From the IMG/VR virus record IMGVR_UViG_3300028601_000023, positions 1-64,000 of that record: a stretch of 64,000 nt of DNA. The stretch is one strand, 5' to 3'. This DNA is from a virus. Lineage: Duplodnaviria; Caudoviricetes. The stretch's first letter is position 1, and each line of letters begins with the position of its first letter. Positions 1 through 64,000 of this stretch are shown one piece after another. The notes beneath the pieces are model-generated. The model worked only from the letters and a program-made list of their open reading frames with translations, did no database searches and was not told the DNA's origin. The position numbers and the translations under genes are program-made.

Positions 1-126
1 GCTATGGAAGACGATGAAACTACTTTATGGGTTCTTGCTGATAATACACAGATTCAAGCAACTAAAGAACAATTGAAACATGCTCTTAGACTTGCTGGTG
101 AAGAACAAACTAGGCTTTGGACATAA
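1..126 (+). CDS. Partial (5'-truncated) tail-fibre-associated protein, DUF4376-like
   Basis: Frame +1 reads ...TTLWVLADNTQIQATKEQLKHALRLAGEEQTRLWT*; W-x-LADN motif recalled from DUF4376 proteins. Confidence 0.5.
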   Translation, partial: AMEDDETTLWVLADNTQIQATKEQLKHALRLAGEEQTRLWT

Positions 127-139
127 GGAGAAATAAGAA

Positions 140-409
140 ATGAGAATGTATGATGAATATGATCTAGCAGCAAATGTACCATTTGAATTTGGTCTTGCTC
201 CTTTCAATAATAGATATCAATTTGATTTTACTGGAACGACTGGTTCTGTAAATATTGAAATTGATGCTGGCGGCGGTTATCGGATCTATGAAACTGTAGA
301 TTTAACAGTCACAACCAGATTACCTTATTCTATTGAAATTGAAGCAAAGTCTGTCCAGGTTACTCCAACAGACAATATTAAAATGACTGTTTGTGCTAAT
401 AGAATTTAA
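140..409 (+). CDS. Hypothetical protein, beta-rich, 89 aa
   Basis: ORF with AAGGAG SD; stop abuts the convergent terminase gene. Confidence 0.7.
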   Translation: MRMYDEYDLAANVPFEFGLAPFNNRYQFDFTGTTGSVNIEIDAGGGYRIYETVDLTVTTRLPYSIEIEAKSVQVTPTDNIKMTVCANRI

Positions 410-2061
410 CTTCGAAGTTCACGAAGAAATGAAAGATCTTCTTCGTCTACTTCATTGTCAACAGAGAACATAGGGAGGGGAGTCAACATTTCCATGATGC
501 TCTCCTCATATTCTTTTCGATATTCGTCAGTAAAGTTACTATCATGATGGTATCTAAAAGAACTTGTATTTGCATAGTAAGCAAGATTCACTAGACCCAT
601 AACAAGATCATCATGATAGCCTTCTTCAGCAGCATACGAGTGTCCGTCTAAAACGAAATGTTTCAATTCGGTAGACGTATCAGCATCTCTGATAATCATC
701 TTTCCAGACTCTAGCATATCTTTCAGACGTGCGCATCCAATCGGTTTTGTTTTGGATGTTGTTCTCTGTCCAAGACCAATCCTAGTTCCAATCTTTGTAG
801 AAACAATATTCTCATATCCAATATCATAGTTCAGAATATGAAGGATTACTTTTCCAACGTCATTCGATTCTACAAGAACATCAGCCATATTGTATTTGGT
901 TGCAAAGTTTACAATGATCTGTGGAAATGATAGATGAGATATTTTATTATCTTTGAACCGAGCTACTTGTTCATATGGATAGTTTGTAATGTCTATAATA
1001 GAAATAGTAGAAGCATCATCTCCAGTATCAGCACAATCTACTGTAGCAATATACTTATGTCCCCATAGAGGTTCTTTAAAGATCGCAGTCTGTTTACTCA
1101 TCTGAATAGGTTTCAAACAATCTCGGTCTATTCTAGATAGAGTGTCTGGGCGGAGAAGAGTGTGGCAACTACCCACGAAAGAATTCCCATATTCCTGGGA
1201 AAAGTCTTCTTCAGACATGTTTGCAAGCTGTTCTTCTTTCCAAGCTTCATCTCTACCAGGAACATCCCACCAATTGACTTCGATTGGAACAAATCGTGAT
1301 TTCTTTTCAACAGCCTTCATCCATGCATCATAGAAATGGTTCATTCCATTCGGAGTAGATACAGCAATAAATTTAGTCTCAGTACCAGATGAAATAGTAG
1401 GATATACAGATTTATAAAACGCGTCATATGTGTTCTTTGGAATGAACGCCATTTCGTCTAGTATAATTGTACCAAAGCTATCACCACGAATAGAATCAGA
1501 ACTTGTAGAAGCAGCAACAATACGTGATCCGTTCTCTAATGAAAAAGAACCTTTGTTCCAATCTACAATACCCTGCTGAAGCCATTTTGGTAGATTATAA
1601 TATGCTAACTGAATTCTAGCAAGCAGCATTCGAGCCGTTGCTCCTTTATTAGCCAACAATGCAACAGATTTACTTGGATTAAAAAGCAAATACCATAATA
1701 GAAAACAGATTGTGGATACGCTTTTACCCGACTGACGACTAGAAAGACAAATTACAAAGCGTTCATCGTGACATAACTTTATCAGTTTTTTCTGATAGTC
1801 ATACAGACGAATTGGAATAAGACCTCTATCTACATGAACGATCTTGATATATCTCTCAGCAAAATATACAGGATCTTTAGCGCATCTCTTATATTCTTTG
1901 ACATGCGCAGCGGTAAACTCAATTACTTCGCCTTGTCTTTTTAGAAGGGGATTTCCACGATATGCTCGCACATCTCCGTTAGAAAGAGTTTCGAGAATCT
2001 TTTTTACAAGATTCTCTTCTTTCTTTATTTCTTTTTTGAGCGCTTTGGTTTTGTTTGACAT
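406..2061 (-). CDS. gp17: Terminase large subunit (T4 gp17-like)
   Basis: Walker A SRQSGKS, Walker B IILDEMAF, VSTPNGMNHFY, nuclease HDDLVM motif. Confidence 0.97.
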   Translation of the reverse strand: MSNKTKALKKEIKKEENLVKKILETLSNGDVRAYRGNPLLKRQGEVIEFTAAHVKEYKRCAKDPVYFAERYIKIVHVDRGLIPIRLYDYQKKLIKLCHDERFVICLSSRQSGKSVSTICFLLWYLLFNPSKSVALLANKGATARMLLARIQLAYYNLPKWLQQGIVDWNKGSFSLENGSRIVAASTSSDSIRGDSFGTIILDEMAFIPKNTYDAFYKSVYPTISSGTETKFIAVSTPNGMNHFYDAWMKAVEKKSRFVPIEVNWWDVPGRDEAWKEEQLANMSEEDFSQEYGNSFVGSCHTLLRPDTLSRIDRDCLKPIQMSKQTAIFKEPLWGHKYIATVDCADTGDDASTISIIDITNYPYEQVARFKDNKISHLSFPQIIVNFATKYNMADVLVESNDVGKVILHILNYDIGYENIVSTKIGTRIGLGQRTTSKTKPIGCARLKDMLESGKMIIRDADTSTELKHFVLDGHSYAAEEGYHDDLVMGLVNLAYYANTSSFRYHHDSNFTDEYRKEYEESIMEMLTPLPMFSVDNEVDEEDLSFLRELRS

Positions 2062-2222
2062 TCTTCAGGTGTATCCAGTTCTTCAGTATTTACCGTTCCA
2101 ACATAATTGGAATAGTACATTTGGTGTTTTTCTATTAGATGTTGTTGTAATTTAGAGATGTGCATTGATTCACCACAGATCTTACAAGTACAGAAAGCAT
2201 ATGTTAAATTAATTTGAGACAA
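2025..2222 (-). CDS. Small C2H2-type zinc-finger protein
   Basis: CKIC...HLIEKH; overlaps gp16 and gp17. Confidence 0.55.
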   Translation of the reverse strand: MSQINLTYAFCTCKICGESMHISKLQQHLIEKHQMYYSNYVGTVNTEELDTPEECQTKPKRSKKK

Positions 2223-2712
2223 CTTTTTCTTCCTTTTCTGCGAGCATCAATTTCAGAAGCTCTGCAGTTGTGAGATGTATATTGTTATTTACAAAAGTGT
2301 TTCCGGTTCCACAATTTGGCTGATCTATTTGAGGAGATCCATTCAAGTCTTTGATTCTTTGATGAAGATCTACTAGACGTTCAGCTGCTGATATTGCAGT
2401 ATCGATAGCTTTTGCTGCTACTTCTGAGTCTCGGGCATTTCCATCATTGGCGTTTGTCATAGCAATCTCAACTAATTGCTGAGACCTATTTAGAAGATGC
2501 TCTATTGTCCTTCTAGCGTAATCTACATCCGAGTTGATATTTGATATTGTAATCGGTTTTGCCTCATTAGAAGGCATTACAAGAGCCCTAGGATAATCAT
2601 CGTCTAGATCATCGTCTAACGCGTCCCCAGCAAGTTCATATTCAGAAGTTGCTGGTAAATTTATAGCAGGTTGAGCTCCGAAGAGATCGTTCATTTGTTT
2701 CTTAGTACTCAT
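2209..2712 (-). CDS. gp16: Terminase small subunit (gp16-like)
   Basis: Between gp15 and gp17; D-x-DYAR helical core and NNN..TTAELLK C-terminus typical of T4-like gp16. Confidence 0.8.
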   Translation of the reverse strand: MSTKKQMNDLFGAQPAINLPATSEYELAGDALDDDLDDDYPRALVMPSNEAKPITISNINSDVDYARRTIEHLLNRSQQLVEIAMTNANDGNARDSEVAAKAIDTAISAAERLVDLHQRIKDLNGSPQIDQPNCGTGNTFVNNNIHLTTAELLKLMLAEKEEKVVSN

Positions 2713-3521
2713 TATTCATCTCCGGGAATTTTATCTTCCTCTGGAATTGTATCACCAATGGTATATGTACGGTCTTCAATTAATTCAGGATTCATGAACT
2801 CTGGATCAATTCCTTCAGATACATACTTTTCCATTAATGATGGTATAGTATCATTTATATTTACAATGGTCTTATTGATAATCTGTGCTTCTTGATCTGT
2901 TGGAACAATATTAGCATGGACGTCAAAATCCATAGACCATTCTATCATTCTGTTTGAATCAAATCCATCAGCATAAGAATCATTTTTTGTAATACCATTC
3001 AAGACTATTCGTACATCATTGACAATATTCAATAAAACAGATTCTTTCATTTTGATTGATACTTCTGGATTGAATACAGGCAAGATCTGATTGAGAATCT
3101 GTAGAGAATCATCCATACCTTTACACCATGCAGAAAGCGTGAATCCAAACTTATATGCTACAGGAGTTCTAATCTTTCGTGCTTCTGTTGTAGATGTTTT
3201 CAATCCAGACTGAACATGAAATAGAGCAGCGTTGGTGCTTTCTTCAGCTGATCTTGCAAGCGAGTTTAATTCAAATGACAATCTTGGAAGCAATCGACCG
3301 ACTTCGATAGATCCGTCTGGAAGTCTCATAGTCTGTTCGATCCATAAGGCATATTGCTGTTTTGCAGACCACGCCAACGGAACCTTTCTACGAGAAGCAG
3401 CAATATTACCAGTCTTATCATATAGACGTATAGTCAGATCTTGAAATAAAGATCCAAATATGATTGCGATATTTCTGATACTGGACGCATAAGCATCTTT
3501 TGGAATTAGTATATTAGCCAT
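2712..3521 (-). CDS. gp15: Tail sheath stabiliser / tail completion protein (gp15-like)
   Basis: FGSLFQDL, KVPLAW, LPRLSFE, QILPVFNP motifs; synteny 13-14-15-16-17. Confidence 0.9.
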   Translation of the reverse strand: MANILIPKDAYASSIRNIAIIFGSLFQDLTIRLYDKTGNIAASRRKVPLAWSAKQQYALWIEQTMRLPDGSIEVGRLLPRLSFELNSLARSAEESTNAALFHVQSGLKTSTTEARKIRTPVAYKFGFTLSAWCKGMDDSLQILNQILPVFNPEVSIKMKESVLLNIVNDVRIVLNGITKNDSYADGFDSNRMIEWSMDFDVHANIVPTDQEAQIINKTIVNINDTIPSLMEKYVSEGIDPEFMNPELIEDRTYTIGDTIPEEDKIPGDE

Positions 3522-4206
3522 TAGTAAAATCCTTTGTCAAACTGTTTTCCCAGAGGTTAGGTTCTTTTATAACTGATTCATTTGCTTCGTCGATGATATC
3601 AGTATTGTCCATAAACGGCATATCCAAAGTATCATGGTAGTTATTAATGATATCAATATTTTCAACACCTGTATCAAACACTTCTGTTCCCTGATCGTAA
3701 ACTTGACAAGTAAGAGCATAAAGACTGTATGCTCCCAATGCAAAGCTCGGTAGTTTGTCTTCTACATATTTGATTTCTAAAATATTACCTGGAATACTGA
3801 AAGCAATTAGATCCCCAGGAATTGGATATTTTCTACCTTCAACTCCAAGTTTTGCAAACTCTTCTACGATTCGTTCAAACGAAACATGAAGGACAATTGT
3901 ATCAGCCATATTGTATCCAAACTGAGCAATAGAATCATGGCCCTGCATTAGAGAAGTATCAGATGGATACATTTCAATCGGAAACGTATGAGAGAATGTT
4001 GTTCCAATTGTCTCACCAAAGACTTCATCTACTGTATTGTTTGTTCTAACAATATAAGTAGTAGAAACACCAAACATCTGAATATGTTCTTTCTGTAAAG
4101 ACTTCATCACATTCTGTTCATTAGTATTATCATAGTTCTCACCATTGATACTTAGATATGGATTTAAACCAGCTCTCGAATTTAAAAAGTATGGATTGAG
4201 TGCCAT
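3514..4206 (-). CDS. gp14: Neck protein (gp14-like)
   Basis: LNPYF, EQNVM...IQMFG, PxPGDLI, EIKYVE motifs. Confidence 0.9.
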   Translation of the reverse strand: MALNPYFLNSRAGLNPYLSINGENYDNTNEQNVMKSLQKEHIQMFGVSTTYIVRTNNTVDEVFGETIGTTFSHTFPIEMYPSDTSLMQGHDSIAQFGYNMADTIVLHVSFERIVEEFAKLGVEGRKYPIPGDLIAFSIPGNILEIKYVEDKLPSFALGAYSLYALTCQVYDQGTEVFDTGVENIDIINNYHDTLDMPFMDNTDIIDEANESVIKEPNLWENSLTKDFTNG

Positions 4207-4208
4207 GA

Positions 4209-4961
4209 TTAACCCCAGAACATCTGTGGAGGATATTCATTTTCTTTTTTATGTTTCTCTTCTAACCGTTCTTTTTCAGACGTATACTTTGAAAGGATTG
4301 CATCACCATTCAATGTAATTCCACCGACTGATGGAATATTGCCGAACTTAGAAATGTTCTGTCCCCATTGCTGCCCAATTAGAGCTGTACAATATTCCTT
4401 CAAGAACGCGGAGTCCCAGATAGAAGATTCTGTTTCAGGATCAATCATTTTATATCCATGAATTCCAACAACATTGCCAGGTGTAATTGTTTTGTAAGGA
4501 AAGATCTTCCGTTCACGATTCCGGTATGCAAATGGAACTTCAGTTTGTAAAACAGATCTAACAGCCGAAATATACTGCATAGTGATTTCATAATATACAA
4601 GATTAGCGTTACCAGCTCCAAATTGCCAATAGCCGTTCCAGAACTGATATTCGGGATCATCTAGACCGTCTAATGCTGGTGTAGAATTAATTCCTCGAGG
4701 CTTCATCAGTTCAAGAACATCAATAACTTCCAACGGCATGCTTAGATATCCATTAGTAACGTCTGTTTCTGTACAAGTATATAACCACCAAAACTCTTGA
4801 ACCGATTCAGAGTTATTCTCTAAATAAAATTGTAGCGCATCAGTCACTCTATCAGCAATTTGGGTATCATCTACCTCAATGTTGATAACTGGTGCTCCAA
4901 GTTTTCTTAAACAGTATAGAATAAAATCATTATACGTTGAAATTCTATTGTAGTTCGGCAT
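4209..4961 (-). CDS. gp13: Neck protein / head-tail adaptor (gp13-like)
   Basis: LRKLGAPVINIEV, QQWGQN.SKF, GGITLNG motifs. Confidence 0.93.
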   Translation of the reverse strand: MPNYNRISTYNDFILYCLRKLGAPVINIEVDDTQIADRVTDALQFYLENNSESVQEFWWLYTCTETDVTNGYLSMPLEVIDVLELMKPRGINSTPALDGLDDPEYQFWNGYWQFGAGNANLVYYEITMQYISAVRSVLQTEVPFAYRNRERKIFPYKTITPGNVVGIHGYKMIDPETESSIWDSAFLKEYCTALIGQQWGQNISKFGNIPSVGGITLNGDAILSKYTSEKERLEEKHKKENEYPPQMFWG

Positions 4962-4969
4962 TTCTTCTC

Positions 4970-5461
4970 CTATTGCGGCATGGTATTCAAAATCTGTTTT
5001 ATTAATCCGGGTAGCATATCACTCAACTGCGATTTGATAATATACCATGCTATTGTTGAAACAAAAGTAATTACTGTTATGACTATTGGAATGATCTTTG
5101 CATAGTCTAACCAAGACGTCTTTTTTGGTTCAGCGGGTTTACACGTTGGACACATCATAGATCGTATATCACAACTTTTTTGAATCTCTGCTAACTGTTT
5201 CTTTATGCTATCTATGATTTCTAAAATATCATCTATGTCAGAAGTAGAACTGTTTACTTGATGCTGCATTGATATTAGCAGTTCTACGTTTTCTCTAAGC
5301 TTGTCAAGATTCTTTGTTAATATATCAATAATAGCTGTATGCGTGGTTGTGGTAGCAGATAGTTCCTTTATGGATTGTGCCATCAGCGGCAGTTGTTCTT
5401 TGAGTGATTGCAAAGTGCTATTGATAGCAGCAACCTTCTCAGCTATATTATATTCGGTCAC
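4970..5461 (-). CDS. Coiled-coil protein with one C-terminal TM helix; possible holin/lysis accessory
   Basis: Heptad coiled coil, CPTC, hydrophobic IIPIVITVITFVSTIAWYII; next to spanins. Confidence 0.45.
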   Translation of the reverse strand: MTEYNIAEKVAAINSTLQSLKEQLPLMAQSIKELSATTTTHTAIIDILTKNLDKLRENVELLISMQHQVNSSTSDIDDILEIIDSIKKQLAEIQKSCDIRSMMCPTCKPAEPKKTSWLDYAKIIPIVITVITFVSTIAWYIIKSQLSDMLPGLIKQILNTMPQ

Positions 5462-5473
5462 GACAGTAATTCC

Positions 5474-5767
5474 TTAATTTTTATTTTGGAATGGCTGCAA
5501 GCTTTCTTCTAATACTTCAGTGTATTTTTTATAGATCAAAATAGTTCTATAATATGCTTCAGCCACTTCTGCTGGTGTAGCATTCTCAGTCAAATAATTG
5601 ATCGGAAAATCAGGCTTTTCTACTTTATCAATTTCAGGCTTTATCATTATTGGAACTTCTATATAGACTGGGCGGTCTACGTATCTGTCAACATATTTAG
5701 TGCATCCTGAAATAAATAAACATAGAACAAGTATTAGCGCAAATTGTGTGCATTTGATCTTAGCCAT
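5474..5767 (-). CDS. o-spanin (Rz1-like outer-membrane lipoprotein)
   Basis: Signal peptide with lipobox ISG-C, Pro-rich mature part, overlaps the upstream i-spanin in another frame. Confidence 0.8.
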   Translation of the reverse strand: MAKIKCTQFALILVLCLFISGCTKYVDRYVDRPVYIEVPIMIKPEIDKVEKPDFPINYLTENATPAEVAEAYYRTILIYKKYTEVLEESLQPFQNKN

Positions 5768-6165
5768 TTAATTGCATCCTCTGAAGATTTAACTGATTCT
5801 GGTACCAACTTCTTTGTTGTATTTATTAATGCTTTGAGTTCGTTGTTCTTTTCAGCAAGTGAAGAATTCAACTTTTCTATTTCAGATTTGAATTCTTCAG
5901 AGTCTTTATTGAACTCTTGAATCATTTTGTTCTGCTCATCTATTGCGATTCTTAGAGATTGTGCATTGGTCATTTCAACAAAATATTCTTTCTGGAGCTG
6001 TTCATAGCGTTCTTGCTGTACTAACATTTGCTTCTCAAACGAAGATTCTTTATATTTTATAGTTCCAAACAGTCCAAGACACAACACAACAAGAGCAGCG
6101 ATAACAATTCGTTCTTTTGTCATGAATGATAAAATTATAGACCACATATAGTTCTCCTTAAACAC
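5734..6165 (-). CDS. i-spanin (Rz-like inner-membrane protein)
   Basis: N-terminal TM helix then long coiled coil; probable start is ATG at 6147 (MWSII) after GGAG. Confidence 0.8.
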   Translation of the reverse strand: MFKENYMWSIILSFMTKERIVIAALVVLCLGLFGTIKYKESSFEKQMLVQQERYEQLQKEYFVEMTNAQSLRIAIDEQNKMIQEFNKDSEEFKSEIEKLNSSLAEKNNELKALINTTKKLVPESVKSSEDAIKWLRSNAHNLR

Positions 6166-6166
6166 T

Positions 6167-6174
6167 CTATTTAT
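6167..6174 (-). promoter_or_regulatory. Late promoter (GATAAATA) for the leftward spanin-neck-terminase operon
   Basis: TATTTATC on + strand; the same variant precedes gp18, gp22 and gp3. Confidence 0.65.
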
Positions 6175-6224
6175 CCAATATATGATTTATAGTCTTCCGC
6201 AAAGAAAACTCTTGTTGCTTTAGC

Positions 6225-6653
6225 TCAAGAGATGAATTTGCGTTTGTTTTGTGGTAATCCACCTTGAGATTCAATATATTTCGCAACAGTTTCTCTAGAG
6301 CAGTCTCCTACAGAACATACAAAATACGACTTGCTCCAAAACATCTTTTCTTTCCAAAATTGATATTCTAATATTTCTCCGTGCATCCTCCATATATGAA
6401 ACACACTATAGGACTTCAACTGTCTAGCGATGTTCGAAACTGATTCTGTTGGTATATAATCAATCATCATATGAACATGATCCCGATCTACTTCTATATG
6501 AGTAATATCAAACTTATCACTTTTGTCTGAACATTCCAACAACAATTTTTTCATATCTTCACCGAATTTGATGAGTAATTTCTTCCTATATTTCACCACA
6601 AAAATCAAATGAATTGATAAGTGGTGTACTGAATTACTAGATTTCTTCAACAT
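6225..6653 (-). CDS. tnpA: IS200/IS605 Y1 (HUH) transposase
   Basis: HLIFVVKYRK, HUH motif DHVHM, FWSKSYFV, catalytic Tyr in AKYIESQ. Confidence 0.96.
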   Translation of the reverse strand: MLKKSSNSVHHLSIHLIFVVKYRKKLLIKFGEDMKKLLLECSDKSDKFDITHIEVDRDHVHMMIDYIPTESVSNIARQLKSYSVFHIWRMHGEILEYQFWKEKMFWSKSYFVCSVGDCSRETVAKYIESQGGLPQNKRKFIS

Positions 6654-6699
6654 TATATAAATTCCTTATTTGATTTTGTGAGAGTGAAATTTCAAAACA

Positions 6700-6707
6700 T
6701 ATAAATA
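6700..6707 (+). promoter_or_regulatory. T4-type late promoter directly before tnpB (likely leaderless mRNA)
   Basis: TATAAATA-GATAT-ATG, no SD. Confidence 0.65.
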
Positions 6708-6712
6708 GATAT

Positions 6713-7858
6713 ATGATTAGATATATTTCATATAAGTTTAGAATAAAACCTACCAAAACGCAAGAATCCTTGTTTATAGAACATTGTGGTGCGTCCCGTT
6801 TTATTTATAATAAACTCCTTGAACAACAAATTTCCTTATATGAAAATGAGAAGAAATTTATGTTCGGTATGGCATTATCTAATGCGGTAAAACCAATAAA
6901 AGAAAATAATGATTGGTTGAAGAAAGTAAACAGTCAATCACTTCAACAATCTGCACTAAATTTGGGTAAAGCTTTTAGTAATAAATTCAAACATAAAACT
7001 GGTGGTTTTCCTAAATTCAAATCAAGAAAGAGTTCTAAACAAGCTTTCTCTGTACCACAACATTTTAATATCCGTGGCAACAAAGTTAAATTGCCGAAGA
7101 TTGGTTGGATAAAAATAGTCAATCATAGAAAACTATCAGGCAAAGCTAAATCTTTGGTAATTTCCCTCGATGTGGATCAATGGTTCGTTTCTATCTTATG
7201 TGAACAAGATGTACCGGTACCTACCATAGATTACAAATCAGTAGTCGGTATTGATCTTGGTATAAAAACCTTTGCTATCACTAGTGATGGTGAAGTCTTC
7301 GAACTACCAAAACTAGAACAAGAAACAACGAAACTAAAGAAACTTCAAAGATCATTTACTAGAAAACAAAAAGGATCAAATAACAGAAATAAAGCTAGAA
7401 TAAAGGTTGCAAAACAATATAGAAAAATCTCAAGAATAAAAGATGATCTAATAAACAACTATGTTAGCTCGATAGCCAAGAGTTACGATGTTGTTTCAAT
7501 GGAAAATCTAAACATTCAAGGAATGAAGAAAAATCATTGTTTGGCACCATCTATTCAACAGCTTCCATGGTTCTCATTCAAAATGAAACTAAAACATAAA
7601 GTCAAAGAACTAGTTGAAGTTGGTAGGTTCTATCCTTCAAGTAAAACTTGTTCTGCGTGCGGTTTCGTCAAGAAAGATTTGTCTCTTAGTGAGAGAACCT
7701 ACCATTGCGAAAACTGTGGTCTGTCGATTGATAGAGACTTGAACGCAGCCATAAATATCAAAGACGCGGCAACGGCGTTGTTTGCTTGTGGAGGAACACG
7801 GGTTCCGGTGAAGCAAGAATCAGGTCTCATTGGAGACCTCAAGCTAGAAAGTCTTTAG
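6713..7858 (+). CDS. tnpB: RNA-guided endonuclease TnpB, apparently catalytically intact
   Basis: HTH N-terminus, RuvC-I GIDLG, RuvC-II MENL, zinc finger CSAC/CENC, RuvC-III DRDLNAA. Confidence 0.97.
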   Translation: MIRYISYKFRIKPTKTQESLFIEHCGASRFIYNKLLEQQISLYENEKKFMFGMALSNAVKPIKENNDWLKKVNSQSLQQSALNLGKAFSNKFKHKTGGFPKFKSRKSSKQAFSVPQHFNIRGNKVKLPKIGWIKIVNHRKLSGKAKSLVISLDVDQWFVSILCEQDVPVPTIDYKSVVGIDLGIKTFAITSDGEVFELPKLEQETTKLKKLQRSFTRKQKGSNNRNKARIKVAKQYRKISRIKDDLINNYVSSIAKSYDVVSMENLNIQGMKKNHCLAPSIQQLPWFSFKMKLKHKVKELVEVGRFYPSSKTCSACGFVKKDLSLSERTYHCENCGLSIDRDLNAAINIKDAATALFACGGTRVPVKQESGLIGDLKLESL

Positions 7859-7896
7859 ACTTCTAGTTGGGTTGACTCAGGTATAAATATACAAAA
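7740..7896 (+). ncRNA. Predicted TnpB omegaRNA (scaffold to about 7876; guide TCAGGTATAAATATAC...)
   Basis: omegaRNA normally overlaps the tnpB 3' end and right end; hairpins AGGTCTC/GAGACCT and CTAGAA..TTCTAG; 5' limit is a guess. Confidence 0.6.
7882..7889 (+). promoter_or_regulatory. Late promoter TATAAATA for the baseplate operon
   Basis: Exact T4 late consensus 20 nt before the ATG at 7910. Confidence 0.75.
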
Positions 7897-7909
7897 ACCA
7901 GGCGGGATT

Positions 7910-8788
7910 ATGAATACTACTCCAAAATATGCTATACCAATATCTCCAAAGATATCTTCGTTGTTTTCAGACACTACCGCTGTTGCATATACTAAGTTGA
8001 CCGCAATGACTATTCTTGGTGCCGGAGCTTCTGCATCTACTACAATCAATGGCTCGTGGCAGCTTCCATTGCCGACTGCACTTGATTATAACAGTGACTA
8101 TAATTGGTCAGCTGAAGAACTCGGTCATATTGCAAGCAAACTTATGACAGCTCTAAAAACATCTTATGATTCTGCTACATCAGCATATTCTGCTTCTGCT
8201 GCAGAGGGCAAGGGATTAGTCCGCAGGATGATCGATACTAATGCAGCTATGATAGACGGCTTTATGGATGGAGCTCAGGGTGTCGGTGATATGATGCTAA
8301 ATGATATTGCACGAAAGGCTATGTCTGGCATTTCACAACTGTTGACAGGTGGTGGTGCTCTAGCTAAAGAATATTATAAGCGTCAAGGAAAGACTTATAA
8401 TCCTAATGAACAATTGTACTTTGATGGAGTTTCACTTAGAGAATTCTCGCTTCCGTTTGAGATCACTCCTTTATCTGAATCAGAATCATCTAAATTTTCA
8501 TCTATGATTTATGATCTTCGTCAAGCAGCTGCTCCAAGATATGATTCAGACAAATATTATTTCACATATCCAGACTTCTTTACCGTTGGAATATATGTCG
8601 GCGGAACATTGATTGTCGAGCGTGGACCGTGCGCGATTACATCTCTGAATGTTAACATGGCCCCAGAAGGATCGATAATGTGGAGATCCGACAATAGACC
8701 AGTATCATATTCATTAGATCTTACATTCAAAGAAACTACTGTTGCTACGAAAGAATATGAAGCAAAGACCCGGCTTCTTGGTGTTTAG
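7910..8788 (+). CDS. gp48: Baseplate tail-tube cap (gp48-like)
   Basis: NPNEQLYFDGVSLREFSLPFEITP motif; precedes gp53. Confidence 0.75.
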   Translation: MNTTPKYAIPISPKISSLFSDTTAVAYTKLTAMTILGAGASASTTINGSWQLPLPTALDYNSDYNWSAEELGHIASKLMTALKTSYDSATSAYSASAAEGKGLVRRMIDTNAAMIDGFMDGAQGVGDMMLNDIARKAMSGISQLLTGGGALAKEYYKRQGKTYNPNEQLYFDGVSLREFSLPFEITPLSESESSKFSSMIYDLRQAAAPRYDSDKYYFTYPDFFTVGIYVGGTLIVERGPCAITSLNVNMAPEGSIMWRSDNRPVSYSLDLTFKETTVATKEYEAKTRLLGV

Positions 8789-8796
8789 GAGAAATC

Positions 8797-9273
8797 ATGC
8801 TATCACTATTTGACAAAATTGTTTTCGATGGAACTACTATTACAGATATTTCTCAAAAATTTGTAATTACTAATATTGCTACTTACAATACAAGAAACAT
8901 TTTCTTTGATCATATTATTAACGGATGGAAAGCTCCTGAAGAACTTGCATACGACTTCTATGGATCCTGTGATGATGTTTGGTTGGTCCTTGGAATTAAT
9001 AAAGTCTGCAATCCGGTAACTGATTGGTTATTGAAAGACGCAGAAGTACGGAAATTAGCAATCAAGAAATATGGATCTGCTAATTTAGGTAATACACATC
9101 ATTGGGAGAAAGATGGTATTATATATCGTAATGCCATCACCGGTGGAACTGCAATAACAAATCTTGATTATGAAAATGATCGCAATGAAGCAAAAAGAAA
9201 AGTAAAAATTATTTATCCTGAATTGGTTAGTACTATAAAGACCGAGATTAAAAACTATTTCAACAGAGCGTAA
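8797..9273 (+). CDS. gp53: Baseplate wedge subunit (gp53-like)
   Basis: PEELAYDFYG...WLVL..N...NP..DW motif. Confidence 0.85.
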   Translation: MLSLFDKIVFDGTTITDISQKFVITNIATYNTRNIFFDHIINGWKAPEELAYDFYGSCDDVWLVLGINKVCNPVTDWLLKDAEVRKLAIKKYGSANLGNTHHWEKDGIIYRNAITGGTAITNLDYENDRNEAKRKVKIIYPELVSTIKTEIKNYFNRA

Positions 9274-9274
9274 C

Positions 9275-10624
9275 ATGGATTTTATTAGAAATAAATCACA
9301 TTCATTATCAGTACTAAAGATTAAAAGTATTGCTGAAGGGAAAGAAGAATCAGAATTTGATCTTCGGTATATCTTTGACGAACTAAACGTGTTTCACGAC
9401 ATTGATAACATTGTCACGTCAGGATATGTCACGATTAAAGAACAGGGGAATCTTATAGTATCTTGTCCAATTCAAGGAAAAGAAATTATAGAAATTAAAT
9501 TCAAGTCTGATTTTGAATCTGAAGAAGGCGAAGATCCTTGGGTCAAACGAGAATACCATCGAGTCTTCTTTGTATATGCTGTAGACGGGCTTCAAGAGTC
9601 TGGAGATAAACGGTCATACACAATTCGGTTCACTGATGCTCTAGGGATGATAAACAGTGATATGAGGCTGTCTATCAAATATGATGATAAAGCAGAAAAC
9701 ATTATAGAGAAGATTGGGAACGAAATCATCAATAAGAAAGAGCTCTATAATAAGTGGATTAAGAATACATATAACGGAACTCGAGATGTTTTAATGCTCC
9801 AGAAGGATGTAGAATCTGAACACAACATTATCTTTACTGTTCCAAACTGGAAACCTCTGAAGTTAATTAACTATATTACTAAGAAAGCCGTTTCAATCGA
9901 CCAACCTAATACTGAGAAGTTTGCTGATTGTTTATTCTTTCAGAGTGTGACTGGATTCTATAAATTTACATCATACAAACACATGATGACCGAGACTAAT
10001 AAAGACAAGAAGCGGAAGTTTGTTCGATACCCTGCTAATATTACTCAGGCTATTACTGACAAATATGTAGTAGAGAATTTCTCGTTTACTGATTTGTTTA
10101 ATAGCCAGATTCAGAAAGGTGGGATGTTTGGACATACTACTTTCACTGTAGACCTTGGGAATAAAGAATATATCAGTTCTCCAGTTCCTTATGAGGATGT
10201 TTTTGAAGCAATCAAATCTTATTACGGATCTAATCAGATTCTAAAAGAATACGCATCAGTTGAAATGTCTCCAGATAGTTCTCATGGCATTCATGTTTTC
10301 AATATCAATACAGATAATGCAAATGATTCTAACAGATTAGACTTTGTATATCCTGCAGTCGTAAAGGGTATTCCAATGGAAGCTCACATGAGATCTTTGA
10401 AGATATTTGTTGAAATGAATGGAGCTTCCGACTTGGATATTGGAACTGCTGTAGATCTAGACTTTAAACCTCATCCAAATGCTGAAAAACATGGTGGAGA
10501 TATTTCACAGTTTATCAATGGAACATGGGTAATCGGAAAGATCCGGCATACTATTACTCCAACAGCATTTAAGACGTTTGTTGAATGCTTTACTCCGTGC
10601 ATAAATAAACAGGGGAATTCATAA
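9275..10624 (+). CDS. Baseplate hub protein (gp27/VgrG-N-like)
   Basis: Between gp53 and gp5; PIQGKE, PNWKP, GTWVIGKIRH motifs. Confidence 0.6.
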   Translation: MDFIRNKSHSLSVLKIKSIAEGKEESEFDLRYIFDELNVFHDIDNIVTSGYVTIKEQGNLIVSCPIQGKEIIEIKFKSDFESEEGEDPWVKREYHRVFFVYAVDGLQESGDKRSYTIRFTDALGMINSDMRLSIKYDDKAENIIEKIGNEIINKKELYNKWIKNTYNGTRDVLMLQKDVESEHNIIFTVPNWKPLKLINYITKKAVSIDQPNTEKFADCLFFQSVTGFYKFTSYKHMMTETNKDKKRKFVRYPANITQAITDKYVVENFSFTDLFNSQIQKGGMFGHTTFTVDLGNKEYISSPVPYEDVFEAIKSYYGSNQILKEYASVEMSPDSSHGIHVFNINTDNANDSNRLDFVYPAVVKGIPMEAHMRSLKIFVEMNGASDLDIGTAVDLDFKPHPNAEKHGGDISQFINGTWVIGKIRHTITPTAFKTFVECFTPCINKQGNS

Positions 10625-11556
10625 TGCTAGGACAAGTACAATATTGGATGGGAGTAGTTGAAGAAATCGACGATCGCCCTCTACGTAGAGGTAGAATCAA
10701 AGTTAGAATCTTCGGTATCCACACAGATCAAACTGAACGAGACGATACTACAGGAAAAGGAATACCAACAGAAGATCTTCCATGGGCACAATGTGTAATG
10801 CCATTAACATATGGCGGTATTTCTACCAATGGAACAGTATCTCCTCCACAGGTTCTAAAAGGAGCGTGGGTCTTTGGTGTTACGTTAGACGGCGATGCTT
10901 ATAATACGCTTTTAGTTCTTGGAGTTCTTCCAGTCAAAGCAATGTCGAATGTTGCAACCAATCCTTTTGAATCTGCAGCTAATGCTATTACAAATATGGT
11001 AAAGTCTTTTCCGAAAGCTAACTTAGAATTTTTACCGTCTGATACCTGTAAAGACAAGTTTATGAAGTCTATTGAAGATATTGAATCTGGGTCTACTGGG
11101 AATAATTCGGTAGCATCATCCGCTGGCTGCTATGGTGTTATGCAGTTGAAAGCTCAATATGCAACAGATCATTTTAGAATGGCTATGAAAAATGAAGATC
11201 TGCGTAAACAGATAGAAGCTTCTACAGGTGTTTCAATGTCTCATGAACAGATCGCATCTAAGCTGAAATCCGATATTACGTTCAACCGAATTCTTGGAGA
11301 AGGAGTTTATACATATCATCTGAATACATATGACGATCCGGTCATTGCAGCTCTAGCATATAACCAAGGCGGCGGAGCATGTAATAAGTATCTGAAAAAG
11401 TATGGTGATCCACGAGACGGGCAGATCACCTATGATGAACTTGCAAACAAAATGATTGCAGACGGTAGAACAGAAGGCGGTCATTATATCAAGAAGTTCT
11501 TAGCAAGAATGGGCAAAGGTTCTGATCCTTGTCTAACAAATTTTAAGAGGTCTTAA
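10624..11556 (+). CDS. gp5 N-terminal OB-fold fused to an SLT-type lytic transglycosylase
   Basis: WMGVVE..D.P..GRIKVRIFGIH..LPWA (gp5 OB); IES, GVMQL, ALAYNQG (SLT motifs). Confidence 0.85.
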   Translation: MLGQVQYWMGVVEEIDDRPLRRGRIKVRIFGIHTDQTERDDTTGKGIPTEDLPWAQCVMPLTYGGISTNGTVSPPQVLKGAWVFGVTLDGDAYNTLLVLGVLPVKAMSNVATNPFESAANAITNMVKSFPKANLEFLPSDTCKDKFMKSIEDIESGSTGNNSVASSAGCYGVMQLKAQYATDHFRMAMKNEDLRKQIEASTGVSMSHEQIASKLKSDITFNRILGEGVYTYHLNTYDDPVIAALAYNQGGGACNKYLKKYGDPRDGQITYDELANKMIADGRTEGGHYIKKFLARMGKGSDPCLTNFKRS

Positions 11557-13004
11557 TGAGTACTGAAATAGAACAATATGAAATAGAACAAGTTAACGAT
11601 TATTTTGAGAATGGGTTCGAGTTTGGTGACTGGACTCCTATTATAGAAAAACATACTTCTCAGATGGCTACTGAAATTCAGCTGAATACTTCTCTTATAG
11701 ACTATCTTCAGAGTCCAGAAGCAGTATACATAGATGCAGATCTCAGAGCCTCTTCGATTGCAACTGCTCTAAGTAATATAGAATCGATCAAATCATCTTA
11801 TGATTCATTGGGTGGAGTCATAACCAACTTCAAGTCTTTTGGATACGGAGTTGATGACGCGTCTATTAGTTCTATTACAGCGATGCAACACCAAGCAAAT
11901 GAATTGCTTCGAAATTTTACCAGTCTGCAAGCTCATGTTGATGCCATTGTTGGAATGATCTCAAGCCCATTATTGCAAGTTTCAAATATTGCTAACTTGA
12001 TGAAATTGAAAGTAAATACTATTTCTGACTTGGTTGCTGAAATCTCTGGCATAAACATTATGAACGCTTTTGATGTTCTTCCAACAGAGATTGGAAATAA
12101 ACTGCTTCAAACGGACTACATTGTCGATGCATTTACTGCTCCAAAACGTATAGCAAATATGGTTGGAAATATTTCATCAACTATTCCAGCAATTACTGTG
12201 GATACTAATATGAATGCTATCAGAACAGTATTCAAACAGATGAGTACTGTTCTGAATACTGCTGCTTCTGCTGATGGATTATTGTCTACTGCTACAAGAG
12301 CGATGAACACTTTTGTTGATAATGTAAAGCGCGGAAATTATTATGGTGTTATTAGTAAGTCATCAGGGGCTCTTAGATTCATTGAACGACCAACTGAATA
12401 TGCTGCACAATATCCATTCAACCAAGCCCATACAACGTCATCTGGGCATTTAATAGAGATAGACGACACTGAAGGAGCAGAGCGTTTACAGATTAAACAT
12501 AAAATAGGATCCGGTGTAGAGGTTCTACCAGATGGTGCTATCATCGCAAAGTCAAAGAATGATATGCAGATCGTCATCGACAAGAACGGAGAAATCTACA
12601 TCAAGGGTAATTGTAATATTACTGTGAACGGAAACACCTCTCTATATGGAAAGGGGGTCATTGCTGTAGACTCAGACACAAGCGTTTCTGTTACTGCTCC
12701 AGAAGCTCTAGTAATGACAGAAGGACCAACAACAGTCTCAGCAATTGATGTCAATATTTTGTCATCTGGAGTAACAACTCTGTCATCTGGACAATCAACA
12801 TGTGTAGCATCAAGGGGTCCTGTAACTATAGCATCAGACACAAGTATTTTATTAGACGCGCCATCCATTGATATTGGAAAAGGACGAACAAAATCTTTAA
12901 AGCTGCTTTCTATCGGATCTATAAGTTCTTTGTCTACTGGTGATACATCAATAAAATCTGGAAGTTTGATAGACGGGAAAGCTCCTCTGATCAAGCTAAA
13001 TTAA
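11556..13004 (+). CDS. gp5 C-terminal spike protein (helical region + beta-helix)
   Basis: YPFNQAHTTSSGHLIEIDDTEGAERL motif, beta repeats, C-terminal APLIKLN. Confidence 0.8.
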   Translation: MSTEIEQYEIEQVNDYFENGFEFGDWTPIIEKHTSQMATEIQLNTSLIDYLQSPEAVYIDADLRASSIATALSNIESIKSSYDSLGGVITNFKSFGYGVDDASISSITAMQHQANELLRNFTSLQAHVDAIVGMISSPLLQVSNIANLMKLKVNTISDLVAEISGINIMNAFDVLPTEIGNKLLQTDYIVDAFTAPKRIANMVGNISSTIPAITVDTNMNAIRTVFKQMSTVLNTAASADGLLSTATRAMNTFVDNVKRGNYYGVISKSSGALRFIERPTEYAAQYPFNQAHTTSSGHLIEIDDTEGAERLQIKHKIGSGVEVLPDGAIIAKSKNDMQIVIDKNGEIYIKGNCNITVNGNTSLYGKGVIAVDSDTSVSVTAPEALVMTEGPTTVSAIDVNILSSGVTTLSSGQSTCVASRGPVTIASDTSILLDAPSIDIGKGRTKSLKLLSIGSISSLSTGDTSIKSGSLIDGKAPLIKLN

Positions 13005-13036
13005 AAAACATAAATTTAGTTACTATCAATATGATT

Positions 13037-13044
13037 GATAAATA
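13037..13044 (+). promoter_or_regulatory. Late promoter (GATAAATA) for gp18-19
   Basis: Variant late box in the intergenic gap; AAGGAG SD downstream. Confidence 0.65.
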
Positions 13045-13106
13045 AAACTGAAACCTAAACCCAATTTTGTAACGATTTTAGGAAATAATAAAGGAGAATT
13101 TATAAT

Positions 13107-14687
13107 ATGGCCATTTCTGGAAGCCCAAGCATTGTAATTAAAGAAGAAGATCGCAGTACGTACGTATTGCCCGCTTCTACTACTGTTGGTGCTCTCGTTG
13201 GTGATTTTGAATGGGGTCCTGCTTTTGAAGCACAGACTGTATCAAACGAGGGCAATCTTGTAAAAATTTTCGGCAAGCCTGTCGACCGCAACTATAAAGA
13301 TTGGTTTGTAGCTGCTAACTTTTTGACTTATTCTGGTGCTCTGCGTGTAGTACGTGTAGTTGATGAAGAATCTAAGAACGCTTCTGATGTACTAGCTGAA
13401 GCAGTACAGATCAAAAACGACTCCCATTTCACTTCTGTGTATGGCACTCTTTCTGGTGTTGGTAAAACTGCTAAGATTTTTGCTCGTTGTCCTGGTACTT
13501 TCGGCAACACTCTTAAGGTAGTGATTTCTGATAAAGTTGGTTTAGAAACCGAAGGTAATATTTTGATGCCATATGTTTCAAAGACTCTAAATGATAATGA
13601 TGTTGCCCTCGGCGTATTCATTAATAACGAGCTCGTAGAATTTGGTATGTATTCCTTTGATCCAAATTCTAAAGATATGTCAGGGTATCCAAACTATATC
13701 ATCACAGCTGTCAATCGGACTTCTAAATATGTGTATTTGATTGAAAGCACACTTATTTCATATACTGAATCTGTTCGTAATGCAATCAATATTAATACGA
13801 CTCTAGTTGGTGGAACATCTGTTGCTCTTACTGATGCTGAATATACTCTTGGATGGAACCTTTTCAAGAATGCCGACATTGAAGAAGTATCCCTTCTATT
13901 GCAGGGTGGAGCTTCTGCTACTATTGGTGGGTATATGATTACATCCGTTGCTGATTTCCGGAAAGATTGCGTAGCGTGTGTGTCCCCAATGCTGACTGAT
14001 GTTGTGAATGCTGCTGATCCTATTACGTCCATGAAAGCAACATATGTATCTTACGCTGCTTCTTCATATCGTTTTGGTGATGGCAACTACAAATACCAGT
14101 TCGACGCTTACAATGATACATACCGCTGGGTTCCTTGTAATGGTGATACTGCTGGCCTGATGGCTCTAACCGACGTAGAAGAAAGACCTTGGTTCTCCCC
14201 TGCTGGTAAAACTATTCGGAACTGTGTAAAGCTTGCGTTCTACCCTGACAAAGCACAGCGTGATGAAATGTATGTTGCTAATATCAATCCGATTACTGCT
14301 TTTAAAGAAGAAGGGCATGTTCTTTATGGTGACTGGACTGGTGTAGATAACTCTGCATTCAACTTCATCAATGTTCGTAGATGTTTTATCTACATGGAAA
14401 AGTCTATTGCAACTGCTGCTCGCAAGATCATGTGGAAACAGAATGATGCTATTACTCAGACTCAGTTTGTACAGTTTGTAGAACCTTTCTTACGTGATGT
14501 ACAGGGTGGTCGTGGTATTTCTGAATATAAAATCTTTGCTGACAGTTCTGTAAATACTCCAGACATCATGGATCAAGGACTGTTTGTTGCAAAGATCGCA
14601 GTTAAACCTATTCGTTCCATTCGTTGGATTGAATTGACATTTATTGCTTCTCGTTCTGACGTATCCTTCGAAGAGCTAGTAGCTTAA
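13107..14687 (+). CDS. gp18: Tail sheath protein
   Basis: SP..V.KE.D, GDFEWGP, YKYQFDAYND.YRWVP, WFSPAG, INVRR motifs. Confidence 0.97.
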   Translation: MAISGSPSIVIKEEDRSTYVLPASTTVGALVGDFEWGPAFEAQTVSNEGNLVKIFGKPVDRNYKDWFVAANFLTYSGALRVVRVVDEESKNASDVLAEAVQIKNDSHFTSVYGTLSGVGKTAKIFARCPGTFGNTLKVVISDKVGLETEGNILMPYVSKTLNDNDVALGVFINNELVEFGMYSFDPNSKDMSGYPNYIITAVNRTSKYVYLIESTLISYTESVRNAININTTLVGGTSVALTDAEYTLGWNLFKNADIEEVSLLLQGGASATIGGYMITSVADFRKDCVACVSPMLTDVVNAADPITSMKATYVSYAASSYRFGDGNYKYQFDAYNDTYRWVPCNGDTAGLMALTDVEERPWFSPAGKTIRNCVKLAFYPDKAQRDEMYVANINPITAFKEEGHVLYGDWTGVDNSAFNFINVRRCFIYMEKSIATAARKIMWKQNDAITQTQFVQFVEPFLRDVQGGRGISEYKIFADSSVNTPDIMDQGLFVAKIAVKPIRSIRWIELTFIASRSDVSFEELVA

Positions 14688-14705
14688 TATAGGAGTTAAT
14701 GAATA

Positions 14706-15218
14706 ATGAATATTAATGGATTTAAAGCAACTGTACAGAGTATCGCCAGACCTACACTATTTGATGTAATGATCTCTGGACCAGCTGTACAGACTATGGA
14801 TATGGAATTGCTTCAGTTCACATGTAAGGCTGCGTCTCTACCAGCCAGCACATTTGGTAAAATTGAGGTACCGTTTTATGGAAGAAAGGTAAACATGCCC
14901 GGAGATCGTTTATTCCAGGAATGGCAGACCACTGTAATTTTGGATGCTGACTTTACAATTTATAAGCAGCTAATGAACTGGCATCAGAAAATGTCAGATG
15001 CAGCTGGGAACGTTTCTCTAACTGCAAACGTCAACGCCTTCAAGTGTGATGCTATTATCAAATCTTATGATACAGCAGGCAACCCTGGAATTACTGGTCA
15101 ATTGACTGGATGTTGGCCCGGAGAAATTCAGCAGCTTGATCTTGCATGGGATCAAAATGATTCTACTCTAGATCTAATTGTATCATGGAACTTCGACTAC
15201 TGGACTGTAATAGCGTAA
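14706..15218 (+). CDS. gp19: Tail tube protein
   Basis: ARPTLF, CKAASLPAS, VPFYGRK..PGDR, FDYW motifs. Confidence 0.95.
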   Translation: MNINGFKATVQSIARPTLFDVMISGPAVQTMDMELLQFTCKAASLPASTFGKIEVPFYGRKVNMPGDRLFQEWQTTVILDADFTIYKQLMNWHQKMSDAAGNVSLTANVNAFKCDAIIKSYDTAGNPGITGQLTGCWPGEIQQLDLAWDQNDSTLDLIVSWNFDYWTVIA

Positions 15219-15226
15219 TCTTGTTA

Positions 15227-15265
15227 TATAAATAGATTTGAGGGGGTTCTTGACTCCCTCAAATC
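15227..15265 (+). promoter_or_regulatory. Late promoter TATAAATA followed by a strong hairpin, upstream of portal
   Basis: TATAAATA then GATTTGAGGG...CCCTCAAATC. Confidence 0.7.
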
Positions 15266-15278
15266 ATTAAAGGACTAT

Positions 15279-16757
15279 TTGATGTTAACTATAACTAACA
15301 AGAAAACTTATGCAGGGCGAGAAGTGACGCTCCGAGATTTCTCAGAACCATTGCAAGATGTCAAGGAAACAACATCTTATGGCGAGAGAATGTTGTTTAC
15401 TATCGACTTAGATCCTACTCCTCAAGTTTTTGAATTGGCTAAGTACGAAAATGAAATGATTCGTATTTGGCGTAATATGGCTAAAAACCCATATATAGAT
15501 TTCGCTGTTGATGATATTGTGAATGAAATGATTTCACATCTGTCTGATGATGTCTATCCAATTGATCTTGATCTTGACAACACAAAATTTTCTCAGGCAA
15601 TCCGAGACAAGATTCATGAAGAATGGACTACTATTCTAAAGCTTTTAGAATTCAACAAAAAGTCATATTCCATTTTACGAGATTGGTATATTGACGGTAA
15701 AGCTCTTTTCTATGTCAAACCGGATAAAGGTAAAAAGGGGTTGTGTGATATTGTTCAGTTGGATCCAACTCGTATTAAGAAAGTTGTCAAAGAAGATAAG
15801 TCTGTCACATACGTCTATCAGGACATTGATCTAACAAACACCCTTTTAGAAATCCCAGAAGAATATATCATTGAAATTGTTTCTGGTATCATGGATGAAA
15901 AGCATCAGATCTGGGTGTCATATTTGAATAAAGCGTATGTTGCATTGAATCAGCTTTCATCTGTTGAAGATGCTCTTGTTATCTATCGTCTATCTAGAGC
16001 TCCTGAACGACGGGTTTTCTATATTGACGTTGGTGAATTGCCAAAGGCTAAAGCAGAAGCATATATGAAAGAGTTGATCCGAAACTACCGGAACAAAATG
16101 GAATACGATCCAAATACTGGTAGAATCAAAGAACAAACTCGTCATTCTTCTATTCTAGATGATATCTGGCTTCCACGCAGAGATGGAAATCGTGGTACTG
16201 AAGTATCTACTTTACAAGGTGGAACTAATCTCAATAACCTTGATGATGTTCAGATCTTCATGCAGAAGTTATTCCGTGCACTGAATATTCCTTTTTCTCG
16301 TTTTGCTGATAATCAATCAGCACAGAATATCATTGGAAGGTCTACTGAGATAACAAGAGATGAAGTAAAATATTCAAAATTTGTTATTCGTCTAAGACAT
16401 CAGTTCAACAGTTTGTTCTATGTTCTTCTGAGACATCAACTACATTTGAAGAATATTGTTAGATCAGATGAACTAAATGAAGAGCGTGAGTCTATTATAT
16501 TCAAATGGAACTCAGATTCATTGTTCTCAGAATTCCGCAAATTAGATGTTCTGACTGAGCGTTCTAATCTGATCGAAAAATATATGCCTCATGTTGGAAA
16601 GCTTGTTTCTTTGAAATGGATTAAGTCTGAACTGATGGGTATGACTGATGATGATATTGCCGAGATGGAAAAAGAAATGGAAAAAGAAAAGCCGATGCTA
16701 GATGCAATGGCTAAAGACGAATTAGAACAATCTGGAGGAAACAATTTTGGACAATAA
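15279..16757 (+). CDS. gp20: Portal vertex protein
   Basis: WYIDG, EDALVIYRLSRAPERRVFYIDVG, WLPRRDG.RGTEV.TL.GG. Confidence 0.98.
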   Translation: MMLTITNKKTYAGREVTLRDFSEPLQDVKETTSYGERMLFTIDLDPTPQVFELAKYENEMIRIWRNMAKNPYIDFAVDDIVNEMISHLSDDVYPIDLDLDNTKFSQAIRDKIHEEWTTILKLLEFNKKSYSILRDWYIDGKALFYVKPDKGKKGLCDIVQLDPTRIKKVVKEDKSVTYVYQDIDLTNTLLEIPEEYIIEIVSGIMDEKHQIWVSYLNKAYVALNQLSSVEDALVIYRLSRAPERRVFYIDVGELPKAKAEAYMKELIRNYRNKMEYDPNTGRIKEQTRHSSILDDIWLPRRDGNRGTEVSTLQGGTNLNNLDDVQIFMQKLFRALNIPFSRFADNQSAQNIIGRSTEITRDEVKYSKFVIRLRHQFNSLFYVLLRHQLHLKNIVRSDELNEERESIIFKWNSDSLFSEFRKLDVLTERSNLIEKYMPHVGKLVSLKWIKSELMGMTDDDIAEMEKEMEKEKPMLDAMAKDELEQSGGNNFGQ

Positions 16758-16758
16758 T

Positions 16759-16908
16759 GTGAAAGAATTTTTAGATAAAAGAATTGATACCAATTATACA
16801 TTAGATCGAGTTAGTATTGAACCAGAACGATTCGTGCAAGCTGCTTCAACTGCTCTAATGGATTATGTATATGAGATTGCACAGACCAATTTAGAAAATG
16901 GTGAATAA
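16759..16908 (+). CDS. Small 49-aa ORF at the gp67/68 position (GTG start; not in the ORF track)
   Basis: Open frame VKEFLDKRIDT...LENGE* fills the gap between portal and protease. Confidence 0.5.
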   Translation: MKEFLDKRIDTNYTLDRVSIEPERFVQAASTALMDYVYEIAQTNLENGE

Positions 16909-16909
16909 G

Positions 16910-17563
16910 ATGAAACTGATATCAGAAAATTTTGATTGTCAAGTACAGATCACAGAAGCTGTAGATGAGAATCAGAATAAGACGGTATACCTGGAAGGGA
17001 TTTTTGCTCAAGCTGAAAAGAGAAATCGCAATAACAGAGTATACCCAAAACGAATTCTTGAAAATGCTGTAAAAGTATATAATGAAGAATTTGTTAGAAC
17101 ACACAGAGCTCTCGGTGAACTTCTACATCCGTCTGAGCCAACAGTAAATCCTGAAAGAGCGTGTATCTTAATTGAATCTCTTTCATGGTCTGGAAACGAT
17201 GTTATTGGAAAAGCAAAAATATTGACTACGCCTATTGGTAATACAGTACGAGCTCTAATCAAAGATGGCGTTCAACTTGGTGTTTCAACCAGAGGTCTTG
17301 GCTCAGTTCGCACTCTTGCTGATAATACTTCTCAGGTAGAAGACGATTTCACGATCAAGGCTATTGATGTAGTTCATAATCCTTCTGGGATTGATTGTTT
17401 TGTGAATGGAATTATGGAAGGCGTAGACTGGTACTACGATAACGGATTACTAAAGGCTAAGGAAATTGAAGCAATAGAAGAGAACATAAGGAAGAATGAT
17501 ATCAAAGCTATTCAAGAAGATTTCAGTAACTTTATGAATCGAATTCTATCTTTACTAAATTAA
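16910..17563 (+). CDS. gp21: Prohead core protease
   Basis: LEGIFAQAE.RNRN.RVYP, ALGEL.HP, GVSTRGLGS, DVV.NPS; start at MKLISE. Confidence 0.96.
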   Translation: MKLISENFDCQVQITEAVDENQNKTVYLEGIFAQAEKRNRNNRVYPKRILENAVKVYNEEFVRTHRALGELLHPSEPTVNPERACILIESLSWSGNDVIGKAKILTTPIGNTVRALIKDGVQLGVSTRGLGSVRTLADNTSQVEDDFTIKAIDVVHNPSGIDCFVNGIMEGVDWYYDNGLLKAKEIEAIEENIRKNDIKAIQEDFSNFMNRILSLLN

Positions 17564-17605
17564 CTTTGATAAATAAAAATATAACGATTACGGGAGTTTT
17601 ATAAA

Positions 17606-19309
17606 ATGCCTAAACACAAAGATTTTGTTTTGGAAAACGTTGATCCTGCTATCACTGATAGTGTAGTTGACAATGTTTCTGAGCTATTAGATATTGTACT
17701 TGAATCAGTAGTAAAGAAAATTGTTGCTAACGAATCTATTGATGCAGTATCATTTCGTAAGTCTGATGAAGGGAAACTAGCATTTCAGAAATATGCTAAA
17801 TCTAATGGTCTAACCGAATCTGAGGACGAAGATTTCACCTCAGTACTAACCGCAGAAGAAGTTGCTGCAATCGATGAACTAATTGACTCCTATATTGCTG
17901 ACCTTTCTGAAGCAGTAAAAGATGACGATGAGATCGATCCTGAAACCGGCGAGAAGAGCGACGATGACGATGACCTTGATGAACTTCAGGTCAAACATAT
18001 GTCTGCTAAAGAAAAGCTAGATTCAAAAATGTATCGGAAATCTGCTGCCGGTAAAAAAGCAATCAAGAAATTTGTAAAGAAATCTCAGAAAGCATCATAC
18101 AAAGCTGATCCTAAACTTTCCCGCACCATGCAGAAAGTTGCTAAGCTTCGTAGAGAAGACGAACAGGAAGACGAGACTATGGGTCTGTCTGAAGAAGAAC
18201 TCGCCGCTCTTGATGCGTTTATTGTTGACATCATGGAATCCGCTGAGGAAATCAAAGAAGCATGCAAAAAAGAATCTGAAGAAGATCCTGAATCTGACAA
18301 CGATGAAGAAGATCCAGAATACGAATCCGACGACGAAGGTGGTGATGCTGACGACGATGAAGTAGATGAAGTTGCTGTAAAGCACATGACCGCGAAAGAA
18401 AAGCTTAAGGCTAAAATGTATCGTAAGTCATCTGCTGGCAAGAAATCTTTGAAGAAGTACGCCAAAAAGGTTTCCCGTGCAGGCTATAAGGTAGACAAAG
18501 CTCTATCTCGTAAAATGTCAAAGGTTGCAAAACTTCGCCGTGAGTCTATCGAAGAACAGTTGACTGAAGCAATGAAAGACATTGAAGTTTTTGGAACTCT
18601 TAATGAGTCTGAATCTGCTACTATCAAAACTTTGTTTACTGAATCAGTTGTCAAGTTCCTTGATGAATCTGAGACCAAAATTGTTAGCGCACTAACTGAA
18701 GAGTTCGAAGGATATGTTTCTAGTGAAATCATTCCTTCTATTGTAGATACATTCGACACTGCGTATGTTCCTGAGATTGTCGAGTCCTTGAACAAAAACG
18801 TAGAAAAGTATCTACAATTTGTTGCTGAAGATATTGCCTCTACACTATCTGAGAAGAATCTCATTGTAAAATCTGAAAAGAGTTTGCAGTTGGAAGACTT
18901 TACATCAGAACTACTTGGAATGATCAAAACAAAGCTTCAGATCATTCCTGAGCAGGAAGATGCAATGCTTGTTCTGAAATCACGTGTTGATCAGTTGAAG
19001 GATCAGCTTGATGAATCTATTGTTGAAAAGGTTAAATTGAAGAATGCTCTTGATGAATCTAAGAAAGAGCAGTTCCTTCTTTCCGGAATTCTTTCTGATC
19101 TGTCTGAAGCAAAGAAAGAGAAGTTCTTAGAATATGTACATGATGAATTGTTTGAAATGGACTATTCTGACTTTACTGAGAAAGTAAAAACTGAACTCAA
19201 AGCTGCTTCTACAGTTGTTGATACAAAGATTGAAGAAGATACCAAAACAATCGAAAAACCGATTGTAGATAATATGGATCTTGCTTCTCGGGCTCGTCGT
19301 CTAGGTTAA
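17606..19309 (+). CDS. gp22: Prohead scaffold (gp22-like) with a long acidic/basic repeat extension
   Basis: Between gp21 and gp23; helical C-terminal half; two 56-aa basic repeats; GATAAATA promoter at 17568. Confidence 0.8.
   Translation: MPKHKDFVLENVDPAITDSVVDNVSELLDIVLESVVKKIVANESIDAVSFRKSDEGKLAFQKYAKSNGLTESEDEDFTSVLTAEEVAAIDELIDSYIADLSEAVKDDDEIDPETGEKSDDDDDLDELQVKHMSAKEKLDSKMYRKSAAGKKAIKKFVKKSQKASYKADPKLSRTMQKVAKLRREDEQEDETMGLSEEELAALDAFIVDIMESAEEIKEACKKESEEDPESDNDEEDPEYESDDEGGDADDDEVDEVAVKHMTAKEKLKAKMYRKSSAGKKSLKKYAKKVSRAGYKVDKALSRKMSKVAKLRRESIEEQLTEAMKDIEVFGTLNESESATIKTLFTESVVKFLDESETKIVSALTEEFEGYVSSEIIPSIVDTFDTAYVPEIVESLNKNVEKYLQFVAEDIASTLSEKNLIVKSEKSLQLEDFTSELLGMIKTKLQIIPEQEDAMLVLKSRVDQLKDQLDESIVEKVKLKNALDESKKEQFLLSGILSDLSEAKKEKFLEYVHDELFEMDYSDFTEKVKTELKAASTVVDTKIEEDTKTIEKPIVDNMDLASRARRLG
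17990..18544 (+). repeat. Intragenic duplication of a 56-codon module (17990-18157 and 18377-18544)
   Basis: VKHM(S/T)AKEKL..KMYRKS.AGKK..KK..KK...A.YK.D..LSR.M.KVAKLRRE occurs twice. Confidence 0.9.
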
Positions 19310-19355
19310 ATCGGAGGGGTTTCTAACCCCTCATCAAATTACTATTTTAACATTG

Positions 19356-19363
19356 TATAAATA
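19356..19363 (+). promoter_or_regulatory. Late promoter TATAAATA for gp23
   Basis: Exact consensus; AGGAG SD before the ATG at 19421. Confidence 0.8.
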
Positions 19364-19420
19364 AAATAAATTTAAAAAATAAGTTTACTGACTTATCTAA
19401 TTATTAGGAGACTATATAAA

Positions 19421-20701
19421 ATGGCCGAAATGCTAACTGAAGAATTCCGCAATAAGTGGAAGAACATTGTTGAAGAGGAATATGCTGGGCTTCCTCCTGT
19501 TAAAGATCCAACCATCAAGAATGCGATTTATTCCGCAATTCACAATACTGAAAAAGATCTACAGGAAGCAACTGTAACTGGTGACATCGCTCAGTACACA
19601 CCTGTATTGATTTCTTTGATTCGTAGAACCCTACCAACTCTTGTTGGTCCTGAACTTGTAGGTTTGCAGCCAATGTCTGTTCCTACTGGTCGTATTTTCG
19701 TACAGCACGTTTATGGTGGTGGATCTGAGATTTGGAAAGAAGGTGCTGTAGGTACTTCTACCGCTGCTGGTGCTGCTCCAAATGCTTCTCTATCCGGTCC
19801 TTATACTACTGCTAACGGCGAACAGCTTGGCGTTAAAGGCACTGGCGTGGCTACTGATGAAGCTGGAACTGGTACCATAACTTTACAGACTCCTGGTGTG
19901 CCATGGCCTGAAATGCAGTTTAGTATTTCTGCTGTTGATGTATCCGTGAAGACACGTGCTTTGAAGGGTAAGTTGACAACTGAAATCATCTCCGATCTTA
20001 AGGCTGTGCACGGTCTTGATGCTGAGCAGGAAATTGCTAACATCCTACAGACTGAAATCACTGCTGAAATCGACCGCGAGATTGTAACTCGTATCTACAC
20101 AGAAGCTAAGACTGGTGCTGGTAACTGTTCTGTAGCTGGTACTTTCGACTTCTCCGTTGATGCTGATGGACGTTGGTCAATGGAAAAGGTTATGGGTCTA
20201 TTGATTCAGATTGAACGTGAAGCAACTTGGATTGCTCAGGAAACTCGTCGTGGTCGTGGTAACTTTATTCTTACTTCCCCTGAATTGGCTGCTTATCTTT
20301 CTATGGCCAATTTGATCAGTGTTGATATTAAGAATACTGGTTTTGATCAGCCTATCAACCCAGTTGGTGTGTCTTACTACGGTATGCTAACCAATCGCTT
20401 CAAGGTATATGTTGATCCTTATCTAACTTCTACTGTTGATTCTGGTAAGATCAAGCATCAGATGGTTGTAGGTTACAAGGGCGCTAACGTTTATGACGCT
20501 GGTTTGTTCTATTGTCCTTATATTCCTCTACAGTTCTTCAAGGCTACTGGTGAAGAAGATTTTGGGCTACGTCTCGGTGTGAAAAGCAGATATGGTTTAG
20601 TAAGCAATCCCTACTACATGGCAACTGGTACTACCGCCGCTACCGCCGCTACCAACTCTTACTTCCGGAAATTCTCAGTAATTACCGACAAATACGCGTA
20701 A
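19421..20701 (+). CDS. gp23: Major capsid protein
   Basis: LISLIRR, GLQPM..PTG, DLKAVHGLDAE, EI.AEIDRE, DAGLFYCPY.PL, SRYG...NP. Confidence 0.98.
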   Translation: MAEMLTEEFRNKWKNIVEEEYAGLPPVKDPTIKNAIYSAIHNTEKDLQEATVTGDIAQYTPVLISLIRRTLPTLVGPELVGLQPMSVPTGRIFVQHVYGGGSEIWKEGAVGTSTAAGAAPNASLSGPYTTANGEQLGVKGTGVATDEAGTGTITLQTPGVPWPEMQFSISAVDVSVKTRALKGKLTTEIISDLKAVHGLDAEQEIANILQTEITAEIDREIVTRIYTEAKTGAGNCSVAGTFDFSVDADGRWSMEKVMGLLIQIEREATWIAQETRRGRGNFILTSPELAAYLSMANLISVDIKNTGFDQPINPVGVSYYGMLTNRFKVYVDPYLTSTVDSGKIKHQMVVGYKGANVYDAGLFYCPYIPLQFFKATGEEDFGLRLGVKSRYGLVSNPYYMATGTTAATAATNSYFRKFSVITDKYA

Positions 20702-20730
20702 GTTTAATTCAAGTTTAACTCTCTTTAATG

Positions 20731-20757
20731 AAGGGCCTTCGGGCCCTTTTTTATTTT
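20731..20757 (+). terminator. Intrinsic terminator with C(UUCG)G tetraloop
   Basis: AAGGGCC-TTCG-GGCCCTT then T run. Confidence 0.9.
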
Positions 20758-20800
20758 CTAATTCTATCAGTAAGCAATCCATTTTACACAAATCTCAATG

Positions 20801-20808
20801 TATAAATA
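20801..20808 (+). promoter_or_regulatory. Late promoter directly before the GIY-YIG endonuclease (likely leaderless)
   Basis: TATAAATA-GATAC-ATG. Confidence 0.7.
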
Positions 20809-20813
20809 GATAC

Positions 20814-21935
20814 ATGAAAAACAAATCCAAATTCTCGAGGCGTCTATTAGACTTTTGGGCACATAAGCTTGAAACGTGTAAATTCCACTATTTCTACATT
20901 ATTACAAACACTAAAAACAACAAAATTTATTGTGGTATTCATTCGACCAACGCTCTAGATGACAACTATATCGGTTCTGGATCTGATTTATTAAAGGAAT
21001 ATCAGAAATACGGCACCGAACACTTTGTCAAGAAGATTATCTGTAGATTCGAAACTAGGCGTCAAGCAAGTGAATTTGAAAAGTTTGTAGTCAACAAAAC
21101 ATTTATTCTATCTCCATATACATATAATAAACGCATTGGCGGAGATAATGGTGGAATCTTGAATCATACAGAAGAAACGCTTAAAAAGATTTCAGATGCA
21201 TCTAAATTAAATATCACTGATTCATTCGCTCGTTATAGTAAAAATAAATGTAGAGTCTTTAATCCTGAATCTGGCCGAAGAAAAATTGTTGACAAAGAAG
21301 AGCTAGAGTTGTATCTTAAACAAGGATTCGTTAGAGGAACCGGAATTAAAAACAAAACGTCTCTAAATAAAAAGATAGTTACAAATACTTCTACAAATGA
21401 ATCTATATTCGTTAATGCAAATAAAGTAGATGAATACACCAACGGAGGATATGTTGTGGGAAATAACGGAAAAGGATCAGACAAGCGCTCTATAGCACAA
21501 ACTGGGTTGAAAGTACTATATAACAAAGAGCTAGACAAACACACAAAGGTAAAACCGGAATTAGTTGATGAATATCTTGAAAACGGGTGGGTTCTTGGAA
21601 TGTCTGAAGAACTAACAAAAGCAAAAGGAACCATTGCACTTGATACAGTTTGGATCACCAATATTTCTACTAATGAATGTATCAAAATTAAGTTAGTAGA
21701 TCTGCAAAGCTATCTTGACAACGGATGGATCAAAAAGAGAACAATGCAATTTTCAGAAGAAGGTTTGAAGAAGTGTGGAGATTCTTCCAGAGGATTGGTC
21801 TTTGTTCATTTACCTTCAACACAAGAATGCAAAAGAGTTCAACCAGAAGAAGTTGATGCGTTGCTTTCAGAAGGGTGGATTAAAGGGCGTCCATTCAAAA
21901 AGAGAAATAGAAAAAAGAAATCGGATTTACTATAA
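20814..21935 (+). CDS. Free-standing GIY-YIG (Seg-like) homing endonuclease
   Basis: YFYIITN..N.KIYCG.H...YIGSG, YNKRIGG; five C-terminal repeats ending GW/GF/GY. Confidence 0.88.
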   Translation: MKNKSKFSRRLLDFWAHKLETCKFHYFYIITNTKNNKIYCGIHSTNALDDNYIGSGSDLLKEYQKYGTEHFVKKIICRFETRRQASEFEKFVVNKTFILSPYTYNKRIGGDNGGILNHTEETLKKISDASKLNITDSFARYSKNKCRVFNPESGRRKIVDKEELELYLKQGFVRGTGIKNKTSLNKKIVTNTSTNESIFVNANKVDEYTNGGYVVGNNGKGSDKRSIAQTGLKVLYNKELDKHTKVKPELVDEYLENGWVLGMSEELTKAKGTIALDTVWITNISTNECIKIKLVDLQSYLDNGWIKKRTMQFSEEGLKKCGDSSRGLVFVHLPSTQECKRVQPEEVDALLSEGWIKGRPFKKRNRKKKSDLL

Positions 21936-21943
21936 TGACTTTG

Positions 21944-22031
21944 TATAAATAAAATCGTATTCCACAAGATACTGATGATGATTCGTTCGTCATCCGGAAA
22001 ACCACCAGATTGCCTCCTCTGGTGGTTTTTT
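21944..22031 (+). ncRNA. Candidate late small RNA (promoter, three hairpins, terminator)
   Basis: TATAAATA at 21944, no ORF, 12-bp terminator stem with loop TTGCCTCC; gp3 has its own GATAAATA at 22044. Confidence 0.55.
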
Positions 22032-22067
22032 GTTTTCTAAGTTGATAAATATGGTTGAGGAGTATAT

Positions 22068-22589
22068 ATGTCAATATTACAACAAATAGATCTATCAAAA
22101 GCCGGTTCTAATAATTTCATTATGGTAACTGATCGTTTGCCCAATATGATGTATTTTGTTCAGAACGCTTCTATGCCATCTCTGACAGCTAATCAAACAA
22201 TTCTTCCATTTCCAACAAAAGCAACTTTCAGTGTGCCATCTCCAAATTTGGAATACGAAGAACTGACTCTTGTTATGCTAATGGATGAAAAGTTTAAATC
22301 ATATTTCTCAATCGTAGAATGGATGCAATATAATACCAAGGTTAAGAATTTTGCTGAAGCTTTTTCTGATCTGAACTTGTTGCTTTTAGACAATGCAAAG
22401 AATCCAATTCTATCTGTCAAATTCATAGATGCTATGCCAGCTACAATTTCAAACTTTGAAATGGGATCTGATGATTCACATTCATTTACGTTCTATGCTA
22501 CATTCAAATATCATTACTTTACTTGTACATATTTCGATGGAACTGGATCTTTCTGGACTCCGAACATTCCGGAACCAGTGGTGCCATAG
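22068..22589 (+). CDS. gp3: Tail tube terminator / completion protein (gp3-like)
   Basis: YFVQ.A.MP, LEYE.L....MDE....Y..I.EWM, F.DA.P motifs; precedes uvsY/uvsW. Confidence 0.8.
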   Translation: MSILQQIDLSKAGSNNFIMVTDRLPNMMYFVQNASMPSLTANQTILPFPTKATFSVPSPNLEYEELTLVMLMDEKFKSYFSIVEWMQYNTKVKNFAEAFSDLNLLLLDNAKNPILSVKFIDAMPATISNFEMGSDDSHSFTFYATFKYHYFTCTYFDGTGSFWTPNIPEPVVP

Positions 22590-22591
22590 AG

Positions 22592-22620
22592 TTGACAAAG
22601 TAAGATTTCTTTAATATAGT
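22592..22620 (+). promoter_or_regulatory. sigma70-type promoter
   Basis: TTGACA-17-TATAGT. Confidence 0.75.
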
Positions 22621-22641
22621 TTGATTTTATCGGAGGCTAAA

Positions 22642-23058
22642 ATGAAAACTGTAACTGAACCGAAAACCATATCCAAATATGAATCGGAAGCTATTTCTGA
22701 TCTCAATTTCGATATTTCAAAATTTCAAGACTATACTACTTCTATTGGATCTAAAAAGGTCAAATGGGGAAGGTATCTATACGATGAAGAGAAGTTGCTC
22801 AATACAGCTGATCATAAACTTCGTGAAGCATATCTTGAACGTTATAACCATTATAGATTCAACCATGAAACAATTATAGAACCAAAGAACTTGGATATCT
22901 ATATCAAAGCAGATGTTCTTTATACAGAAAAAGAAACAGCTGTACAATTACAAAAATTAAAAGTAAATTTCATTAAAGAAGTTTTATCTACTCTGGAAGG
23001 ACAGTCTTTTATTGTCAATTCAGTACTAAAACATTTCTTGTGGGAACATGGAGAATAA
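22642..23058 (+). CDS. uvsY: Recombination mediator UvsY
   Basis: Size, helical content, Y..YR...E....DIYIKAD motif, synteny; start reassigned to the ATG after GGAGG. Confidence 0.75.
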   Translation: MKTVTEPKTISKYESEAISDLNFDISKFQDYTTSIGSKKVKWGRYLYDEEKLLNTADHKLREAYLERYNHYRFNHETIIEPKNLDIYIKADVLYTEKETAVQLQKLKVNFIKEVLSTLEGQSFIVNSVLKHFLWEHGE

Positions 23059-23059
23059 T

Positions 23060-23242
23060 ATGCCGATTTATGAATATAAGTGTGAGAAATGCGGAAAAGA
23101 ATACGAAGAGATTATGGATACAGAAGAGATGTTTGTCTGTCCGCATTGTGGATATGTCTGCAAGCGATTGATTTCTCTTGGAACATTTGTTCTAAAAGGA
23201 AGAGGATGGGCTGCAGACGGGTATTCTAAGGGATCTCGCTGA
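23060..23242 (+). CDS. FmdB-family zinc-ribbon protein
   Basis: MPIYEYKCEKCG...CPHCG...F.LKG.GW..DGY. Confidence 0.85.
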   Translation: MPIYEYKCEKCGKEYEEIMDTEEMFVCPHCGYVCKRLISLGTFVLKGRGWAADGYSKGSR

Positions 23243-24771
23243 TGATAGTTTTAGGCAAACATGATTCAGCATATGGAAGCATTCAGACGGACGACTATGG
23301 ACTTCTGATGGACGTCTGGGAGCATTTTACTTTCTATAAGCCCGGTTACCGATATATGAAGGCGTTCAAAGAACGTCGGTGGGATGGTAAAGTAAAGCTG
23401 ATCAATATTTCAGAACGTTTATTTCCACTCGGTCTAGCAACTGCAATCAAAAAATATTTCGACGGTCTGAAAGTAAAATGCACTATGACAGATGAGTTGA
23501 AAGATGCTTTTCATGATCAGATTAGTGTAGAAGAGATGACTGAATTCTTTAAGAGATTCAAATTCTATTCTAAAGGAAACGAAATCTTTCCACGAGTTGA
23601 TCAGTTATATGCGGTTCATCGGTCATTAAAATACAAAAGGTCTGTAAATATTTGTCCAACTTCTTTTGGTAAGAGTCTTTCAATTTTCATGCAAGCTCTA
23701 TGGCATATTGCTCATGGTAGAAAGATCATTATTGTTGTTCCTACCGTTGCTCTTGTCCAGCAGTTTGAAAATGATATTAAAGATTATTGTACTGTAGATG
23801 GAAAGACTCTGAATTACTATCCGAACATCCATAAGATATATGGTGGACAAGATAAGAACTTTATGCCTGATACTGATATAGTAATTAGTACTTGGCAGTC
23901 TATCTATGATATCGGATCTAAATTCATCAACAAATTTGATGTAATTGTTCTTGATGAATGTCATAAAGGTCAAGGAGAATGTATTCAGAAAGTTTTCAAT
24001 AATGCAACTGAAGTAGAATATAGAACTGGATGGACAGGAACTCTTTCTGATACTACTTTGAATCTATTGACAGCTGAAGGTCTAATGGGTCCGATAGAAG
24101 AGATCGTAGATACTAAAACGCTGATGGAGAAGGGAGTAGTAGCAGATCTCAATATTGTTTGTACGCGTATTAGATATCCTATAGAACTATCAAAGAAGGT
24201 TCTTGGATTGGATTATCAGAACGAGATCAAATTCTTAGAAAAGTATAAACCTCGCACAGTTCTCATAAGTAAAATTGCTGCGTCTATGGATCAGACAGGT
24301 TTAATGCTTTATAGACATATCTCACACGGCGAATTACTTAGGGATACGATCAGAAAGATGTGCCCAGATAGAAATGTTTATTTTATTCATGGCGGACATT
24401 TTCAAAGAAACGATACAATGTATAAGTCTATTGAAATATTGAAACCTTTTATGGAAGCAGATGAAAATGGTATAGTAATAGCAAACTATCAGATCTTTTC
24501 TACCGGTTTGTCTATCAAGAATCTACGATGGTTGATGTTTGCTGCTCCGTCCAAATCATATGTGAATGTTCTACAGTCGATTGGACGAGTGCTTCGAGTG
24601 AAGGAAGGGAAAACTAAAGCTGTTTTAATTGATATTATTGACGATCTATCAGTTAAGAAACGCGTTCATACTAAAATGAACTATGCAATGAAACATTTTC
24701 AAGAGCGGTTTGAAATCTACACTTCAAAACGTTTTACTTATCAGATGAAAACTATAAATCTTGGAGAATAG
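23242..24771 (+). CDS. uvsW: UvsW DNA/RNA helicase
   Basis: WDGK, PTSFGKS, DECH, QSIGRVLR. Confidence 0.95.
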   Translation: MIVLGKHDSAYGSIQTDDYGLLMDVWEHFTFYKPGYRYMKAFKERRWDGKVKLINISERLFPLGLATAIKKYFDGLKVKCTMTDELKDAFHDQISVEEMTEFFKRFKFYSKGNEIFPRVDQLYAVHRSLKYKRSVNICPTSFGKSLSIFMQALWHIAHGRKIIIVVPTVALVQQFENDIKDYCTVDGKTLNYYPNIHKIYGGQDKNFMPDTDIVISTWQSIYDIGSKFINKFDVIVLDECHKGQGECIQKVFNNATEVEYRTGWTGTLSDTTLNLLTAEGLMGPIEEIVDTKTLMEKGVVADLNIVCTRIRYPIELSKKVLGLDYQNEIKFLEKYKPRTVLISKIAASMDQTGLMLYRHISHGELLRDTIRKMCPDRNVYFIHGGHFQRNDTMYKSIEILKPFMEADENGIVIANYQIFSTGLSIKNLRWLMFAAPSKSYVNVLQSIGRVLRVKEGKTKAVLIDIIDDLSVKKRVHTKMNYAMKHFQERFEIYTSKRFTYQMKTINLGE

Positions 24772-24775
24772 TCTA

Positions 24776-24804
24776 TTGACATTCATAAAAGAAAAGGTTA
24801 TATT
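24776..24804 (+). promoter_or_regulatory. sigma70-type promoter
   Basis: TTGACA-17-TATATT. Confidence 0.75.
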
Positions 24805-24833
24805 GGATTAAATAACTTGCTTAAGGTGGTATC

Positions 24834-25319
24834 ATGTCAAAACGTCCGCAATACTGTAACAATAAGGAATTTTATGAAAGGCTCACATCATGGTTAGATG
24901 AAACCAAAGATCAAGAATCTCCAAAAATCCCAGATGATATTGCTCTGACTATCATGCGTATCTGTGAGAACCTTGGACGATCTGGACGGTTTAAAAACTA
25001 TACATGGCTTGACGATATGATTGCTGATGCCATTTATTGTTGTATCAAAGGTCTTAGAAATTTCAACCCAGAAAAAAGTTCTAATCCTTTTTCTTTCTAT
25101 ACTGCTTTTGCATGGAATGCATTCATTAAACGTATCAATACTGAAAAGTCACGATTAGCTGCTCTTCAGGATTACAAAGAAAATCTAACTGATCTGTACT
25201 ATACGGATCGAAATGATGACTTTTCATATATTGATACTAATGCTCATAATGCAAATATGGAATATTTAAAAGAGAAAAAGAAAAAAATCAAAAAAGATCT
25301 GATGGAAGAATTCTTATAA
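24834..25319 (+). CDS. gp55: Late-transcription sigma factor
   Basis: Y.NNKEF, F.NYTW.DDMI.DA, NFNPEKSSNPFSF.T...NAFI.RI..EK. Confidence 0.93.
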   Translation: MSKRPQYCNNKEFYERLTSWLDETKDQESPKIPDDIALTIMRICENLGRSGRFKNYTWLDDMIADAIYCCIKGLRNFNPEKSSNPFSFYTAFAWNAFIKRINTEKSRLAALQDYKENLTDLYYTDRNDDFSYIDTNAHNANMEYLKEKKKKIKKDLMEEFL

Positions 25320-26392
25320 TGAAAATTTTGTTCCTAGGAGATCTGCATATAGGAGCAAGGAATTCTTCTAAGTTGTTTATGGATTATTTCCATAAGTATT
25401 ATACAGAAGAATTGTTTCCATATATTCTTACTAATAAAGTAGATCTCGTTATTCAGTTGGGTGATACGCTTGATAAGAGAAAGTCTATTGATTTTCTCGT
25501 TTCAAGGTTCTTAGAAAATGTCTTCTACAAATTCTTCGAAGACAATCAGATTCCGATCTACTCCGTTCTAGGCAATCATGACATTTACTATAGACAGACA
25601 ACAGAGGTCTCTGGACTATCAGTATATGAGGATCTGTTTAAGATGGTTCATATTATTTCGGAACCATCTATACTTGAATTTTCTAATATCTATATCAGAC
25701 TGATTCCTTGGTTGTGTGATTCTAATAGAGCAGAAATTGAAAAGGCTCTAGTAGAAGATTCTAAAATCAAAAACAAATATAAGATTCTGGCTGGTCATTT
25801 GGAACTTGCTGGATTTCCGATTCATAAAGGTATCAATTCAGAATCTGGATCTATTGAAGTAAGTTCATTGTCTCAGTATGACAAGGTTTATTCTGGTCAT
25901 TATCATTCCCCATCAGACAAAGGAAATATTTCTTATATCGGAGTTCCATATCAATTGACATGGTCTGATCATGGGGATGAAAAGAAAACTGTATGTCTTG
26001 ATACTGAGACTATGGAATATGAAGTGATTCCAACACAATTGAAGATGTTCCACAAGTTCTTCTATACTAATGAATTATCAAAACTGATAGATTACTCATC
26101 TATTAGAAAATCATACATAAAGATTATTCTGAATGACAAAGATATTTCTAATGCTAGGTTTGATATATTCCTTTCAGAACTAGAAGAGAAAGCAGAGCCG
26201 ATCTCAATTCAAATTATCGACAATCGAGAAGTAGAAACAAATTCAGAGTCTTTTGATATTGAAGTAGATGATCCAATTACTATTTTAATAAAAACGCTTG
26301 AGTCTACAATAGAAGACAAAGAGATATTGGACCTTGCTAAATCTCTATCATTTGAAATTTACAATACTACATTGGCTACAACAGAGGCATAG
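25319..26392 (+). CDS. gp47: Recombination nuclease subunit (Mre11/SbcD-like)
   Basis: GDLHIG, LGD..D, GNHD, GHLEL.GF, SGHYH. Confidence 0.95.
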   Translation: MKILFLGDLHIGARNSSKLFMDYFHKYYTEELFPYILTNKVDLVIQLGDTLDKRKSIDFLVSRFLENVFYKFFEDNQIPIYSVLGNHDIYYRQTTEVSGLSVYEDLFKMVHIISEPSILEFSNIYIRLIPWLCDSNRAEIEKALVEDSKIKNKYKILAGHLELAGFPIHKGINSESGSIEVSSLSQYDKVYSGHYHSPSDKGNISYIGVPYQLTWSDHGDEKKTVCLDTETMEYEVIPTQLKMFHKFFYTNELSKLIDYSSIRKSYIKIILNDKDISNARFDIFLSELEEKAEPISIQIIDNREVETNSESFDIEVDDPITILIKTLESTIEDKEILDLAKSLSFEIYNTTLATTEA

Positions 26393-28126
26393 ATGATCGT
26401 ATTTAAAAAAGTAATAATGAAAAATTTCTATTCTGTTGGTAATAAAGCAGTAGAAATAGATCTTGATAAACACAAAATTACTATAGTATCGGGGAAAAAT
26501 GGTGCTGGCAAATCTGCAATAATTTTGGATTCTATATTCTTTTGTTTGTATGGTAAATCATTCCGCAGAGTAAATCTTGGTAATATGATCAATTCTATAA
26601 ACAATAAGAAGATGGAACTTGAATTATATTTCCAAAATGGTCCTAATACATATATGATTCGTAGAGGGTTAAGACCAAACTATTTTGAGATCTATATCAA
26701 TGGAATACTGAAACCTCTGCCAGCAAATCTAAAAGACTATCAAACGTTCCTTACAACCAATATTCTCAAAATGGATGAGAAGACTTTCAAACAGCTGGTT
26801 ATCATTGGATCTACCTCATATATTCCGTTTATGAGGCTATCACTTGGTGAACGCAGAATAGTAATAGACGATTTACTACGCCTTGATCTATTTTCATCTA
26901 TGCTCTGGAACGCAAAGCAATTGAATTCATCTGCAGAAGCTGATTACAACTCAACATCTAATTCTATTGATAATCTAAAGACCAAAGTAAAATACAAGAA
27001 ACAATCTTCTGAAGATGTAGTCTCTAATCTAAAGTCTAATATTACTGATATAGAAAGCTCAATTGAAAGTCTAAAAGAAAAGACTGTTGACCTTCAGACA
27101 AAGAAAGAATCTTGTTTAGATGAATTTCAGACTGATGTTATAACTAATCTACAGAAAACAATCAAATCTCTTTCAAAGTCTATTCCTGAATTACAGATTC
27201 TTAAATCAAAAAAGCAATCATCTATTGACGCAAATAGATCAATTATAGATTTCTTTGAAGCTCACGACATTTGTCCGACATGCACACAACAGATCTCAGA
27301 TGATAAAAAATCTGAGCAGGTTAGTACCGCAAAACAAAAGGAAGAAAAGTATCTATCAGAATTAGTTCTTTTCAATGACAAGATCGATGAACTATCCAAA
27401 CAAAAAGAATCTCAGATGGAAGAGCTCAAAACTTTTAGATCTAAGTATACTGAAATTGAAGCTATAAACAATCAGATCAAGTCGATCAATGATCAGATCA
27501 AATTGTTAGACAAGCAACACGGATCATTGCTATCTAAATTAGAAACAGCCCTGAATACAACTGAAGAAAATATTACCGAAATTCTCAACGAGATCTCATC
27601 ATATGAAGATATCTTGAATCAGTCGAACAAAAAACTAACAGCTATCAAATCTGTTATTGCTCTATTGAAAGATGACGGTGTTAAAAGTATTATCATCAAG
27701 AACTATATTCCGATCATCAATGCTCTGGTCAAAAAATATCTTGATGTCATCGGCTTCAATGTTGGGTTTGAATTCAATGAGCAGTTCTCAGAGATCATTA
27801 GATCTCGTGGAAGGGATATCTTTGAGTACGACAACTTTTCAGAAGGAGAGAAGATCCGATTAGATCATGCTATCCTTTTTGCTTTTAGAGAGTTGTCAAG
27901 ACTGCGTAGTAGTATTCATACCAACCTATTGATCTTTGATGAATCTGATAAAGGAACATTGGATACTGATGGATTCACTGCTATCAAGGATATCATATCA
28001 ACCTGTACAGACGAGAACATTATTCTCATTTCTCATTCACCAGAAAACTTTATGGACATCGCTGACAGATCGATCAATGTGAACAGGAAAAACAACTTCT
28101 CCGTGCTCGAAATATCGGAACATTAA
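26393..28126 (+). CDS. gp46: Recombination ATPase subunit (Rad50/SbcC-like)
   Basis: GKNGAGKS, CPTC zinc hook, FSEGEK signature, LIFDE, ISH. Confidence 0.96.
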   Translation: MIVFKKVIMKNFYSVGNKAVEIDLDKHKITIVSGKNGAGKSAIILDSIFFCLYGKSFRRVNLGNMINSINNKKMELELYFQNGPNTYMIRRGLRPNYFEIYINGILKPLPANLKDYQTFLTTNILKMDEKTFKQLVIIGSTSYIPFMRLSLGERRIVIDDLLRLDLFSSMLWNAKQLNSSAEADYNSTSNSIDNLKTKVKYKKQSSEDVVSNLKSNITDIESSIESLKEKTVDLQTKKESCLDEFQTDVITNLQKTIKSLSKSIPELQILKSKKQSSIDANRSIIDFFEAHDICPTCTQQISDDKKSEQVSTAKQKEEKYLSELVLFNDKIDELSKQKESQMEELKTFRSKYTEIEAINNQIKSINDQIKLLDKQHGSLLSKLETALNTTEENITEILNEISSYEDILNQSNKKLTAIKSVIALLKDDGVKSIIIKNYIPIINALVKKYLDVIGFNVGFEFNEQFSEIIRSRGRDIFEYDNFSEGEKIRLDHAILFAFRELSRLRSSIHTNLLIFDESDKGTLDTDGFTAIKDIISTCTDENIILISHSPENFMDIADRSINVNRKNNFSVLEISEH

Positions 28127-28164
28127 AGACTTTCAAGCGCCGCAACGAAACAGTCAATAATATC

Positions 28165-28186
28165 GGGACCTTACGGTCCCTTTTTT
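28165..28186 (+). terminator. Intrinsic terminator after gp46
   Basis: GGGACC-TTAC-GGTCCC-TTTTTT. Confidence 0.88.
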
Positions 28187-28364
28187 AATTTTCTGCCAAT
28201 TTTGTTGGTAAATATACAGCAATTTTCGTCAATTTCGGGAATAGTCAATTAATTCAACAGGTTAGATGAAATATAGACACACTCTAAGTGGTTGATTTAA
28301 TTCAACAAAAAAAGATACCGTTATTTTCCACAACATTTTTCGTAAATCACAAAAGTGAACCGTT

Positions 28365-28578
28365 TAAAGTAGACAGCTGAAGGATTTATACTAACTTATA
28401 CTGAAATTTCAATATAACTCGGTATAACTTTCCACCAAGGTTTCTACTGTAAGTTTCAACTAACAAGAGCGAAGCTAAATCTTTCCACTGAGGGAACCGA
28501 AGTGGATGTCCCGAAGGGACAAACTCTGATGAGATTTTATTAGATCACCAGAGTGAATACCTAAAGTAGACAGCTGAA
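28365..28578 (+). repeat. 17-bp exact direct repeat TAAAGTAGACAGCTGAA (28365-28381, 28562-28578)
   Basis: Read directly; both copies preceded by AGTGAA. Confidence 0.9.
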
Positions 28579-28793
28579 AGGTTTAGCTAAGTTTAGCAGT
28601 CTTAGAATTATTTAGACGAGATAGAAAGTATATCTATCAGTCCATCTATCAATTAGAATATCCTTAAGGCGATATTTAGATTTATTCTAATTGATCATTC
28701 TCCGGTTCCCTCCGAATGATACCGTCACTAGTTCCTAGTGACAATGGTTTTAATGGTTCCTTTAAAATTCTATTCTAAATACCTCTATTATTC

Positions 28794-29180
28794 ATGTTTT
28801 ATAGCTCCAAACTATATTTGTTTGGGACTAAGTATTTAAAATTATTGAAAATGACATTTTGATGGTTTATCTAGAGATATATCATGAAATTCTATCATCA
28901 GTCCAAAAAACTTTGGAGAGTGTATGATACTCCGTTAAATGACATTCTATCCATCTAAGTAATCAACTAAATTGACTAATTTCTTCTATTGCCTCTAATT
29001 GTTCCCTAGCGGGAAATGGCCTCGGTTCCCTTCGGCCAAAGTTTTAATGGTTTCTATAAATATTTCTATGGAATTCTATTGATCATTCCTATAAAATTTT
29101 ATATTCTGATTCTATCAATTCCATATTATATCTATGTTTTATAGCTCCAAACTATATTTGTTTGGGACTAAGTATTTAAA
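28794..29180 (+). repeat. 47-bp exact direct repeat (28794-28840, 29134-29180) within a larger imperfect repeat
   Basis: ATGTTTTATAGCTCCAAACTATATTTGTTTGGGACTAAGTATTTAAA twice, with internal CCAAAC/GTTTGG hairpin. Confidence 0.95.
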
Positions 29181-29213
29181 TTTATTCAAATTCACATAAA
29201 ATCAAATATTTAG

Positions 29214-29242
29214 TTGACAGATCAGCCAAACGAGAATATATT
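29214..29242 (+). promoter_or_regulatory. sigma70-type early promoter
   Basis: TTGACA-17-TATATT. Confidence 0.8.
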
Positions 29243-29273
29243 CTTATCTCAATCAACAAACCACGGAGTTTAA

Positions 29274-31499
29274 ATGTCTGACACTTTCCGCATCTACTCA
29301 AATTTGCTCGCTCAGGAAGGAATCGACCTGAAGTATTCAGCAAAGGTTGCAACCGCCAGCTTCGACTTCGACACACGGAAGATTACACTTCCAGCATTTG
29401 AATATCTTGACACCACTTCAAACCAGATGATGACGGCTCACGAAGCGGGACATGCTCTTTATTCGCTTTATACTTTGGATCAAGTCAAATCTCACAATAG
29501 AAAATATGGATCTTTGTTCAACATTCTGGAAGACTGTTATATTGAAAAGGAAATCAAGAAATCTTTTCCTGGACTCCGTCAAATTTTTATAGATGCTTAT
29601 ACTTCGCTGTTTGATAATGAATTCTTCGGCAAGATCCCAACAGATGTCAGTGCTGCTGATATGAAATTGGTTGATAGGATCAATGTTCATTTCAAACTTG
29701 GTCATATGATTAATGTTGAATTCCTTCCAGAAGAAAAGAAATATATCTCTCAGATCTATATGCTTTCTTCCAATGAAGACGTAGTCAATTTATGCAAAGA
29801 CTTGAAAGAGTTCATCAAGGAATCTCGAAAGGAAGAAGAAAAAAACCCCGAAGAGAAACCGGCACAAAATCCTCAGAAACAAGAAGACCAAGAAGCTTCT
29901 CAGGGATCCTCTTCGGAGATTGGAGAAGACGAGAATGAAGAAACGGATTCAGATAATTCTGAAGGTGATGAAAGCGACGAAGAAAATGATTCTAATGGTG
30001 ATGAGACTTCTGATTCTGATGACGATAATTCAGATGAAGACTCGGATAATGAATCTGCTGAATCTGCTGAATCATCAACTGGTAATGAAGAATCCGATGA
30101 TCTTGATGATGATCTTGGTGATGATCTTATTTCTGATACTGATAACGCTGTAAAAGATAAGTTTGATAATCTGAAGACTTTCAGTTCTTCAGAAATCGAG
30201 ATCTTCAAGGTTGCTAATTGCAGTCAATATGAACATCTCTGTGGATCTCTGCTTGATTTTATTCCCATGTTCAAAACATTTCTTGCTCGTAAAGAAACCA
30301 AATTCAAATCATTTTTAGCTAGTCATGCAAATAGAGTAAAAACAATTTCTAATGCTGCGGGTGCCGCTGATTCGTATTTCAAAATGAAACTGACTGCAAA
30401 GAATTTGTCTCAATCAAAAATGAGAAAGACCGGCCGCATTGATTCTCGTACATTAGTTCATTACAAGACTCGAGATGATATCTTTAAAAAGATGATGGTA
30501 CTTCCTGAACAACAAAACCACGGAGTCATTATTCTTTTAGATGCATCTGGTAGTATTCAACCGAGTTTTTCAAATATCATTACACAGACCGCTATACTTG
30601 GGGAATTTTGCAAAAGAAATTCTATCCCATTTGAAATATTTCTTTTTGGTGCAAGAGCAGCAGGCCGGGATTCAAAGCCAGTACACAAGATTGCTGATAG
30701 TTTAAATTTTGATCTTCGAACATTTCTTTTGTTTGATGTTACTGAAAATAGAAATAAACTGAAATATAAATATCGTACCGAAATACCAATGTGGTATTTT
30801 GGTGAAACTCCAATGGACGCAGCGTGTGTTGTTGCAGAAGAACGTATTGCTGCATTTAAATCTGCTGGAATTGAAAAAACTCATCTCTTTTTGATTACAG
30901 ACGGCGACAGTATTGGAAGCAACGTTATTCTTGATACAGATAATGGGATTTTGCATTCATATTTGGTCGGCCGTGGTATGGAGGGTAATTGTGATCCATC
31001 CAGGCTGATCTATAAAAATCAAAGCATTGATATTTCTAAATACATTGGAGAACTCTCAGATTTTTCCAATGAAATAGCAAGATCGCCGTTCTATATTGAA
31101 AAGTTTCTTTACTATATCAAAAAGAAACACCAAACAAAAGTAACTTTGTGCTATTGTGGAAACCAAGATATCCCACAAACCAACTACAAGATCGGTAGAA
31201 TGAAAGGTAAGCATTACGCGTATCATGGAATGAATGTATTAGATAACAGTTTAGTGTGTTCAAATAAAGATCTTACAAAGATGAAACAGAATAATGAAAT
31301 CGGATACGCAAAAGTTGATCTTCCTTGGATGAACAATGTTATCTATTTTACAGACTCTGCCTTCAAAACTGGATCCAGTAATAATCTTCCAAAGTTTTCG
31401 ATTACAGACGATGATCACCTGAAGGCTATATCCGAACACAATAAACTGAGATCTGCTCTGTCTTTATTCATCAAAGAACTTGTCATGGAACTTGCATAA
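29274..31499 (+). CDS. Zincin-like (HExxH) + acidic linker + vWA/MIDAS protein (CobT-like)
   Basis: HEAGH, FNILED..IE, D/E/S-rich linker, MIDAS LLDASGS, ETP, LITDG. Confidence 0.85.
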   Translation: MSDTFRIYSNLLAQEGIDLKYSAKVATASFDFDTRKITLPAFEYLDTTSNQMMTAHEAGHALYSLYTLDQVKSHNRKYGSLFNILEDCYIEKEIKKSFPGLRQIFIDAYTSLFDNEFFGKIPTDVSAADMKLVDRINVHFKLGHMINVEFLPEEKKYISQIYMLSSNEDVVNLCKDLKEFIKESRKEEEKNPEEKPAQNPQKQEDQEASQGSSSEIGEDENEETDSDNSEGDESDEENDSNGDETSDSDDDNSDEDSDNESAESAESSTGNEESDDLDDDLGDDLISDTDNAVKDKFDNLKTFSSSEIEIFKVANCSQYEHLCGSLLDFIPMFKTFLARKETKFKSFLASHANRVKTISNAAGAADSYFKMKLTAKNLSQSKMRKTGRIDSRTLVHYKTRDDIFKKMMVLPEQQNHGVIILLDASGSIQPSFSNIITQTAILGEFCKRNSIPFEIFLFGARAAGRDSKPVHKIADSLNFDLRTFLLFDVTENRNKLKYKYRTEIPMWYFGETPMDAACVVAEERIAAFKSAGIEKTHLFLITDGDSIGSNVILDTDNGILHSYLVGRGMEGNCDPSRLIYKNQSIDISKYIGELSDFSNEIARSPFYIEKFLYYIKKKHQTKVTLCYCGNQDIPQTNYKIGRMKGKHYAYHGMNVLDNSLVCSNKDLTKMKQNNEIGYAKVDLPWMNNVIYFTDSAFKTGSSNNLPKFSITDDDHLKAISEHNKLRSALSLFIKELVMELA

Positions 31500-31505
31500 A
31501 ACTTG

Positions 31506-31534
31506 TTGACACATCCACCTCATTTAGTTATTGT
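31506..31534 (+). promoter_or_regulatory. sigma70-type early promoter
   Basis: TTGACA-17-TATTGT. Confidence 0.75.
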
Positions 31535-31570
31535 TCTTCTATCATCAACAAAACCGAGGAGTTTCTCAAA

Positions 31571-32761
31571 ATGGCAAGAATCAATACTGACAAGATCGTT
31601 GCTTTCGCTATCGCAGCAAAAGATTATGTAACCTATCCTCTTCTGACGTTAGCAGAAATCACCGAGATTAGAAAGTGTTGCACTGTTCCTGGGCAGATCT
31701 GGGAATTTAAGGATACATCTTTCAAACCACATCGGTTCAATGTCGAAGCAATGGTCTCTAAGTATGTCGGGGAAACATCGCAAACACTTGCTCCAGTTGA
31801 AAAACCTTCTGATGATATTGTTGAAATGTATGTAGTTGAACCTCCAAAAGAATTTACCAAACCTATTCAAATTGTAGATCAAGATATGCAACTGTATATT
31901 CCTCAAGTAGATCCTGTTTTTATTCCTCATGGCGAGAACTATGATATTATTGATAACGTAATTTCTTCCCATGAATTCTTCCCAACATATATCTTCGGAG
32001 TTTCTGGAGTTGGTAAGACTTCATCGATCTCCCATTCATGTGCAATTAACAAACGACCTTTCTTCAGAGTCCAGATTACTAAAGAAACTGTGGATGAAGA
32101 TCTCATTGGTGGCATGAAACTTGAAAACGGTAATACTGTTTGGCAAGACGGCCCTGTAATGATTGCATACAAATGTGGTGGAGTATTGCTTCTTGATGAA
32201 TGTGATTTGAATAATGCTCTGATGATTTTGCAACCGATCCTTGAATGCAAGCCGTTCTATATCAAGCAGACTGGGGAGCTTGTACACCCCAAAGCAGGAT
32301 TCACTGTATTTGCTACGGGTAACTCCAAAGGAACTGGAGAGGATTCACGATTCATTGGAACAACTGTTCTGAATAGTGCATTCCGTGAAAGATTTGCTTT
32401 GATGCTTGAACAGGATCTTCCGCCGATCAATATTGAAAAACGGATCATCACTAAACTGATGAAAGACTGGAAGTTCTCGATTGAAAAGAATCTTTTGAAT
32501 TCTTTCCTTAAATGGATCGATCTTTCAAGGAAGTCTTATGCTGACGGTAACATCGAAGATTATATTTCAACCCGTAGAGTGCAGCATATACTCCGTGCAT
32601 ATAAAATTACATCTGACTTCCGCAAGGCCTTAGATATGTCCCTGACGCTTTATGATAATGTTTCTAAGGAAGCACTAATGTTGCTTTGGGATTCGGTTTA
32701 TTCTGCTCAACCGGATACTGATGATCAGCCAGAAAAAGAAGATGATCGCCATCCTTTCTAA
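31571..32761 (+). CDS. cobS: MoxR/CobS-family AAA+ ATPase
   Basis: GVSGVGKT, EDLIGG, DGPV, LLLDE, ATGNSKG.G, AFRERF. Confidence 0.9.
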   Translation: MARINTDKIVAFAIAAKDYVTYPLLTLAEITEIRKCCTVPGQIWEFKDTSFKPHRFNVEAMVSKYVGETSQTLAPVEKPSDDIVEMYVVEPPKEFTKPIQIVDQDMQLYIPQVDPVFIPHGENYDIIDNVISSHEFFPTYIFGVSGVGKTSSISHSCAINKRPFFRVQITKETVDEDLIGGMKLENGNTVWQDGPVMIAYKCGGVLLLDECDLNNALMILQPILECKPFYIKQTGELVHPKAGFTVFATGNSKGTGEDSRFIGTTVLNSAFRERFALMLEQDLPPINIEKRIITKLMKDWKFSIEKNLLNSFLKWIDLSRKSYADGNIEDYISTRRVQHILRAYKITSDFRKALDMSLTLYDNVSKEALMLLWDSVYSAQPDTDDQPEKEDDRHPF

Positions 32762-32765
32762 ATAG

Positions 32766-32794
32766 TTGACAAACCCACAAAGTCTGTATATACT
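32766..32794 (+). promoter_or_regulatory. sigma70-type promoter
   Basis: TTGACA-17-TATACT. Confidence 0.8.
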
Positions 32795-32823
32795 AATTTT
32801 TAACAAACAATAAGGAGTTCTAA

Positions 32824-33498
32824 ATGAAAATCTGTCCTGAAACACTTACACTTTTGAAACATTTTTCTACTATCAATTCTGGGATCTCGATTGATCCAGG
32901 CAATCGGATCTTCTCGAAGTCTGAACTTGGCACCATGATTGCTGTAGCAACTGTAACTGAAACATTTGATAAACAGTTCGTTACAAGCTATCTTGCTAAT
33001 TTCTTAGCAGCCGCTTCTCTGTATGACAATCCAGAATTCAGTTTCGAGTCGACCCACGTTTGTATTGAATCTGATGATGGTTCCCAGAAGACGAAGTTCT
33101 TTTACGGTAATCCAGATCTTGTCAATCAGAAGAACAAGCTTCCAAAGCCGCAGCCTGAAGTTGCTTTTAGTTTCACTCTGAATCGTGAAGCATATGCAAA
33201 AGTATTGAAAGCAGCAGCTACCCTTTCTGCTCCAGACATTTGCTTCAAGGCCTCTGATGGAAAGATCATGATCTCTGCTTTTGATCGGAAGATTTCTACA
33301 AGCTCTTCATTTGAATTGCATGTAGCTGATTGTGATCCTGAACTCGATTATTCATTTTGCTTCAAGAAGCAGTATCTCAACCTGATGAATTCTTTTACAT
33401 ACGAATGTTCAATCTCTACTACATGTCTTGCAGAATTCACGGCTGTTGATTCTCCTTTCTCCGAACTTCGTTTCTTTACCGTCGCTGAACAAGTCTAA
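32824..33498 (+). CDS. gp45: Sliding clamp
   Basis: T..LLKHFSTINSGI N-terminus; synteny 45-44-62. Confidence 0.9.
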   Translation: MKICPETLTLLKHFSTINSGISIDPGNRIFSKSELGTMIAVATVTETFDKQFVTSYLANFLAAASLYDNPEFSFESTHVCIESDDGSQKTKFFYGNPDLVNQKNKLPKPQPEVAFSFTLNREAYAKVLKAAATLSAPDICFKASDGKIMISAFDRKISTSSSFELHVADCDPELDYSFCFKKQYLNLMNSFTYECSISTTCLAEFTAVDSPFSELRFFTVAEQV

Positions 33499-33501
33499 TA
33501 T

Positions 33502-33518
33502 GGGGCTTCGGCCCCTTT
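33502..33518 (+). terminator. UUCG hairpin / weak terminator after gp45
   Basis: GGGGC-TTCG-GCCCC-TTT. Confidence 0.7.
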
Positions 33519-33530
33519 CTAGGAGAAACA

Positions 33531-34478
33531 ATGTCTGATATATTGAATTCGACCTGGGTGGAGAAATACAGACCTCATTCTATTGACGACTGTATCCTTC
33601 CATCTAGAATTAAAAATGCTTTTAAGTCATCGGTTGAATCGGGGAAGATTCAGAATCTATTGTTGACAGGATGTCAAGGTGCAGGTAAGACCTCTATTGC
33701 ACTAGCATTAGTTGATGACTTAGAAGCAGACTATTTGTTTATTGATGCAAGTACTGATGGCGGAAAGCAAATGATTCAAGATTCAATTGTTCCATTTGCT
33801 TCTACAATATCAATGTCAAATGCAGCAGTACCAAAGATTATCATACTTGATGAAGCAGACGGTTTGACTTCTGCTGCTCAGCTTTCATTGCGTCCGACTA
33901 TCGAAAGGTATGCTGCTACAACACGATTCATCTTTACTGGTAATTATCCAGCCAAGTTTATCAAAGCTATCAAATCTCGGTGTGCTCATTTTGATTTTAA
34001 TATCAGAAAAGAAGATAAGCCTGAGATGCTCTCCCAGTTTCATAAACGATGCTGTATGATTCTTGAAGATAATTCTATACAGTACGACAAAAAAATCCTT
34101 GCTTTCTTTATCAATAAGTTCTTTCCAGACTATAGAAAAGTTATCAATGAACTGCAGTCGTATGCTGCGTCTGTTGGTGTAATTGATGAGGGTATTCTTA
34201 GTATTGGAGATGATGAGATTGCTGCAGTACTATATCCGCTGATTCTCAACCGAAAGTTTGAAGATGCGCGGAAATGGATTCAAGAGACCGCTAATTCTCC
34301 CGAAGATATATATGCATCTCTGTTTTCCAATATGAAAGATCATGTTGAACCAAAGATGATGCCGGCCTTTATTGTTATTCTTGCAGACTATCAGCATAAA
34401 TCTGCTATGGTTGCAAATCAGAATCTCAATACACTTGCGTGTCTTGTTGAGATGATGGGTGCTGTAAATGGCGCGTAA
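33531..34478 (+). CDS. gp44: Clamp loader ATPase subunit
   Basis: WVEKYRP..IDDCILP, G.QGAGKT, ILDEAD, SRC, FPDYRK..NELQ. Confidence 0.96.
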   Translation: MSDILNSTWVEKYRPHSIDDCILPSRIKNAFKSSVESGKIQNLLLTGCQGAGKTSIALALVDDLEADYLFIDASTDGGKQMIQDSIVPFASTISMSNAAVPKIIILDEADGLTSAAQLSLRPTIERYAATTRFIFTGNYPAKFIKAIKSRCAHFDFNIRKEDKPEMLSQFHKRCCMILEDNSIQYDKKILAFFINKFFPDYRKVINELQSYAASVGVIDEGILSIGDDEIAAVLYPLILNRKFEDARKWIQETANSPEDIYASLFSNMKDHVEPKMMPAFIVILADYQHKSAMVANQNLNTLACLVEMMGAVNGA

Positions 34479-34998
34479 GAAGAAAGAAGAATACGATGAG
34501 TTAGTTCCACATTCTCAGGTAGTAGAAATAGTGCCTGAGAATGAATCTACAGATCGTAAGGCTATAGGGCTGTTTGATATTATCAACGACATATCAAGTC
34601 ATTCTAATGTCATCTCAGAGCTTATAGAAACGGAAGGATTCCCTAAAGAATATTCAGCGTTCATGATAACCAAAGCATTCGGCAATTTTTATGATACTAT
34701 ACTTCTAGCTAATGAAATGAATTTGCGTCACTGGATTCCTAACGAAGCTCATTATCATTTTCTTTATAATTCTGTTTATCCTCGGAAGAGATTTTCCAAA
34801 TGGTATAAACAGACTTCTGATGAAAACTTCTCTCACATCGCAAAGGTATTAAATATTTCAGAACGCGTACTGCGACTGATTTACAAAAACATTCCCAAGG
34901 AGTCTATTGATGCTATACTTGAATACAAAGACGGACAAGTCGAAACCAAAAAATCGGCCTCTATCAAAACAACCAAAAAGAAAAGCAAACGCTCTTAA
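34468..34998 (+). CDS. gp62: Clamp loader small subunit
   Basis: LFD.IN.I, YSAFMI.K, ANEMN, RKRFSKW. Confidence 0.88.
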   Translation: MARKKKEEYDELVPHSQVVEIVPENESTDRKAIGLFDIINDISSHSNVISELIETEGFPKEYSAFMITKAFGNFYDTILLANEMNLRHWIPNEAHYHFLYNSVYPRKRFSKWYKQTSDENFSHIAKVLNISERVLRLIYKNIPKESIDAILEYKDGQVETKKSASIKTTKKKSKRS

Positions 34999-35743
34999 TG
35001 ATTCAAAAAATATCAAGTTCAACGAAAAAATAGTCGAAAAACCAAATGGAGAACAGATCACACTGTGGAGTTATTTTGTAACTACCAATATGGTACAACT
35101 GCAGGATGATTATCCACCGTTCCCTTCTACATGTGTAGATCTATATTTGTATAATGAAATTCAAGATGTAGAACTATATACTGAAGTATTTCATCTATTG
35201 CGGAATCTTGAAAAACCAGATGAACTGCATATTTACATTAACTCTCCCGGTGGTTCTGTAAATACTACAGCATCTTTCCTTGCTGTTATCAGTGAACTAC
35301 CATGCATTATTGTAACACATATCGACGGTGTTGCTGCATCTGCTGCATTCATCCTTGCTCTGACCGGTGACTATATTGAAATTGGACCTTACTCTTCTTT
35401 AATGGCTCACAACTTCTCTCTTTCTACATTCCATACTGATGGAGCTAATCTGTCTAAGTACTTGGATTCTATGAAAGCTACATATCGTGAGATGTTGTTT
35501 GAATATGGTACTAAGATTCTATCTGAAGAAGAGATCAAAGGAATTCTTGATCATGGCCACGAATTACATCTAACAGCACAAGAAGCAAAGACCAGATTCG
35601 AAGCTTATATTGACCGGAAGAAAAAAGAAGCTGAAGCAAAAACAAAGGTTAAGCGTAAAACTATCAAAAAGAAGCTCTGTTCAACTGATCTACCACCAGA
35701 ACAAGAAGATGCTCTTGTCAATGATCTTGTTGAAGCAGACTAA
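34907..35743 (+). CDS. ClpP-family serine protease (start uncertain)
   Basis: YINSPGG, catalytic Ser in GVAASAA, His in LMAHN. Confidence 0.85.
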   Translation: MMLYLNTKTDKSKPKNRPLSKQPKRKANALNDSKNIKFNEKIVEKPNGEQITLWSYFVTTNMVQLQDDYPPFPSTCVDLYLYNEIQDVELYTEVFHLLRNLEKPDELHIYINSPGGSVNTTASFLAVISELPCIIVTHIDGVAASAAFILALTGDYIEIGPYSSLMAHNFSLSTFHTDGANLSKYLDSMKATYREMLFEYGTKILSEEEIKGILDHGHELHLTAQEAKTRFEAYIDRKKKEAEAKTKVKRKTIKKKLCSTDLPPEQEDALVNDLVEAD

Positions 35744-35772
35744 TTGACAGACCATCAGTTTTAGTATAGGAT
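35744..35772 (+). promoter_or_regulatory. sigma70-type promoter for DNA polymerase
   Basis: TTGACA-17-TAGGAT. Confidence 0.65.
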
Positions 35773-35814
35773 CTATTTTTAATGGGTCCTAATTTATTTT
35801 AACACGGAGGAAGA

Positions 35815-38526
35815 GTGCAGTATCTAAATGTATACAGGGGCAGACGCGGTTTATGTGTACGGGAGCATGATGGAAAAAAAGAGATTCGTAAAAGGTTAAC
35901 ATTCAAACCTTCTCTCTATGCTCGATGTTCTGATGGATCAGCAGATTTTATGGATTTTTATGGCGGTCCTGTCCAGAAGATAACCTTTGATTCTATGTAT
36001 GAGATGAAGAACCATGTTAAGAATTATGGCGATATGCCTGGGGAACTGTGGGGTAATACTAATCCAGTCTATCAGTATATCTATGAGACATATAAAGACG
36101 AGCCGAATCCAAATAACGTCAATATAGCTTTCCTTGACATCGAAGTACTATCAAAACAATTGATAAATGGAGAATGGGTTGATGGCGGATTTCCTGTTGC
36201 ATCAGAAGCAAAGTTCCCAGTCAATGCTATCTGTCAATATAACTCAAATAAAAAACGATTTGTAGTATATACAACTGCTCTATGGAATGTCAGTGAGTCT
36301 ATTCTGAAGTATAAAGATCTTGTTGATTATGTGTATTGTAAATCAGAAGAAGAGCTGATCGAAAAATGGTTATATGCATGGGAATCTGATACACCAGCTA
36401 TTCTAACTGGATGGAATGTTCTAAGTTTCGACGTTACATATATGATCAATAGAATAAAGATTGTTCTTGGTGAAGACGAAACAAAGCGTTTATCTCCTTG
36501 GGGTGTTATTGATTCTAGAGAAACAAAGAATAATTTTGGACAATCTGAGATCTCTTATTCTATCGCCGGTGTCGCTATTCTAGACTATATTGATCTCTAC
36601 AAGAAATATCGTTATAAACCTCGTGAGAAATACACACTTTCCTTTATTGCTAAATGTGAACTGAAGGAAGATGAATACAAGTTGGAATATGAAGGATCGT
36701 TGAATAATCTTTATTATGACAATCCGACATATTTTGTTGACTACAACATCAATGACGTATTCTTGATCACAAAGTTTGAAGAGACATTACAGTTTGTACA
36801 GATTGCAGTATTCCTAGCATACTTTGCTGGCATTAACATTGAAGATTCATTTAGTCCAATTAGAATATGGGATACTCTGATCTATCGAGAATGTGAGAAC
36901 CGTGGTATTGCTATTCCAATGGATAAAATGTCAGAAGCAGTTGAATATGAAGGCGCTTTTGTCATGGATCCTATTCCTGGACTAAAGAAATGTATTGTCA
37001 GTTTCGACTTGACATCGCTGTATCCATCCATTATGAGACAATGGGCTATTGGTAAAGACAAGCATATATCTGGATCTGCTCATATTGATCTGATGAACGG
37101 ACTAATAGAAGTACTACAAAATGAACAAAATTCAAATGCTTCTCGACAAATTCTTACAGACATTCAACAAAAAGGTGGTTTTGGAGAATATTATATTGAA
37201 AATGATATTCCAGAATGTATGACTGAATATCTTGAAAAGAATAAAGTGACCATGACTGTCAATAATCAGTTCTTTTCTATCGAAGGTGAATCTGTTTTTG
37301 CTTACTTGATTAACAAACTCTTCAAGGAACGAAAAGAAAACAAGAAAATGTCACAAGATTTTAAAAATCTTGCTAAAAATGAATCGGATTCAGTATTAAA
37401 AAAAGAATACCTATTAAAGGCCGAAATCTTTAACGTATTACAGCTAGTGAAAAAAATCGCCCTGAATTCCTGTTATGGGGCTATCGGATCTAGATTCTTT
37501 AGATACTATACTCCTGCAATGGCCGAAGCTATTACTCTATCAGGACAGATGATCATTAAGAAGTCTTCTCATAAGATTAATGATTATGTAAATAAATTGT
37601 TGAAAAATACTAATAATTTCAATTATTTAGTGTATAGTGATACGGATTCGTCATATTTTGAATTATTCGACATTTTGGAAAAGTACTGTCCAAAAGACTA
37701 TACAGCTGATCAGAAAACAGATTTTATGGATGCAGTCTGTAAACGTATTGAATCTCAGTGCCTCGCTCCTTTATATGAAAAGATGCATAAAGAATTGAAT
37801 TGTCATCCAGATAACAAAGCTCTGCATATGGACCGAGAAGTCATTGCTGTTGGAGCAGACAAAACTGGAACATGTGGATTCTGGACCGGTAAGAAACGAT
37901 ATGCTCTATTAGTAAATGACATGGAAGACTATAGATATCCAGAACCAAAGATGAAGGTCATGGGTCTAGCATCTATTCAGTCATCTACTCCAGAGATTTG
38001 TAGAAAAGATCTATCAGTTTCAGAAAAGATGCTGATTACTGAAGGAGTAGAAGCTGTTAGAACATATATTGAAGAAGTCTATACTCGGTTTATGTCTAAA
38101 TCCCCTGAAGAAATAGCTCTACCAAAATCTGTTTCAGACGTATCAAAATATGTAGACCCTCAAACTGGTCTACCGTGGGTTGGTGAATGGTATGATCATA
38201 AAAATCAGAAGACACGGAACGGCGGTGTTCCAATTCAGAGTTCTGCTGCAGTCAACTACAATTTTCTGATAAATAAATTTGGTCTATCAAAAAAATATCA
38301 GAAAATACTTGATGGAGACAAGATCAAATTCATTCACTTATATGACAATCCATATAGATTCAAAGTGATTGGATTCAACGATGTTCTTCCAGAGGAATTC
38401 GGACTGCACAAATATATCAACTATGAGGCCCACTATGAAAAGGCTTTTCTGTCTCCTCTACGTGATATTCTAACAGCTTGTAGTCTCCAACTCGAAAAAA
38501 CAGTCTCCATTGATGATTTCTTCTAG
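35815..38526 (+). CDS. gp43: Family B DNA polymerase
   Basis: Exo DIE, GWN...FD, YNINDV; pol SFDLTSLYPS, K..LNS.YG, YSDTDS, KKRY. Confidence 0.98.
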   Translation: MQYLNVYRGRRGLCVREHDGKKEIRKRLTFKPSLYARCSDGSADFMDFYGGPVQKITFDSMYEMKNHVKNYGDMPGELWGNTNPVYQYIYETYKDEPNPNNVNIAFLDIEVLSKQLINGEWVDGGFPVASEAKFPVNAICQYNSNKKRFVVYTTALWNVSESILKYKDLVDYVYCKSEEELIEKWLYAWESDTPAILTGWNVLSFDVTYMINRIKIVLGEDETKRLSPWGVIDSRETKNNFGQSEISYSIAGVAILDYIDLYKKYRYKPREKYTLSFIAKCELKEDEYKLEYEGSLNNLYYDNPTYFVDYNINDVFLITKFEETLQFVQIAVFLAYFAGINIEDSFSPIRIWDTLIYRECENRGIAIPMDKMSEAVEYEGAFVMDPIPGLKKCIVSFDLTSLYPSIMRQWAIGKDKHISGSAHIDLMNGLIEVLQNEQNSNASRQILTDIQQKGGFGEYYIENDIPECMTEYLEKNKVTMTVNNQFFSIEGESVFAYLINKLFKERKENKKMSQDFKNLAKNESDSVLKKEYLLKAEIFNVLQLVKKIALNSCYGAIGSRFFRYYTPAMAEAITLSGQMIIKKSSHKINDYVNKLLKNTNNFNYLVYSDTDSSYFELFDILEKYCPKDYTADQKTDFMDAVCKRIESQCLAPLYEKMHKELNCHPDNKALHMDREVIAVGADKTGTCGFWTGKKRYALLVNDMEDYRYPEPKMKVMGLASIQSSTPEICRKDLSVSEKMLITEGVEAVRTYIEEVYTRFMSKSPEEIALPKSVSDVSKYVDPQTGLPWVGEWYDHKNQKTRNGGVPIQSSAAVNYNFLINKFGLSKKYQKILDGDKIKFIHLYDNPYRFKVIGFNDVLPEEFGLHKYINYEAHYEKAFLSPLRDILTACSLQLEKTVSIDDFF

Positions 38527-38534
38527 GAGAATTC

Positions 38535-38726
38535 ATGAACGAGCTTTGTCCGTGCTATTTGTGCAGGTATCTAAATCGAGACGTAAAGGGTTTATATGCT
38601 TGCACAAAAGATCCGCTAAACATTAGATATGCAAGAAGAGATTACTATTATGAACTATTGTCAGAATGTCCTCTAGGATTTATGTATTTTATTCAACCAG
38701 ATAGCAGAATTGCATTTACTCGTTGA
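38535..38726 (+). CDS. Small Cys-rich hypothetical protein
   Basis: AGGAG SD; CPCYLC...C...CP. Confidence 0.6.
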   Translation: MNELCPCYLCRYLNRDVKGLYACTKDPLNIRYARRDYYYELLSECPLGFMYFIQPDSRIAFTR

Positions 38727-38774
38727 CATATCTAATTTTACTTGATATTGTCTGATATTGATTTGGAGGCAAAT

Positions 38775-39449
38775 ATGATATTAGTCTGTGGAGATCTTCA
38801 TGGAAGATGGAGAATGCTAAATGCTCTAATCAACAAAAAACAACCAACTATCATTTTGCAATGTGGAGATTTCGGAATCTTCGAAAAGTTCAACTGTTTT
38901 GTAGAAGACATAAACACACAAAACACAAAGATCTATTTCTGTGATGGAAACCATGAGAACTTTGACATTCTAGACGATCTTCGGAACAAACATGGAAACG
39001 TTCCGATTGAATATGTTAAAAATATATTCTACTGTCCTCGTGGGTCTGTTCTAGAACTACCTGATAAACGTAAAGTATTGTTTATGGGAGGAGCTGATTC
39101 TATTGATAAGAATTATAGAACTATTGGAGTAGATTGGTTCAAACAGGAAATCATCTCTCAATCAGATATAGATGGCCTTCCAGAAACAGATATCGATATT
39201 GTTATATCTCATACATGTCCGCTTTCTGTCCTTGGATATCTTAATGATGCATGGGTCCGAGACATTAGACAAAGAGATCCGTCTGTAGTTGCTTTGGATA
39301 TTGTCTATGAGAAATACAGACCGAAAGAATGGTACTTTGGACATTGGCACGTTTATAAGAAATTTAAACATGAGCAAACAGTTTTTACTGCTCTGTCTCA
39401 TAATAGATCAGAACAACAATGGTGGGTAACTTTACAGGAGGATATTTAA
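38775..39449 (+). CDS. Calcineurin-like metallophosphoesterase
   Basis: GDLHG, CGDFG, DGNHE, SHTCP, FGHWH; start after GGAGG and promoter TTGACA-17-TATTGT (38723). Confidence 0.9.
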   Translation: MILVCGDLHGRWRMLNALINKKQPTIILQCGDFGIFEKFNCFVEDINTQNTKIYFCDGNHENFDILDDLRNKHGNVPIEYVKNIFYCPRGSVLELPDKRKVLFMGGADSIDKNYRTIGVDWFKQEIISQSDIDGLPETDIDIVISHTCPLSVLGYLNDAWVRDIRQRDPSVVALDIVYEKYRPKEWYFGHWHVYKKFKHEQTVFTALSHNRSEQQWWVTLQEDI

Positions 39450-40360
39450 TGTCTAAATTAATGGAAAGGATTTTGAAGAACAGTACTACTAAACATGCCG
39501 CTATGCTTTATGATTCTGTTATGTTTAAGGATAAAGATATTATCTCAACTGATATTCCGGTTATAAATATTGCATTTTCCGGTGAATTAGATGGTGGGAT
39601 CATTTCTGGTTTAACACTTCTTGCTGGTCCGTCTAAAGTTTTCAAATCTATGCTTGCGCTTGTTTGTGTAAAAGCATTTCTTGATAAGTATAAAGATGCA
39701 GTTTGTATTTTTTATGATTCAGAGGGTGGCATTACTCCTGATTATCTTTGTTCGTTGGGAATCGATCCAACGCGAGTAGTGCATATTCCGATTGAACATA
39801 TAGAAATGCTTAAGTTTGATATTGTAAAACAGCTTCAAGAAGTAGATAGAAAGGATAAAGTTATTATTGTTATAGATTCTATAGGAAATACTGCAAGTCT
39901 AAAAGAACTTGAAGATGCTATCAATGAAAAGTCTGTTGCAGAAATGCAGAGAGCAAAAAGCATTAAAGGTCTGTTTAGAATGGTAACACCTTCTTTAGTA
40001 ACCAAGGATATTCCCTGCATTGCTATATGTCATACATACCAAGAGATGGGGCTGTATCCCAAACAAATAATTTCAGGGGGATGTCTGCTTCCAGGAACCA
40101 AAGTTATTTTGGCAGATGGATCAACAAAAAATATAGAAGAAGTCGTTATTGGCGATCAAGTAAAAACTTCTTCTGGTATCTCTGATGTTTACGCTATATG
40201 GAATCCAGACACATTGGAAGATGGTTCTCCTGAATGTTATGAAATAGAACTAGAAGATGGATATATCATTAGATGTTCTGAGAATCACAAGTTCTTGGTC
40301 AATGGAGAATGGAGAGTGGCAAAAGACCTAACCAGCGGAATGGATTTAGATACGATTTAA
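39449..40360 (+). CDS. uvsX: UvsX/RecA recombinase N-half (211 aa) fused to split-intein N-fragment (92 aa)
   Basis: Walker A GPSKVFKS, YDSE.GI, IDSIGN.AS; after ISGG, intein block A CLLPGTKV and block B CSENHKF, then stop. Confidence 0.93.
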   Translation: MSKLMERILKNSTTKHAAMLYDSVMFKDKDIISTDIPVINIAFSGELDGGIISGLTLLAGPSKVFKSMLALVCVKAFLDKYKDAVCIFYDSEGGITPDYLCSLGIDPTRVVHIPIEHIEMLKFDIVKQLQEVDRKDKVIIVIDSIGNTASLKELEDAINEKSVAEMQRAKSIKGLFRMVTPSLVTKDIPCIAICHTYQEMGLYPKQIISGGCLLPGTKVILADGSTKNIEEVVIGDQVKTSSGISDVYAIWNPDTLEDGSPECYEIELEDGYIIRCSENHKFLVNGEWRVAKDLTSGMDLDTI

Positions 40361-40367
40361 TTCTTTG

Positions 40368-40422
40368 TCTCCTCTCATCATGTCTTTGATAAATAATATC
40401 GAAATAACATGATGAGAGGAGA
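40368..40422 (+). promoter_or_regulatory. 16-bp perfect hairpin covering the endonuclease RBS, late promoter GATAAATA (40388) in the loop
   Basis: TCTCCTCTCATCATGT / ACATGATGAGAGGAGA; ATG at 40428. Confidence 0.85.
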
Positions 40423-40427
40423 TTTTA

Positions 40428-41737
40428 ATGAGACAAAGGTTTAATGAAGAACTGCAACAATACTTATGGTCTAAATACCCATTTGAATTTAAATTTTCGC
40501 CGTCAAAAGAACATACGTTTTGGACATTATATAAACAAAAAGAAGATTTTCGTCCTGAAGTAGACAAAAGCTTATCACACATGGCAACGCTTTCAAATTA
40601 TCCATTCTTTTGGTATAATCTTGGATGTAGTATAGACGACGCATTTAAATATTCTGCAACTAAAGGATATAAAGTATGTCAGTGGTGCGAGAAAATTTAT
40701 CATCTTGATACGAGATATAAGTCATGCTGCTCTGAAGAATGTTATAAACAGAATAGATTAAGAGGAAATGCACGATTAAGCGAGTCAAAACTAAAATATA
40801 ATAGCAGAGATCCAAAACAATATGCGATTAGACATAATATTTCAGTTGAAGAGGCGGCAGCAATAGTAGATGATTTTGTTAATGGCGGATCTGTTAGAAG
40901 AAAAGAATATTGGACTAAACGTGGATATACTGAAGAAGAAGCTATTCTAAAAGTATCAGAAGTTCAATCTAGGTGTTCTGCTCGATGTATAGTTACTGGG
41001 AAGAAAGAGGATATTCTCCTGAGGAAGCGAAGACCAAAGTATCAGAAATTCAAAGAGAAGCATGTATGCACTATCACGATAATGCTTCTAAAGAAGTTCA
41101 CCAGCAAAATAGTTCTTGGTGTGTTGATTTTTGGGTCAAACGTGGACATACTATATCTGAAAGCAAACGTATAATATCAACACGAGCCAAAGCATATTCA
41201 AAAGTGCAATTGTTAAAATATACAGAACAAGAAAGAAGAGAGTATAATCCAATGTGTTTAGATTATTGGATCAAGAAACATGGAAGAAAGTTAGCAAAAA
41301 TAAAATATGCTGAATATAAAACAACCGTTTCCAATTTAACTTTTCGGTCAAAAGTTGCTGATTGCTTTTTCTCTGAGTTATCTTCATATTTTAAATCAGA
41401 CACACAATTATACAGTGAAAGAGAAATGTGTTTATTATTACCAAATGGAAATTATATAAAACCCGACTATATAAATGTTGAAAGAAATATATGTGTAGAA
41501 TTTTTTGGTGACTATTGGCATGCAAATCCAAAGAAATATAAAGCAACTGATGTTATTTCTTATCCAAATAAAACAAAACGTTTAGCAAAGGATATTTGGA
41601 CGGCTGATGCAATACGAATTGACAACTTGACTAGAATGGGATATAATGTTTTAATTGTGTGGGAACAAGATTATTATAAAAATTCAAAAGAATTGATAGA
41701 AAAGACTGTACAGGAGATAAAAAATGAAAATATCTAA
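40428..41737 (+). pseudogene. Vsr-like (Hef/EDxHD-type) free-standing endonuclease, frameshifted near 40992
   Basis: Two overlapping ORFs share YW..RGY..EEA..KVSE.Q repeats; C-terminal PDY...CVEFFGDYWHANP and IVWEQD nuclease motifs. Confidence 0.75.
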
Positions 41738-42272
41738 TATTAAACCAATCGGCAAGCATGATGTATATGATATTGCTGTAACAGATGATGAACATTATAT
41801 TCTTGAAAATGGTGTAATATCACATAATAGTGGCCTTATCTATTCTGCAAATCAAGCATTTATTATTGGAAAATCACAAGTTAAAGAAGGAACTGATATT
41901 GTCGGGTACAACTTTACAATCAATGTTGAGAAATCTAGATTTGTAAGAGAAAAATCTAAATTACCTTTTACTGTAACATATGAAAATGGTATTATGAAAT
42001 ACTCTGGTTTACTTGACATTGCATTGGAATCTGGACATTGTATCAAGCCTTCCAATGGGTGGTATTGTCGTGTTATAGATGGTGTTACAGAAGATAAAAA
42101 ATATAGATTGAAAGATACTCATACTGCTCAATTCTGGGATCAGATTTTGAATTCTGAATCCTTTAAAGAATATATTAAAGCACGGTATCAGCTCGGCGCT
42201 GTAAAAATGGTAAGTGAAGCCGATCAAATTGTAGAGAACATTGAAGACGAGAAAGAATATGCTCTCAACTGA
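41724..42272 (+). CDS. uvsX: Split-intein C-fragment (35 aa) fused to UvsX C-half (147 aa)
   Basis: Own AGGAG SD and ATG; block F VYDIAV, block G SHN|S; then GLIYSAN..FIIGK, VEKSRFVREKSK. Confidence 0.93.
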   Translation: MKISNIKPIGKHDVYDIAVTDDEHYILENGVISHNSGLIYSANQAFIIGKSQVKEGTDIVGYNFTINVEKSRFVREKSKLPFTVTYENGIMKYSGLLDIALESGHCIKPSNGWYCRVIDGVTEDKKYRLKDTHTAQFWDQILNSESFKEYIKARYQLGAVKMVSEADQIVENIEDEKEYALN

Positions 42273-42516
42273 TGAATTTATAGTAACAATATTAGATAAA
42301 GAATATCTGATAAAGGGTCTTTCCTTGGGAGGAGACCCTTCCATTGACAAAAAATTGACTATGGAATATTCTGTATCTTCTGATTTACCTCTAACAGACG
42401 ATGACCATGAGCTCGTCAAAAGTTTTCTATCCGCACTTGTTAAGGAGAGCATGAATGGAGTTAACGGAAAAGATTGTCTTAAAGAACTTAATCCTCAACC
42501 CGAACTATTTTCTTAA
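42259..42516 (+). CDS. Hypothetical protein at the T4 gp40 position
   Basis: Between uvsX and gp41; contains promoter TTGACA-17-TATTCT (42344); start uncertain. Confidence 0.45.
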   Translation: MLSTDEFIVTILDKEYLIKGLSLGGDPSIDKKLTMEYSVSSDLPLTDDDHELVKSFLSALVKESMNGVNGKDCLKELNPQPELFS

Positions 42517-43831
42517 AGTATATCCGTTCATTGAAGAATCGTTATTTTCAGAAAGAATTACACAGAAATTATTCAAAGCAATATCAGCATATAATAACAA
42601 GTATAATAGACAAGCAAATCTTCCAGTAATAAATGTATTCATTGAATCTATCAAAGGTGTCTCAGATACAGAATATAAAGCTCTAAAAGAACTTGAACAA
42701 TATTTCCATGCAAATGAAACCTTTGCAGATGATTGGTTGTTTGATGAAACAGAATCTTGGATTCAGAAGCGGAAGTACTATGAATCATTAATTGGTGCAG
42801 CAGAGAAGTTTGAGAAAGGAGAGCTTGATACTACTCTTACTGATAAGATTGATGCTGCCCTTTCTATTACCTTTGATAATAACATTGGTATGGAATTCTC
42901 AGAGGCTGAAGACAGATGGGAATCTTATATATCAGAAGAATCACATATTCCGTTTTTGCTTGATGAATTCAATGCTATTACTAACGGCGGCGTTTGTCCA
43001 AAAACATTGAACTGTTTGTTGTCATCTGATACTGGTGGATTCAAATCTGGCACGCTTTGTCATCTAACTGCAGATTATATCAGAACTGGAAAAAATGTTC
43101 TCTATATTACATTGGAAATGGCAGAGGATAAAATTCTTGAACGAATTGACGCCAATATGCTTGATGTTGAAATTGATAATCTTGTCGGACTTGGAAAAGA
43201 TACTTTTATTCGAAGTATTGATGAATGCAACAAGCGAATTCAAGGAAGATTAGTAGTTAAACAATTTCCTACTACTGTTGCTCATGTAGGACATATTCGT
43301 TATCTGTTGAAAGAACTAAAACTGAAAAGAAATTTCATTCCAGATATTATATGTGTAGACTATTTGAATCTAATGGCTTCTATTAGACTTAAGGCATCTG
43401 ATTCTGGGAATTCATATGGTTATATAAAAGCTATTTCAGAAGAGCTTCGTGGCCTTGCAATTGAGCATGATAATGCTATTTGGACTGCAACTCAGTCAAA
43501 TAGAGGCGGTGCAGAGAACGAAAACTTATCTATTACAGATGTATCAGAATCTTATGGTTTAACATATGGCATGGATCTATTTATCGGTATCATTACTACA
43601 GAAGAATTTGATGCTCAGAATAAGATACTATATAAACAGTTGAAGAATCGTTATGCTGATAAAAACAAAATGAATAAGTTTTTTCTTGGTGTAAATAAGG
43701 CTAAGATGACTCTATATTCACAGATGCAGCGTGGTATATCACCTGACAATAAACAAGAAAAACTTGAAGACGAACAGAACGCAATGATGTTCAAAGGTAA
43801 AAAGAACAAGTTTGATAATTTCAACTTTTAG
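42455..43831 (+). CDS. gp41: Replicative DnaB-like helicase
   Basis: NVLYITLEMAE, VKQFPT, VDYLNL, WTATQSNR, SESYGL, QLKNRY. Confidence 0.95.
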   Translation: MELTEKIVLKNLILNPNYFLKVYPFIEESLFSERITQKLFKAISAYNNKYNRQANLPVINVFIESIKGVSDTEYKALKELEQYFHANETFADDWLFDETESWIQKRKYYESLIGAAEKFEKGELDTTLTDKIDAALSITFDNNIGMEFSEAEDRWESYISEESHIPFLLDEFNAITNGGVCPKTLNCLLSSDTGGFKSGTLCHLTADYIRTGKNVLYITLEMAEDKILERIDANMLDVEIDNLVGLGKDTFIRSIDECNKRIQGRLVVKQFPTTVAHVGHIRYLLKELKLKRNFIPDIICVDYLNLMASIRLKASDSGNSYGYIKAISEELRGLAIEHDNAIWTATQSNRGGAENENLSITDVSESYGLTYGMDLFIGIITTEEFDAQNKILYKQLKNRYADKNKMNKFFLGVNKAKMTLYSQMQRGISPDNKQEKLEDEQNAMMFKGKKNKFDNFNF

Positions 43832-43840
43832 AGGAGTTCA

Positions 43841-44386
43841 ATGAAAAGTCATCCACTAGTAGTAAACCTTTATGGCGGTCCAGGAACTGGTAAATCGACG
43901 GCCGCCGCTATGATCTATTCTAAACTGAAAATGCAACACCTTGAAGTAGAACTTGTTACTGAGTTTGCTAAAGATCTAACTTATGAAGAAAGATTTCATG
44001 ATCTTGGAAATCAGATCTATGTTTTCGGCGAACAATATCGTAGAATGGATCGTCTATTCGGATCTGTAGATATTATCATTACTGATTCTCCATTATTACT
44101 TTCGTGTATCTATTCAAAGAATCCTCTATATAAGAACTATCTTGATGTTATGATCAGGCGCGTCTCAGAATATGTAGACCGATATGCTATCAATGTTTTA
44201 CTACAACGAGAATCTGACTATAAAGAATCCGGCCGCAAAGAGTCTATGACAGAAGCAGAAGAGATTCATATGATCATTGAAAATATGCTAAAGGGAGAAG
44301 AAATCGACTATATTACTGTTCTAAGCAATCCAGATCATATTGATAGACTTGCTCAGTATATTCTCGATAAAATAAATAGATCATGA
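43841..44386 (+). CDS. P-loop kinase, AAA_28/NadR-kinase-like
   Basis: NLYGGPGTGKST, VTEFAKDL, ITDSPLL. Confidence 0.75.
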   Translation: MKSHPLVVNLYGGPGTGKSTAAAMIYSKLKMQHLEVELVTEFAKDLTYEERFHDLGNQIYVFGEQYRRMDRLFGSVDIIITDSPLLLSCIYSKNPLYKNYLDVMIRRVSEYVDRYAINVLLQRESDYKESGRKESMTEAEEIHMIIENMLKGEEIDYITVLSNPDHIDRLAQYILDKINRS

Positions 44387-45138
44387 AAACATTTATAGAA
44401 TATATTGCCGAAGCTAAAAAGTTCGCTCGTGCAAAAGATCAAGATTTCACAAATGATCCTCAGCTTGTATTGTCCTTTGTAGAATCAGATGAAAAGACTT
44501 ATAAACAGTCATTGGAAAGAAGCCATGATTCTGCTAGTCATGGAATAAAACATTTTGGTGAGTTCGATCCTGAAACTATGCGAGCAATTCTAACTCAGGT
44601 CAAGTCAACAATTCAACAGTTTCTAAAAGATAATCCAGATCACTTCTGTGGGCTTCTCAAAAAACTATCGGGATTTATTACAACTGATCCTAAAGAAGCC
44701 TTTAAACGTGCTAATCTACATATTCTAGCTAACACTCTTGATCTAATCAATGACAAATATATACTTAGAAATAAAATGATTGACATTGAAAAGGATCTGG
44801 TTAAGTATATTCGTATGATTGAGAAAAACTATCTGAGGATTATCAATGACAAACTGAAATCTTCCGTCTCATTAGATAAAGTTTCTGATGATCAGATGCG
44901 TGATGAACTTTTCAAAGCAAAAAGAGTTTCATTTCAAGCATGGCAAGGAACGATTGCTGTTGATATTCTTTTAGACTTTACTGATAATTCAATGATCATT
45001 AGTACACCAGATTATATTAGAACTATGTATCAGTTCGATAGACCGGCGTCTACAAAAGAAGGAACGATTAAGAATTTTTTGTCGAAAGGAATTAAACCCG
45101 AGAACAAACAACTAAATGCTATAATGCAAGGGATCTAA
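44383..45138 (+). CDS. Putative internal head protein with capsid-targeting-like N-terminus
   Basis: MKTFIEYIAE; preceded by late-like AATAAATA-GATC-ATG. Confidence 0.55.
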   Translation: MKTFIEYIAEAKKFARAKDQDFTNDPQLVLSFVESDEKTYKQSLERSHDSASHGIKHFGEFDPETMRAILTQVKSTIQQFLKDNPDHFCGLLKKLSGFITTDPKEAFKRANLHILANTLDLINDKYILRNKMIDIEKDLVKYIRMIEKNYLRIINDKLKSSVSLDKVSDDQMRDELFKAKRVSFQAWQGTIAVDILLDFTDNSMIISTPDYIRTMYQFDRPASTKEGTIKNFLSKGIKPENKQLNAIMQGI

Positions 45139-46221
45139 ATGCAAAACATCCATTCGTCTCATATTGAAGATTTAGTCATAGATGGAGTCGATGGTCTTTT
45201 TAAAATAATGGATGGCCTCGACATGACCCAAACCTTTTGTCGAGGCCATGGATATGAGAATTCTATCTCTTTAAAGATAGATGGTTCTGTATCTATTGTT
45301 GCTGGATGGCTGAATGGAAAGTTCTTTGTAGGCTCCAAGTCTGTTTTCAATAAGAAGCCAAAGATTAATTTCTCTGAAATTGACATTCAAACAAATCACA
45401 ACGGAGAACTTTCCAAGATTCTTGTGCTCTGTTTAGAACTTCTTCGTCCAGTTATTCCAAAAGGAAAGATATATCAAGGCGATCTTCTATTCTATCCTGA
45501 AAAACCTGCAACCAGTTTCGGATCTCATTGTATTTTTCACTGTAATAAAATAATCTATACAGTTCCAAGCAATAGTAATCTTCTTTATGCTACTATTGGA
45601 ATTGCTTTTCACACTGAATATGATTCTAATTTCAATTTGTATTCATATGTCGTTCATCCAGAAGTTCTGAATTATTCTGACAACGTATATGTGTTGAGTA
45701 CATTATTCAAGTCTCCTAAAGTGTACGTTCCATATAGTGAAGTGTTTTTGGATGATTTTATTCATCGACTTGGACGAACTCCGTTTCATCCTGAAATCAA
45801 ACCTCTTTTCTTGATGTATCAGAATTCTTTCTATAGAGAAGATATTTATCATCCAACGGACCCATTTGAGAAGGCGTTTTATTTTGAAGAATGGATTGCT
45901 AAAAGAAAAGAAACCGATAAGAAGAAATATGATTGGTTTGCTATCATGACTTCAATCAATCATACTCCTATTGTAGAAGCATTTTCAGTTGCCAATTATG
46001 TAACTGATGTAAAGATAAGATGTATAGAAGCTCTTAATTCTGTTCAAAATATAAAATGTAGCTTTTATCGAAAATCAAAAGCTGATATTAATGATGCCAT
46101 AGAATCAACCAATCATGAAGGATATGTCATTACTATGGGCAAAGCTATGGGCACTAAACTTGTAAATCGGAATATATTTTCAAGAGCTAACTTCTCAGAC
46201 GATATTATCAGAGGATGGTAA
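45139..46221 (+). CDS. DUF6267-like ligase-fold nucleotidyltransferase
   Basis: H..HIEDL, motif I KIDGS, YQGDLLF, EGYV, KLVNR..FSRANF. Confidence 0.75.
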   Translation: MQNIHSSHIEDLVIDGVDGLFKIMDGLDMTQTFCRGHGYENSISLKIDGSVSIVAGWLNGKFFVGSKSVFNKKPKINFSEIDIQTNHNGELSKILVLCLELLRPVIPKGKIYQGDLLFYPEKPATSFGSHCIFHCNKIIYTVPSNSNLLYATIGIAFHTEYDSNFNLYSYVVHPEVLNYSDNVYVLSTLFKSPKVYVPYSEVFLDDFIHRLGRTPFHPEIKPLFLMYQNSFYREDIYHPTDPFEKAFYFEEWIAKRKETDKKKYDWFAIMTSINHTPIVEAFSVANYVTDVKIRCIEALNSVQNIKCSFYRKSKADINDAIESTNHEGYVITMGKAMGTKLVNRNIFSRANFSDDIIRGW

Positions 46222-46222
46222 T

Positions 46223-46744
46223 ATGAATATCTTAACTTTTGCTATGTGTAGAATGCAGCCTCCTACAAGAGGTCATATGAATATCATTGATGCTTTGCAG
46301 TATTCTCCAGGTGATCAGATCCTTTTTCTATCACAGAAACAAGACTCCAAAGACAATCCGCTATCGTTTGAAGTCCGAAAAGAATTTCTTCGGCATAAGT
46401 ATTTCAATTTGAATATTTTGCCAGCTGCTAATCTTTTTGGATGTTTAGAATTTCTGAAAGGTGAATATGATATTGTTAATATAGTCTGTGGATCTGATCG
46501 GTATGTTGAGTATCATAAGTTCAAGAAATATGAATCAGACCTCGGTTATTTTATAAATATAATACAATGCGAGTCTGATAGTCGAGATAAAGTTTCTGGA
46601 ACTATGCTCAGAAATGCAGTGATAAATAATGAAAAGGATCAATTTATTAAACTTTGTATGTTTGATAATTATAGATCAGAGCAGCTATACGATTTGATGA
46701 GAGGACTATTGTGTGATTCATCCTTTAGAGATAAATGTAAATAA
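46223..46744 (+). CDS. HIGH-family cytidylyl/adenylyltransferase-like protein
   Basis: RMQPPTRGH, NPLSF, VCGSDR, SGT.LR. Confidence 0.8.
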   Translation: MNILTFAMCRMQPPTRGHMNIIDALQYSPGDQILFLSQKQDSKDNPLSFEVRKEFLRHKYFNLNILPAANLFGCLEFLKGEYDIVNIVCGSDRYVEYHKFKKYESDLGYFINIIQCESDSRDKVSGTMLRNAVINNEKDQFIKLCMFDNYRSEQLYDLMRGLLCDSSFRDKCK

Positions 46745-47774
46745 AGCATTTGTTGTTGACGTCGAAAATATTGTTTCATGGGGTGCAGGGGTTTCCTACC
46801 CCTCATCCCTCGCCCTCCTCTACGACGCCGACAAAGCACCCACACGCGAACTGACCAGCAAGGGGCACAAGTTCAACTCCTCCATCCTCTCCCCACAGTA
46901 CCAGCGTAACGCGGCCGGCTCGTACACTGACGTAGGTGCGAAACCTGCGGTGGATGTGTTTGACGGCGAGAAGTGGTTGCGGAGTTGTGGCGCTATCACA
47001 AACCTTTTCTCGGGCGATACATCTATCGCCCGATCTGCCTCGCTCACAAGCGGCGCAGTTTACGCACTGCAAGTTTTCGGTACTGGTGCGGTATCATGTT
47101 CCTACGGCACTGCTACGGTTGCAACCCCGCTGACATTCACGGCCACGGAAACTGAGTCTGTCACATTCACCCCTACGGGCGCAACGTATTGGATGCTCAC
47201 CAGCACAGCCTACCCCGTGCCGTACGTCCCGCCGGGCGTCACCCAACCCGCAAGCAACGCCACGACCACGAACGGCTGTTGGTTCATACTGTCCGATGGG
47301 TCGCCGATGTGGAAGGCGCTGACGGGCGAACCCCTCACACTGGCAACGCGGGTCAGGATGGGCGTGGGGAGTGCAGATTTGCCGAATAATTCTAATCTGT
47401 CGATTGTGTCCTGTGCAGGTGTCGACAGCATATCCACTGCAAGGATTGATTCAGTTGGCAACGCTGTGGTGCATCGATCATATGACGGGGCAACGAATAT
47501 AAATCGAACAGCATCTTGGCCCCGCAACTCCATCATCGACCGTGTCACCCAAGTCAACACCGCAGGCACACACTTCCGCATCGGCTACATGATCGAAGGC
47601 ACGAACACAACAATTCAGTGGAGTTCGTGGCAAGTCTATGACGGCAGCTTCAATCCGAGCACTCTCTACCACCTCATGCTCGGCTACAACAACCCATATC
47701 CAATGTGGTTCAACAAAATAGCAGTGTGGAACAAACAGGTTGATGATGCGGCGATATTGGAGGCTTTGAACTAA
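46713..47774 (+). CDS. Putative virion spike/fibre protein with ConA/LamG-like C-terminus, mostly GC-rich imported DNA
   Basis: Thr/Ser/Gly-rich beta protein, G..TNL and ..VWNK..DD..I motifs; abrupt GC shift after about codon 23. Confidence 0.55.
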   Translation: MIHPLEINVNKAFVVDVENIVSWGAGVSYPSSLALLYDADKAPTRELTSKGHKFNSSILSPQYQRNAAGSYTDVGAKPAVDVFDGEKWLRSCGAITNLFSGDTSIARSASLTSGAVYALQVFGTGAVSCSYGTATVATPLTFTATETESVTFTPTGATYWMLTSTAYPVPYVPPGVTQPASNATTTNGCWFILSDGSPMWKALTGEPLTLATRVRMGVGSADLPNNSNLSIVSCAGVDSISTARIDSVGNAVVHRSYDGATNINRTASWPRNSIIDRVTQVNTAGTHFRIGYMIEGTNTTIQWSSWQVYDGSFNPSTLYHLMLGYNNPYPMWFNKIAVWNKQVDDAAILEALN

Positions 47775-47820
47775 TGAGACACACACATCCTACTTCGGAG
47801 CCTACTACCACTGTCCTTGG

Positions 47821-47982
47821 ATGACTCCTCGTCAGATTCTCATCCTTGAAGAGTTATGTAAGAAATATAAAGATGAGATGGAAGATTCTATTGACAAAGA
47901 AGCATTTTTAGATTTCAAAAAACAAATAGATGCTGAAGCTGAAATTAAACGGAAAATATTTTCTAAGGATATAATACAATGA
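47821..47982 (+). CDS. Hypothetical 53-aa protein (not in the ORF track)
   Basis: MTPRQILILEELCKKY...; stop overlaps the next ATG. Confidence 0.5.
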   Translation: MTPRQILILEELCKKYKDEMEDSIDKEAFLDFKKQIDAEAEIKRKIFSKDIIQ

Positions 47983-48194
47983 AAACTTATACTGAATTTT
48001 TAAATGAGGGCGTAGATCCTGAAGTAAAGAAATTGAAAAAAGGGCAGACTATCAAATACTATGTTAAGTCTGGTACTTCTCATTTGTTTACTGGAACAAT
48101 TATGAAAGTCGGATCAAATTTCTTTATTATCAAAATGCTTCCGACTGGTGACACTACTCATATTCTAAAATCTGACTTGGAGCTTGACAAATGA
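47979..48194 (+). CDS. Putative internal head protein
   Basis: MKTYTEFLNE N-terminus. Confidence 0.55.
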   Translation: MKTYTEFLNEGVDPEVKKLKKGQTIKYYVKSGTSHLFTGTIMKVGSNFFIIKMLPTGDTTHILKSDLELDK

Positions 48195-48577
48195 AATCAT
48201 TTAAAGAAATTCTAGAGAACGAATTCCCAAAAGGATATGGTGCAGAATCTTTACATCAACTTCCATATGACGTTCAACGAAAGGTTCCACACGGTCATCA
48301 TTTAATTGCTGTAATGCAACAGAAGACTGCTAAAACATTTCAATTGATTCTTGATCCCGAACCAGATGTCATTTCTGAATTCGGTAAAGGAGTATATCGT
48401 TTCTATTCTCCTTCACTTGATGCAAAGACTCTGATCAAGATTAATCTGTCTAATGGATTCTGTCAGTTTATTGATATGGACCTCTACAAAGATGAACATA
48501 AGATCCGATGGAAGTCAGCATTCAAACCTCTCTGGCTTGATATCTATAATATGCAACTGATGAAAAAATATCAGTAA
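48191..48577 (+). CDS. Putative internal head protein
   Basis: MKSFKEILE N-terminus. Confidence 0.5.
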   Translation: MKSFKEILENEFPKGYGAESLHQLPYDVQRKVPHGHHLIAVMQQKTAKTFQLILDPEPDVISEFGKGVYRFYSPSLDAKTLIKINLSNGFCQFIDMDLYKDEHKIRWKSAFKPLWLDIYNMQLMKKYQ

Positions 48578-48594
48578 AGCATTCTAACATTCTG

Positions 48595-48627
48595 AAAGGA
48601 TCTGGTTGACATCGATCAGATCCTTTT
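48595..48627 (+). terminator. Hairpin/terminator with a TTGACA box in its loop
   Basis: AAAGGATCTG...CAGATCCTTT(T). Confidence 0.55.
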
Positions 48628-48651
48628 GTATTTGTAATTCTTGAATAACAA

Positions 48652-50481
48652 ATGGAGGCAACCTTGAGTTCAGAATTTAAAGTCCTATCCGATCGAGCGC
48701 ATATCTTACTGAGACCGTCAATGTATATAGGCTCAGTCTCTCCAGAACTAGTCAATAGATATATAGACGGCAAACATGTTCAAGTTTCAATCGTTCAAGG
48801 TCTATCAAAAATCATTAATGAATTGATAGATAATTCTATTGATGAATTCCTCAGATCTGGCAAGAAATTTGCAAACAAAATTTCTATCACAGCAAATTCA
48901 AAATCATTCAGAATAGAAGACAACGGCAGAGGCATTCCAGTAGAGAAATATGAAAATACTTGGAAACCAGAACTTTGTTGGACAGCATGCAGAGCTGGAA
49001 CGTCTTTCTCTGATGATCGTGTTGGTGCTGGTGCAAACGGCCTTGGATCTGTTGCTGCAAATATCTTCTCTAAGAAATTCCTTGGAGAGACAGCTGACGG
49101 TCAGAGAGTTTGTACTGTTCTCTGTCAAGACAATGCCGAAAAGGTCAATACATCTGTCAGTATAAAGAAAACAAACAAGACTGGAACGTCTGTTTATATT
49201 GAACCAGACTTTCAACGATTCTCTTGTACAGAATTCTCTGAAGATCAAATCACGTTGATCCGAGAAAGACTCCTTGGGATTGCTTCTATCTATCCAGAAA
49301 TCTCCTTTACTTTCAATGGTGAATCAATCCGTTGTAGAAAACCAAAAGATTATTTGACTATCTTTGGTGAAACATTTATTGCTCATGAAGATCAGAATTT
49401 CTTTATCGGAATCTTTCCGACATCGACTGATGAATATTGTCAGAAATCAATGCTGGACGGTCTAGAGTTTTTCAACGGTGGATCTCATGAAGAATATGTT
49501 TCAAGGTCTCTATCAAATGAACTAAAAGTTCTGATTAAGAAAAAACATAAGCTTGAGATGAGTCCTGCTGAAATCAAGCGTGGACTATTCTTGGTCATCA
49601 ATGGAAAACATTTTCAGAACATGAAATTTGATTCTCAGACTAAAGAGCGTCTGACCAACACGGAATCAGAAGTCAAAAAGTATTTCGGTGAGATTCCATT
49701 CGAGAAACTTGCTAAACAGATTCTTGCCACTGATGATATTATTTTGCCGATCATTGAAACAAAATTAGCAAAGCAAGCTGCAATCGATGCTCGTGCTGTT
49801 ACAATGGCACAAAAGAAATTGTCTGCAAATAAAGTAGACAAACATTTGAAAGCTCTGTCAAGAAATCCAGATGAACGTATTTTGTTTCTTTGTGAAGGTG
49901 ATTCTGCTGCTGGTGCTTTGAAAGTTGTCCGTGATATTCAGAAACATGGAGGATTCCCTTTACGAGGAGTTCCAATGAATTGTTATGGATCAACTCATAA
50001 GCAGATACTAGAGAACAAAGAATTCAAAAACATCATGGCTATTCTAGGATTGCAATTCAATAAATCTAAAATAGAAACACTTGACAATCTAGAATATGGC
50101 ACTGTTGGAATCATGACTGATGCCGATGTAGACGGCTCTCACATCCTAACTCTCTTAGTAAATTTCTTTTACAATTGGCCGGAGCTCTTTGCTAACGGTA
50201 TTATCAAATATGTACGTACACCGCGTTGGATATGTACAAAAAATAAAGATGTTCAGTATTTTTATACAGATGAAGATTTTGAACAGAAGAGAAACTCTCT
50301 GAAAGGATATGAAATCCGCTATATCAAAGGCCTTGGATCTCTTAGAACACATGAATATACATTTGCTATTAATAATCAATCTATGTGGCAGACTATTACC
50401 ATAGACGATGTCTCAGCAATCAGAACAATGTTCGCTGGAGATGCTGTTTCAGAAAGAAAAGAAATTCTAAAAAACGGTTGA
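48652..50481 (+). CDS. gp39: Type II topoisomerase ATPase/TOPRIM subunit (contiguous gp39+60)
   Basis: RPSMYIGS, ELIDNSIDE, DNGRGIP, CEGDSA, PLRG, DADVDG.HI, YIKGLG; possible TTG start at 48664. Confidence 0.96.
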   Translation: MEATLSSEFKVLSDRAHILLRPSMYIGSVSPELVNRYIDGKHVQVSIVQGLSKIINELIDNSIDEFLRSGKKFANKISITANSKSFRIEDNGRGIPVEKYENTWKPELCWTACRAGTSFSDDRVGAGANGLGSVAANIFSKKFLGETADGQRVCTVLCQDNAEKVNTSVSIKKTNKTGTSVYIEPDFQRFSCTEFSEDQITLIRERLLGIASIYPEISFTFNGESIRCRKPKDYLTIFGETFIAHEDQNFFIGIFPTSTDEYCQKSMLDGLEFFNGGSHEEYVSRSLSNELKVLIKKKHKLEMSPAEIKRGLFLVINGKHFQNMKFDSQTKERLTNTESEVKKYFGEIPFEKLAKQILATDDIILPIIETKLAKQAAIDARAVTMAQKKLSANKVDKHLKALSRNPDERILFLCEGDSAAGALKVVRDIQKHGGFPLRGVPMNCYGSTHKQILENKEFKNIMAILGLQFNKSKIETLDNLEYGTVGIMTDADVDGSHILTLLVNFFYNWPELFANGIIKYVRTPRWICTKNKDVQYFYTDEDFEQKRNSLKGYEIRYIKGLGSLRTHEYTFAINNQSMWQTITIDDVSAIRTMFAGDAVSERKEILKNG

Positions 50482-50533
50482 TCTTTCCAGATCTATTCAA
50501 TATAATAAGAAATCAAGACAAAGAGGAGTACAA

Positions 50534-51850
50534 ATGTCAGATTTGAAAGTTTCTGAGATGATGCATACGAAATGGAAAGAGCATGCCTTATATGTAATTG
50601 AAAATCGAGCTATCCCATCCTTTGCTGATGGGTTCAAACCAGTCCAAAGATTTTTATTCTATCAAGGAATGAAACTCTGTAAAAATGAATTTGATAAAGT
50701 TGCTGGGGTCGGTAGTTCTGTTGCACGTATTGGATACCATCATGGCGAGAATTCTGCTGTCTCTGCTCTGACTGCGATGGGAGCTGACTGGAACAATAAC
50801 CTTCAGATTTTTCTTGGTGATGGTAACTTTGGATCTAAACTTGATCACGCAGCGGCTGCTGGTAGATACATCAGAGTCAAGATGAACCCAGTAATGAATC
50901 ATATTTTCCTTGATACTGAACTGTCTCCCGAACACGAAGACAAAGAACATATTCCGCCGAAACATTATCTTCCGATTATTCCAATGGCCCTAGTCAACGG
51001 AGTCAAAGGGATTGCTACAGGATATTCAGTCGACATTCCTCCGATGGATCCCGTTACTATTGTAGATGCAATGATTGATATGTGCAGGGGGAAAAATCCC
51101 AGAGAGATTAAACCGAAATATTATGATTTTACTGGATCAGTCAAAAGAGAGTCTGATTCATTTATTATAGAAGGGAAATACGAACAACGATCTCCAACCA
51201 AAATCACTATCACTGAACTTCCTAGAGGATTTGAATCTGATTCATATGAGTCTGTTCTAGACAAACTGCAAGAAAAGAATTTTATTGTTGATTACGTAAA
51301 TGAGTCTAACAAGGATTTCTTCAAGTTTGAAGTCACACTAAAACGAACAGTCAAATGGTCTCATGAAGAAATCATCAAGCATTTTAAATTGCGGACATCT
51401 CATACGTGGAATATCAATACGATTTCTCCAGACGGTAAACTCCAAGAATGGGATTCGACAACTGCTTTTACTGATCTGATGATAGCGTTCTATCAGTTTA
51501 GACTACCGTTTGTTGCTACTAGAATAAAGAATAAGATCTCTTTTCTGGAACACGATATTGCTGCAAAGGAAGCGTTCCTAAAGTTTTGTGCTGACGTTAT
51601 TGCTAATAAATTCTCGTTTAAGATTTCTGAGGAAGATTTTATTGACATTCTAAAAAATAAGTATAAAATGCCAGATTCACACATCCAACCAACAATGAAT
51701 CGACCAATTCGATCGTTTACCCAGAAACATGTTCTAGACATCGAGAATGCCCTGAGAGGACAGAAAGACGAGTTATCATATTATCTATCAACTACCCCTG
51801 AAAAAGAGTACGAGAAGGACCTACAGAACCTCAAGAAATATATCAAATAG
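50534..51850 (+). CDS. gp52: Type II topoisomerase breakage-reunion subunit
   Basis: RAIP..DGFKPVQR, YHHGENS, GNFGS, AAGRY, NG..GIATG; promoter TTGATC-17-TATAAT at 50478. Confidence 0.96.
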   Translation: MSDLKVSEMMHTKWKEHALYVIENRAIPSFADGFKPVQRFLFYQGMKLCKNEFDKVAGVGSSVARIGYHHGENSAVSALTAMGADWNNNLQIFLGDGNFGSKLDHAAAAGRYIRVKMNPVMNHIFLDTELSPEHEDKEHIPPKHYLPIIPMALVNGVKGIATGYSVDIPPMDPVTIVDAMIDMCRGKNPREIKPKYYDFTGSVKRESDSFIIEGKYEQRSPTKITITELPRGFESDSYESVLDKLQEKNFIVDYVNESNKDFFKFEVTLKRTVKWSHEEIIKHFKLRTSHTWNINTISPDGKLQEWDSTTAFTDLMIAFYQFRLPFVATRIKNKISFLEHDIAAKEAFLKFCADVIANKFSFKISEEDFIDILKNKYKMPDSHIQPTMNRPIRSFTQKHVLDIENALRGQKDELSYYLSTTPEKEYEKDLQNLKKYIK

Positions 51851-52025
51851 GAGAATTCATGAAGATTGCTTATATTTGTCATAAATGTGGAACCGCTCAT
51901 TATATTGTTACAGACGTTGAGGCTGAAGGCGAGCTATATATTTGTATTGATAAGTTTACTTGTAAGGGAAAAGAACTAAGAAAATTCGGAAAGAAAAAAA
52001 CTTTCAAAAAAACTTTCTAAAATAG

Positions 52026-52054
52026 TTGACAGTCTATCAAGAATTGAATATTCT
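52026..52054 (+). promoter_or_regulatory. sigma70-type early promoter
   Basis: TTGACA-17-TATTCT with an A-tract upstream. Confidence 0.8.
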
Positions 52055-52092
52055 AAACTCAATTGAACATAACAACAACCTTGGAGTTGAAA

Positions 52093-52590
52093 ATGAACAC
52101 GAACGAAATGATCATGAACAAGCTGGAAGAAATCCTGAAGCCCATTGATGAAAAGATCCTTGAAGATTCCAAGAGATGGATTCTGGAACGTCGAGATGCA
52201 GTACGAGCTTTCACGGCAACCGACGATGCAAAGGCTCTTCGTAGAAGTAACCTTAACCGCTACTATCAAAACATTTGGGATATTGCTGGTGGAAAGGGTT
52301 GGTACAATGTGATCGATGGAAGAAGCGAAGCCGATATTCTCAAGATCATGGAAAAGAATTGTGAAATGACTGCCGAGAAGAGAAACCTTTCCATAGTCAA
52401 GAAGCTTCAGAAGGTAGAAGTAAATGAAGTTCTTGAAGAAAAGTGGAGTCAAACTTCTGATGGATTCAACGGATTCTACTCAATCAACACTGACAAGGGA
52501 AACAAGATTATCGAAATTGACACAATACTTGCCGGTGGCTACAACATCCAGAGACTTCATGTTCGTGTACTTGTAAAGATTCGCAAGTAA
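52093..52590 (+). CDS. Conserved phage hypothetical protein (TI.AGGYNIQRLH motif)
   Basis: Own promoter, GGAG SD and downstream hairpin. Confidence 0.75.
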   Translation: MNTNEMIMNKLEEILKPIDEKILEDSKRWILERRDAVRAFTATDDAKALRRSNLNRYYQNIWDIAGGKGWYNVIDGRSEADILKIMEKNCEMTAEKRNLSIVKKLQKVEVNEVLEEKWSQTSDGFNGFYSINTDKGNKIIEIDTILAGGYNIQRLHVRVLVKIRK

Positions 52591-52591
52591 C

Positions 52592-52613
52592 TGAGAGGGC
52601 TTACGCCCTCTCA
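52592..52613. terminator. 9-bp GC-rich hairpin after the 52093 gene
   Basis: TGAGAGGGC-TTAC-GCCCTCTCA; no U tract on the + strand. Confidence 0.55.
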
Positions 52614-52627
52614 TAAAAGGATAAGAA

Positions 52628-52804
52628 ATGATTATCAAATGTTGTTGCTGCGCAAGACAGATCACCCACCATAATACAAGCAATGAATATGAATGTCCTT
52701 TGCCAGCTACATATATGGGTCCTACTGTTGGGTATTGTTGTGCTGAATGTTCGAAGGATTTAGATTCAGAAGGAATGTTTCCAGAAGAGAGAGGACTGTA
52801 CTAG
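52628..52804 (+). CDS. 58-aa Cys-rich protein (not in the ORF track)
   Basis: MIIKCCCCAR...CP...YCCAEC; AAGGA SD. Confidence 0.55.
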   Translation: MIIKCCCCARQITHHNTSNEYECPLPATYMGPTVGYCCAECSKDLDSEGMFPEERGLY

Positions 52805-52962
52805 TGTTAACAGAAGGCTCTACTAGATCTAACATAAAATATAATATATTATCTCGAAGACCGACTTCTCCTCCACCAGCACCTAAAGCAAAGAATTCTA
52901 TTGACATCAAAGATGAATCTGAATATTCTAATCTTAACATAAACAAAATCACAGAGATTAAA

Positions 52963-54282
52963 GTGCACAAAGGAATTACACAGAAGATCATCGAAGCAGG
53001 GTTTGAATGTTATTATGTCGGCGGGTGTGTCCGTGATGAGATCATGGGTATTATTCCCGATGATTATGACATTACAACAAACGCCAAACCAGAAGAGATT
53101 TTTGAAATCTTCAAAGATTCTCATAAGGTAGTCTATTGTGGTGAAGCTTTCAAGGTTGTCCGTGTTGGAGACATTGAAGTTGCTACCTACAGAAAAGATC
53201 ATTACTTTGGCGATTCTGATAAGAACTGCGTAATTGAATACGCCAATTCTATTGAAGAGGATTTGAGCCGCAGAGATTTAACAGTGAATGCCATAGCCAA
53301 GTGCGCTAATACTGGAAAGATCGTTGATCCATTTAATGGAATGTTTGATATAAAGATCAGAGTCATTAGATTTGTTGGTGATCCATTTGAACGCATCAAG
53401 GAAGATCCAAATAGAATGATTCGTGTTGCGAGATTTGCTGCTAAAATGGATGCTATCCTAGCTTTTGAAACAGAAAGGGCAATTAGAAATTCTAATCACT
53501 TGTTTCAATATATTGCTAAGGAGAGAATATCAAAAGAGATTCTTAAGGCGATGAAGGCTAAGAAAGCCTCTTGGTTTTTCACAGTACTTTTGGATTGTGG
53601 ACTTCTAAAAGATATTTTTCCCACACTTGATAGATGCGTTTATCATGATGGTGGCCCCCATCATAAGGAAGATTTGTTTCAACACCAGATGATTGCTGGG
53701 GACTATATGTCGACTCGATGTGCAGTTATGAAACTTGCAGCGTATATCCATGATATTGGTAAAGTAAAAGCATATGATCCAACTGAAAGAACATTTATCG
53801 GTCATGAGTTTATCGGTGAAAAAGTTGCAAGAAAAGAACTAAAAGAACTGCGATTTTCCAATGATCTCATTGACCGAATATGTTCACTGATCAAACTTCA
53901 TATGAGAAACAACTATGGTTCTGAGAAAAGTGTTAGAAAGCTTATCAGAGAGTTCCAAGAACATCATATTGATTACCGATCACATACTCGCTTGAAGCTC
54001 TCAGACCGTGCTGGAAACCTTTCTAAGCCAAACTTCGCGTTCTCTGAGATCAAAGCTATTCTATTGAAATACGAAGAACTGTTTACGGCTGATCAGAATT
54101 CGGTATTCTCTATTCGAGATCTGGCTGTAAACGGTAAAGATATAATGGATCGGTTTGCTATGAATCCTGGAAAGAAGGTTGGTGAATTTCTATCATGTGC
54201 TCTTGAAGCTGTATTAGATAAGAAGGTGAACAATGAAAAAGAACCTCTATTGAGATATCTTTCAGCCACTTTATTTTATTGA
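52963..54282 (+). CDS. cca: CCA-adding tRNA nucleotidyltransferase with HD domain
   Basis: VGGCVRD, DYD, EDLSRRDLTVNA, EDPNRM.R..RF, IHDIGK, F.GHE; GTG start chosen after promoter TTGACA-17-TATTCT (52901). Confidence 0.92.
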   Translation: MHKGITQKIIEAGFECYYVGGCVRDEIMGIIPDDYDITTNAKPEEIFEIFKDSHKVVYCGEAFKVVRVGDIEVATYRKDHYFGDSDKNCVIEYANSIEEDLSRRDLTVNAIAKCANTGKIVDPFNGMFDIKIRVIRFVGDPFERIKEDPNRMIRVARFAAKMDAILAFETERAIRNSNHLFQYIAKERISKEILKAMKAKKASWFFTVLLDCGLLKDIFPTLDRCVYHDGGPHHKEDLFQHQMIAGDYMSTRCAVMKLAAYIHDIGKVKAYDPTERTFIGHEFIGEKVARKELKELRFSNDLIDRICSLIKLHMRNNYGSEKSVRKLIREFQEHHIDYRSHTRLKLSDRAGNLSKPNFAFSEIKAILLKYEELFTADQNSVFSIRDLAVNGKDIMDRFAMNPGKKVGEFLSCALEAVLDKKVNNEKEPLLRYLSATLFY

Positions 54283-54343
54283 CATCTCTAAAAAAGATGG
54301 ATATTTCTGATTTTAACAAACACACTTTAGCAAGGAGAATTTA

Positions 54344-55012
54344 ATGATGATTAAAGGTAAGTGCCCCGTCTGTGGAACTGAAGGAACAACATACGATGGT
54401 TTTGGCTTTAGTTGTGGAAACAAGGAATGCCCTATCAGCTTGATTACTCTGTCATATCAGGATTGGCTGACATACTGCGACAGAGCAAAGGAACTTGTGG
54501 ATGCAGCATTCGCTCGTATGGATAAAACCGTATCAGGTGTAGAAGAAGTTCGAGAGGATCTTGATCCGCGGATGAGCTCAATCCTTTATCCTGTTGCCGA
54601 TTATTTCAAGAATGATCAATATATGTATTCCAGGAACTATTATTGGAATCGTGATCATGAAGAGATGATGCTTGATCCTTTCGGCGGGGCTGTGGTGTTG
54701 TATAACATTGATCCAGATACTTTGACAGTTTCTTACACTTATTACAAGAACACTCCAGCAGCGCGGTTTGTTAAAAGTATTCTTCGTGATACGGTGAAAA
54801 AACGCAACGAGCAGTGGAATGTTTATTCTGAAGTTTCTTTGATTGAAATTGAAAATCTAATGGATGAAGTAGATTATGATTATCTTGCTGAAGCTGCAGA
54901 AAACGGAGACAGCTATAAAGAACACCTTGGCGAAATGTTCTTGATCTTTCGAATTGCGTTTGCTCGGTATATCAAGAAGAAGCACGGAATTAAGTCTTCC
55001 TACCGAGTCTAA
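54344..55012 (+). CDS. Hypothetical protein with N-terminal zinc ribbon
   Basis: CPVCG...CGNKEC; AAGGAG SD; TTGACA at 54279. Confidence 0.75.
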   Translation: MMIKGKCPVCGTEGTTYDGFGFSCGNKECPISLITLSYQDWLTYCDRAKELVDAAFARMDKTVSGVEEVREDLDPRMSSILYPVADYFKNDQYMYSRNYYWNRDHEEMMLDPFGGAVVLYNIDPDTLTVSYTYYKNTPAARFVKSILRDTVKKRNEQWNVYSEVSLIEIENLMDEVDYDYLAEAAENGDSYKEHLGEMFLIFRIAFARYIKKKHGIKSSYRV

Positions 55013-55398
55013 ATTTTAGGAAGTAGGTTTTGTAGGTCTGAGTCTATACGAAGTCTTATGAGATCTACTTCCGGAATTTCTGATGGACATCGGTAAATAA
55101 ACTGCAGATATGTTTTGACTTCGGAATGAACATCTTCAGAACAGATAAAAAACAACAACCTGGCTAATGAATTTCCTTCAAAGACGTTAGCCAGTTTTAT
55201 GATTAGGTTTAGAATCGTTTGATGATAGATCGGTGGAGTATTTTCAGATGGGTATTTTTGTATTAGAATACATTTAGATACTAAAGAAAACTTTCGCAGA
55301 TCAGAAAAGAAATCGTTCCATGTTCCTTTCCCTTTATTATAATGGCGAATTGCATATAACATATATGTAGATTTATTTAAAGGCTCGTTCCAAATCAT
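55009..55398 (-). CDS. Conserved T4-like phage protein (DUF7207-like)
   Basis: LN...Y.LYAI.HY...F..DL.KF...ILN.II.L.NVF..LLFF; GGAG SD; late-like AATAAATA upstream. Confidence 0.7.
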   Translation of the reverse strand: MIWNEPLNKSTYMLYAIRHYNKGKGTWNDFFSDLRKFSLVSKCILIQKYPSENTPPIYHQTILNLIIKLANVFEGNSLARLLFFICSEDVHSEVKTYLQFIYRCPSEIPEVDLIRLRIDSDLQNLLPKI

Positions 55399-55416
55399 TT
55401 GCACTCCGAGGTTATT

Positions 55417-55680
55417 ATGGATCCTATTGAAGTTATTTATTCAGCGTATCAGATGAAGATGATGGTCTGCTGGATCTTTCTAGCAGCGTTCCTTACATCA
55501 GCTATTATCTGTATTAATATTATACATAAATCTGAGCGTTGTACGTCTGATGCAGTTGGATTTGCTTTGATCATTGGTGCTATCGGTTGTTTATTAACAG
55601 TAGTAACAATGATGGGTATGAATCCCTCTCAAGATCTTATTCGAGTTATTGCAGTTATGAACGCTACAATTTGTCAATAA
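55417..55680 (+). CDS. Membrane protein with two TM helices
   Basis: Two hydrophobic segments; GAGG SD. Confidence 0.65.
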   Translation: MDPIEVIYSAYQMKMMVCWIFLAAFLTSAIICINIIHKSERCTSDAVGFALIIGAIGCLLTVVTMMGMNPSQDLIRVIAVMNATICQ

Positions 55681-55681
55681 G

Positions 55682-56668
55682 ATGGCTGATCTCGTATTAC
55701 AACAGAAATATATATCGTTGCTTGGAGCTCAATTAGACGGCTTCAAGCAACGCAAACCAAATTGCTGGTGGTTCCGTTGTCCAATCTGTGGAGACTCTGA
55801 GACCGACAAAAAGAAGCGCCGAGGCTATATATATTTAAAGAACGGAGAATATTGGTACTATTGCCATAATTGTGGGCAAGGCCAAAAGTTTGAACGATTG
55901 CTTTATGCTACAAACGGAGATCTATATTCCGATTATAGAAAAGAGAATCTGATTGCACGGTTGGTATTCTCAGATAAGAAAGCTCCAGAAGAAATCAAAA
56001 CCAAGCAATGGATCTTCAAACAAAAACCAATCGCGTCTATTGCTGATCTTCCAGAATCTCATCAGGCGTATAAGTATCTTGTTTCTAGATGTATACCTAA
56101 AGAGAATTACAGTAAGGTCAAATGGGTTGATGATTATCCGACTCTAGTTCGTACAACTATTCCAGAGAAATATGATGATACCAAGATGCATCGGTCTGGG
56201 ATCTTGTTTGAACTATTCAATAAGGATTCTGATCTTGTAGGCTATCAACTGCGGTCTATAGATCCGTCTGTTAAAAAACAATATCGTTTTTGTAATGCGT
56301 CTATCGGAGAAGAACGCGGATTCTTTGGTAGTCTTGATTTGTCTCAGCCACATTTTGTTGTTGAGGGATGTATGGATGCTTTGAGTATTCCAAATGCTAT
56401 GGCTGTAATTACGTCAGACCTTTCTGCTGCTAATGTTCCAACAGCTATCTATTTCAATGACCAGGAACCGCGAAACTCTCAGATCGTCAAACAGATTGAA
56501 AAGGAAATCTCTTTGGGCTATTCGGTTGTTCTATTGCCTGATGAATATATTGGAATGGACGCAAATGATCTTCTCAAAAGATTTGGAGATTCGACTAAAG
56601 AATTCTTGCTGAATCACGTCTATTCTGGTCTAAAAGCAAAAATCAAACTCGCAGGGTGGAGAAAATGA
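55682..56668 (+). CDS. gp61: DNA primase
   Basis: FRCPICGDS.....RGY, CHNCG, VVEG.MDA, DQEPRN, DANDL. Confidence 0.95.
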   Translation: MADLVLQQKYISLLGAQLDGFKQRKPNCWWFRCPICGDSETDKKKRRGYIYLKNGEYWYYCHNCGQGQKFERLLYATNGDLYSDYRKENLIARLVFSDKKAPEEIKTKQWIFKQKPIASIADLPESHQAYKYLVSRCIPKENYSKVKWVDDYPTLVRTTIPEKYDDTKMHRSGILFELFNKDSDLVGYQLRSIDPSVKKQYRFCNASIGEERGFFGSLDLSQPHFVVEGCMDALSIPNAMAVITSDLSAANVPTAIYFNDQEPRNSQIVKQIEKEISLGYSVVLLPDEYIGMDANDLLKRFGDSTKEFLLNHVYSGLKAKIKLAGWRK

Positions 56669-56916
56669 AATTGTTGACAGTTCTTCTATTATTGATTAGT
56701 ATTTTTTTAAGTATGAATTGTTTTGCTTTTCCGTTTGATTATATCGTAACAGGATCCGGAGACGGCAAAGAAGTCACTGGATATCTTACTGAAAATGAGA
56801 ATGGAACTATTCGAGGATCAGTTGACAGTTCATATGTTGAATGTTCATGGGTTGGATATGGAATTTTGGAATGTCAATCAGTGGAAAACTTTTATGAAAT
56901 GGAAGTGACAGAATGA
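56665..56916 (+). CDS. Secreted/periplasmic hypothetical protein
   Basis: Signal peptide MKLLTVLLLLISIFLSMNCFA. Confidence 0.65.
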   Translation: MKLLTVLLLLISIFLSMNCFAFPFDYIVTGSGDGKEVTGYLTENENGTIRGSVDSSYVECSWVGYGILECQSVENFYEMEVTE

Positions 56917-57950
56917 AAGAAAAAATCTTAGAAACCATTCAGAATAATATGCCAGACGGCTATGATCTCCTGTATGCTGCTATTACAGGATCAAGGCTTT
57001 ACGGAACTCATAACGAAAATTCTGATACTGATGTAAAGTTTATCTTCAAACCTTCGTTAGATGATTGTATCCTCGGTATTGCTTCTAGAAACCTGAATAT
57101 GAATACATCTAATGATAAAGAAGCAAATTCTAAAGATGACATAGATATTCAAGGATGGTCTATCCAGTTCTTTTTAGATCTTCTGCGTAAAGGTGATACT
57201 AACGCTATTGATGTTCTGTATTCAATAAGCAATACTGATTGTGTTGTATATTATCCAGAGAAAAGAGGTGCTACATATCAGTATTCTATGATCATGGAAG
57301 ATCTGTTTAGTAATCCTCTTGCTTATTTTGATCTGACTAATATGAGAGGATTGCTTGGGTATGTCGTGTCAATGTCAGATAAGTACGGGCTTAAGGGAAG
57401 TCGATATTCTAAGTTGCTTGAAGTCTCTAAAGTCACAGATGAAGAAGTCGACAAAATGTTATTCAAGGATTTGGATCCAATTCGTCTAGATGATATCTAC
57501 GAAAAGATCCTTGAGAAATGCGGAGACAATACTTTCTGCAAATACGAAGTTTGCCAAGATAAAAGAAAAGCTATTCGTCTTGGTGGAAAAGTTCATTTAT
57601 TAGATATCTCCATTCATGAATTCATGAGAAGGCTTGATTCAGAACTTAGTAGATACGGTGAACGAACTAAGAAAGCCCTTGATGGATCTGATTGGAAGGC
57701 TCTTTCCCACGCTTATAGAGGAATCGTCCAGATAGCTGAATTGCTTGATACTTATAATCTGATTTTTCCACTACAGAGAGCCAATGTTCTAAAAGAAATC
57801 AAAGAAGGAAAACTGTCTATGGAAAATGTGAATCAGATGATAAGTTCTGGTTTACAAATTGTAGAAGATGAATTAAAAAATACTAAACGGACAAAAAAGG
57901 TAGACCACAATTTGATTAACAAAACAATTTTAGACCTGTACGGAGTTTAG
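56913..57950 (+). CDS. DNA polymerase beta-superfamily nucleotidyltransferase (NrdC.11/YcgL-like)
   Basis: GSRLYGT...SDTD, DWKALSHA.R, IK.GK. Confidence 0.85.
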   Translation: MKEKILETIQNNMPDGYDLLYAAITGSRLYGTHNENSDTDVKFIFKPSLDDCILGIASRNLNMNTSNDKEANSKDDIDIQGWSIQFFLDLLRKGDTNAIDVLYSISNTDCVVYYPEKRGATYQYSMIMEDLFSNPLAYFDLTNMRGLLGYVVSMSDKYGLKGSRYSKLLEVSKVTDEEVDKMLFKDLDPIRLDDIYEKILEKCGDNTFCKYEVCQDKRKAIRLGGKVHLLDISIHEFMRRLDSELSRYGERTKKALDGSDWKALSHAYRGIVQIAELLDTYNLIFPLQRANVLKEIKEGKLSMENVNQMISSGLQIVEDELKNTKRTKKVDHNLINKTILDLYGV

Positions 57951-57953
57951 AAG

Positions 57954-58199
57954 ATGAGCAATGAAAACTATACGGATCTTTATAAAAGCAAGATATCTCA
58001 TGAACTTGCCTTGGAAATCCTAGAAGAGATTGCTAAGTCAATCGGAACTTCGTTATATAGTATGACAGGTATGAGCGAATATGATCATCTTGGTGTTGAA
58101 TTTGGTTTGGGTAATTTGGTGAACAACATCAGAAGAATCAACTCAGATGCAAAAGAATATTATGAACTCCGGAAAATTCTAAAGAAGGCTGTATCATAA
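57954..58199 (+). CDS. Hypothetical protein
   Basis: Tightly packed ORF with GGAG SD. Confidence 0.65.
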   Translation: MSNENYTDLYKSKISHELALEILEEIAKSIGTSLYSMTGMSEYDHLGVEFGLGNLVNNIRRINSDAKEYYELRKILKKAVS

Positions 58200-58456
58200 T
58201 GCAAAAGGTATATTGTATGGGATGTGAGTATTTTGATATGAACCGTTCTACATCTCTTACTCCGTGTGATTATATTAAAAAGAAATGTGTTGTGGATACT
58301 CCTATAGCTCAAGAATACAGATTTGAAAAGGCTTTTCCATATATTGATAATGCAGACAACAATTGTTTTTATTATACTCCAAGGCAACCAAAGAAGAAAG
58401 AACCAACACATATCCTTGGTAAAGTATGCAAATTTTTACAAACATATTTCGGATAG
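58199..58456 (+). CDS. Cys-containing hypothetical protein
   Basis: YCMGCEYF...C...N.DNNC.YY. Confidence 0.65.
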   Translation: MQKVYCMGCEYFDMNRSTSLTPCDYIKKKCVVDTPIAQEYRFEKAFPYIDNADNNCFYYTPRQPKKKEPTHILGKVCKFLQTYFG

Positions 58457-58466
58457 GAGTCTATAA

Positions 58467-58850
58467 ATGAAAATTAGAACCGGCTTTGTTTCCAACAGTT
58501 CCTCAAGCAGTTTCATCTGCCAGATCTGTAATGATGAACGAGAAGGGTGGGACTGGAACAACCACTGTGGAGATAAGCTGACATGTGTTAATGGTCATTG
58601 TTTCTGTCAGAGCCATATAGATAATGATTCACCGACATATAACACAGTTGAGCGCTATCGGAAAAACGATGAACCGATTCCAGCTATTCTTTGTCCGATT
58701 TGTTCTGTCGTAGCAACAGAAGCTCTAAAGTTTAAGAATGTCTTATTTTATCTATTGAAGAAATACGATCTAAAATATGTTGACATTGTGGATGAGATGG
58801 GTATATTGTTCAAAACGAACGAAGAACTTGACCGATATCTGAGGAGCTGA
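58467..58850 (+). CDS. MKIRTGFVSNSSSSSF-motif protein with RING-like zinc ligands (paralog 1)
   Basis: CQIC...C.NGH.FC..H...CPIC. Confidence 0.8.
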   Translation: MKIRTGFVSNSSSSSFICQICNDEREGWDWNNHCGDKLTCVNGHCFCQSHIDNDSPTYNTVERYRKNDEPIPAILCPICSVVATEALKFKNVLFYLLKKYDLKYVDIVDEMGILFKTNEELDRYLRS

Positions 58851-58945
58851 TATGAATACTGAAATAATAGACAGTATTATTTCTATTACTGAGAAATATA
58901 TGCAAAAACTAAAAGAAGAAATCGAAACTCTATAGGAGAATAAGA

Positions 58946-59329
58946 ATGAAAATTAGAACGGGATTTGTAAGTAATTCTAGTAGTTCCAGTTTTATTTGTG
59001 ATTATTGTGGAGACGTTGAGTCTGGTTATGATCTGTCTATGGAAGACGTAGAACACGCTCAATTTACTTGTGGTCATGAAGTTTGTCTGTCTCATATTCC
59101 AAATTCGATAAGAGAATCTGATGAATGGGAAGAAGCCTGGAGTGAAGAAGGTGGGTGGGATATGCCAGAAAAATGGTGCCCAATCTGTAACTTTGAAGTC
59201 ATTGATGATGCAACGGTTCTAGCTTTTATTTGTAAAGTATGTGATTTTGACCGAAACACAATTAAAAATGAAATTCGTGATAGGTTTAATAATATGAAAG
59301 AACTTCGTGAATTCCTTGGTGAAAAATGA
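58946..59329 (+). CDS. MKIRTGFVSNSSSSSF-motif protein with RING-like zinc ligands (paralog 2)
   Basis: CDYC...CGHEVCLSH...CPIC. Confidence 0.8.
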   Translation: MKIRTGFVSNSSSSSFICDYCGDVESGYDLSMEDVEHAQFTCGHEVCLSHIPNSIRESDEWEEAWSEEGGWDMPEKWCPICNFEVIDDATVLAFICKVCDFDRNTIKNEIRDRFNNMKELREFLGEK

Positions 59330-59468
59330 TATCCTGTACAGGATGCAAGTTTCTAATCTGGCGCAATAGAATTCCATATTGTCAGAATCAACTATCTAAC
59401 TATTATATGGTCCCGCTATTGAAGTACGAAGATCTTGTCGGACCAGGCTGTCGTTACAAGGAATAAGA

Positions 59469-60179
59469 ATGATTACACCATATGCTGATCATAAAGTCAT
59501 GAGAGATATGCTGAAATATTCTATTGACGATAAATCTCAAAATTGGGATACAATCTCAAACGGCATGTTAGATGTGGTTGCAAATCATGATCTGACTGCT
59601 GGTGATGTAGATTGGAAAGAGCTCATGGAAAACACTCTATACAAAAATATAACAAACAATGCGTGGATAACTTCGATTACTCCACCGTTTGATCCACCAC
59701 TTCAAGACTATCCAATATACACAAATTCAGAATCTTCATACAAAAAAGATTTTGAGATGAAGTTCTTAGTCAAAAAAGGTATTCCGATTCGAGTTCTATC
59801 TCTACAGATGAGTTCTGATCCGAAAGAAGAAATAAAGATTGAAGAAGATTCTATCTTCGACAGCAAAACAAATAAAGACAACCTTCTTCACTTAACAGAT
59901 GCTCTTTATATGTCCCCAGATACAAAGTATGGTCATTTTCGAGCAGTTCTAGACAATAGTCATTCAGAAATTGGATCACTGTTTCTCAGTTCTTTTGTTG
60001 CTGGCATCAATCACAAACTGAAGAATATTTGGAAGAGTTCTTTGTCTGTTCCGTTTATGCTGAATTATATAATTAAACGCGGTGAGATCGTTTTTGTTAG
60101 AACGTATCTGACAACTAAACACTTTATGTTCGTCAACTGTGCTAATGTAGAAATTGTTTTAGATGTTCCGGCATACTAA
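59469..60179 (+). CDS. Hypothetical protein
   Basis: 236-aa ORF with AAGGA SD. Confidence 0.7.
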   Translation: MITPYADHKVMRDMLKYSIDDKSQNWDTISNGMLDVVANHDLTAGDVDWKELMENTLYKNITNNAWITSITPPFDPPLQDYPIYTNSESSYKKDFEMKFLVKKGIPIRVLSLQMSSDPKEEIKIEEDSIFDSKTNKDNLLHLTDALYMSPDTKYGHFRAVLDNSHSEIGSLFLSSFVAGINHKLKNIWKSSLSVPFMLNYIIKRGEIVFVRTYLTTKHFMFVNCANVEIVLDVPAY

Positions 60180-60187
60180 AATTCTTG

Positions 60188-60216
60188 TTGACAGAACTCC
60201 AAGGTTTAGTTATTCT
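60188..60216 (+). promoter_or_regulatory. sigma70-type early promoter
   Basis: TTGACA-17-TATTCT. Confidence 0.8.
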
Positions 60217-60419
60217 AAACTTAATTGATCGGAAACAACTACCTCGGAGTTCCAGATGAGAAAAAATACTTACAAAAACGAGAATGAATTTGCTAAAATT
60301 GTTGCTCAGTCGATTGGAACGGTTCTTGCAGCTGGGTCCATTCTATTTTCAATGTGGTTTATCGTTTGTGTATTAGCATCTTTCAATAATCTGTTTTAAT
60401 TAACTAAAGGAGATCTCTC

Positions 60420-61040
60420 ATGTATTCACGTAGACTGACTAATGAAATTCGAGACATTACTAGAAACAATTGTTATAAGCATCTAGATGATGAGCGAGCA
60501 AAGAATCCTCTACAGATTGAACTCAATGAAAAAACTGATATTCTTGTAGAACGGTTCTTGAAACTTGTATATGAGCATTCAATGCCAGAAGAAGATTTTA
60601 AAGTCATCATGAAATATAAGAACCAATCAGAAGCATTGAGATTCTGGTTGAGAAAAAACACAGACGACACCAATAACGTCTTCTACGAGTTTTCTGCATG
60701 GGGAAAAACTATAATGATAGTAGCAATTCGAGTACCTCGGTTCGTATATTATGATTCTGCTGAAAAGATTATTAATATGACATATAAATCATTTGATAAA
60801 AAGTTTATTGCTGATATCTATGAACTCGCTTATATCCTGAAATGCGAGGAAGAGAAAGCAAAAGCCTCTATCAAAACTATTCTGCAGCGATTTAGTACTA
60901 CTGGAAAACTTGTAGAAGCATATCCTGAAATGGAAAAGTTTATTCCAGCACAATTCAAAACAAAAGAACCTAGATCAGATTCAAAAGGTCCAGCTGACCG
61001 TCTAGATCTTGATATTGATCTCCCTTCATTGTTGAACTGA
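60420..61040 (+). CDS. Hypothetical protein, possibly Nmad5-like
   Basis: C-terminal TTGKLVEAYPE resembles the T..L...WPE motif; weak. Confidence 0.45.
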   Translation: MYSRRLTNEIRDITRNNCYKHLDDERAKNPLQIELNEKTDILVERFLKLVYEHSMPEEDFKVIMKYKNQSEALRFWLRKNTDDTNNVFYEFSAWGKTIMIVAIRVPRFVYYDSAEKIINMTYKSFDKKFIADIYELAYILKCEEEKAKASIKTILQRFSTTGKLVEAYPEMEKFIPAQFKTKEPRSDSKGPADRLDLDIDLPSLLN

Positions 61041-61041
61041 T

Positions 61042-61347
61042 ATGTATAATATAACCGAGAAATGTGTGGTTTGTGGATCGCCTAATATAAAGATATTTCA
61101 AACAGAATATGGAACATCTATTCTATGTGAACGTTGCCATACAATTCTCGGCTATGATTGGATGATTCAGTTGCGGAACAAACTGGAACAGCTACAAGAA
61201 TACAAACGACAAGAGCAAGAGACACTTCAAAGATCTTTTATTGAACATCAAAAGAAACAATCTTTACAGCGTCGACTTCCAGATTCTATTGCACCAGACA
61301 GGAGAAAATCTGAACGACGAACTCCCGTTTATATCCTTCCATCATGA
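61042..61347 (+). CDS. Zinc-ribbon / coiled-coil hypothetical protein
   Basis: CVVCG...CERC. Confidence 0.65.
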   Translation: MYNITEKCVVCGSPNIKIFQTEYGTSILCERCHTILGYDWMIQLRNKLEQLQEYKRQEQETLQRSFIEHQKKQSLQRRLPDSIAPDRRKSERRTPVYILPS

Positions 61348-61352
61348 ATGAG

Positions 61353-61381
61353 TTGACAAGCATATCTTAAATAGTTATTCT
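61353..61381 (+). promoter_or_regulatory. sigma70-type early promoter
   Basis: TTGACA-17-TATTCT. Confidence 0.8.
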
Positions 61382-61417
61382 AATCATATCTTTTAAAACA
61401 AACCACGGAGTTTTGGA

Positions 61418-61879
61418 ATGGCCGATATTTTTAGATTCGAAGTTTTTGATAGAACTATTGGTAGACATAAAGGTGTATATTCTTACGACTATCTTTGGCG
61501 ATTAGAAGAACATGAGCATTCAACAGGAAGACCCGGGCCAATTTCTGATAAAGGACTAAATAAAAAATGGAATCCGTTCAAGAGAAAGAATTTTGTTGAT
61601 GACTATGATCTATTCTTTGGATTTGATACTATTGAGAAAATGATCAGATGGTTCTCTAATCGGGACGAACTTCAGATGATCTTTGGTCTTCAAGAAAGAG
61701 AAGGATACTTGAGAGGTTGTTTTTGTATCTATGAAGATATTGAGAAATTCTTTTCTTCCAGGTATCAAGCAGCATTCATCAAACCCAATTATGAACCAAA
61801 AAGAATCTATACTTTTGAAGAATATAATACTTTTTTAAAAACTGGAGATAGAAATGCCTGTTGTAGAATTCCTTGCTAG
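61418..61879 (+). CDS. Conserved phage hypothetical protein
   Basis: FRFE..G.Y, P.P..D, FGF.T......WF motifs; own promoter and SD. Confidence 0.7.
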   Translation: MADIFRFEVFDRTIGRHKGVYSYDYLWRLEEHEHSTGRPGPISDKGLNKKWNPFKRKNFVDDYDLFFGFDTIEKMIRWFSNRDELQMIFGLQEREGYLRGCFCIYEDIEKFFSSRYQAAFIKPNYEPKRIYTFEEYNTFLKTGDRNACCRIPC

Positions 61880-63011
61880 ATTTTCGGATAAAATGGAAGG
61901 TCTTGCAAAACTTGAAGAACTTTATGGAATCAAAGCCCGTGTCTATGATAATTTCTTTCTCTTGAACTATTCTCAAATCGACTCTCCGAAGATGGATCCA
62001 ATTGTTACTGAATGTCGAGGACTCATTCTTGACTGGGATCTTCATGTTCTACGCAGACCTTTTGATCGATTCTTTAACTATGGAGAAGCTGATACTGATA
62101 AGACTTTTGATTTCAATGGATCTATCTGTTATGAAAAAGTTGATGGATCTATTGTTCCAATTTGGTATAATGGATTTGATGGAGAATGGCGAGCAGGAAC
62201 TCGTGGAACCGCCTTTGCTGAAACAGAATGTGCATCTGGTAGATTATTTTCTGATCTGATCTTAGATACACTTGAATGTACTCCGCATTATTTGTTGGCG
62301 CGTGCTGAGAAATCATTACAGACTTCTTTGAATAATTATACTTTCATTTTTGAGTTGTGTACTCCAGAGAACAGAGTAGTTACAAGATATCCGGAATCTT
62401 TTATGGCTCTACTTGCTATTAGAAACAATGTGTCTGGAAGTTATAAGTCTCAGGGGTCTGTTGCATTTTTCAATAATCTGTTTGGACATATTCAGATGAC
62501 CGCTGGTGTTCCTATTTCTATTCGTCTGCCAAAGACATATGATATCTATGATATTGATTCGGCTAGGTTTTCAATGAAAGATCTTGACACTCTTGAAGAA
62601 GGATATGTATTCTATAATCCGAAGACTCAAGAACGAGTAAAAGTAAAGAACCCTTCTTATGTTGCTATCCATCATATTCGAGATAACGGCAACGTAAATC
62701 CGAGAAGGATCTGTGATCTCGTCTTTCTGAATGAGACTGATGAATATCTTCAGTACTTTCCAGAAGATTTCAAATTCTTTTCTCCTTGGATTGATGCTTA
62801 CAACAAATTTCATGAGACAGCTATCGAGATCTACGAAAAGAATAAGCATATAGAATCTCAGAAGGAATTTGCTCTACAAGTAAAAGATCTTCCATATTCT
62901 GGTCTATTATTTGGTATGAGACAAGGAAAAAGTTTTTCAGAGTGCATAAATCGGTTGCATTCCGATAAGAAAGTAGATATACTAAATTCATTCAAAGGAA
63001 ATGGAGAATAA
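61854..63011 (+). CDS. rnlA: RNA ligase 1 (T4 RnlA-like)
   Basis: ECRGLI, RPFDRFFNYGE, EKVDGS, FEL..PENRVV..Y, EGYV, KVKN..Y. Confidence 0.92.
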   Translation: MPVVEFLARFSDKMEGLAKLEELYGIKARVYDNFFLLNYSQIDSPKMDPIVTECRGLILDWDLHVLRRPFDRFFNYGEADTDKTFDFNGSICYEKVDGSIVPIWYNGFDGEWRAGTRGTAFAETECASGRLFSDLILDTLECTPHYLLARAEKSLQTSLNNYTFIFELCTPENRVVTRYPESFMALLAIRNNVSGSYKSQGSVAFFNNLFGHIQMTAGVPISIRLPKTYDIYDIDSARFSMKDLDTLEEGYVFYNPKTQERVKVKNPSYVAIHHIRDNGNVNPRRICDLVFLNETDEYLQYFPEDFKFFSPWIDAYNKFHETAIEIYEKNKHIESQKEFALQVKDLPYSGLLFGMRQGKSFSECINRLHSDKKVDILNSFKGNGE

Positions 63012-63164
63012 ATGAATAAAGAAATGATAGAACTTGTAGAAGAATTGAAAAGAGTATTTGAAGAGCAGAACAAAAGAATTCAGGATCTTGAGCAGATAGT
63101 TGTTCATCAGCAGGGGCAGTTGGATTTTCTAGAACGTAAATCTCATAAGGATACGGTACATTAG
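63012..63164 (+). CDS. 50-aa coiled-coil protein (not in the ORF track)
   Basis: GGAG SD; MNKEMIELVEELKRVFEEQ... Confidence 0.55.
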   Translation: MNKEMIELVEELKRVFEEQNKRIQDLEQIVVHQQGQLDFLERKSHKDTVH

Positions 63165-63287
63165 AATGACTGATGACATTATAATTGTAATTATTGCTTT
63201 CTTGGCTGGTGTTGCTGTGCACTTTAAAAAATATGATCAAGCTGTTTTTACTATACTTTTGTTTTTTTCTATTTTGGCGAAAATGTC

Positions 63288-63566
63288 ATGAAAATTCAGA
63301 TCTCTCCTTCTGGCGAGCTTGAGATCTTTCGGTCTCACGGATTCAAAACACAAAAATGTATCTTTACTGAAGCAAAATCCTGTGGAGACAGGTGCCCACA
63401 TTTCAGTGAACCTGTGGAAGTTTACAATGCTTCTGGAACAAAATCTATGTGTATTACTATATGTAATGGAAAGGACTTATTCTCAAAACTAGATGATTTC
63501 CAAGATCTTAGAACTAAACAGATATCTGAATACGATTATAACATTAAACTCCCAATAGAGGAATAG
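63288..63566 (+). CDS. Hypothetical protein
   Basis: C.F...CGDRCPHF motif. Confidence 0.65.
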   Translation: MKIQISPSGELEIFRSHGFKTQKCIFTEAKSCGDRCPHFSEPVEVYNASGTKSMCITICNGKDLFSKLDDFQDLRTKQISEYDYNIKLPIEE

Positions 63567-63569
63567 AGC

Positions 63570-64000
63570 ATGCAAGTAAACAAAATCCCCACTGGCTATC
63601 TCTGTGTCAACGAATATTCTAAAGGTCAGTTGGAATTTCTTTCGATTGGTGACTATGGAAAGTCAAAGAATATTAAAGCAGATTTTCTCGGATATTCTCG
63701 AGATCTCAATGGAGTTCCAAATGGCAGCATTGCTCCTCTCCAAGAGAAATGGGTGATCACACTGTCTACTCAGTATGGATGTTCTATGAAATGCAAATTC
63801 TGTGACTGCCCGTCTATTCCATTCAAAGGCAATGCTACTGTTGACGATCTGAAGAATCAACTTGTAGATGCTATTAATTTGTTCCCTGAAGTAAAGTATA
63901 CAGACCGGCTTAATATCCACCTAGCACGCTGTGGGGAACCGGTTGCCAACTTTCTTAAGGTTTTCAACTTTTGCAACTGGCTTGCTGATAAAAGAGCATT
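63570..64000 (+). CDS. RlmN/Cfr-family radical SAM enzyme, 3'-truncated by the window (not in the ORF track)
   Basis: Manual translation gives TLSTQYGCSMKCKFCD (CxxxCxxC) and LARCGEP (cf. MGMGEP). Confidence 0.85.
   Translation, partial: MQVNKIPTGYLCVNEYSKGQLEFLSIGDYGKSKNIKADFLGYSRDLNGVPNGSIAPLQEKWVITLSTQYGCSMKCKFCDCPSIPFKGNATVDDLKNQLVDAINLFPEVKYTDRLNIHLARCGEPVANFLKVFNFCNWLADKRA

What the first reader, a model, noticed from the sequence alone, without database searches (positions are those of the whole stretch)
28187..29213. 1-kb non-coding region with a conserved-loop hairpin in both orientations (candidate origin or ncRNA cluster)
Seen: AGGGAACCG occurs three times, each in the loop of a hairpin with a different stem: TCCACT/AGTGGA (28484-28506, + strand), ATCATTC/GAATGAT (28694-28720, - strand) and TGGCC/GGCCA (29017-29038, - strand). 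Each has neighbouring short hairpins, several with GAA triloops (AGC-GAA-GCT 28468; TGTCCC-GAA-GGGACA 28507; GTCACTAG-TTC-CTAGTGAC). The left half has a 17-bp direct repeat, the right half a 47-bp repeat and many TTCTAT words, and a 13-bp inverted repeat (28648-28695) lies between. A constant loop on variable stems suggests selection on structure. Established: GCGAAGC-type mini-hairpins are unusually stable in ssDNA and occur at phage origins and promoters. Inference: a bidirectional origin with priming or loading signals, or paired structured RNAs.
Basis: partly seen in the sequence, partly recalled or inferred. Interest (0 to 1): 0.72.

Follow-up and report, generated by a model that had tools for sequence, protein, structure and literature searches.

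The report
Triplicated strand-mirrored DNA hairpin cassette
A T4-like phage carries three copies of a gene-free 1-kb cassette whose small stable hairpins sit on one DNA strand in the left half and on the other strand in the right half. Two other distant T4-like phages share this design, so it is most likely a start site for DNA or RNA synthesis, perhaps a new kind of phage replication origin, but this is untested.

Summary
AGGGAACCG occurs three times in the window (0.11 expected), always at the tip of a hairpin with a different stem: once on the + strand, twice on the - strand.

The gap between gp46 and a CobT-like gene (28127-29273) is one of three mosaic copies of a cassette in this 141-kb T4-like phage. 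The others lie at about 84.4-85.2 kb and 121.2-122.2 kb. This scan had already noted those two copies on other windows of the same genome.

The "loop" is better read as stem, GA, a 2-bp GAA-triloop mini-hairpin, GA, stem. The same grammar and the same polarity (+ strand left, - strand right) recur in two other phages:
- In cultured Nitratidesulfovibrio phage SRB7757 it lies upstream of a family-A polymerase-like gene, as at cassette 3 here.
- In an uncultured T4-like contig it lies between uvsW and gene 55.

No Rfam family matches, and the - strand units have no host-type promoter.

Best reading (0.42): strand-specific single-stranded-DNA start signals beside iteron-like repeats and AT-rich tracts, forming an origin-like element with outward synthesis. 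Rivals are N4-style hairpin promoters, small RNAs, and a recombination or architectural repeat.

Interest is 0.66. It would be a new variant of a known kind.

The parts
28165..28186 (+). Intrinsic terminator after gp46 (6-bp GC stem, 4-nt loop, T run). It belongs to the repeated unit in cassettes 1 and 2.
   Evidence: 28117-28387 is 98.5% identical to genome 84407-84679
28190..28345 (.). L module: about 155 nt, nearly identical in all three cassettes. It is not significantly structured and has two internal direct-repeat pairs (28216-28233/28330-28347 and 28249-28259/28297-28307). Candidate protein-binding (iteron-like) duplex DNA.
   Evidence: alignment; repeats; 11-mer found six times in the genome, only in the cassettes; fold z -1.1/-0.9
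28365..28388 (+). Left copy of the 24-nt direct repeat that brackets module A (right copy at 28562-28585).
   Evidence: (D4)
28466..28585 (+). Module A: about 120 nt conserved in all three cassettes while the spacer to its left is unrelated between them. It holds four + strand hairpins.
28468..28476 (+). Mini-hairpin with a 3-bp stem and GAA triloop. It contains the classic GCGAAGC heptamer (28469-28475).
   Evidence: stability class from PMC13037366
28484..28506 (+).
28507..28521 (+). 6-bp hairpin with a GAA triloop closed by C-G (contains CCGAAGG, 28511-28517). In cassettes 2 and 3 the stem is kept and the loop is GCAA.
28523..28554 (+). Fourth hairpin of module A (6+3 bp with a bulge). Position 28550 is A here and G in cassettes 2 and 3, which gives T/U.G on the + strand and C.A on the - strand.
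28648..28695 (.). Perfect 13-bp inverted repeat with a 22-nt spacer, between the two halves. TCTATC words lie beside it (28620-28650).
28694..28720 (-). Signature hairpin B: 7-bp stem, GGA/GGA internal loop, GG-GAA-CC tip.
28724..28742 (-). 8-bp hairpin with a GAA triloop. Its paralogue in cassette 3 (genome 121923-121935) keeps the hairpin through two double compensatory changes.
28743..28760 (-). Conserved 5' flank of the - strand units (an A4 run preceded by GGAACC-like bases). It is shared by units B, B' and C.
   Evidence: (D2)
28750..28900 (.). AT-rich tract (23-25% GC against about 36% for the genome) to the right of unit B. It includes repeat D1a (28789-28857).
28768..29115 (+). Array of eight same-strand TTCTAT words.
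29002..29015 (-). 5-bp hairpin with a GCTA loop closed by C-G (GNNA type).
29017..29038 (-). Signature hairpin C: 5-bp stem, GAA/GA internal loop, GG-GAA-CC tip.
29050..29250 (.). Second AT-rich tract (22-24% GC) to the right of unit C. It includes repeat D1b (29129-29197).
29055..29062 (+). T4-type late-promoter-like box TATAAATA, facing the CobT-like gene. Each cassette has one or two.
   Evidence: 21 on the + strand of the genome, 4 of them in the cassettes
29214..29242 (+). Host-type early promoter (TTGACA, 17 nt, TATATT) for the CobT-like gene that starts at 29274.
   Evidence: equivalents before the genes downstream of cassettes 2 and 3

Best explanation
The 28127-29273 gap is one of three copies of a DNA-level signal cassette. 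Its active parts are small hairpins that form on single-stranded or supercoil-extruded DNA. They lie on the + strand in the left half (module A) and on the - strand in the right half (units B and C).

Each signature hairpin presents the same tip (GA, a GG-GAA-CC mini-hairpin, GA) on an arbitrary stem. This is what a protein that reads the tip and the stem junction would need.

I propose the following (inferred, not shown). A phage protein binds these hairpins and starts a primer or RNA chain on the hairpin-bearing strand as template. Synthesis always runs towards the 5' end of the template, so chains started at A run leftward and chains started at B and C run rightward. That gives bidirectional, outward synthesis from the cassette, as at an origin.

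The unstructured, near-identical L module with its direct repeats, the TTCTAT array and the two 22-25% GC tracts would serve as initiator-binding and unwinding parts. The best candidate for the starting enzyme is the 613-aa family-A polymerase-like protein encoded just downstream of cassette 3.

Shown: the anatomy, the triplication, the conserved grammar and polarity in three T4-like lineages, and the polymerase fold.
Inferred: hairpin extrusion, protein recognition, chain initiation and origin function.
For: 1. Specificity. The 9-mer occurs 8 times in the 141-kb genome, all in three clusters, each with + then - polarity. A grammar scan (stem of at least 4 bp, 2-3 purines, NN-GNA-N'N', 2-3 purines, stem) finds 9 sites in the genome, 8 of them in the cassettes. 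Markov shuffles average 1.1.

2. Selection. The L and A modules are nearly identical in the three copies, while the spacer between them is unrelated. Stems differ between units, with compensatory changes, and the tip is constant.

3. Conservation across lineages.
- SRB7757 (gp46 37% identical) has + strand units followed by a - strand unit with a GA, GC-GAA-GC, GA tip. They lie in the only such gap of its genome, directly upstream of its polymerase-like gene.
- Contig L203 (gp47 33% identical, gp55-like 41%) has the same mirrored layout in a 1.4-kb gap between uvsW and the gp55-like gene. There the middle base of the triloop is A, C, G or T while the flanking G and A are kept.
- The tip stem covaries between lineages (GG/CC here, GC/GC there).

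4. DNA-type tips. GCGAAGC, CCGAAGG and C-closed GCAA and GCTA loops lie on the strand named, with non-special loops on the complement. GCGNAGC and CCGAAGG mini-hairpins are known at G4 oric, RSF1010 ssiA and N4 early promoters (PMC13037366; PMC4496689).

5. No host-type early or late promoter lies on the - strand of any cassette, and no Rfam family matches.

6. Origin-like accessories. The L module is unstructured (z about -1) and carries repeats found only in the cassettes. AT-rich tracts lie beside B and C.

7. The 613-aa neighbour of cassette 3 has a family-A polymerase palm and fingers (Foldseek probability 1.0; Z 14 to Pol theta and Klenow, 12.2 to mitochondrial RNAP, 11.7 to T7 RNAP). 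Motifs A, B and C are conserved in 29 homologues.

8. Geometry. In cassettes 1 and 2, SRB7757 and L203 the left-facing signal points antisense into the upstream gene. That suits an origin better than a promoter.
Against: - There are no experimental data of any kind.
- GC skew shows nothing at the cassettes; it follows gene orientation.
- The conserved tip of this phage has a GG/CC stem. The mini-hairpin review says GG-CC stems with a GAAA loop do not show the unusual gel mobility of the mini-hairpins.
- Nearest-neighbour DNA folding gives both strands similar energies.
- One substitution (28550) is tolerated as U.G only in a + strand RNA.
- The polymerase-like gene is next to only one of the three cassettes. 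It was not found in the 11-kb L203 contig or in two other viral records with similar hairpin pairs.
- Whether that enzyme can start chains, or makes RNA or DNA, is unknown.
- Close relatives of this phage could not be fetched, so orthologous conservation of cassette 1 itself is untested.
Confidence: 0.42

Rival explanations
1. The hairpins are N4-style promoters. The family-A polymerase-like enzyme would be a small single-subunit RNA polymerase that recognises template-strand GNA hairpins. The - strand units B and C would drive rightward transcription of the downstream genes (CobT/CobS-like here, NrdG-like and dCMP deaminase at cassette 2, the polymerase-like gene and a thymidylate-synthase-like gene at cassette 3). 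Module A would drive leftward transcription.
For: N4 vRNAP promoters are template-strand hairpins with a 5-7 bp stem and a 3-nt GGA or GAA loop with a sheared G:A pair. The hairpins at 28507-28521 and 28724-28742 fit that size. The enzyme family lacks the Glu steric gate five residues after the motif A Asp. Its motif B reads like T7 RNAP (my comparison from memory of T7 RNAP). Mitochondrial, T7 and N4 RNAPs are among the structural matches. The B, B' and C units share a 5' flank with an A4 run. Yutin et al. raise the RNAP possibility for the possibly related divPolA2.
Against: Every downstream gene already has a strong host-type early promoter, and a late box lies in the cassette. Leftward transcription from A is antisense to the upstream gene in cassettes 1 and 2, SRB7757 and L203. 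The signature hairpins are more complex than N4 promoters, and their tip is closed by G-C, not C-G. Structural matches to DNA polymerases score as high as or higher than those to RNAPs. An RNA made here could also act as a replication primer, so this rival shades into the best explanation.
Confidence: 0.2
2. The modules are genes for small structured RNAs: A is transcribed rightward and B and C leftward. Their conserved tip would be a protein- or RNA-binding loop. Alternatively, the complementary tips of A and B/C within one read-through transcript would form kissing loops.
For: The modules fold well as RNA (z down to -4.8). The GCAA loop in cassettes 2 and 3 is a GNRA tetraloop. The A-to-G change at 28550 keeps a U.G pair only in a + strand RNA. 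The A tip and the + strand reading of the B tip are 92% complementary over 13 nt (pair I14).
Against: No Rfam match appears even at E up to 1. No early or late promoter lies on the - strand in any cassette, and none precedes A convincingly. No U-tract terminators follow the units. About 50 stem pairs are Watson-Crick, with a single wobble. GCTA and GAA triloops are not favoured RNA loops but fit DNA classes. In L203 the triloop middle bases on the two strands do not match as kissing partners would need.
Confidence: 0.15
3. The cassette has no initiation role. It is a recombination-prone or mobile intergenic repeat (like the PeSL cassettes of other T4-type phages or bacterial REP/BIME clusters). 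It may act as an architectural or gyrase-binding site, an insulator between transcription units, or a hotspot for module shuffling.
For: Cassette 1 is a mosaic of cassettes 2 and 3. Related phages carry the cassette at different intergenic sites: after gp46 here, between uvsW and the gp55-like gene in L203, a tRNA cluster after gp46 in SRB7757. Similar GA, GC-GAA-GC, GA hairpins occur inside dispersed repeats of giant-virus bins (L181, L204). A TnsA-like endonuclease gene abuts cassette 3.
Against: There are no terminal inverted repeats or target duplications around the whole cassette. The strict, lineage-independent strand polarity relative to gene direction, and the invariant tip across 8 units, suggest a read signal rather than selfish spread. 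There are only three copies.
Confidence: 0.13

Closest known systems
RSF1010 (IncQ) oriV with the single-strand initiation signals ssiA and ssiB
   Same: Both have hairpin start signals on complementary strands of one non-coding region, flanked by iterons and an AT-rich tract. ssiA contains a CCGAAGG mini-hairpin, and the same heptamer is at 28511-28517.
   Different: RSF1010 uses a dedicated RepB' primase, a RepC initiator and a RepA helicase on a small plasmid, with one ssi per strand. Here there are several units per strand, a different conserved tip with G.A internal loops and three copies in a 141-kb phage. The only dedicated-enzyme candidate has a family-A polymerase fold. No RepB'-like gene was looked for.
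Bacteriophage N4 virion RNA polymerase early promoters
   Same: N4 promoters are template-strand DNA hairpins with a 3-nt GRA loop and a sheared G:A pair, read by a T7-like (family-A-related) polymerase. They are the precedent for hairpin tips as polymerase start signals in a phage.
   Different: N4 promoters are single simple hairpins that all face the early genes, and the enzyme is a 3,500-aa virion protein. Here the units are mirrored, carry internal loops and a G-C-closed tip, and sit beside ordinary early and late promoters. The 613-aa enzyme matches N4 mini-vRNAP only weakly (Z 7.7).
G4-type complementary-strand origin (primase recognition hairpins with a GCGAAAGC mini-hairpin)
   Same: Both use GNA/GNNA mini-hairpins that resist SSB as primase entry sites.
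   Different: G4 has a single-stranded genome, one strand only and the host DnaG primase.
T4 origins oriF (uvsY) and oriG (gene 34)
   Same: T4 also has several dispersed origins. In L203 the cassette lies next to uvsW and uvsY, the neighbourhood of T4 oriF (from my own knowledge of T4).
   Different: T4 origins consist of a MotA-dependent middle promoter plus an unwinding element that forms an R-loop, without hairpin arrays. No MotA-box-like word lies in 28127-29273.
PeSL cassettes of T4-type Aeromonas and Vibrio phages, and bacterial REP/BIME clusters (from memory, not checked here)
   Same: Both are repeated intergenic cassettes with stem-loops, sometimes in alternating orientation, and are linked to modular shuffling.
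   Different: Those have conserved stems or promoters, not a constant tip on variable stems, and no fixed left/right strand polarity.

Membership tests
N4-type DNA hairpin promoters | Template-strand hairpin with a 5-7 bp stem and a 3-nt GRA loop closed by C-G | tested here: inconclusive
   28507-28521 (6 bp, GAA, C-G closed) fits in cassette 1 only; cassettes 2 and 3 have GCAA there. 28724-28742 has GAA closed by G-C. The signature hairpins have extra internal loops.
N4-type DNA hairpin promoters | A phage-encoded T7-like single-subunit RNA polymerase that reads them | tested here: inconclusive
   A family-A polymerase-fold protein follows cassette 3. RNA or DNA synthesis is undecided.
N4-type DNA hairpin promoters | Transcripts start a fixed distance from the hairpin and run into genes | not testable with these tools
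   This needs 5'-end mapping. The geometry is sense for B and C but antisense for A in two of the three cassettes.
IncQ-type oriV (ssiA/ssiB) | Hairpin initiation signals on both complementary strands within one non-coding region | tested here: met
   + strand units lie on the left and - strand units on the right in all three cassettes, in SRB7757 and in L203. This covers layout only, not activity.
IncQ-type oriV (ssiA/ssiB) | Iterons bound by an initiator, plus an AT-rich unwinding tract | tested here: inconclusive
   There are cassette-specific direct repeats in L, a TTCTAT array and 22-25% GC tracts. No initiator was identified.
IncQ-type oriV (ssiA/ssiB) | A dedicated RepB'-type primase | not tested
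   No search for RepB' homologues was run. The neighbouring enzyme has a different fold (family A).
T4 oriF/oriG-type origins | MotA-dependent middle promoter upstream of the unwinding element | tested here: not met
   None of the 22 MotA-box-like words in the window lies in 28127-29273.
d(GCGNAGC)-class hyperstable mini-hairpins | Two G-C pairs in GC/GC or CC/GG arrangement around a GNA or GNNA loop | tested here: met
   Met by 28469-28475 and 28511-28517 and by all SRB7757 and L203 tips.
d(GCGNAGC)-class hyperstable mini-hairpins | The same arrangement in the conserved tip of this phage's signature hairpins | tested here: not met
   The tip is GG-GAA-CC. GG/CC stems are reported not to show the unusual stability.
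Any Rfam RNA family | A covariance-model match at or near the gathering score | tested here: not met
   The best hit overlapping the gap (28081-28197) is the terminator region at 22 bits against a cut-off of 50. Nothing matches in the cassettes of L128, L129 or L130.
divPolA2 (Yutin et al. 2024), for the neighbouring enzyme | Sequence or profile similarity to the published representative AUR84708 | tested here: inconclusive
   hhalign probability is 3.9%, with only the stretch before and through motif A aligned. The architecture is shared (palm and fingers, no exonuclease domain, unrelated N-terminal domain).

The most novel reading that the evidence does not exclude
T4-like phages of at least three distant lineages use a previously undescribed kind of replication origin. 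It consists of arrays of strand-specific GNA mini-hairpins with G.A-flanked tips, mirrored about a centre. A dedicated minimal family-A polymerase with an N-terminal winged-helix-like domain reads them and starts chains de novo on extruded hairpin DNA. This would be a family-A enzyme acting as an origin-specific primase or RNA polymerase.
Probability: 0.27. Interest if true: 0.85.

Novelty: new variant of a known kind. Interest (0 to 1): 0.66.

Why it matters
Origins of replication are known experimentally for T4 itself but for almost none of the very diverse T4-like phages of environmental bacteria. A sequence-recognisable, repeated origin-like cassette would make that question testable, and one carrier (SRB7757) is cultured.

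If the neighbouring minimal family-A polymerase reads the hairpins, it would give a function to a group of orphan extra polymerases in phages. It would also add a second, independent case, after N4, of polymerase start signals built from DNA mini-hairpins.

The short, portable hairpin grammar could also be used to annotate similar cassettes in viral metagenomes.

Tried and rejected
1. tRNA or tmRNA: none in the window. The phage's tRNA cluster is at 101.1-101.9 kb.
2. Known RNA families: none.
3. Hammerhead ribozyme, suggested by the word CTGATGAG in module A: no second core element by eye and no Rfam hit. Rejected.
4. Coding: the longest ORF (29016-29144, 42 aa) loses its frame and length in cassette 2 and has no spaced ribosome-binding site. 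Rejected.
5. Nucleotide relatives: no blastn hit among 50,697 phage records. Exact 21-mer scans of viral contigs and genome contigs were empty.
6. Protein-anchored searches for relatives in viral contigs and genome contigs, with gp46, the CobT-like protein and the polymerase-like profile, found nothing.
None is related to the phage. This was my error of design.
The contigs of the 89-96% identical CobT-like proteins (P0001-P0003), of the 94% identical polymerase-like protein (P0035) and of the 58 remote homologues could not be inspected. I add SRB7757 (re-tested) and L203 (new).
9. GC skew as an origin marker: uninformative.
10. DNA nearest-neighbour folding to tell the strands apart: both strands score alike, because the model lacks the special-loop terms.
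11. A single-sequence AlphaFold model of the 613-aa protein was useless (pLDDT 33). The model with 29 aligned homologues was usable (pLDDT 79).
12. The pattern of two AGCGAAGCGA words also picks up pentamer tandem repeats. Only about 20 of the 116 loci held two or more hairpin units.
Full report
**1.

The window is the first 64 kb of a 141,174-bp linear IMG/VR record of a T4-like phage, about 80% complete. The finding covers the gap between the stop of an SbcC/gp46-like gene (26393-28126) and the start of a 741-aa CobT-like gene (29274). Upstream lie UvsW, a gp55-like factor and gp47.
- No ORF in the gap exceeds 42 aa, and there is no tRNA.
- AGGGAACCG occurs at 28491 (+), 28703 (-) and 29023 (-) and nowhere else in the window, against 0.11 expected.

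**2. The gap is one of three copies**

The 9-mer occurs eight times in the genome, in three clusters: 28.5-29.0 kb (+,-,-), 84.7-85.0 kb (+,-) and 121.5-121.9 kb (+,-,-). These are the three largest non-coding gaps of the genome at 1147, 804 and 1053 bp.

The copies are mosaic:
- 28117-28387 is 98.5% identical to cassette 2.
- 28458-28811 is 83% identical to cassette 3.
- 28975-29190 is 86% identical to cassette 2.

Cassette 1 therefore combines a B-type right arm (as in cassette 3) with a C-type right arm (as in cassette 2).

Two modules are almost invariant in all three copies. One is a 155-nt left module, L (28190-28345). The other is the 120-nt hairpin module A. The spacer between them is unrelated from copy to copy. 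Simple recent duplication would not give that pattern. It points to selection on, or conversion of, specific modules.

Earlier notes of this scan had already described cassettes 2 and 3 of this same genome from other windows. I treated them as leads and re-tested what I could.

**3. Anatomy of cassette 1, left to right**
- The gp46 terminator.
- L, which is not significantly structured (z about -1 on either strand). It carries two pairs of direct repeats whose words occur only in the cassettes.
- A 24-nt direct repeat that brackets module A.
- Module A, with four + strand hairpins.
- A centre with TCTATC words and the 13-bp inverted repeat.
- Unit B on the - strand (two hairpins and a conserved 5' flank), followed by a 23-25% GC tract.
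- Unit C on the - strand (two hairpins and the same flank), followed by a 22-24% GC tract.
- A late-promoter-like box at 29055, then a consensus early promoter at 29214-29242 for the CobT-like gene.

**4. The 'constant loop' is a structured tip**

Each signature hairpin reads as stem, two or three purines beginning with G, a GG-GAA-CC mini-hairpin, two or three purines, stem. A scan of the whole genome for this grammar gives nine hits, eight of them the cassette units. Markov shuffles average 1.1 with a maximum of 4.

The companion hairpins end in GAA, GCAA or GCTA loops. All are of the GNA or GNNA type on the strand named, and their complements are unremarkable.

**5. The design is conserved in other T4-like phages**

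The closest cultured relative by gp46 (37% identity) is Nitratidesulfovibrio phage SRB7757.
- Behind its gp46 lies a tRNA cluster, not the cassette.
- It has one 1.1-kb gap with the same design. Several + strand hairpins on unrelated stems of 10-13 bp are followed by - strand hairpins, each with a GA, GC-GAA-GC, GA tip.
- The three strict grammar hits of that 142.6-kb genome all lie in this gap.

A scan of IMG/VR for two such tips close together returned 116 loci, partly pentamer repeats. About twenty of them hold two or more true hairpin units. One, L203, is a third T4-like lineage, with gp47 33% and the gp55-like protein 41% identical to this phage.
- Its order is UvsY, UvsW, a 1.4-kb gap, the gp55-like gene, gp47.
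- Read in gene orientation, the gap again has + strand units on the left and - strand units on the right.
- The triloop's middle base is A, C, G or T in different units, while the flanking G and A never change.

That free middle base is the signature of a GNA triloop. The tip stem also differs between lineages (GG/CC here, GC/GC there) while staying paired. Within this genome, unit B and its paralogue B' keep the GAA hairpin through two double compensatory changes. So the structure, the tip and the left/right polarity relative to gene direction are conserved while the sequences are not.

**6. A family-A polymerase-like neighbour**

Downstream of cassette 3 lies a 613-aa ORF with no Pfam or PDB sequence match and one close homologue.
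- An exhaustive HMMER search found 60 remote relatives.
- Invariant residues fit polymerase motifs A, B and C, and the conserved stretch before motif A resembles that of Pol I.
- With the alignment, AlphaFold reaches pLDDT 79.
- Residues 300-613 match family-A palm and fingers: Foldseek probability 1.0 to KlenTaq, Bst Pol I and Pol theta. Z scores are 14 to Pol theta and Klenow, 12.2 to yeast mitochondrial RNAP, 11.7 to T7 RNAP and 7.7 to N4 mini-vRNAP.
- The N-terminal part gives only weak winged-helix-like matches (Z about 4).
- The Glu steric gate of DNA polymerases is absent, so RNA synthesis is possible but undecided.
- Among 50,697 phage records only SRB7757 has a homologue. It sits directly downstream of that phage's hairpin gap.

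The link is suggestive but not general. Cassettes 1 and 2 have other neighbours. The 11-kb L203 contig and two other records with similar hairpin pairs show no such gene, although all are fragments. The relation to divPolA2 of Yutin et al. (PMC11348598) is plausible by architecture but weak by profile.

**7. DNA or RNA?**

For DNA:
- The tips belong to the d(GCGNAGC)/d(CCGAAGG) and C-closed GNNA classes. These are exceptionally stable in DNA and are known at G4 oric, RSF1010 ssiA and N4 promoters.
- GCTA and GAA triloops are not favoured RNA loops.
- About 50 stem pairs are Watson-Crick.
- No early or late promoter lies on the - strand of any cassette, and none precedes A convincingly.
- There are no terminators and no Rfam match.
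- The fixed mirror polarity makes sense for two strands of one duplex.

For RNA:
- Folding z-scores are good.
- GCAA is a GNRA loop.
- One substitution (28550) is neutral only as U.G in a + strand RNA.

Caveats:
- This phage's own conserved tip has a GG/CC stem, which is reported not to be of the hyperstable class. Its invariance probably reflects protein recognition rather than stability.
- The nearest-neighbour DNA model cannot separate the strands.

**8. Most likely mechanism**

Any polymerase or primase that uses the hairpin-bearing strand as template moves towards that strand's 5' end. Chains started at A therefore run leftward, and chains started at B and C run rightward, so synthesis diverges from the cassette.

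In cassettes 1 and 2, SRB7757 and L203 the leftward direction is antisense to the upstream gene. That is awkward for a promoter but natural for a bidirectional origin.

Together with the unstructured repeat-bearing L module, the TTCTAT array and the AT-rich tracts, the layout parallels RSF1010 oriV (iterons, AT-rich tract, ssiA and ssiB on opposite strands). Three dispersed copies recall the multiple origins of T4. In L203 the cassette lies beside uvsW and uvsY, the neighbourhood of T4 oriF (my own knowledge).

I therefore rank an origin-like initiation cassette first (0.42). N4-style hairpin promoters are second (0.20). The two merge if the RNA serves as a primer. Small RNAs or kissing loops are third (0.15). 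A recombination or architectural repeat is fourth (0.13). Nothing here shows activity.

**9. Limits**
- Close relatives of this phage exist as proteins (89-96% identity), but their contigs could not be fetched.
- Orthologous conservation of cassette 1 itself is therefore untested.
- The comparative case rests on three paralogous copies and two distant lineages.

**10. Verdict**

This is a real, non-random, conserved and unannotated element. It is a new variant of single-stranded-DNA hairpin start signals rather than a member of any described family. It is worth an experiment in the cultured relative.

Noticed in passing
L131:6200-7520 (SRB7757, downstream of its gp46): The position that holds cassette 1 in this phage holds a tRNA gene cluster in the closest cultured relative. 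ARAGORN tRNAs there. This phage keeps its 6 tRNAs elsewhere, at genome 101.1-101.9 kb, outside the window.
   Followed up: partly
window 29274-31499: The 741-aa gene after the cassette has no Pfam match. It shows an HExxH-like HEAGH motif near residue 56, an acidic low-complexity middle and a DASGS (MIDAS-like, vWA) motif near residue 423. An AAA_5 (CobS-like) ATPase follows it. It looks like a CobT/CobS-type pair.
   Followed up: no
L181:1-260 and 2700-2860; L204:200-480 and 5480-6180: Contigs binned as giant-virus MAGs carry dispersed and tandem GC-rich repeats in AT-rich DNA. Each repeat contains a short hairpin with the same GA, GC-GAA-GC, GA tip, again in + then - arrangements. It is unclear whether these are related to the phage cassettes or convergent.
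   Followed up: partly
genome 120660-121175 (- strand; L128:1661-2176): A TnsA-like endonuclease gene (Pfam Tn7_TnsA-like_N, E 2e-23) abuts the left edge of cassette 3 and is transcribed away from it.
   Followed up: no
window 24834-25319: This 161-aa protein has a weak Sigma70 region 2 match. It is 41% identical to the protein in the same position (before gp47) in contig L203. It is probably the gp55-type late sigma factor.
   Followed up: partly
whole window: The T4 MotA-box-like word WWTGCTTYA occurs 22 times against 10 expected (none of 100 shuffles reached 22). Thirteen copies are on the - strand although nearly all genes are on the + strand. None is in the cassette.
   Followed up: no
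L130:6765-6887 (SRB7757, just after its polymerase-like gene): There is a sub-threshold Rfam match to the alphaproteobacterial sRNA ar14 (34 bits against a cut-off of 58.8, E 0.005).
   Followed up: no
L130:3110-3540 (SRB7757 hairpin gap): The left part of that gap appears, by eye, to contain an internal tandem duplication of roughly 240 nt with its own long hairpins. It may be the counterpart of this phage's L module, with no sequence similarity.
   Followed up: no
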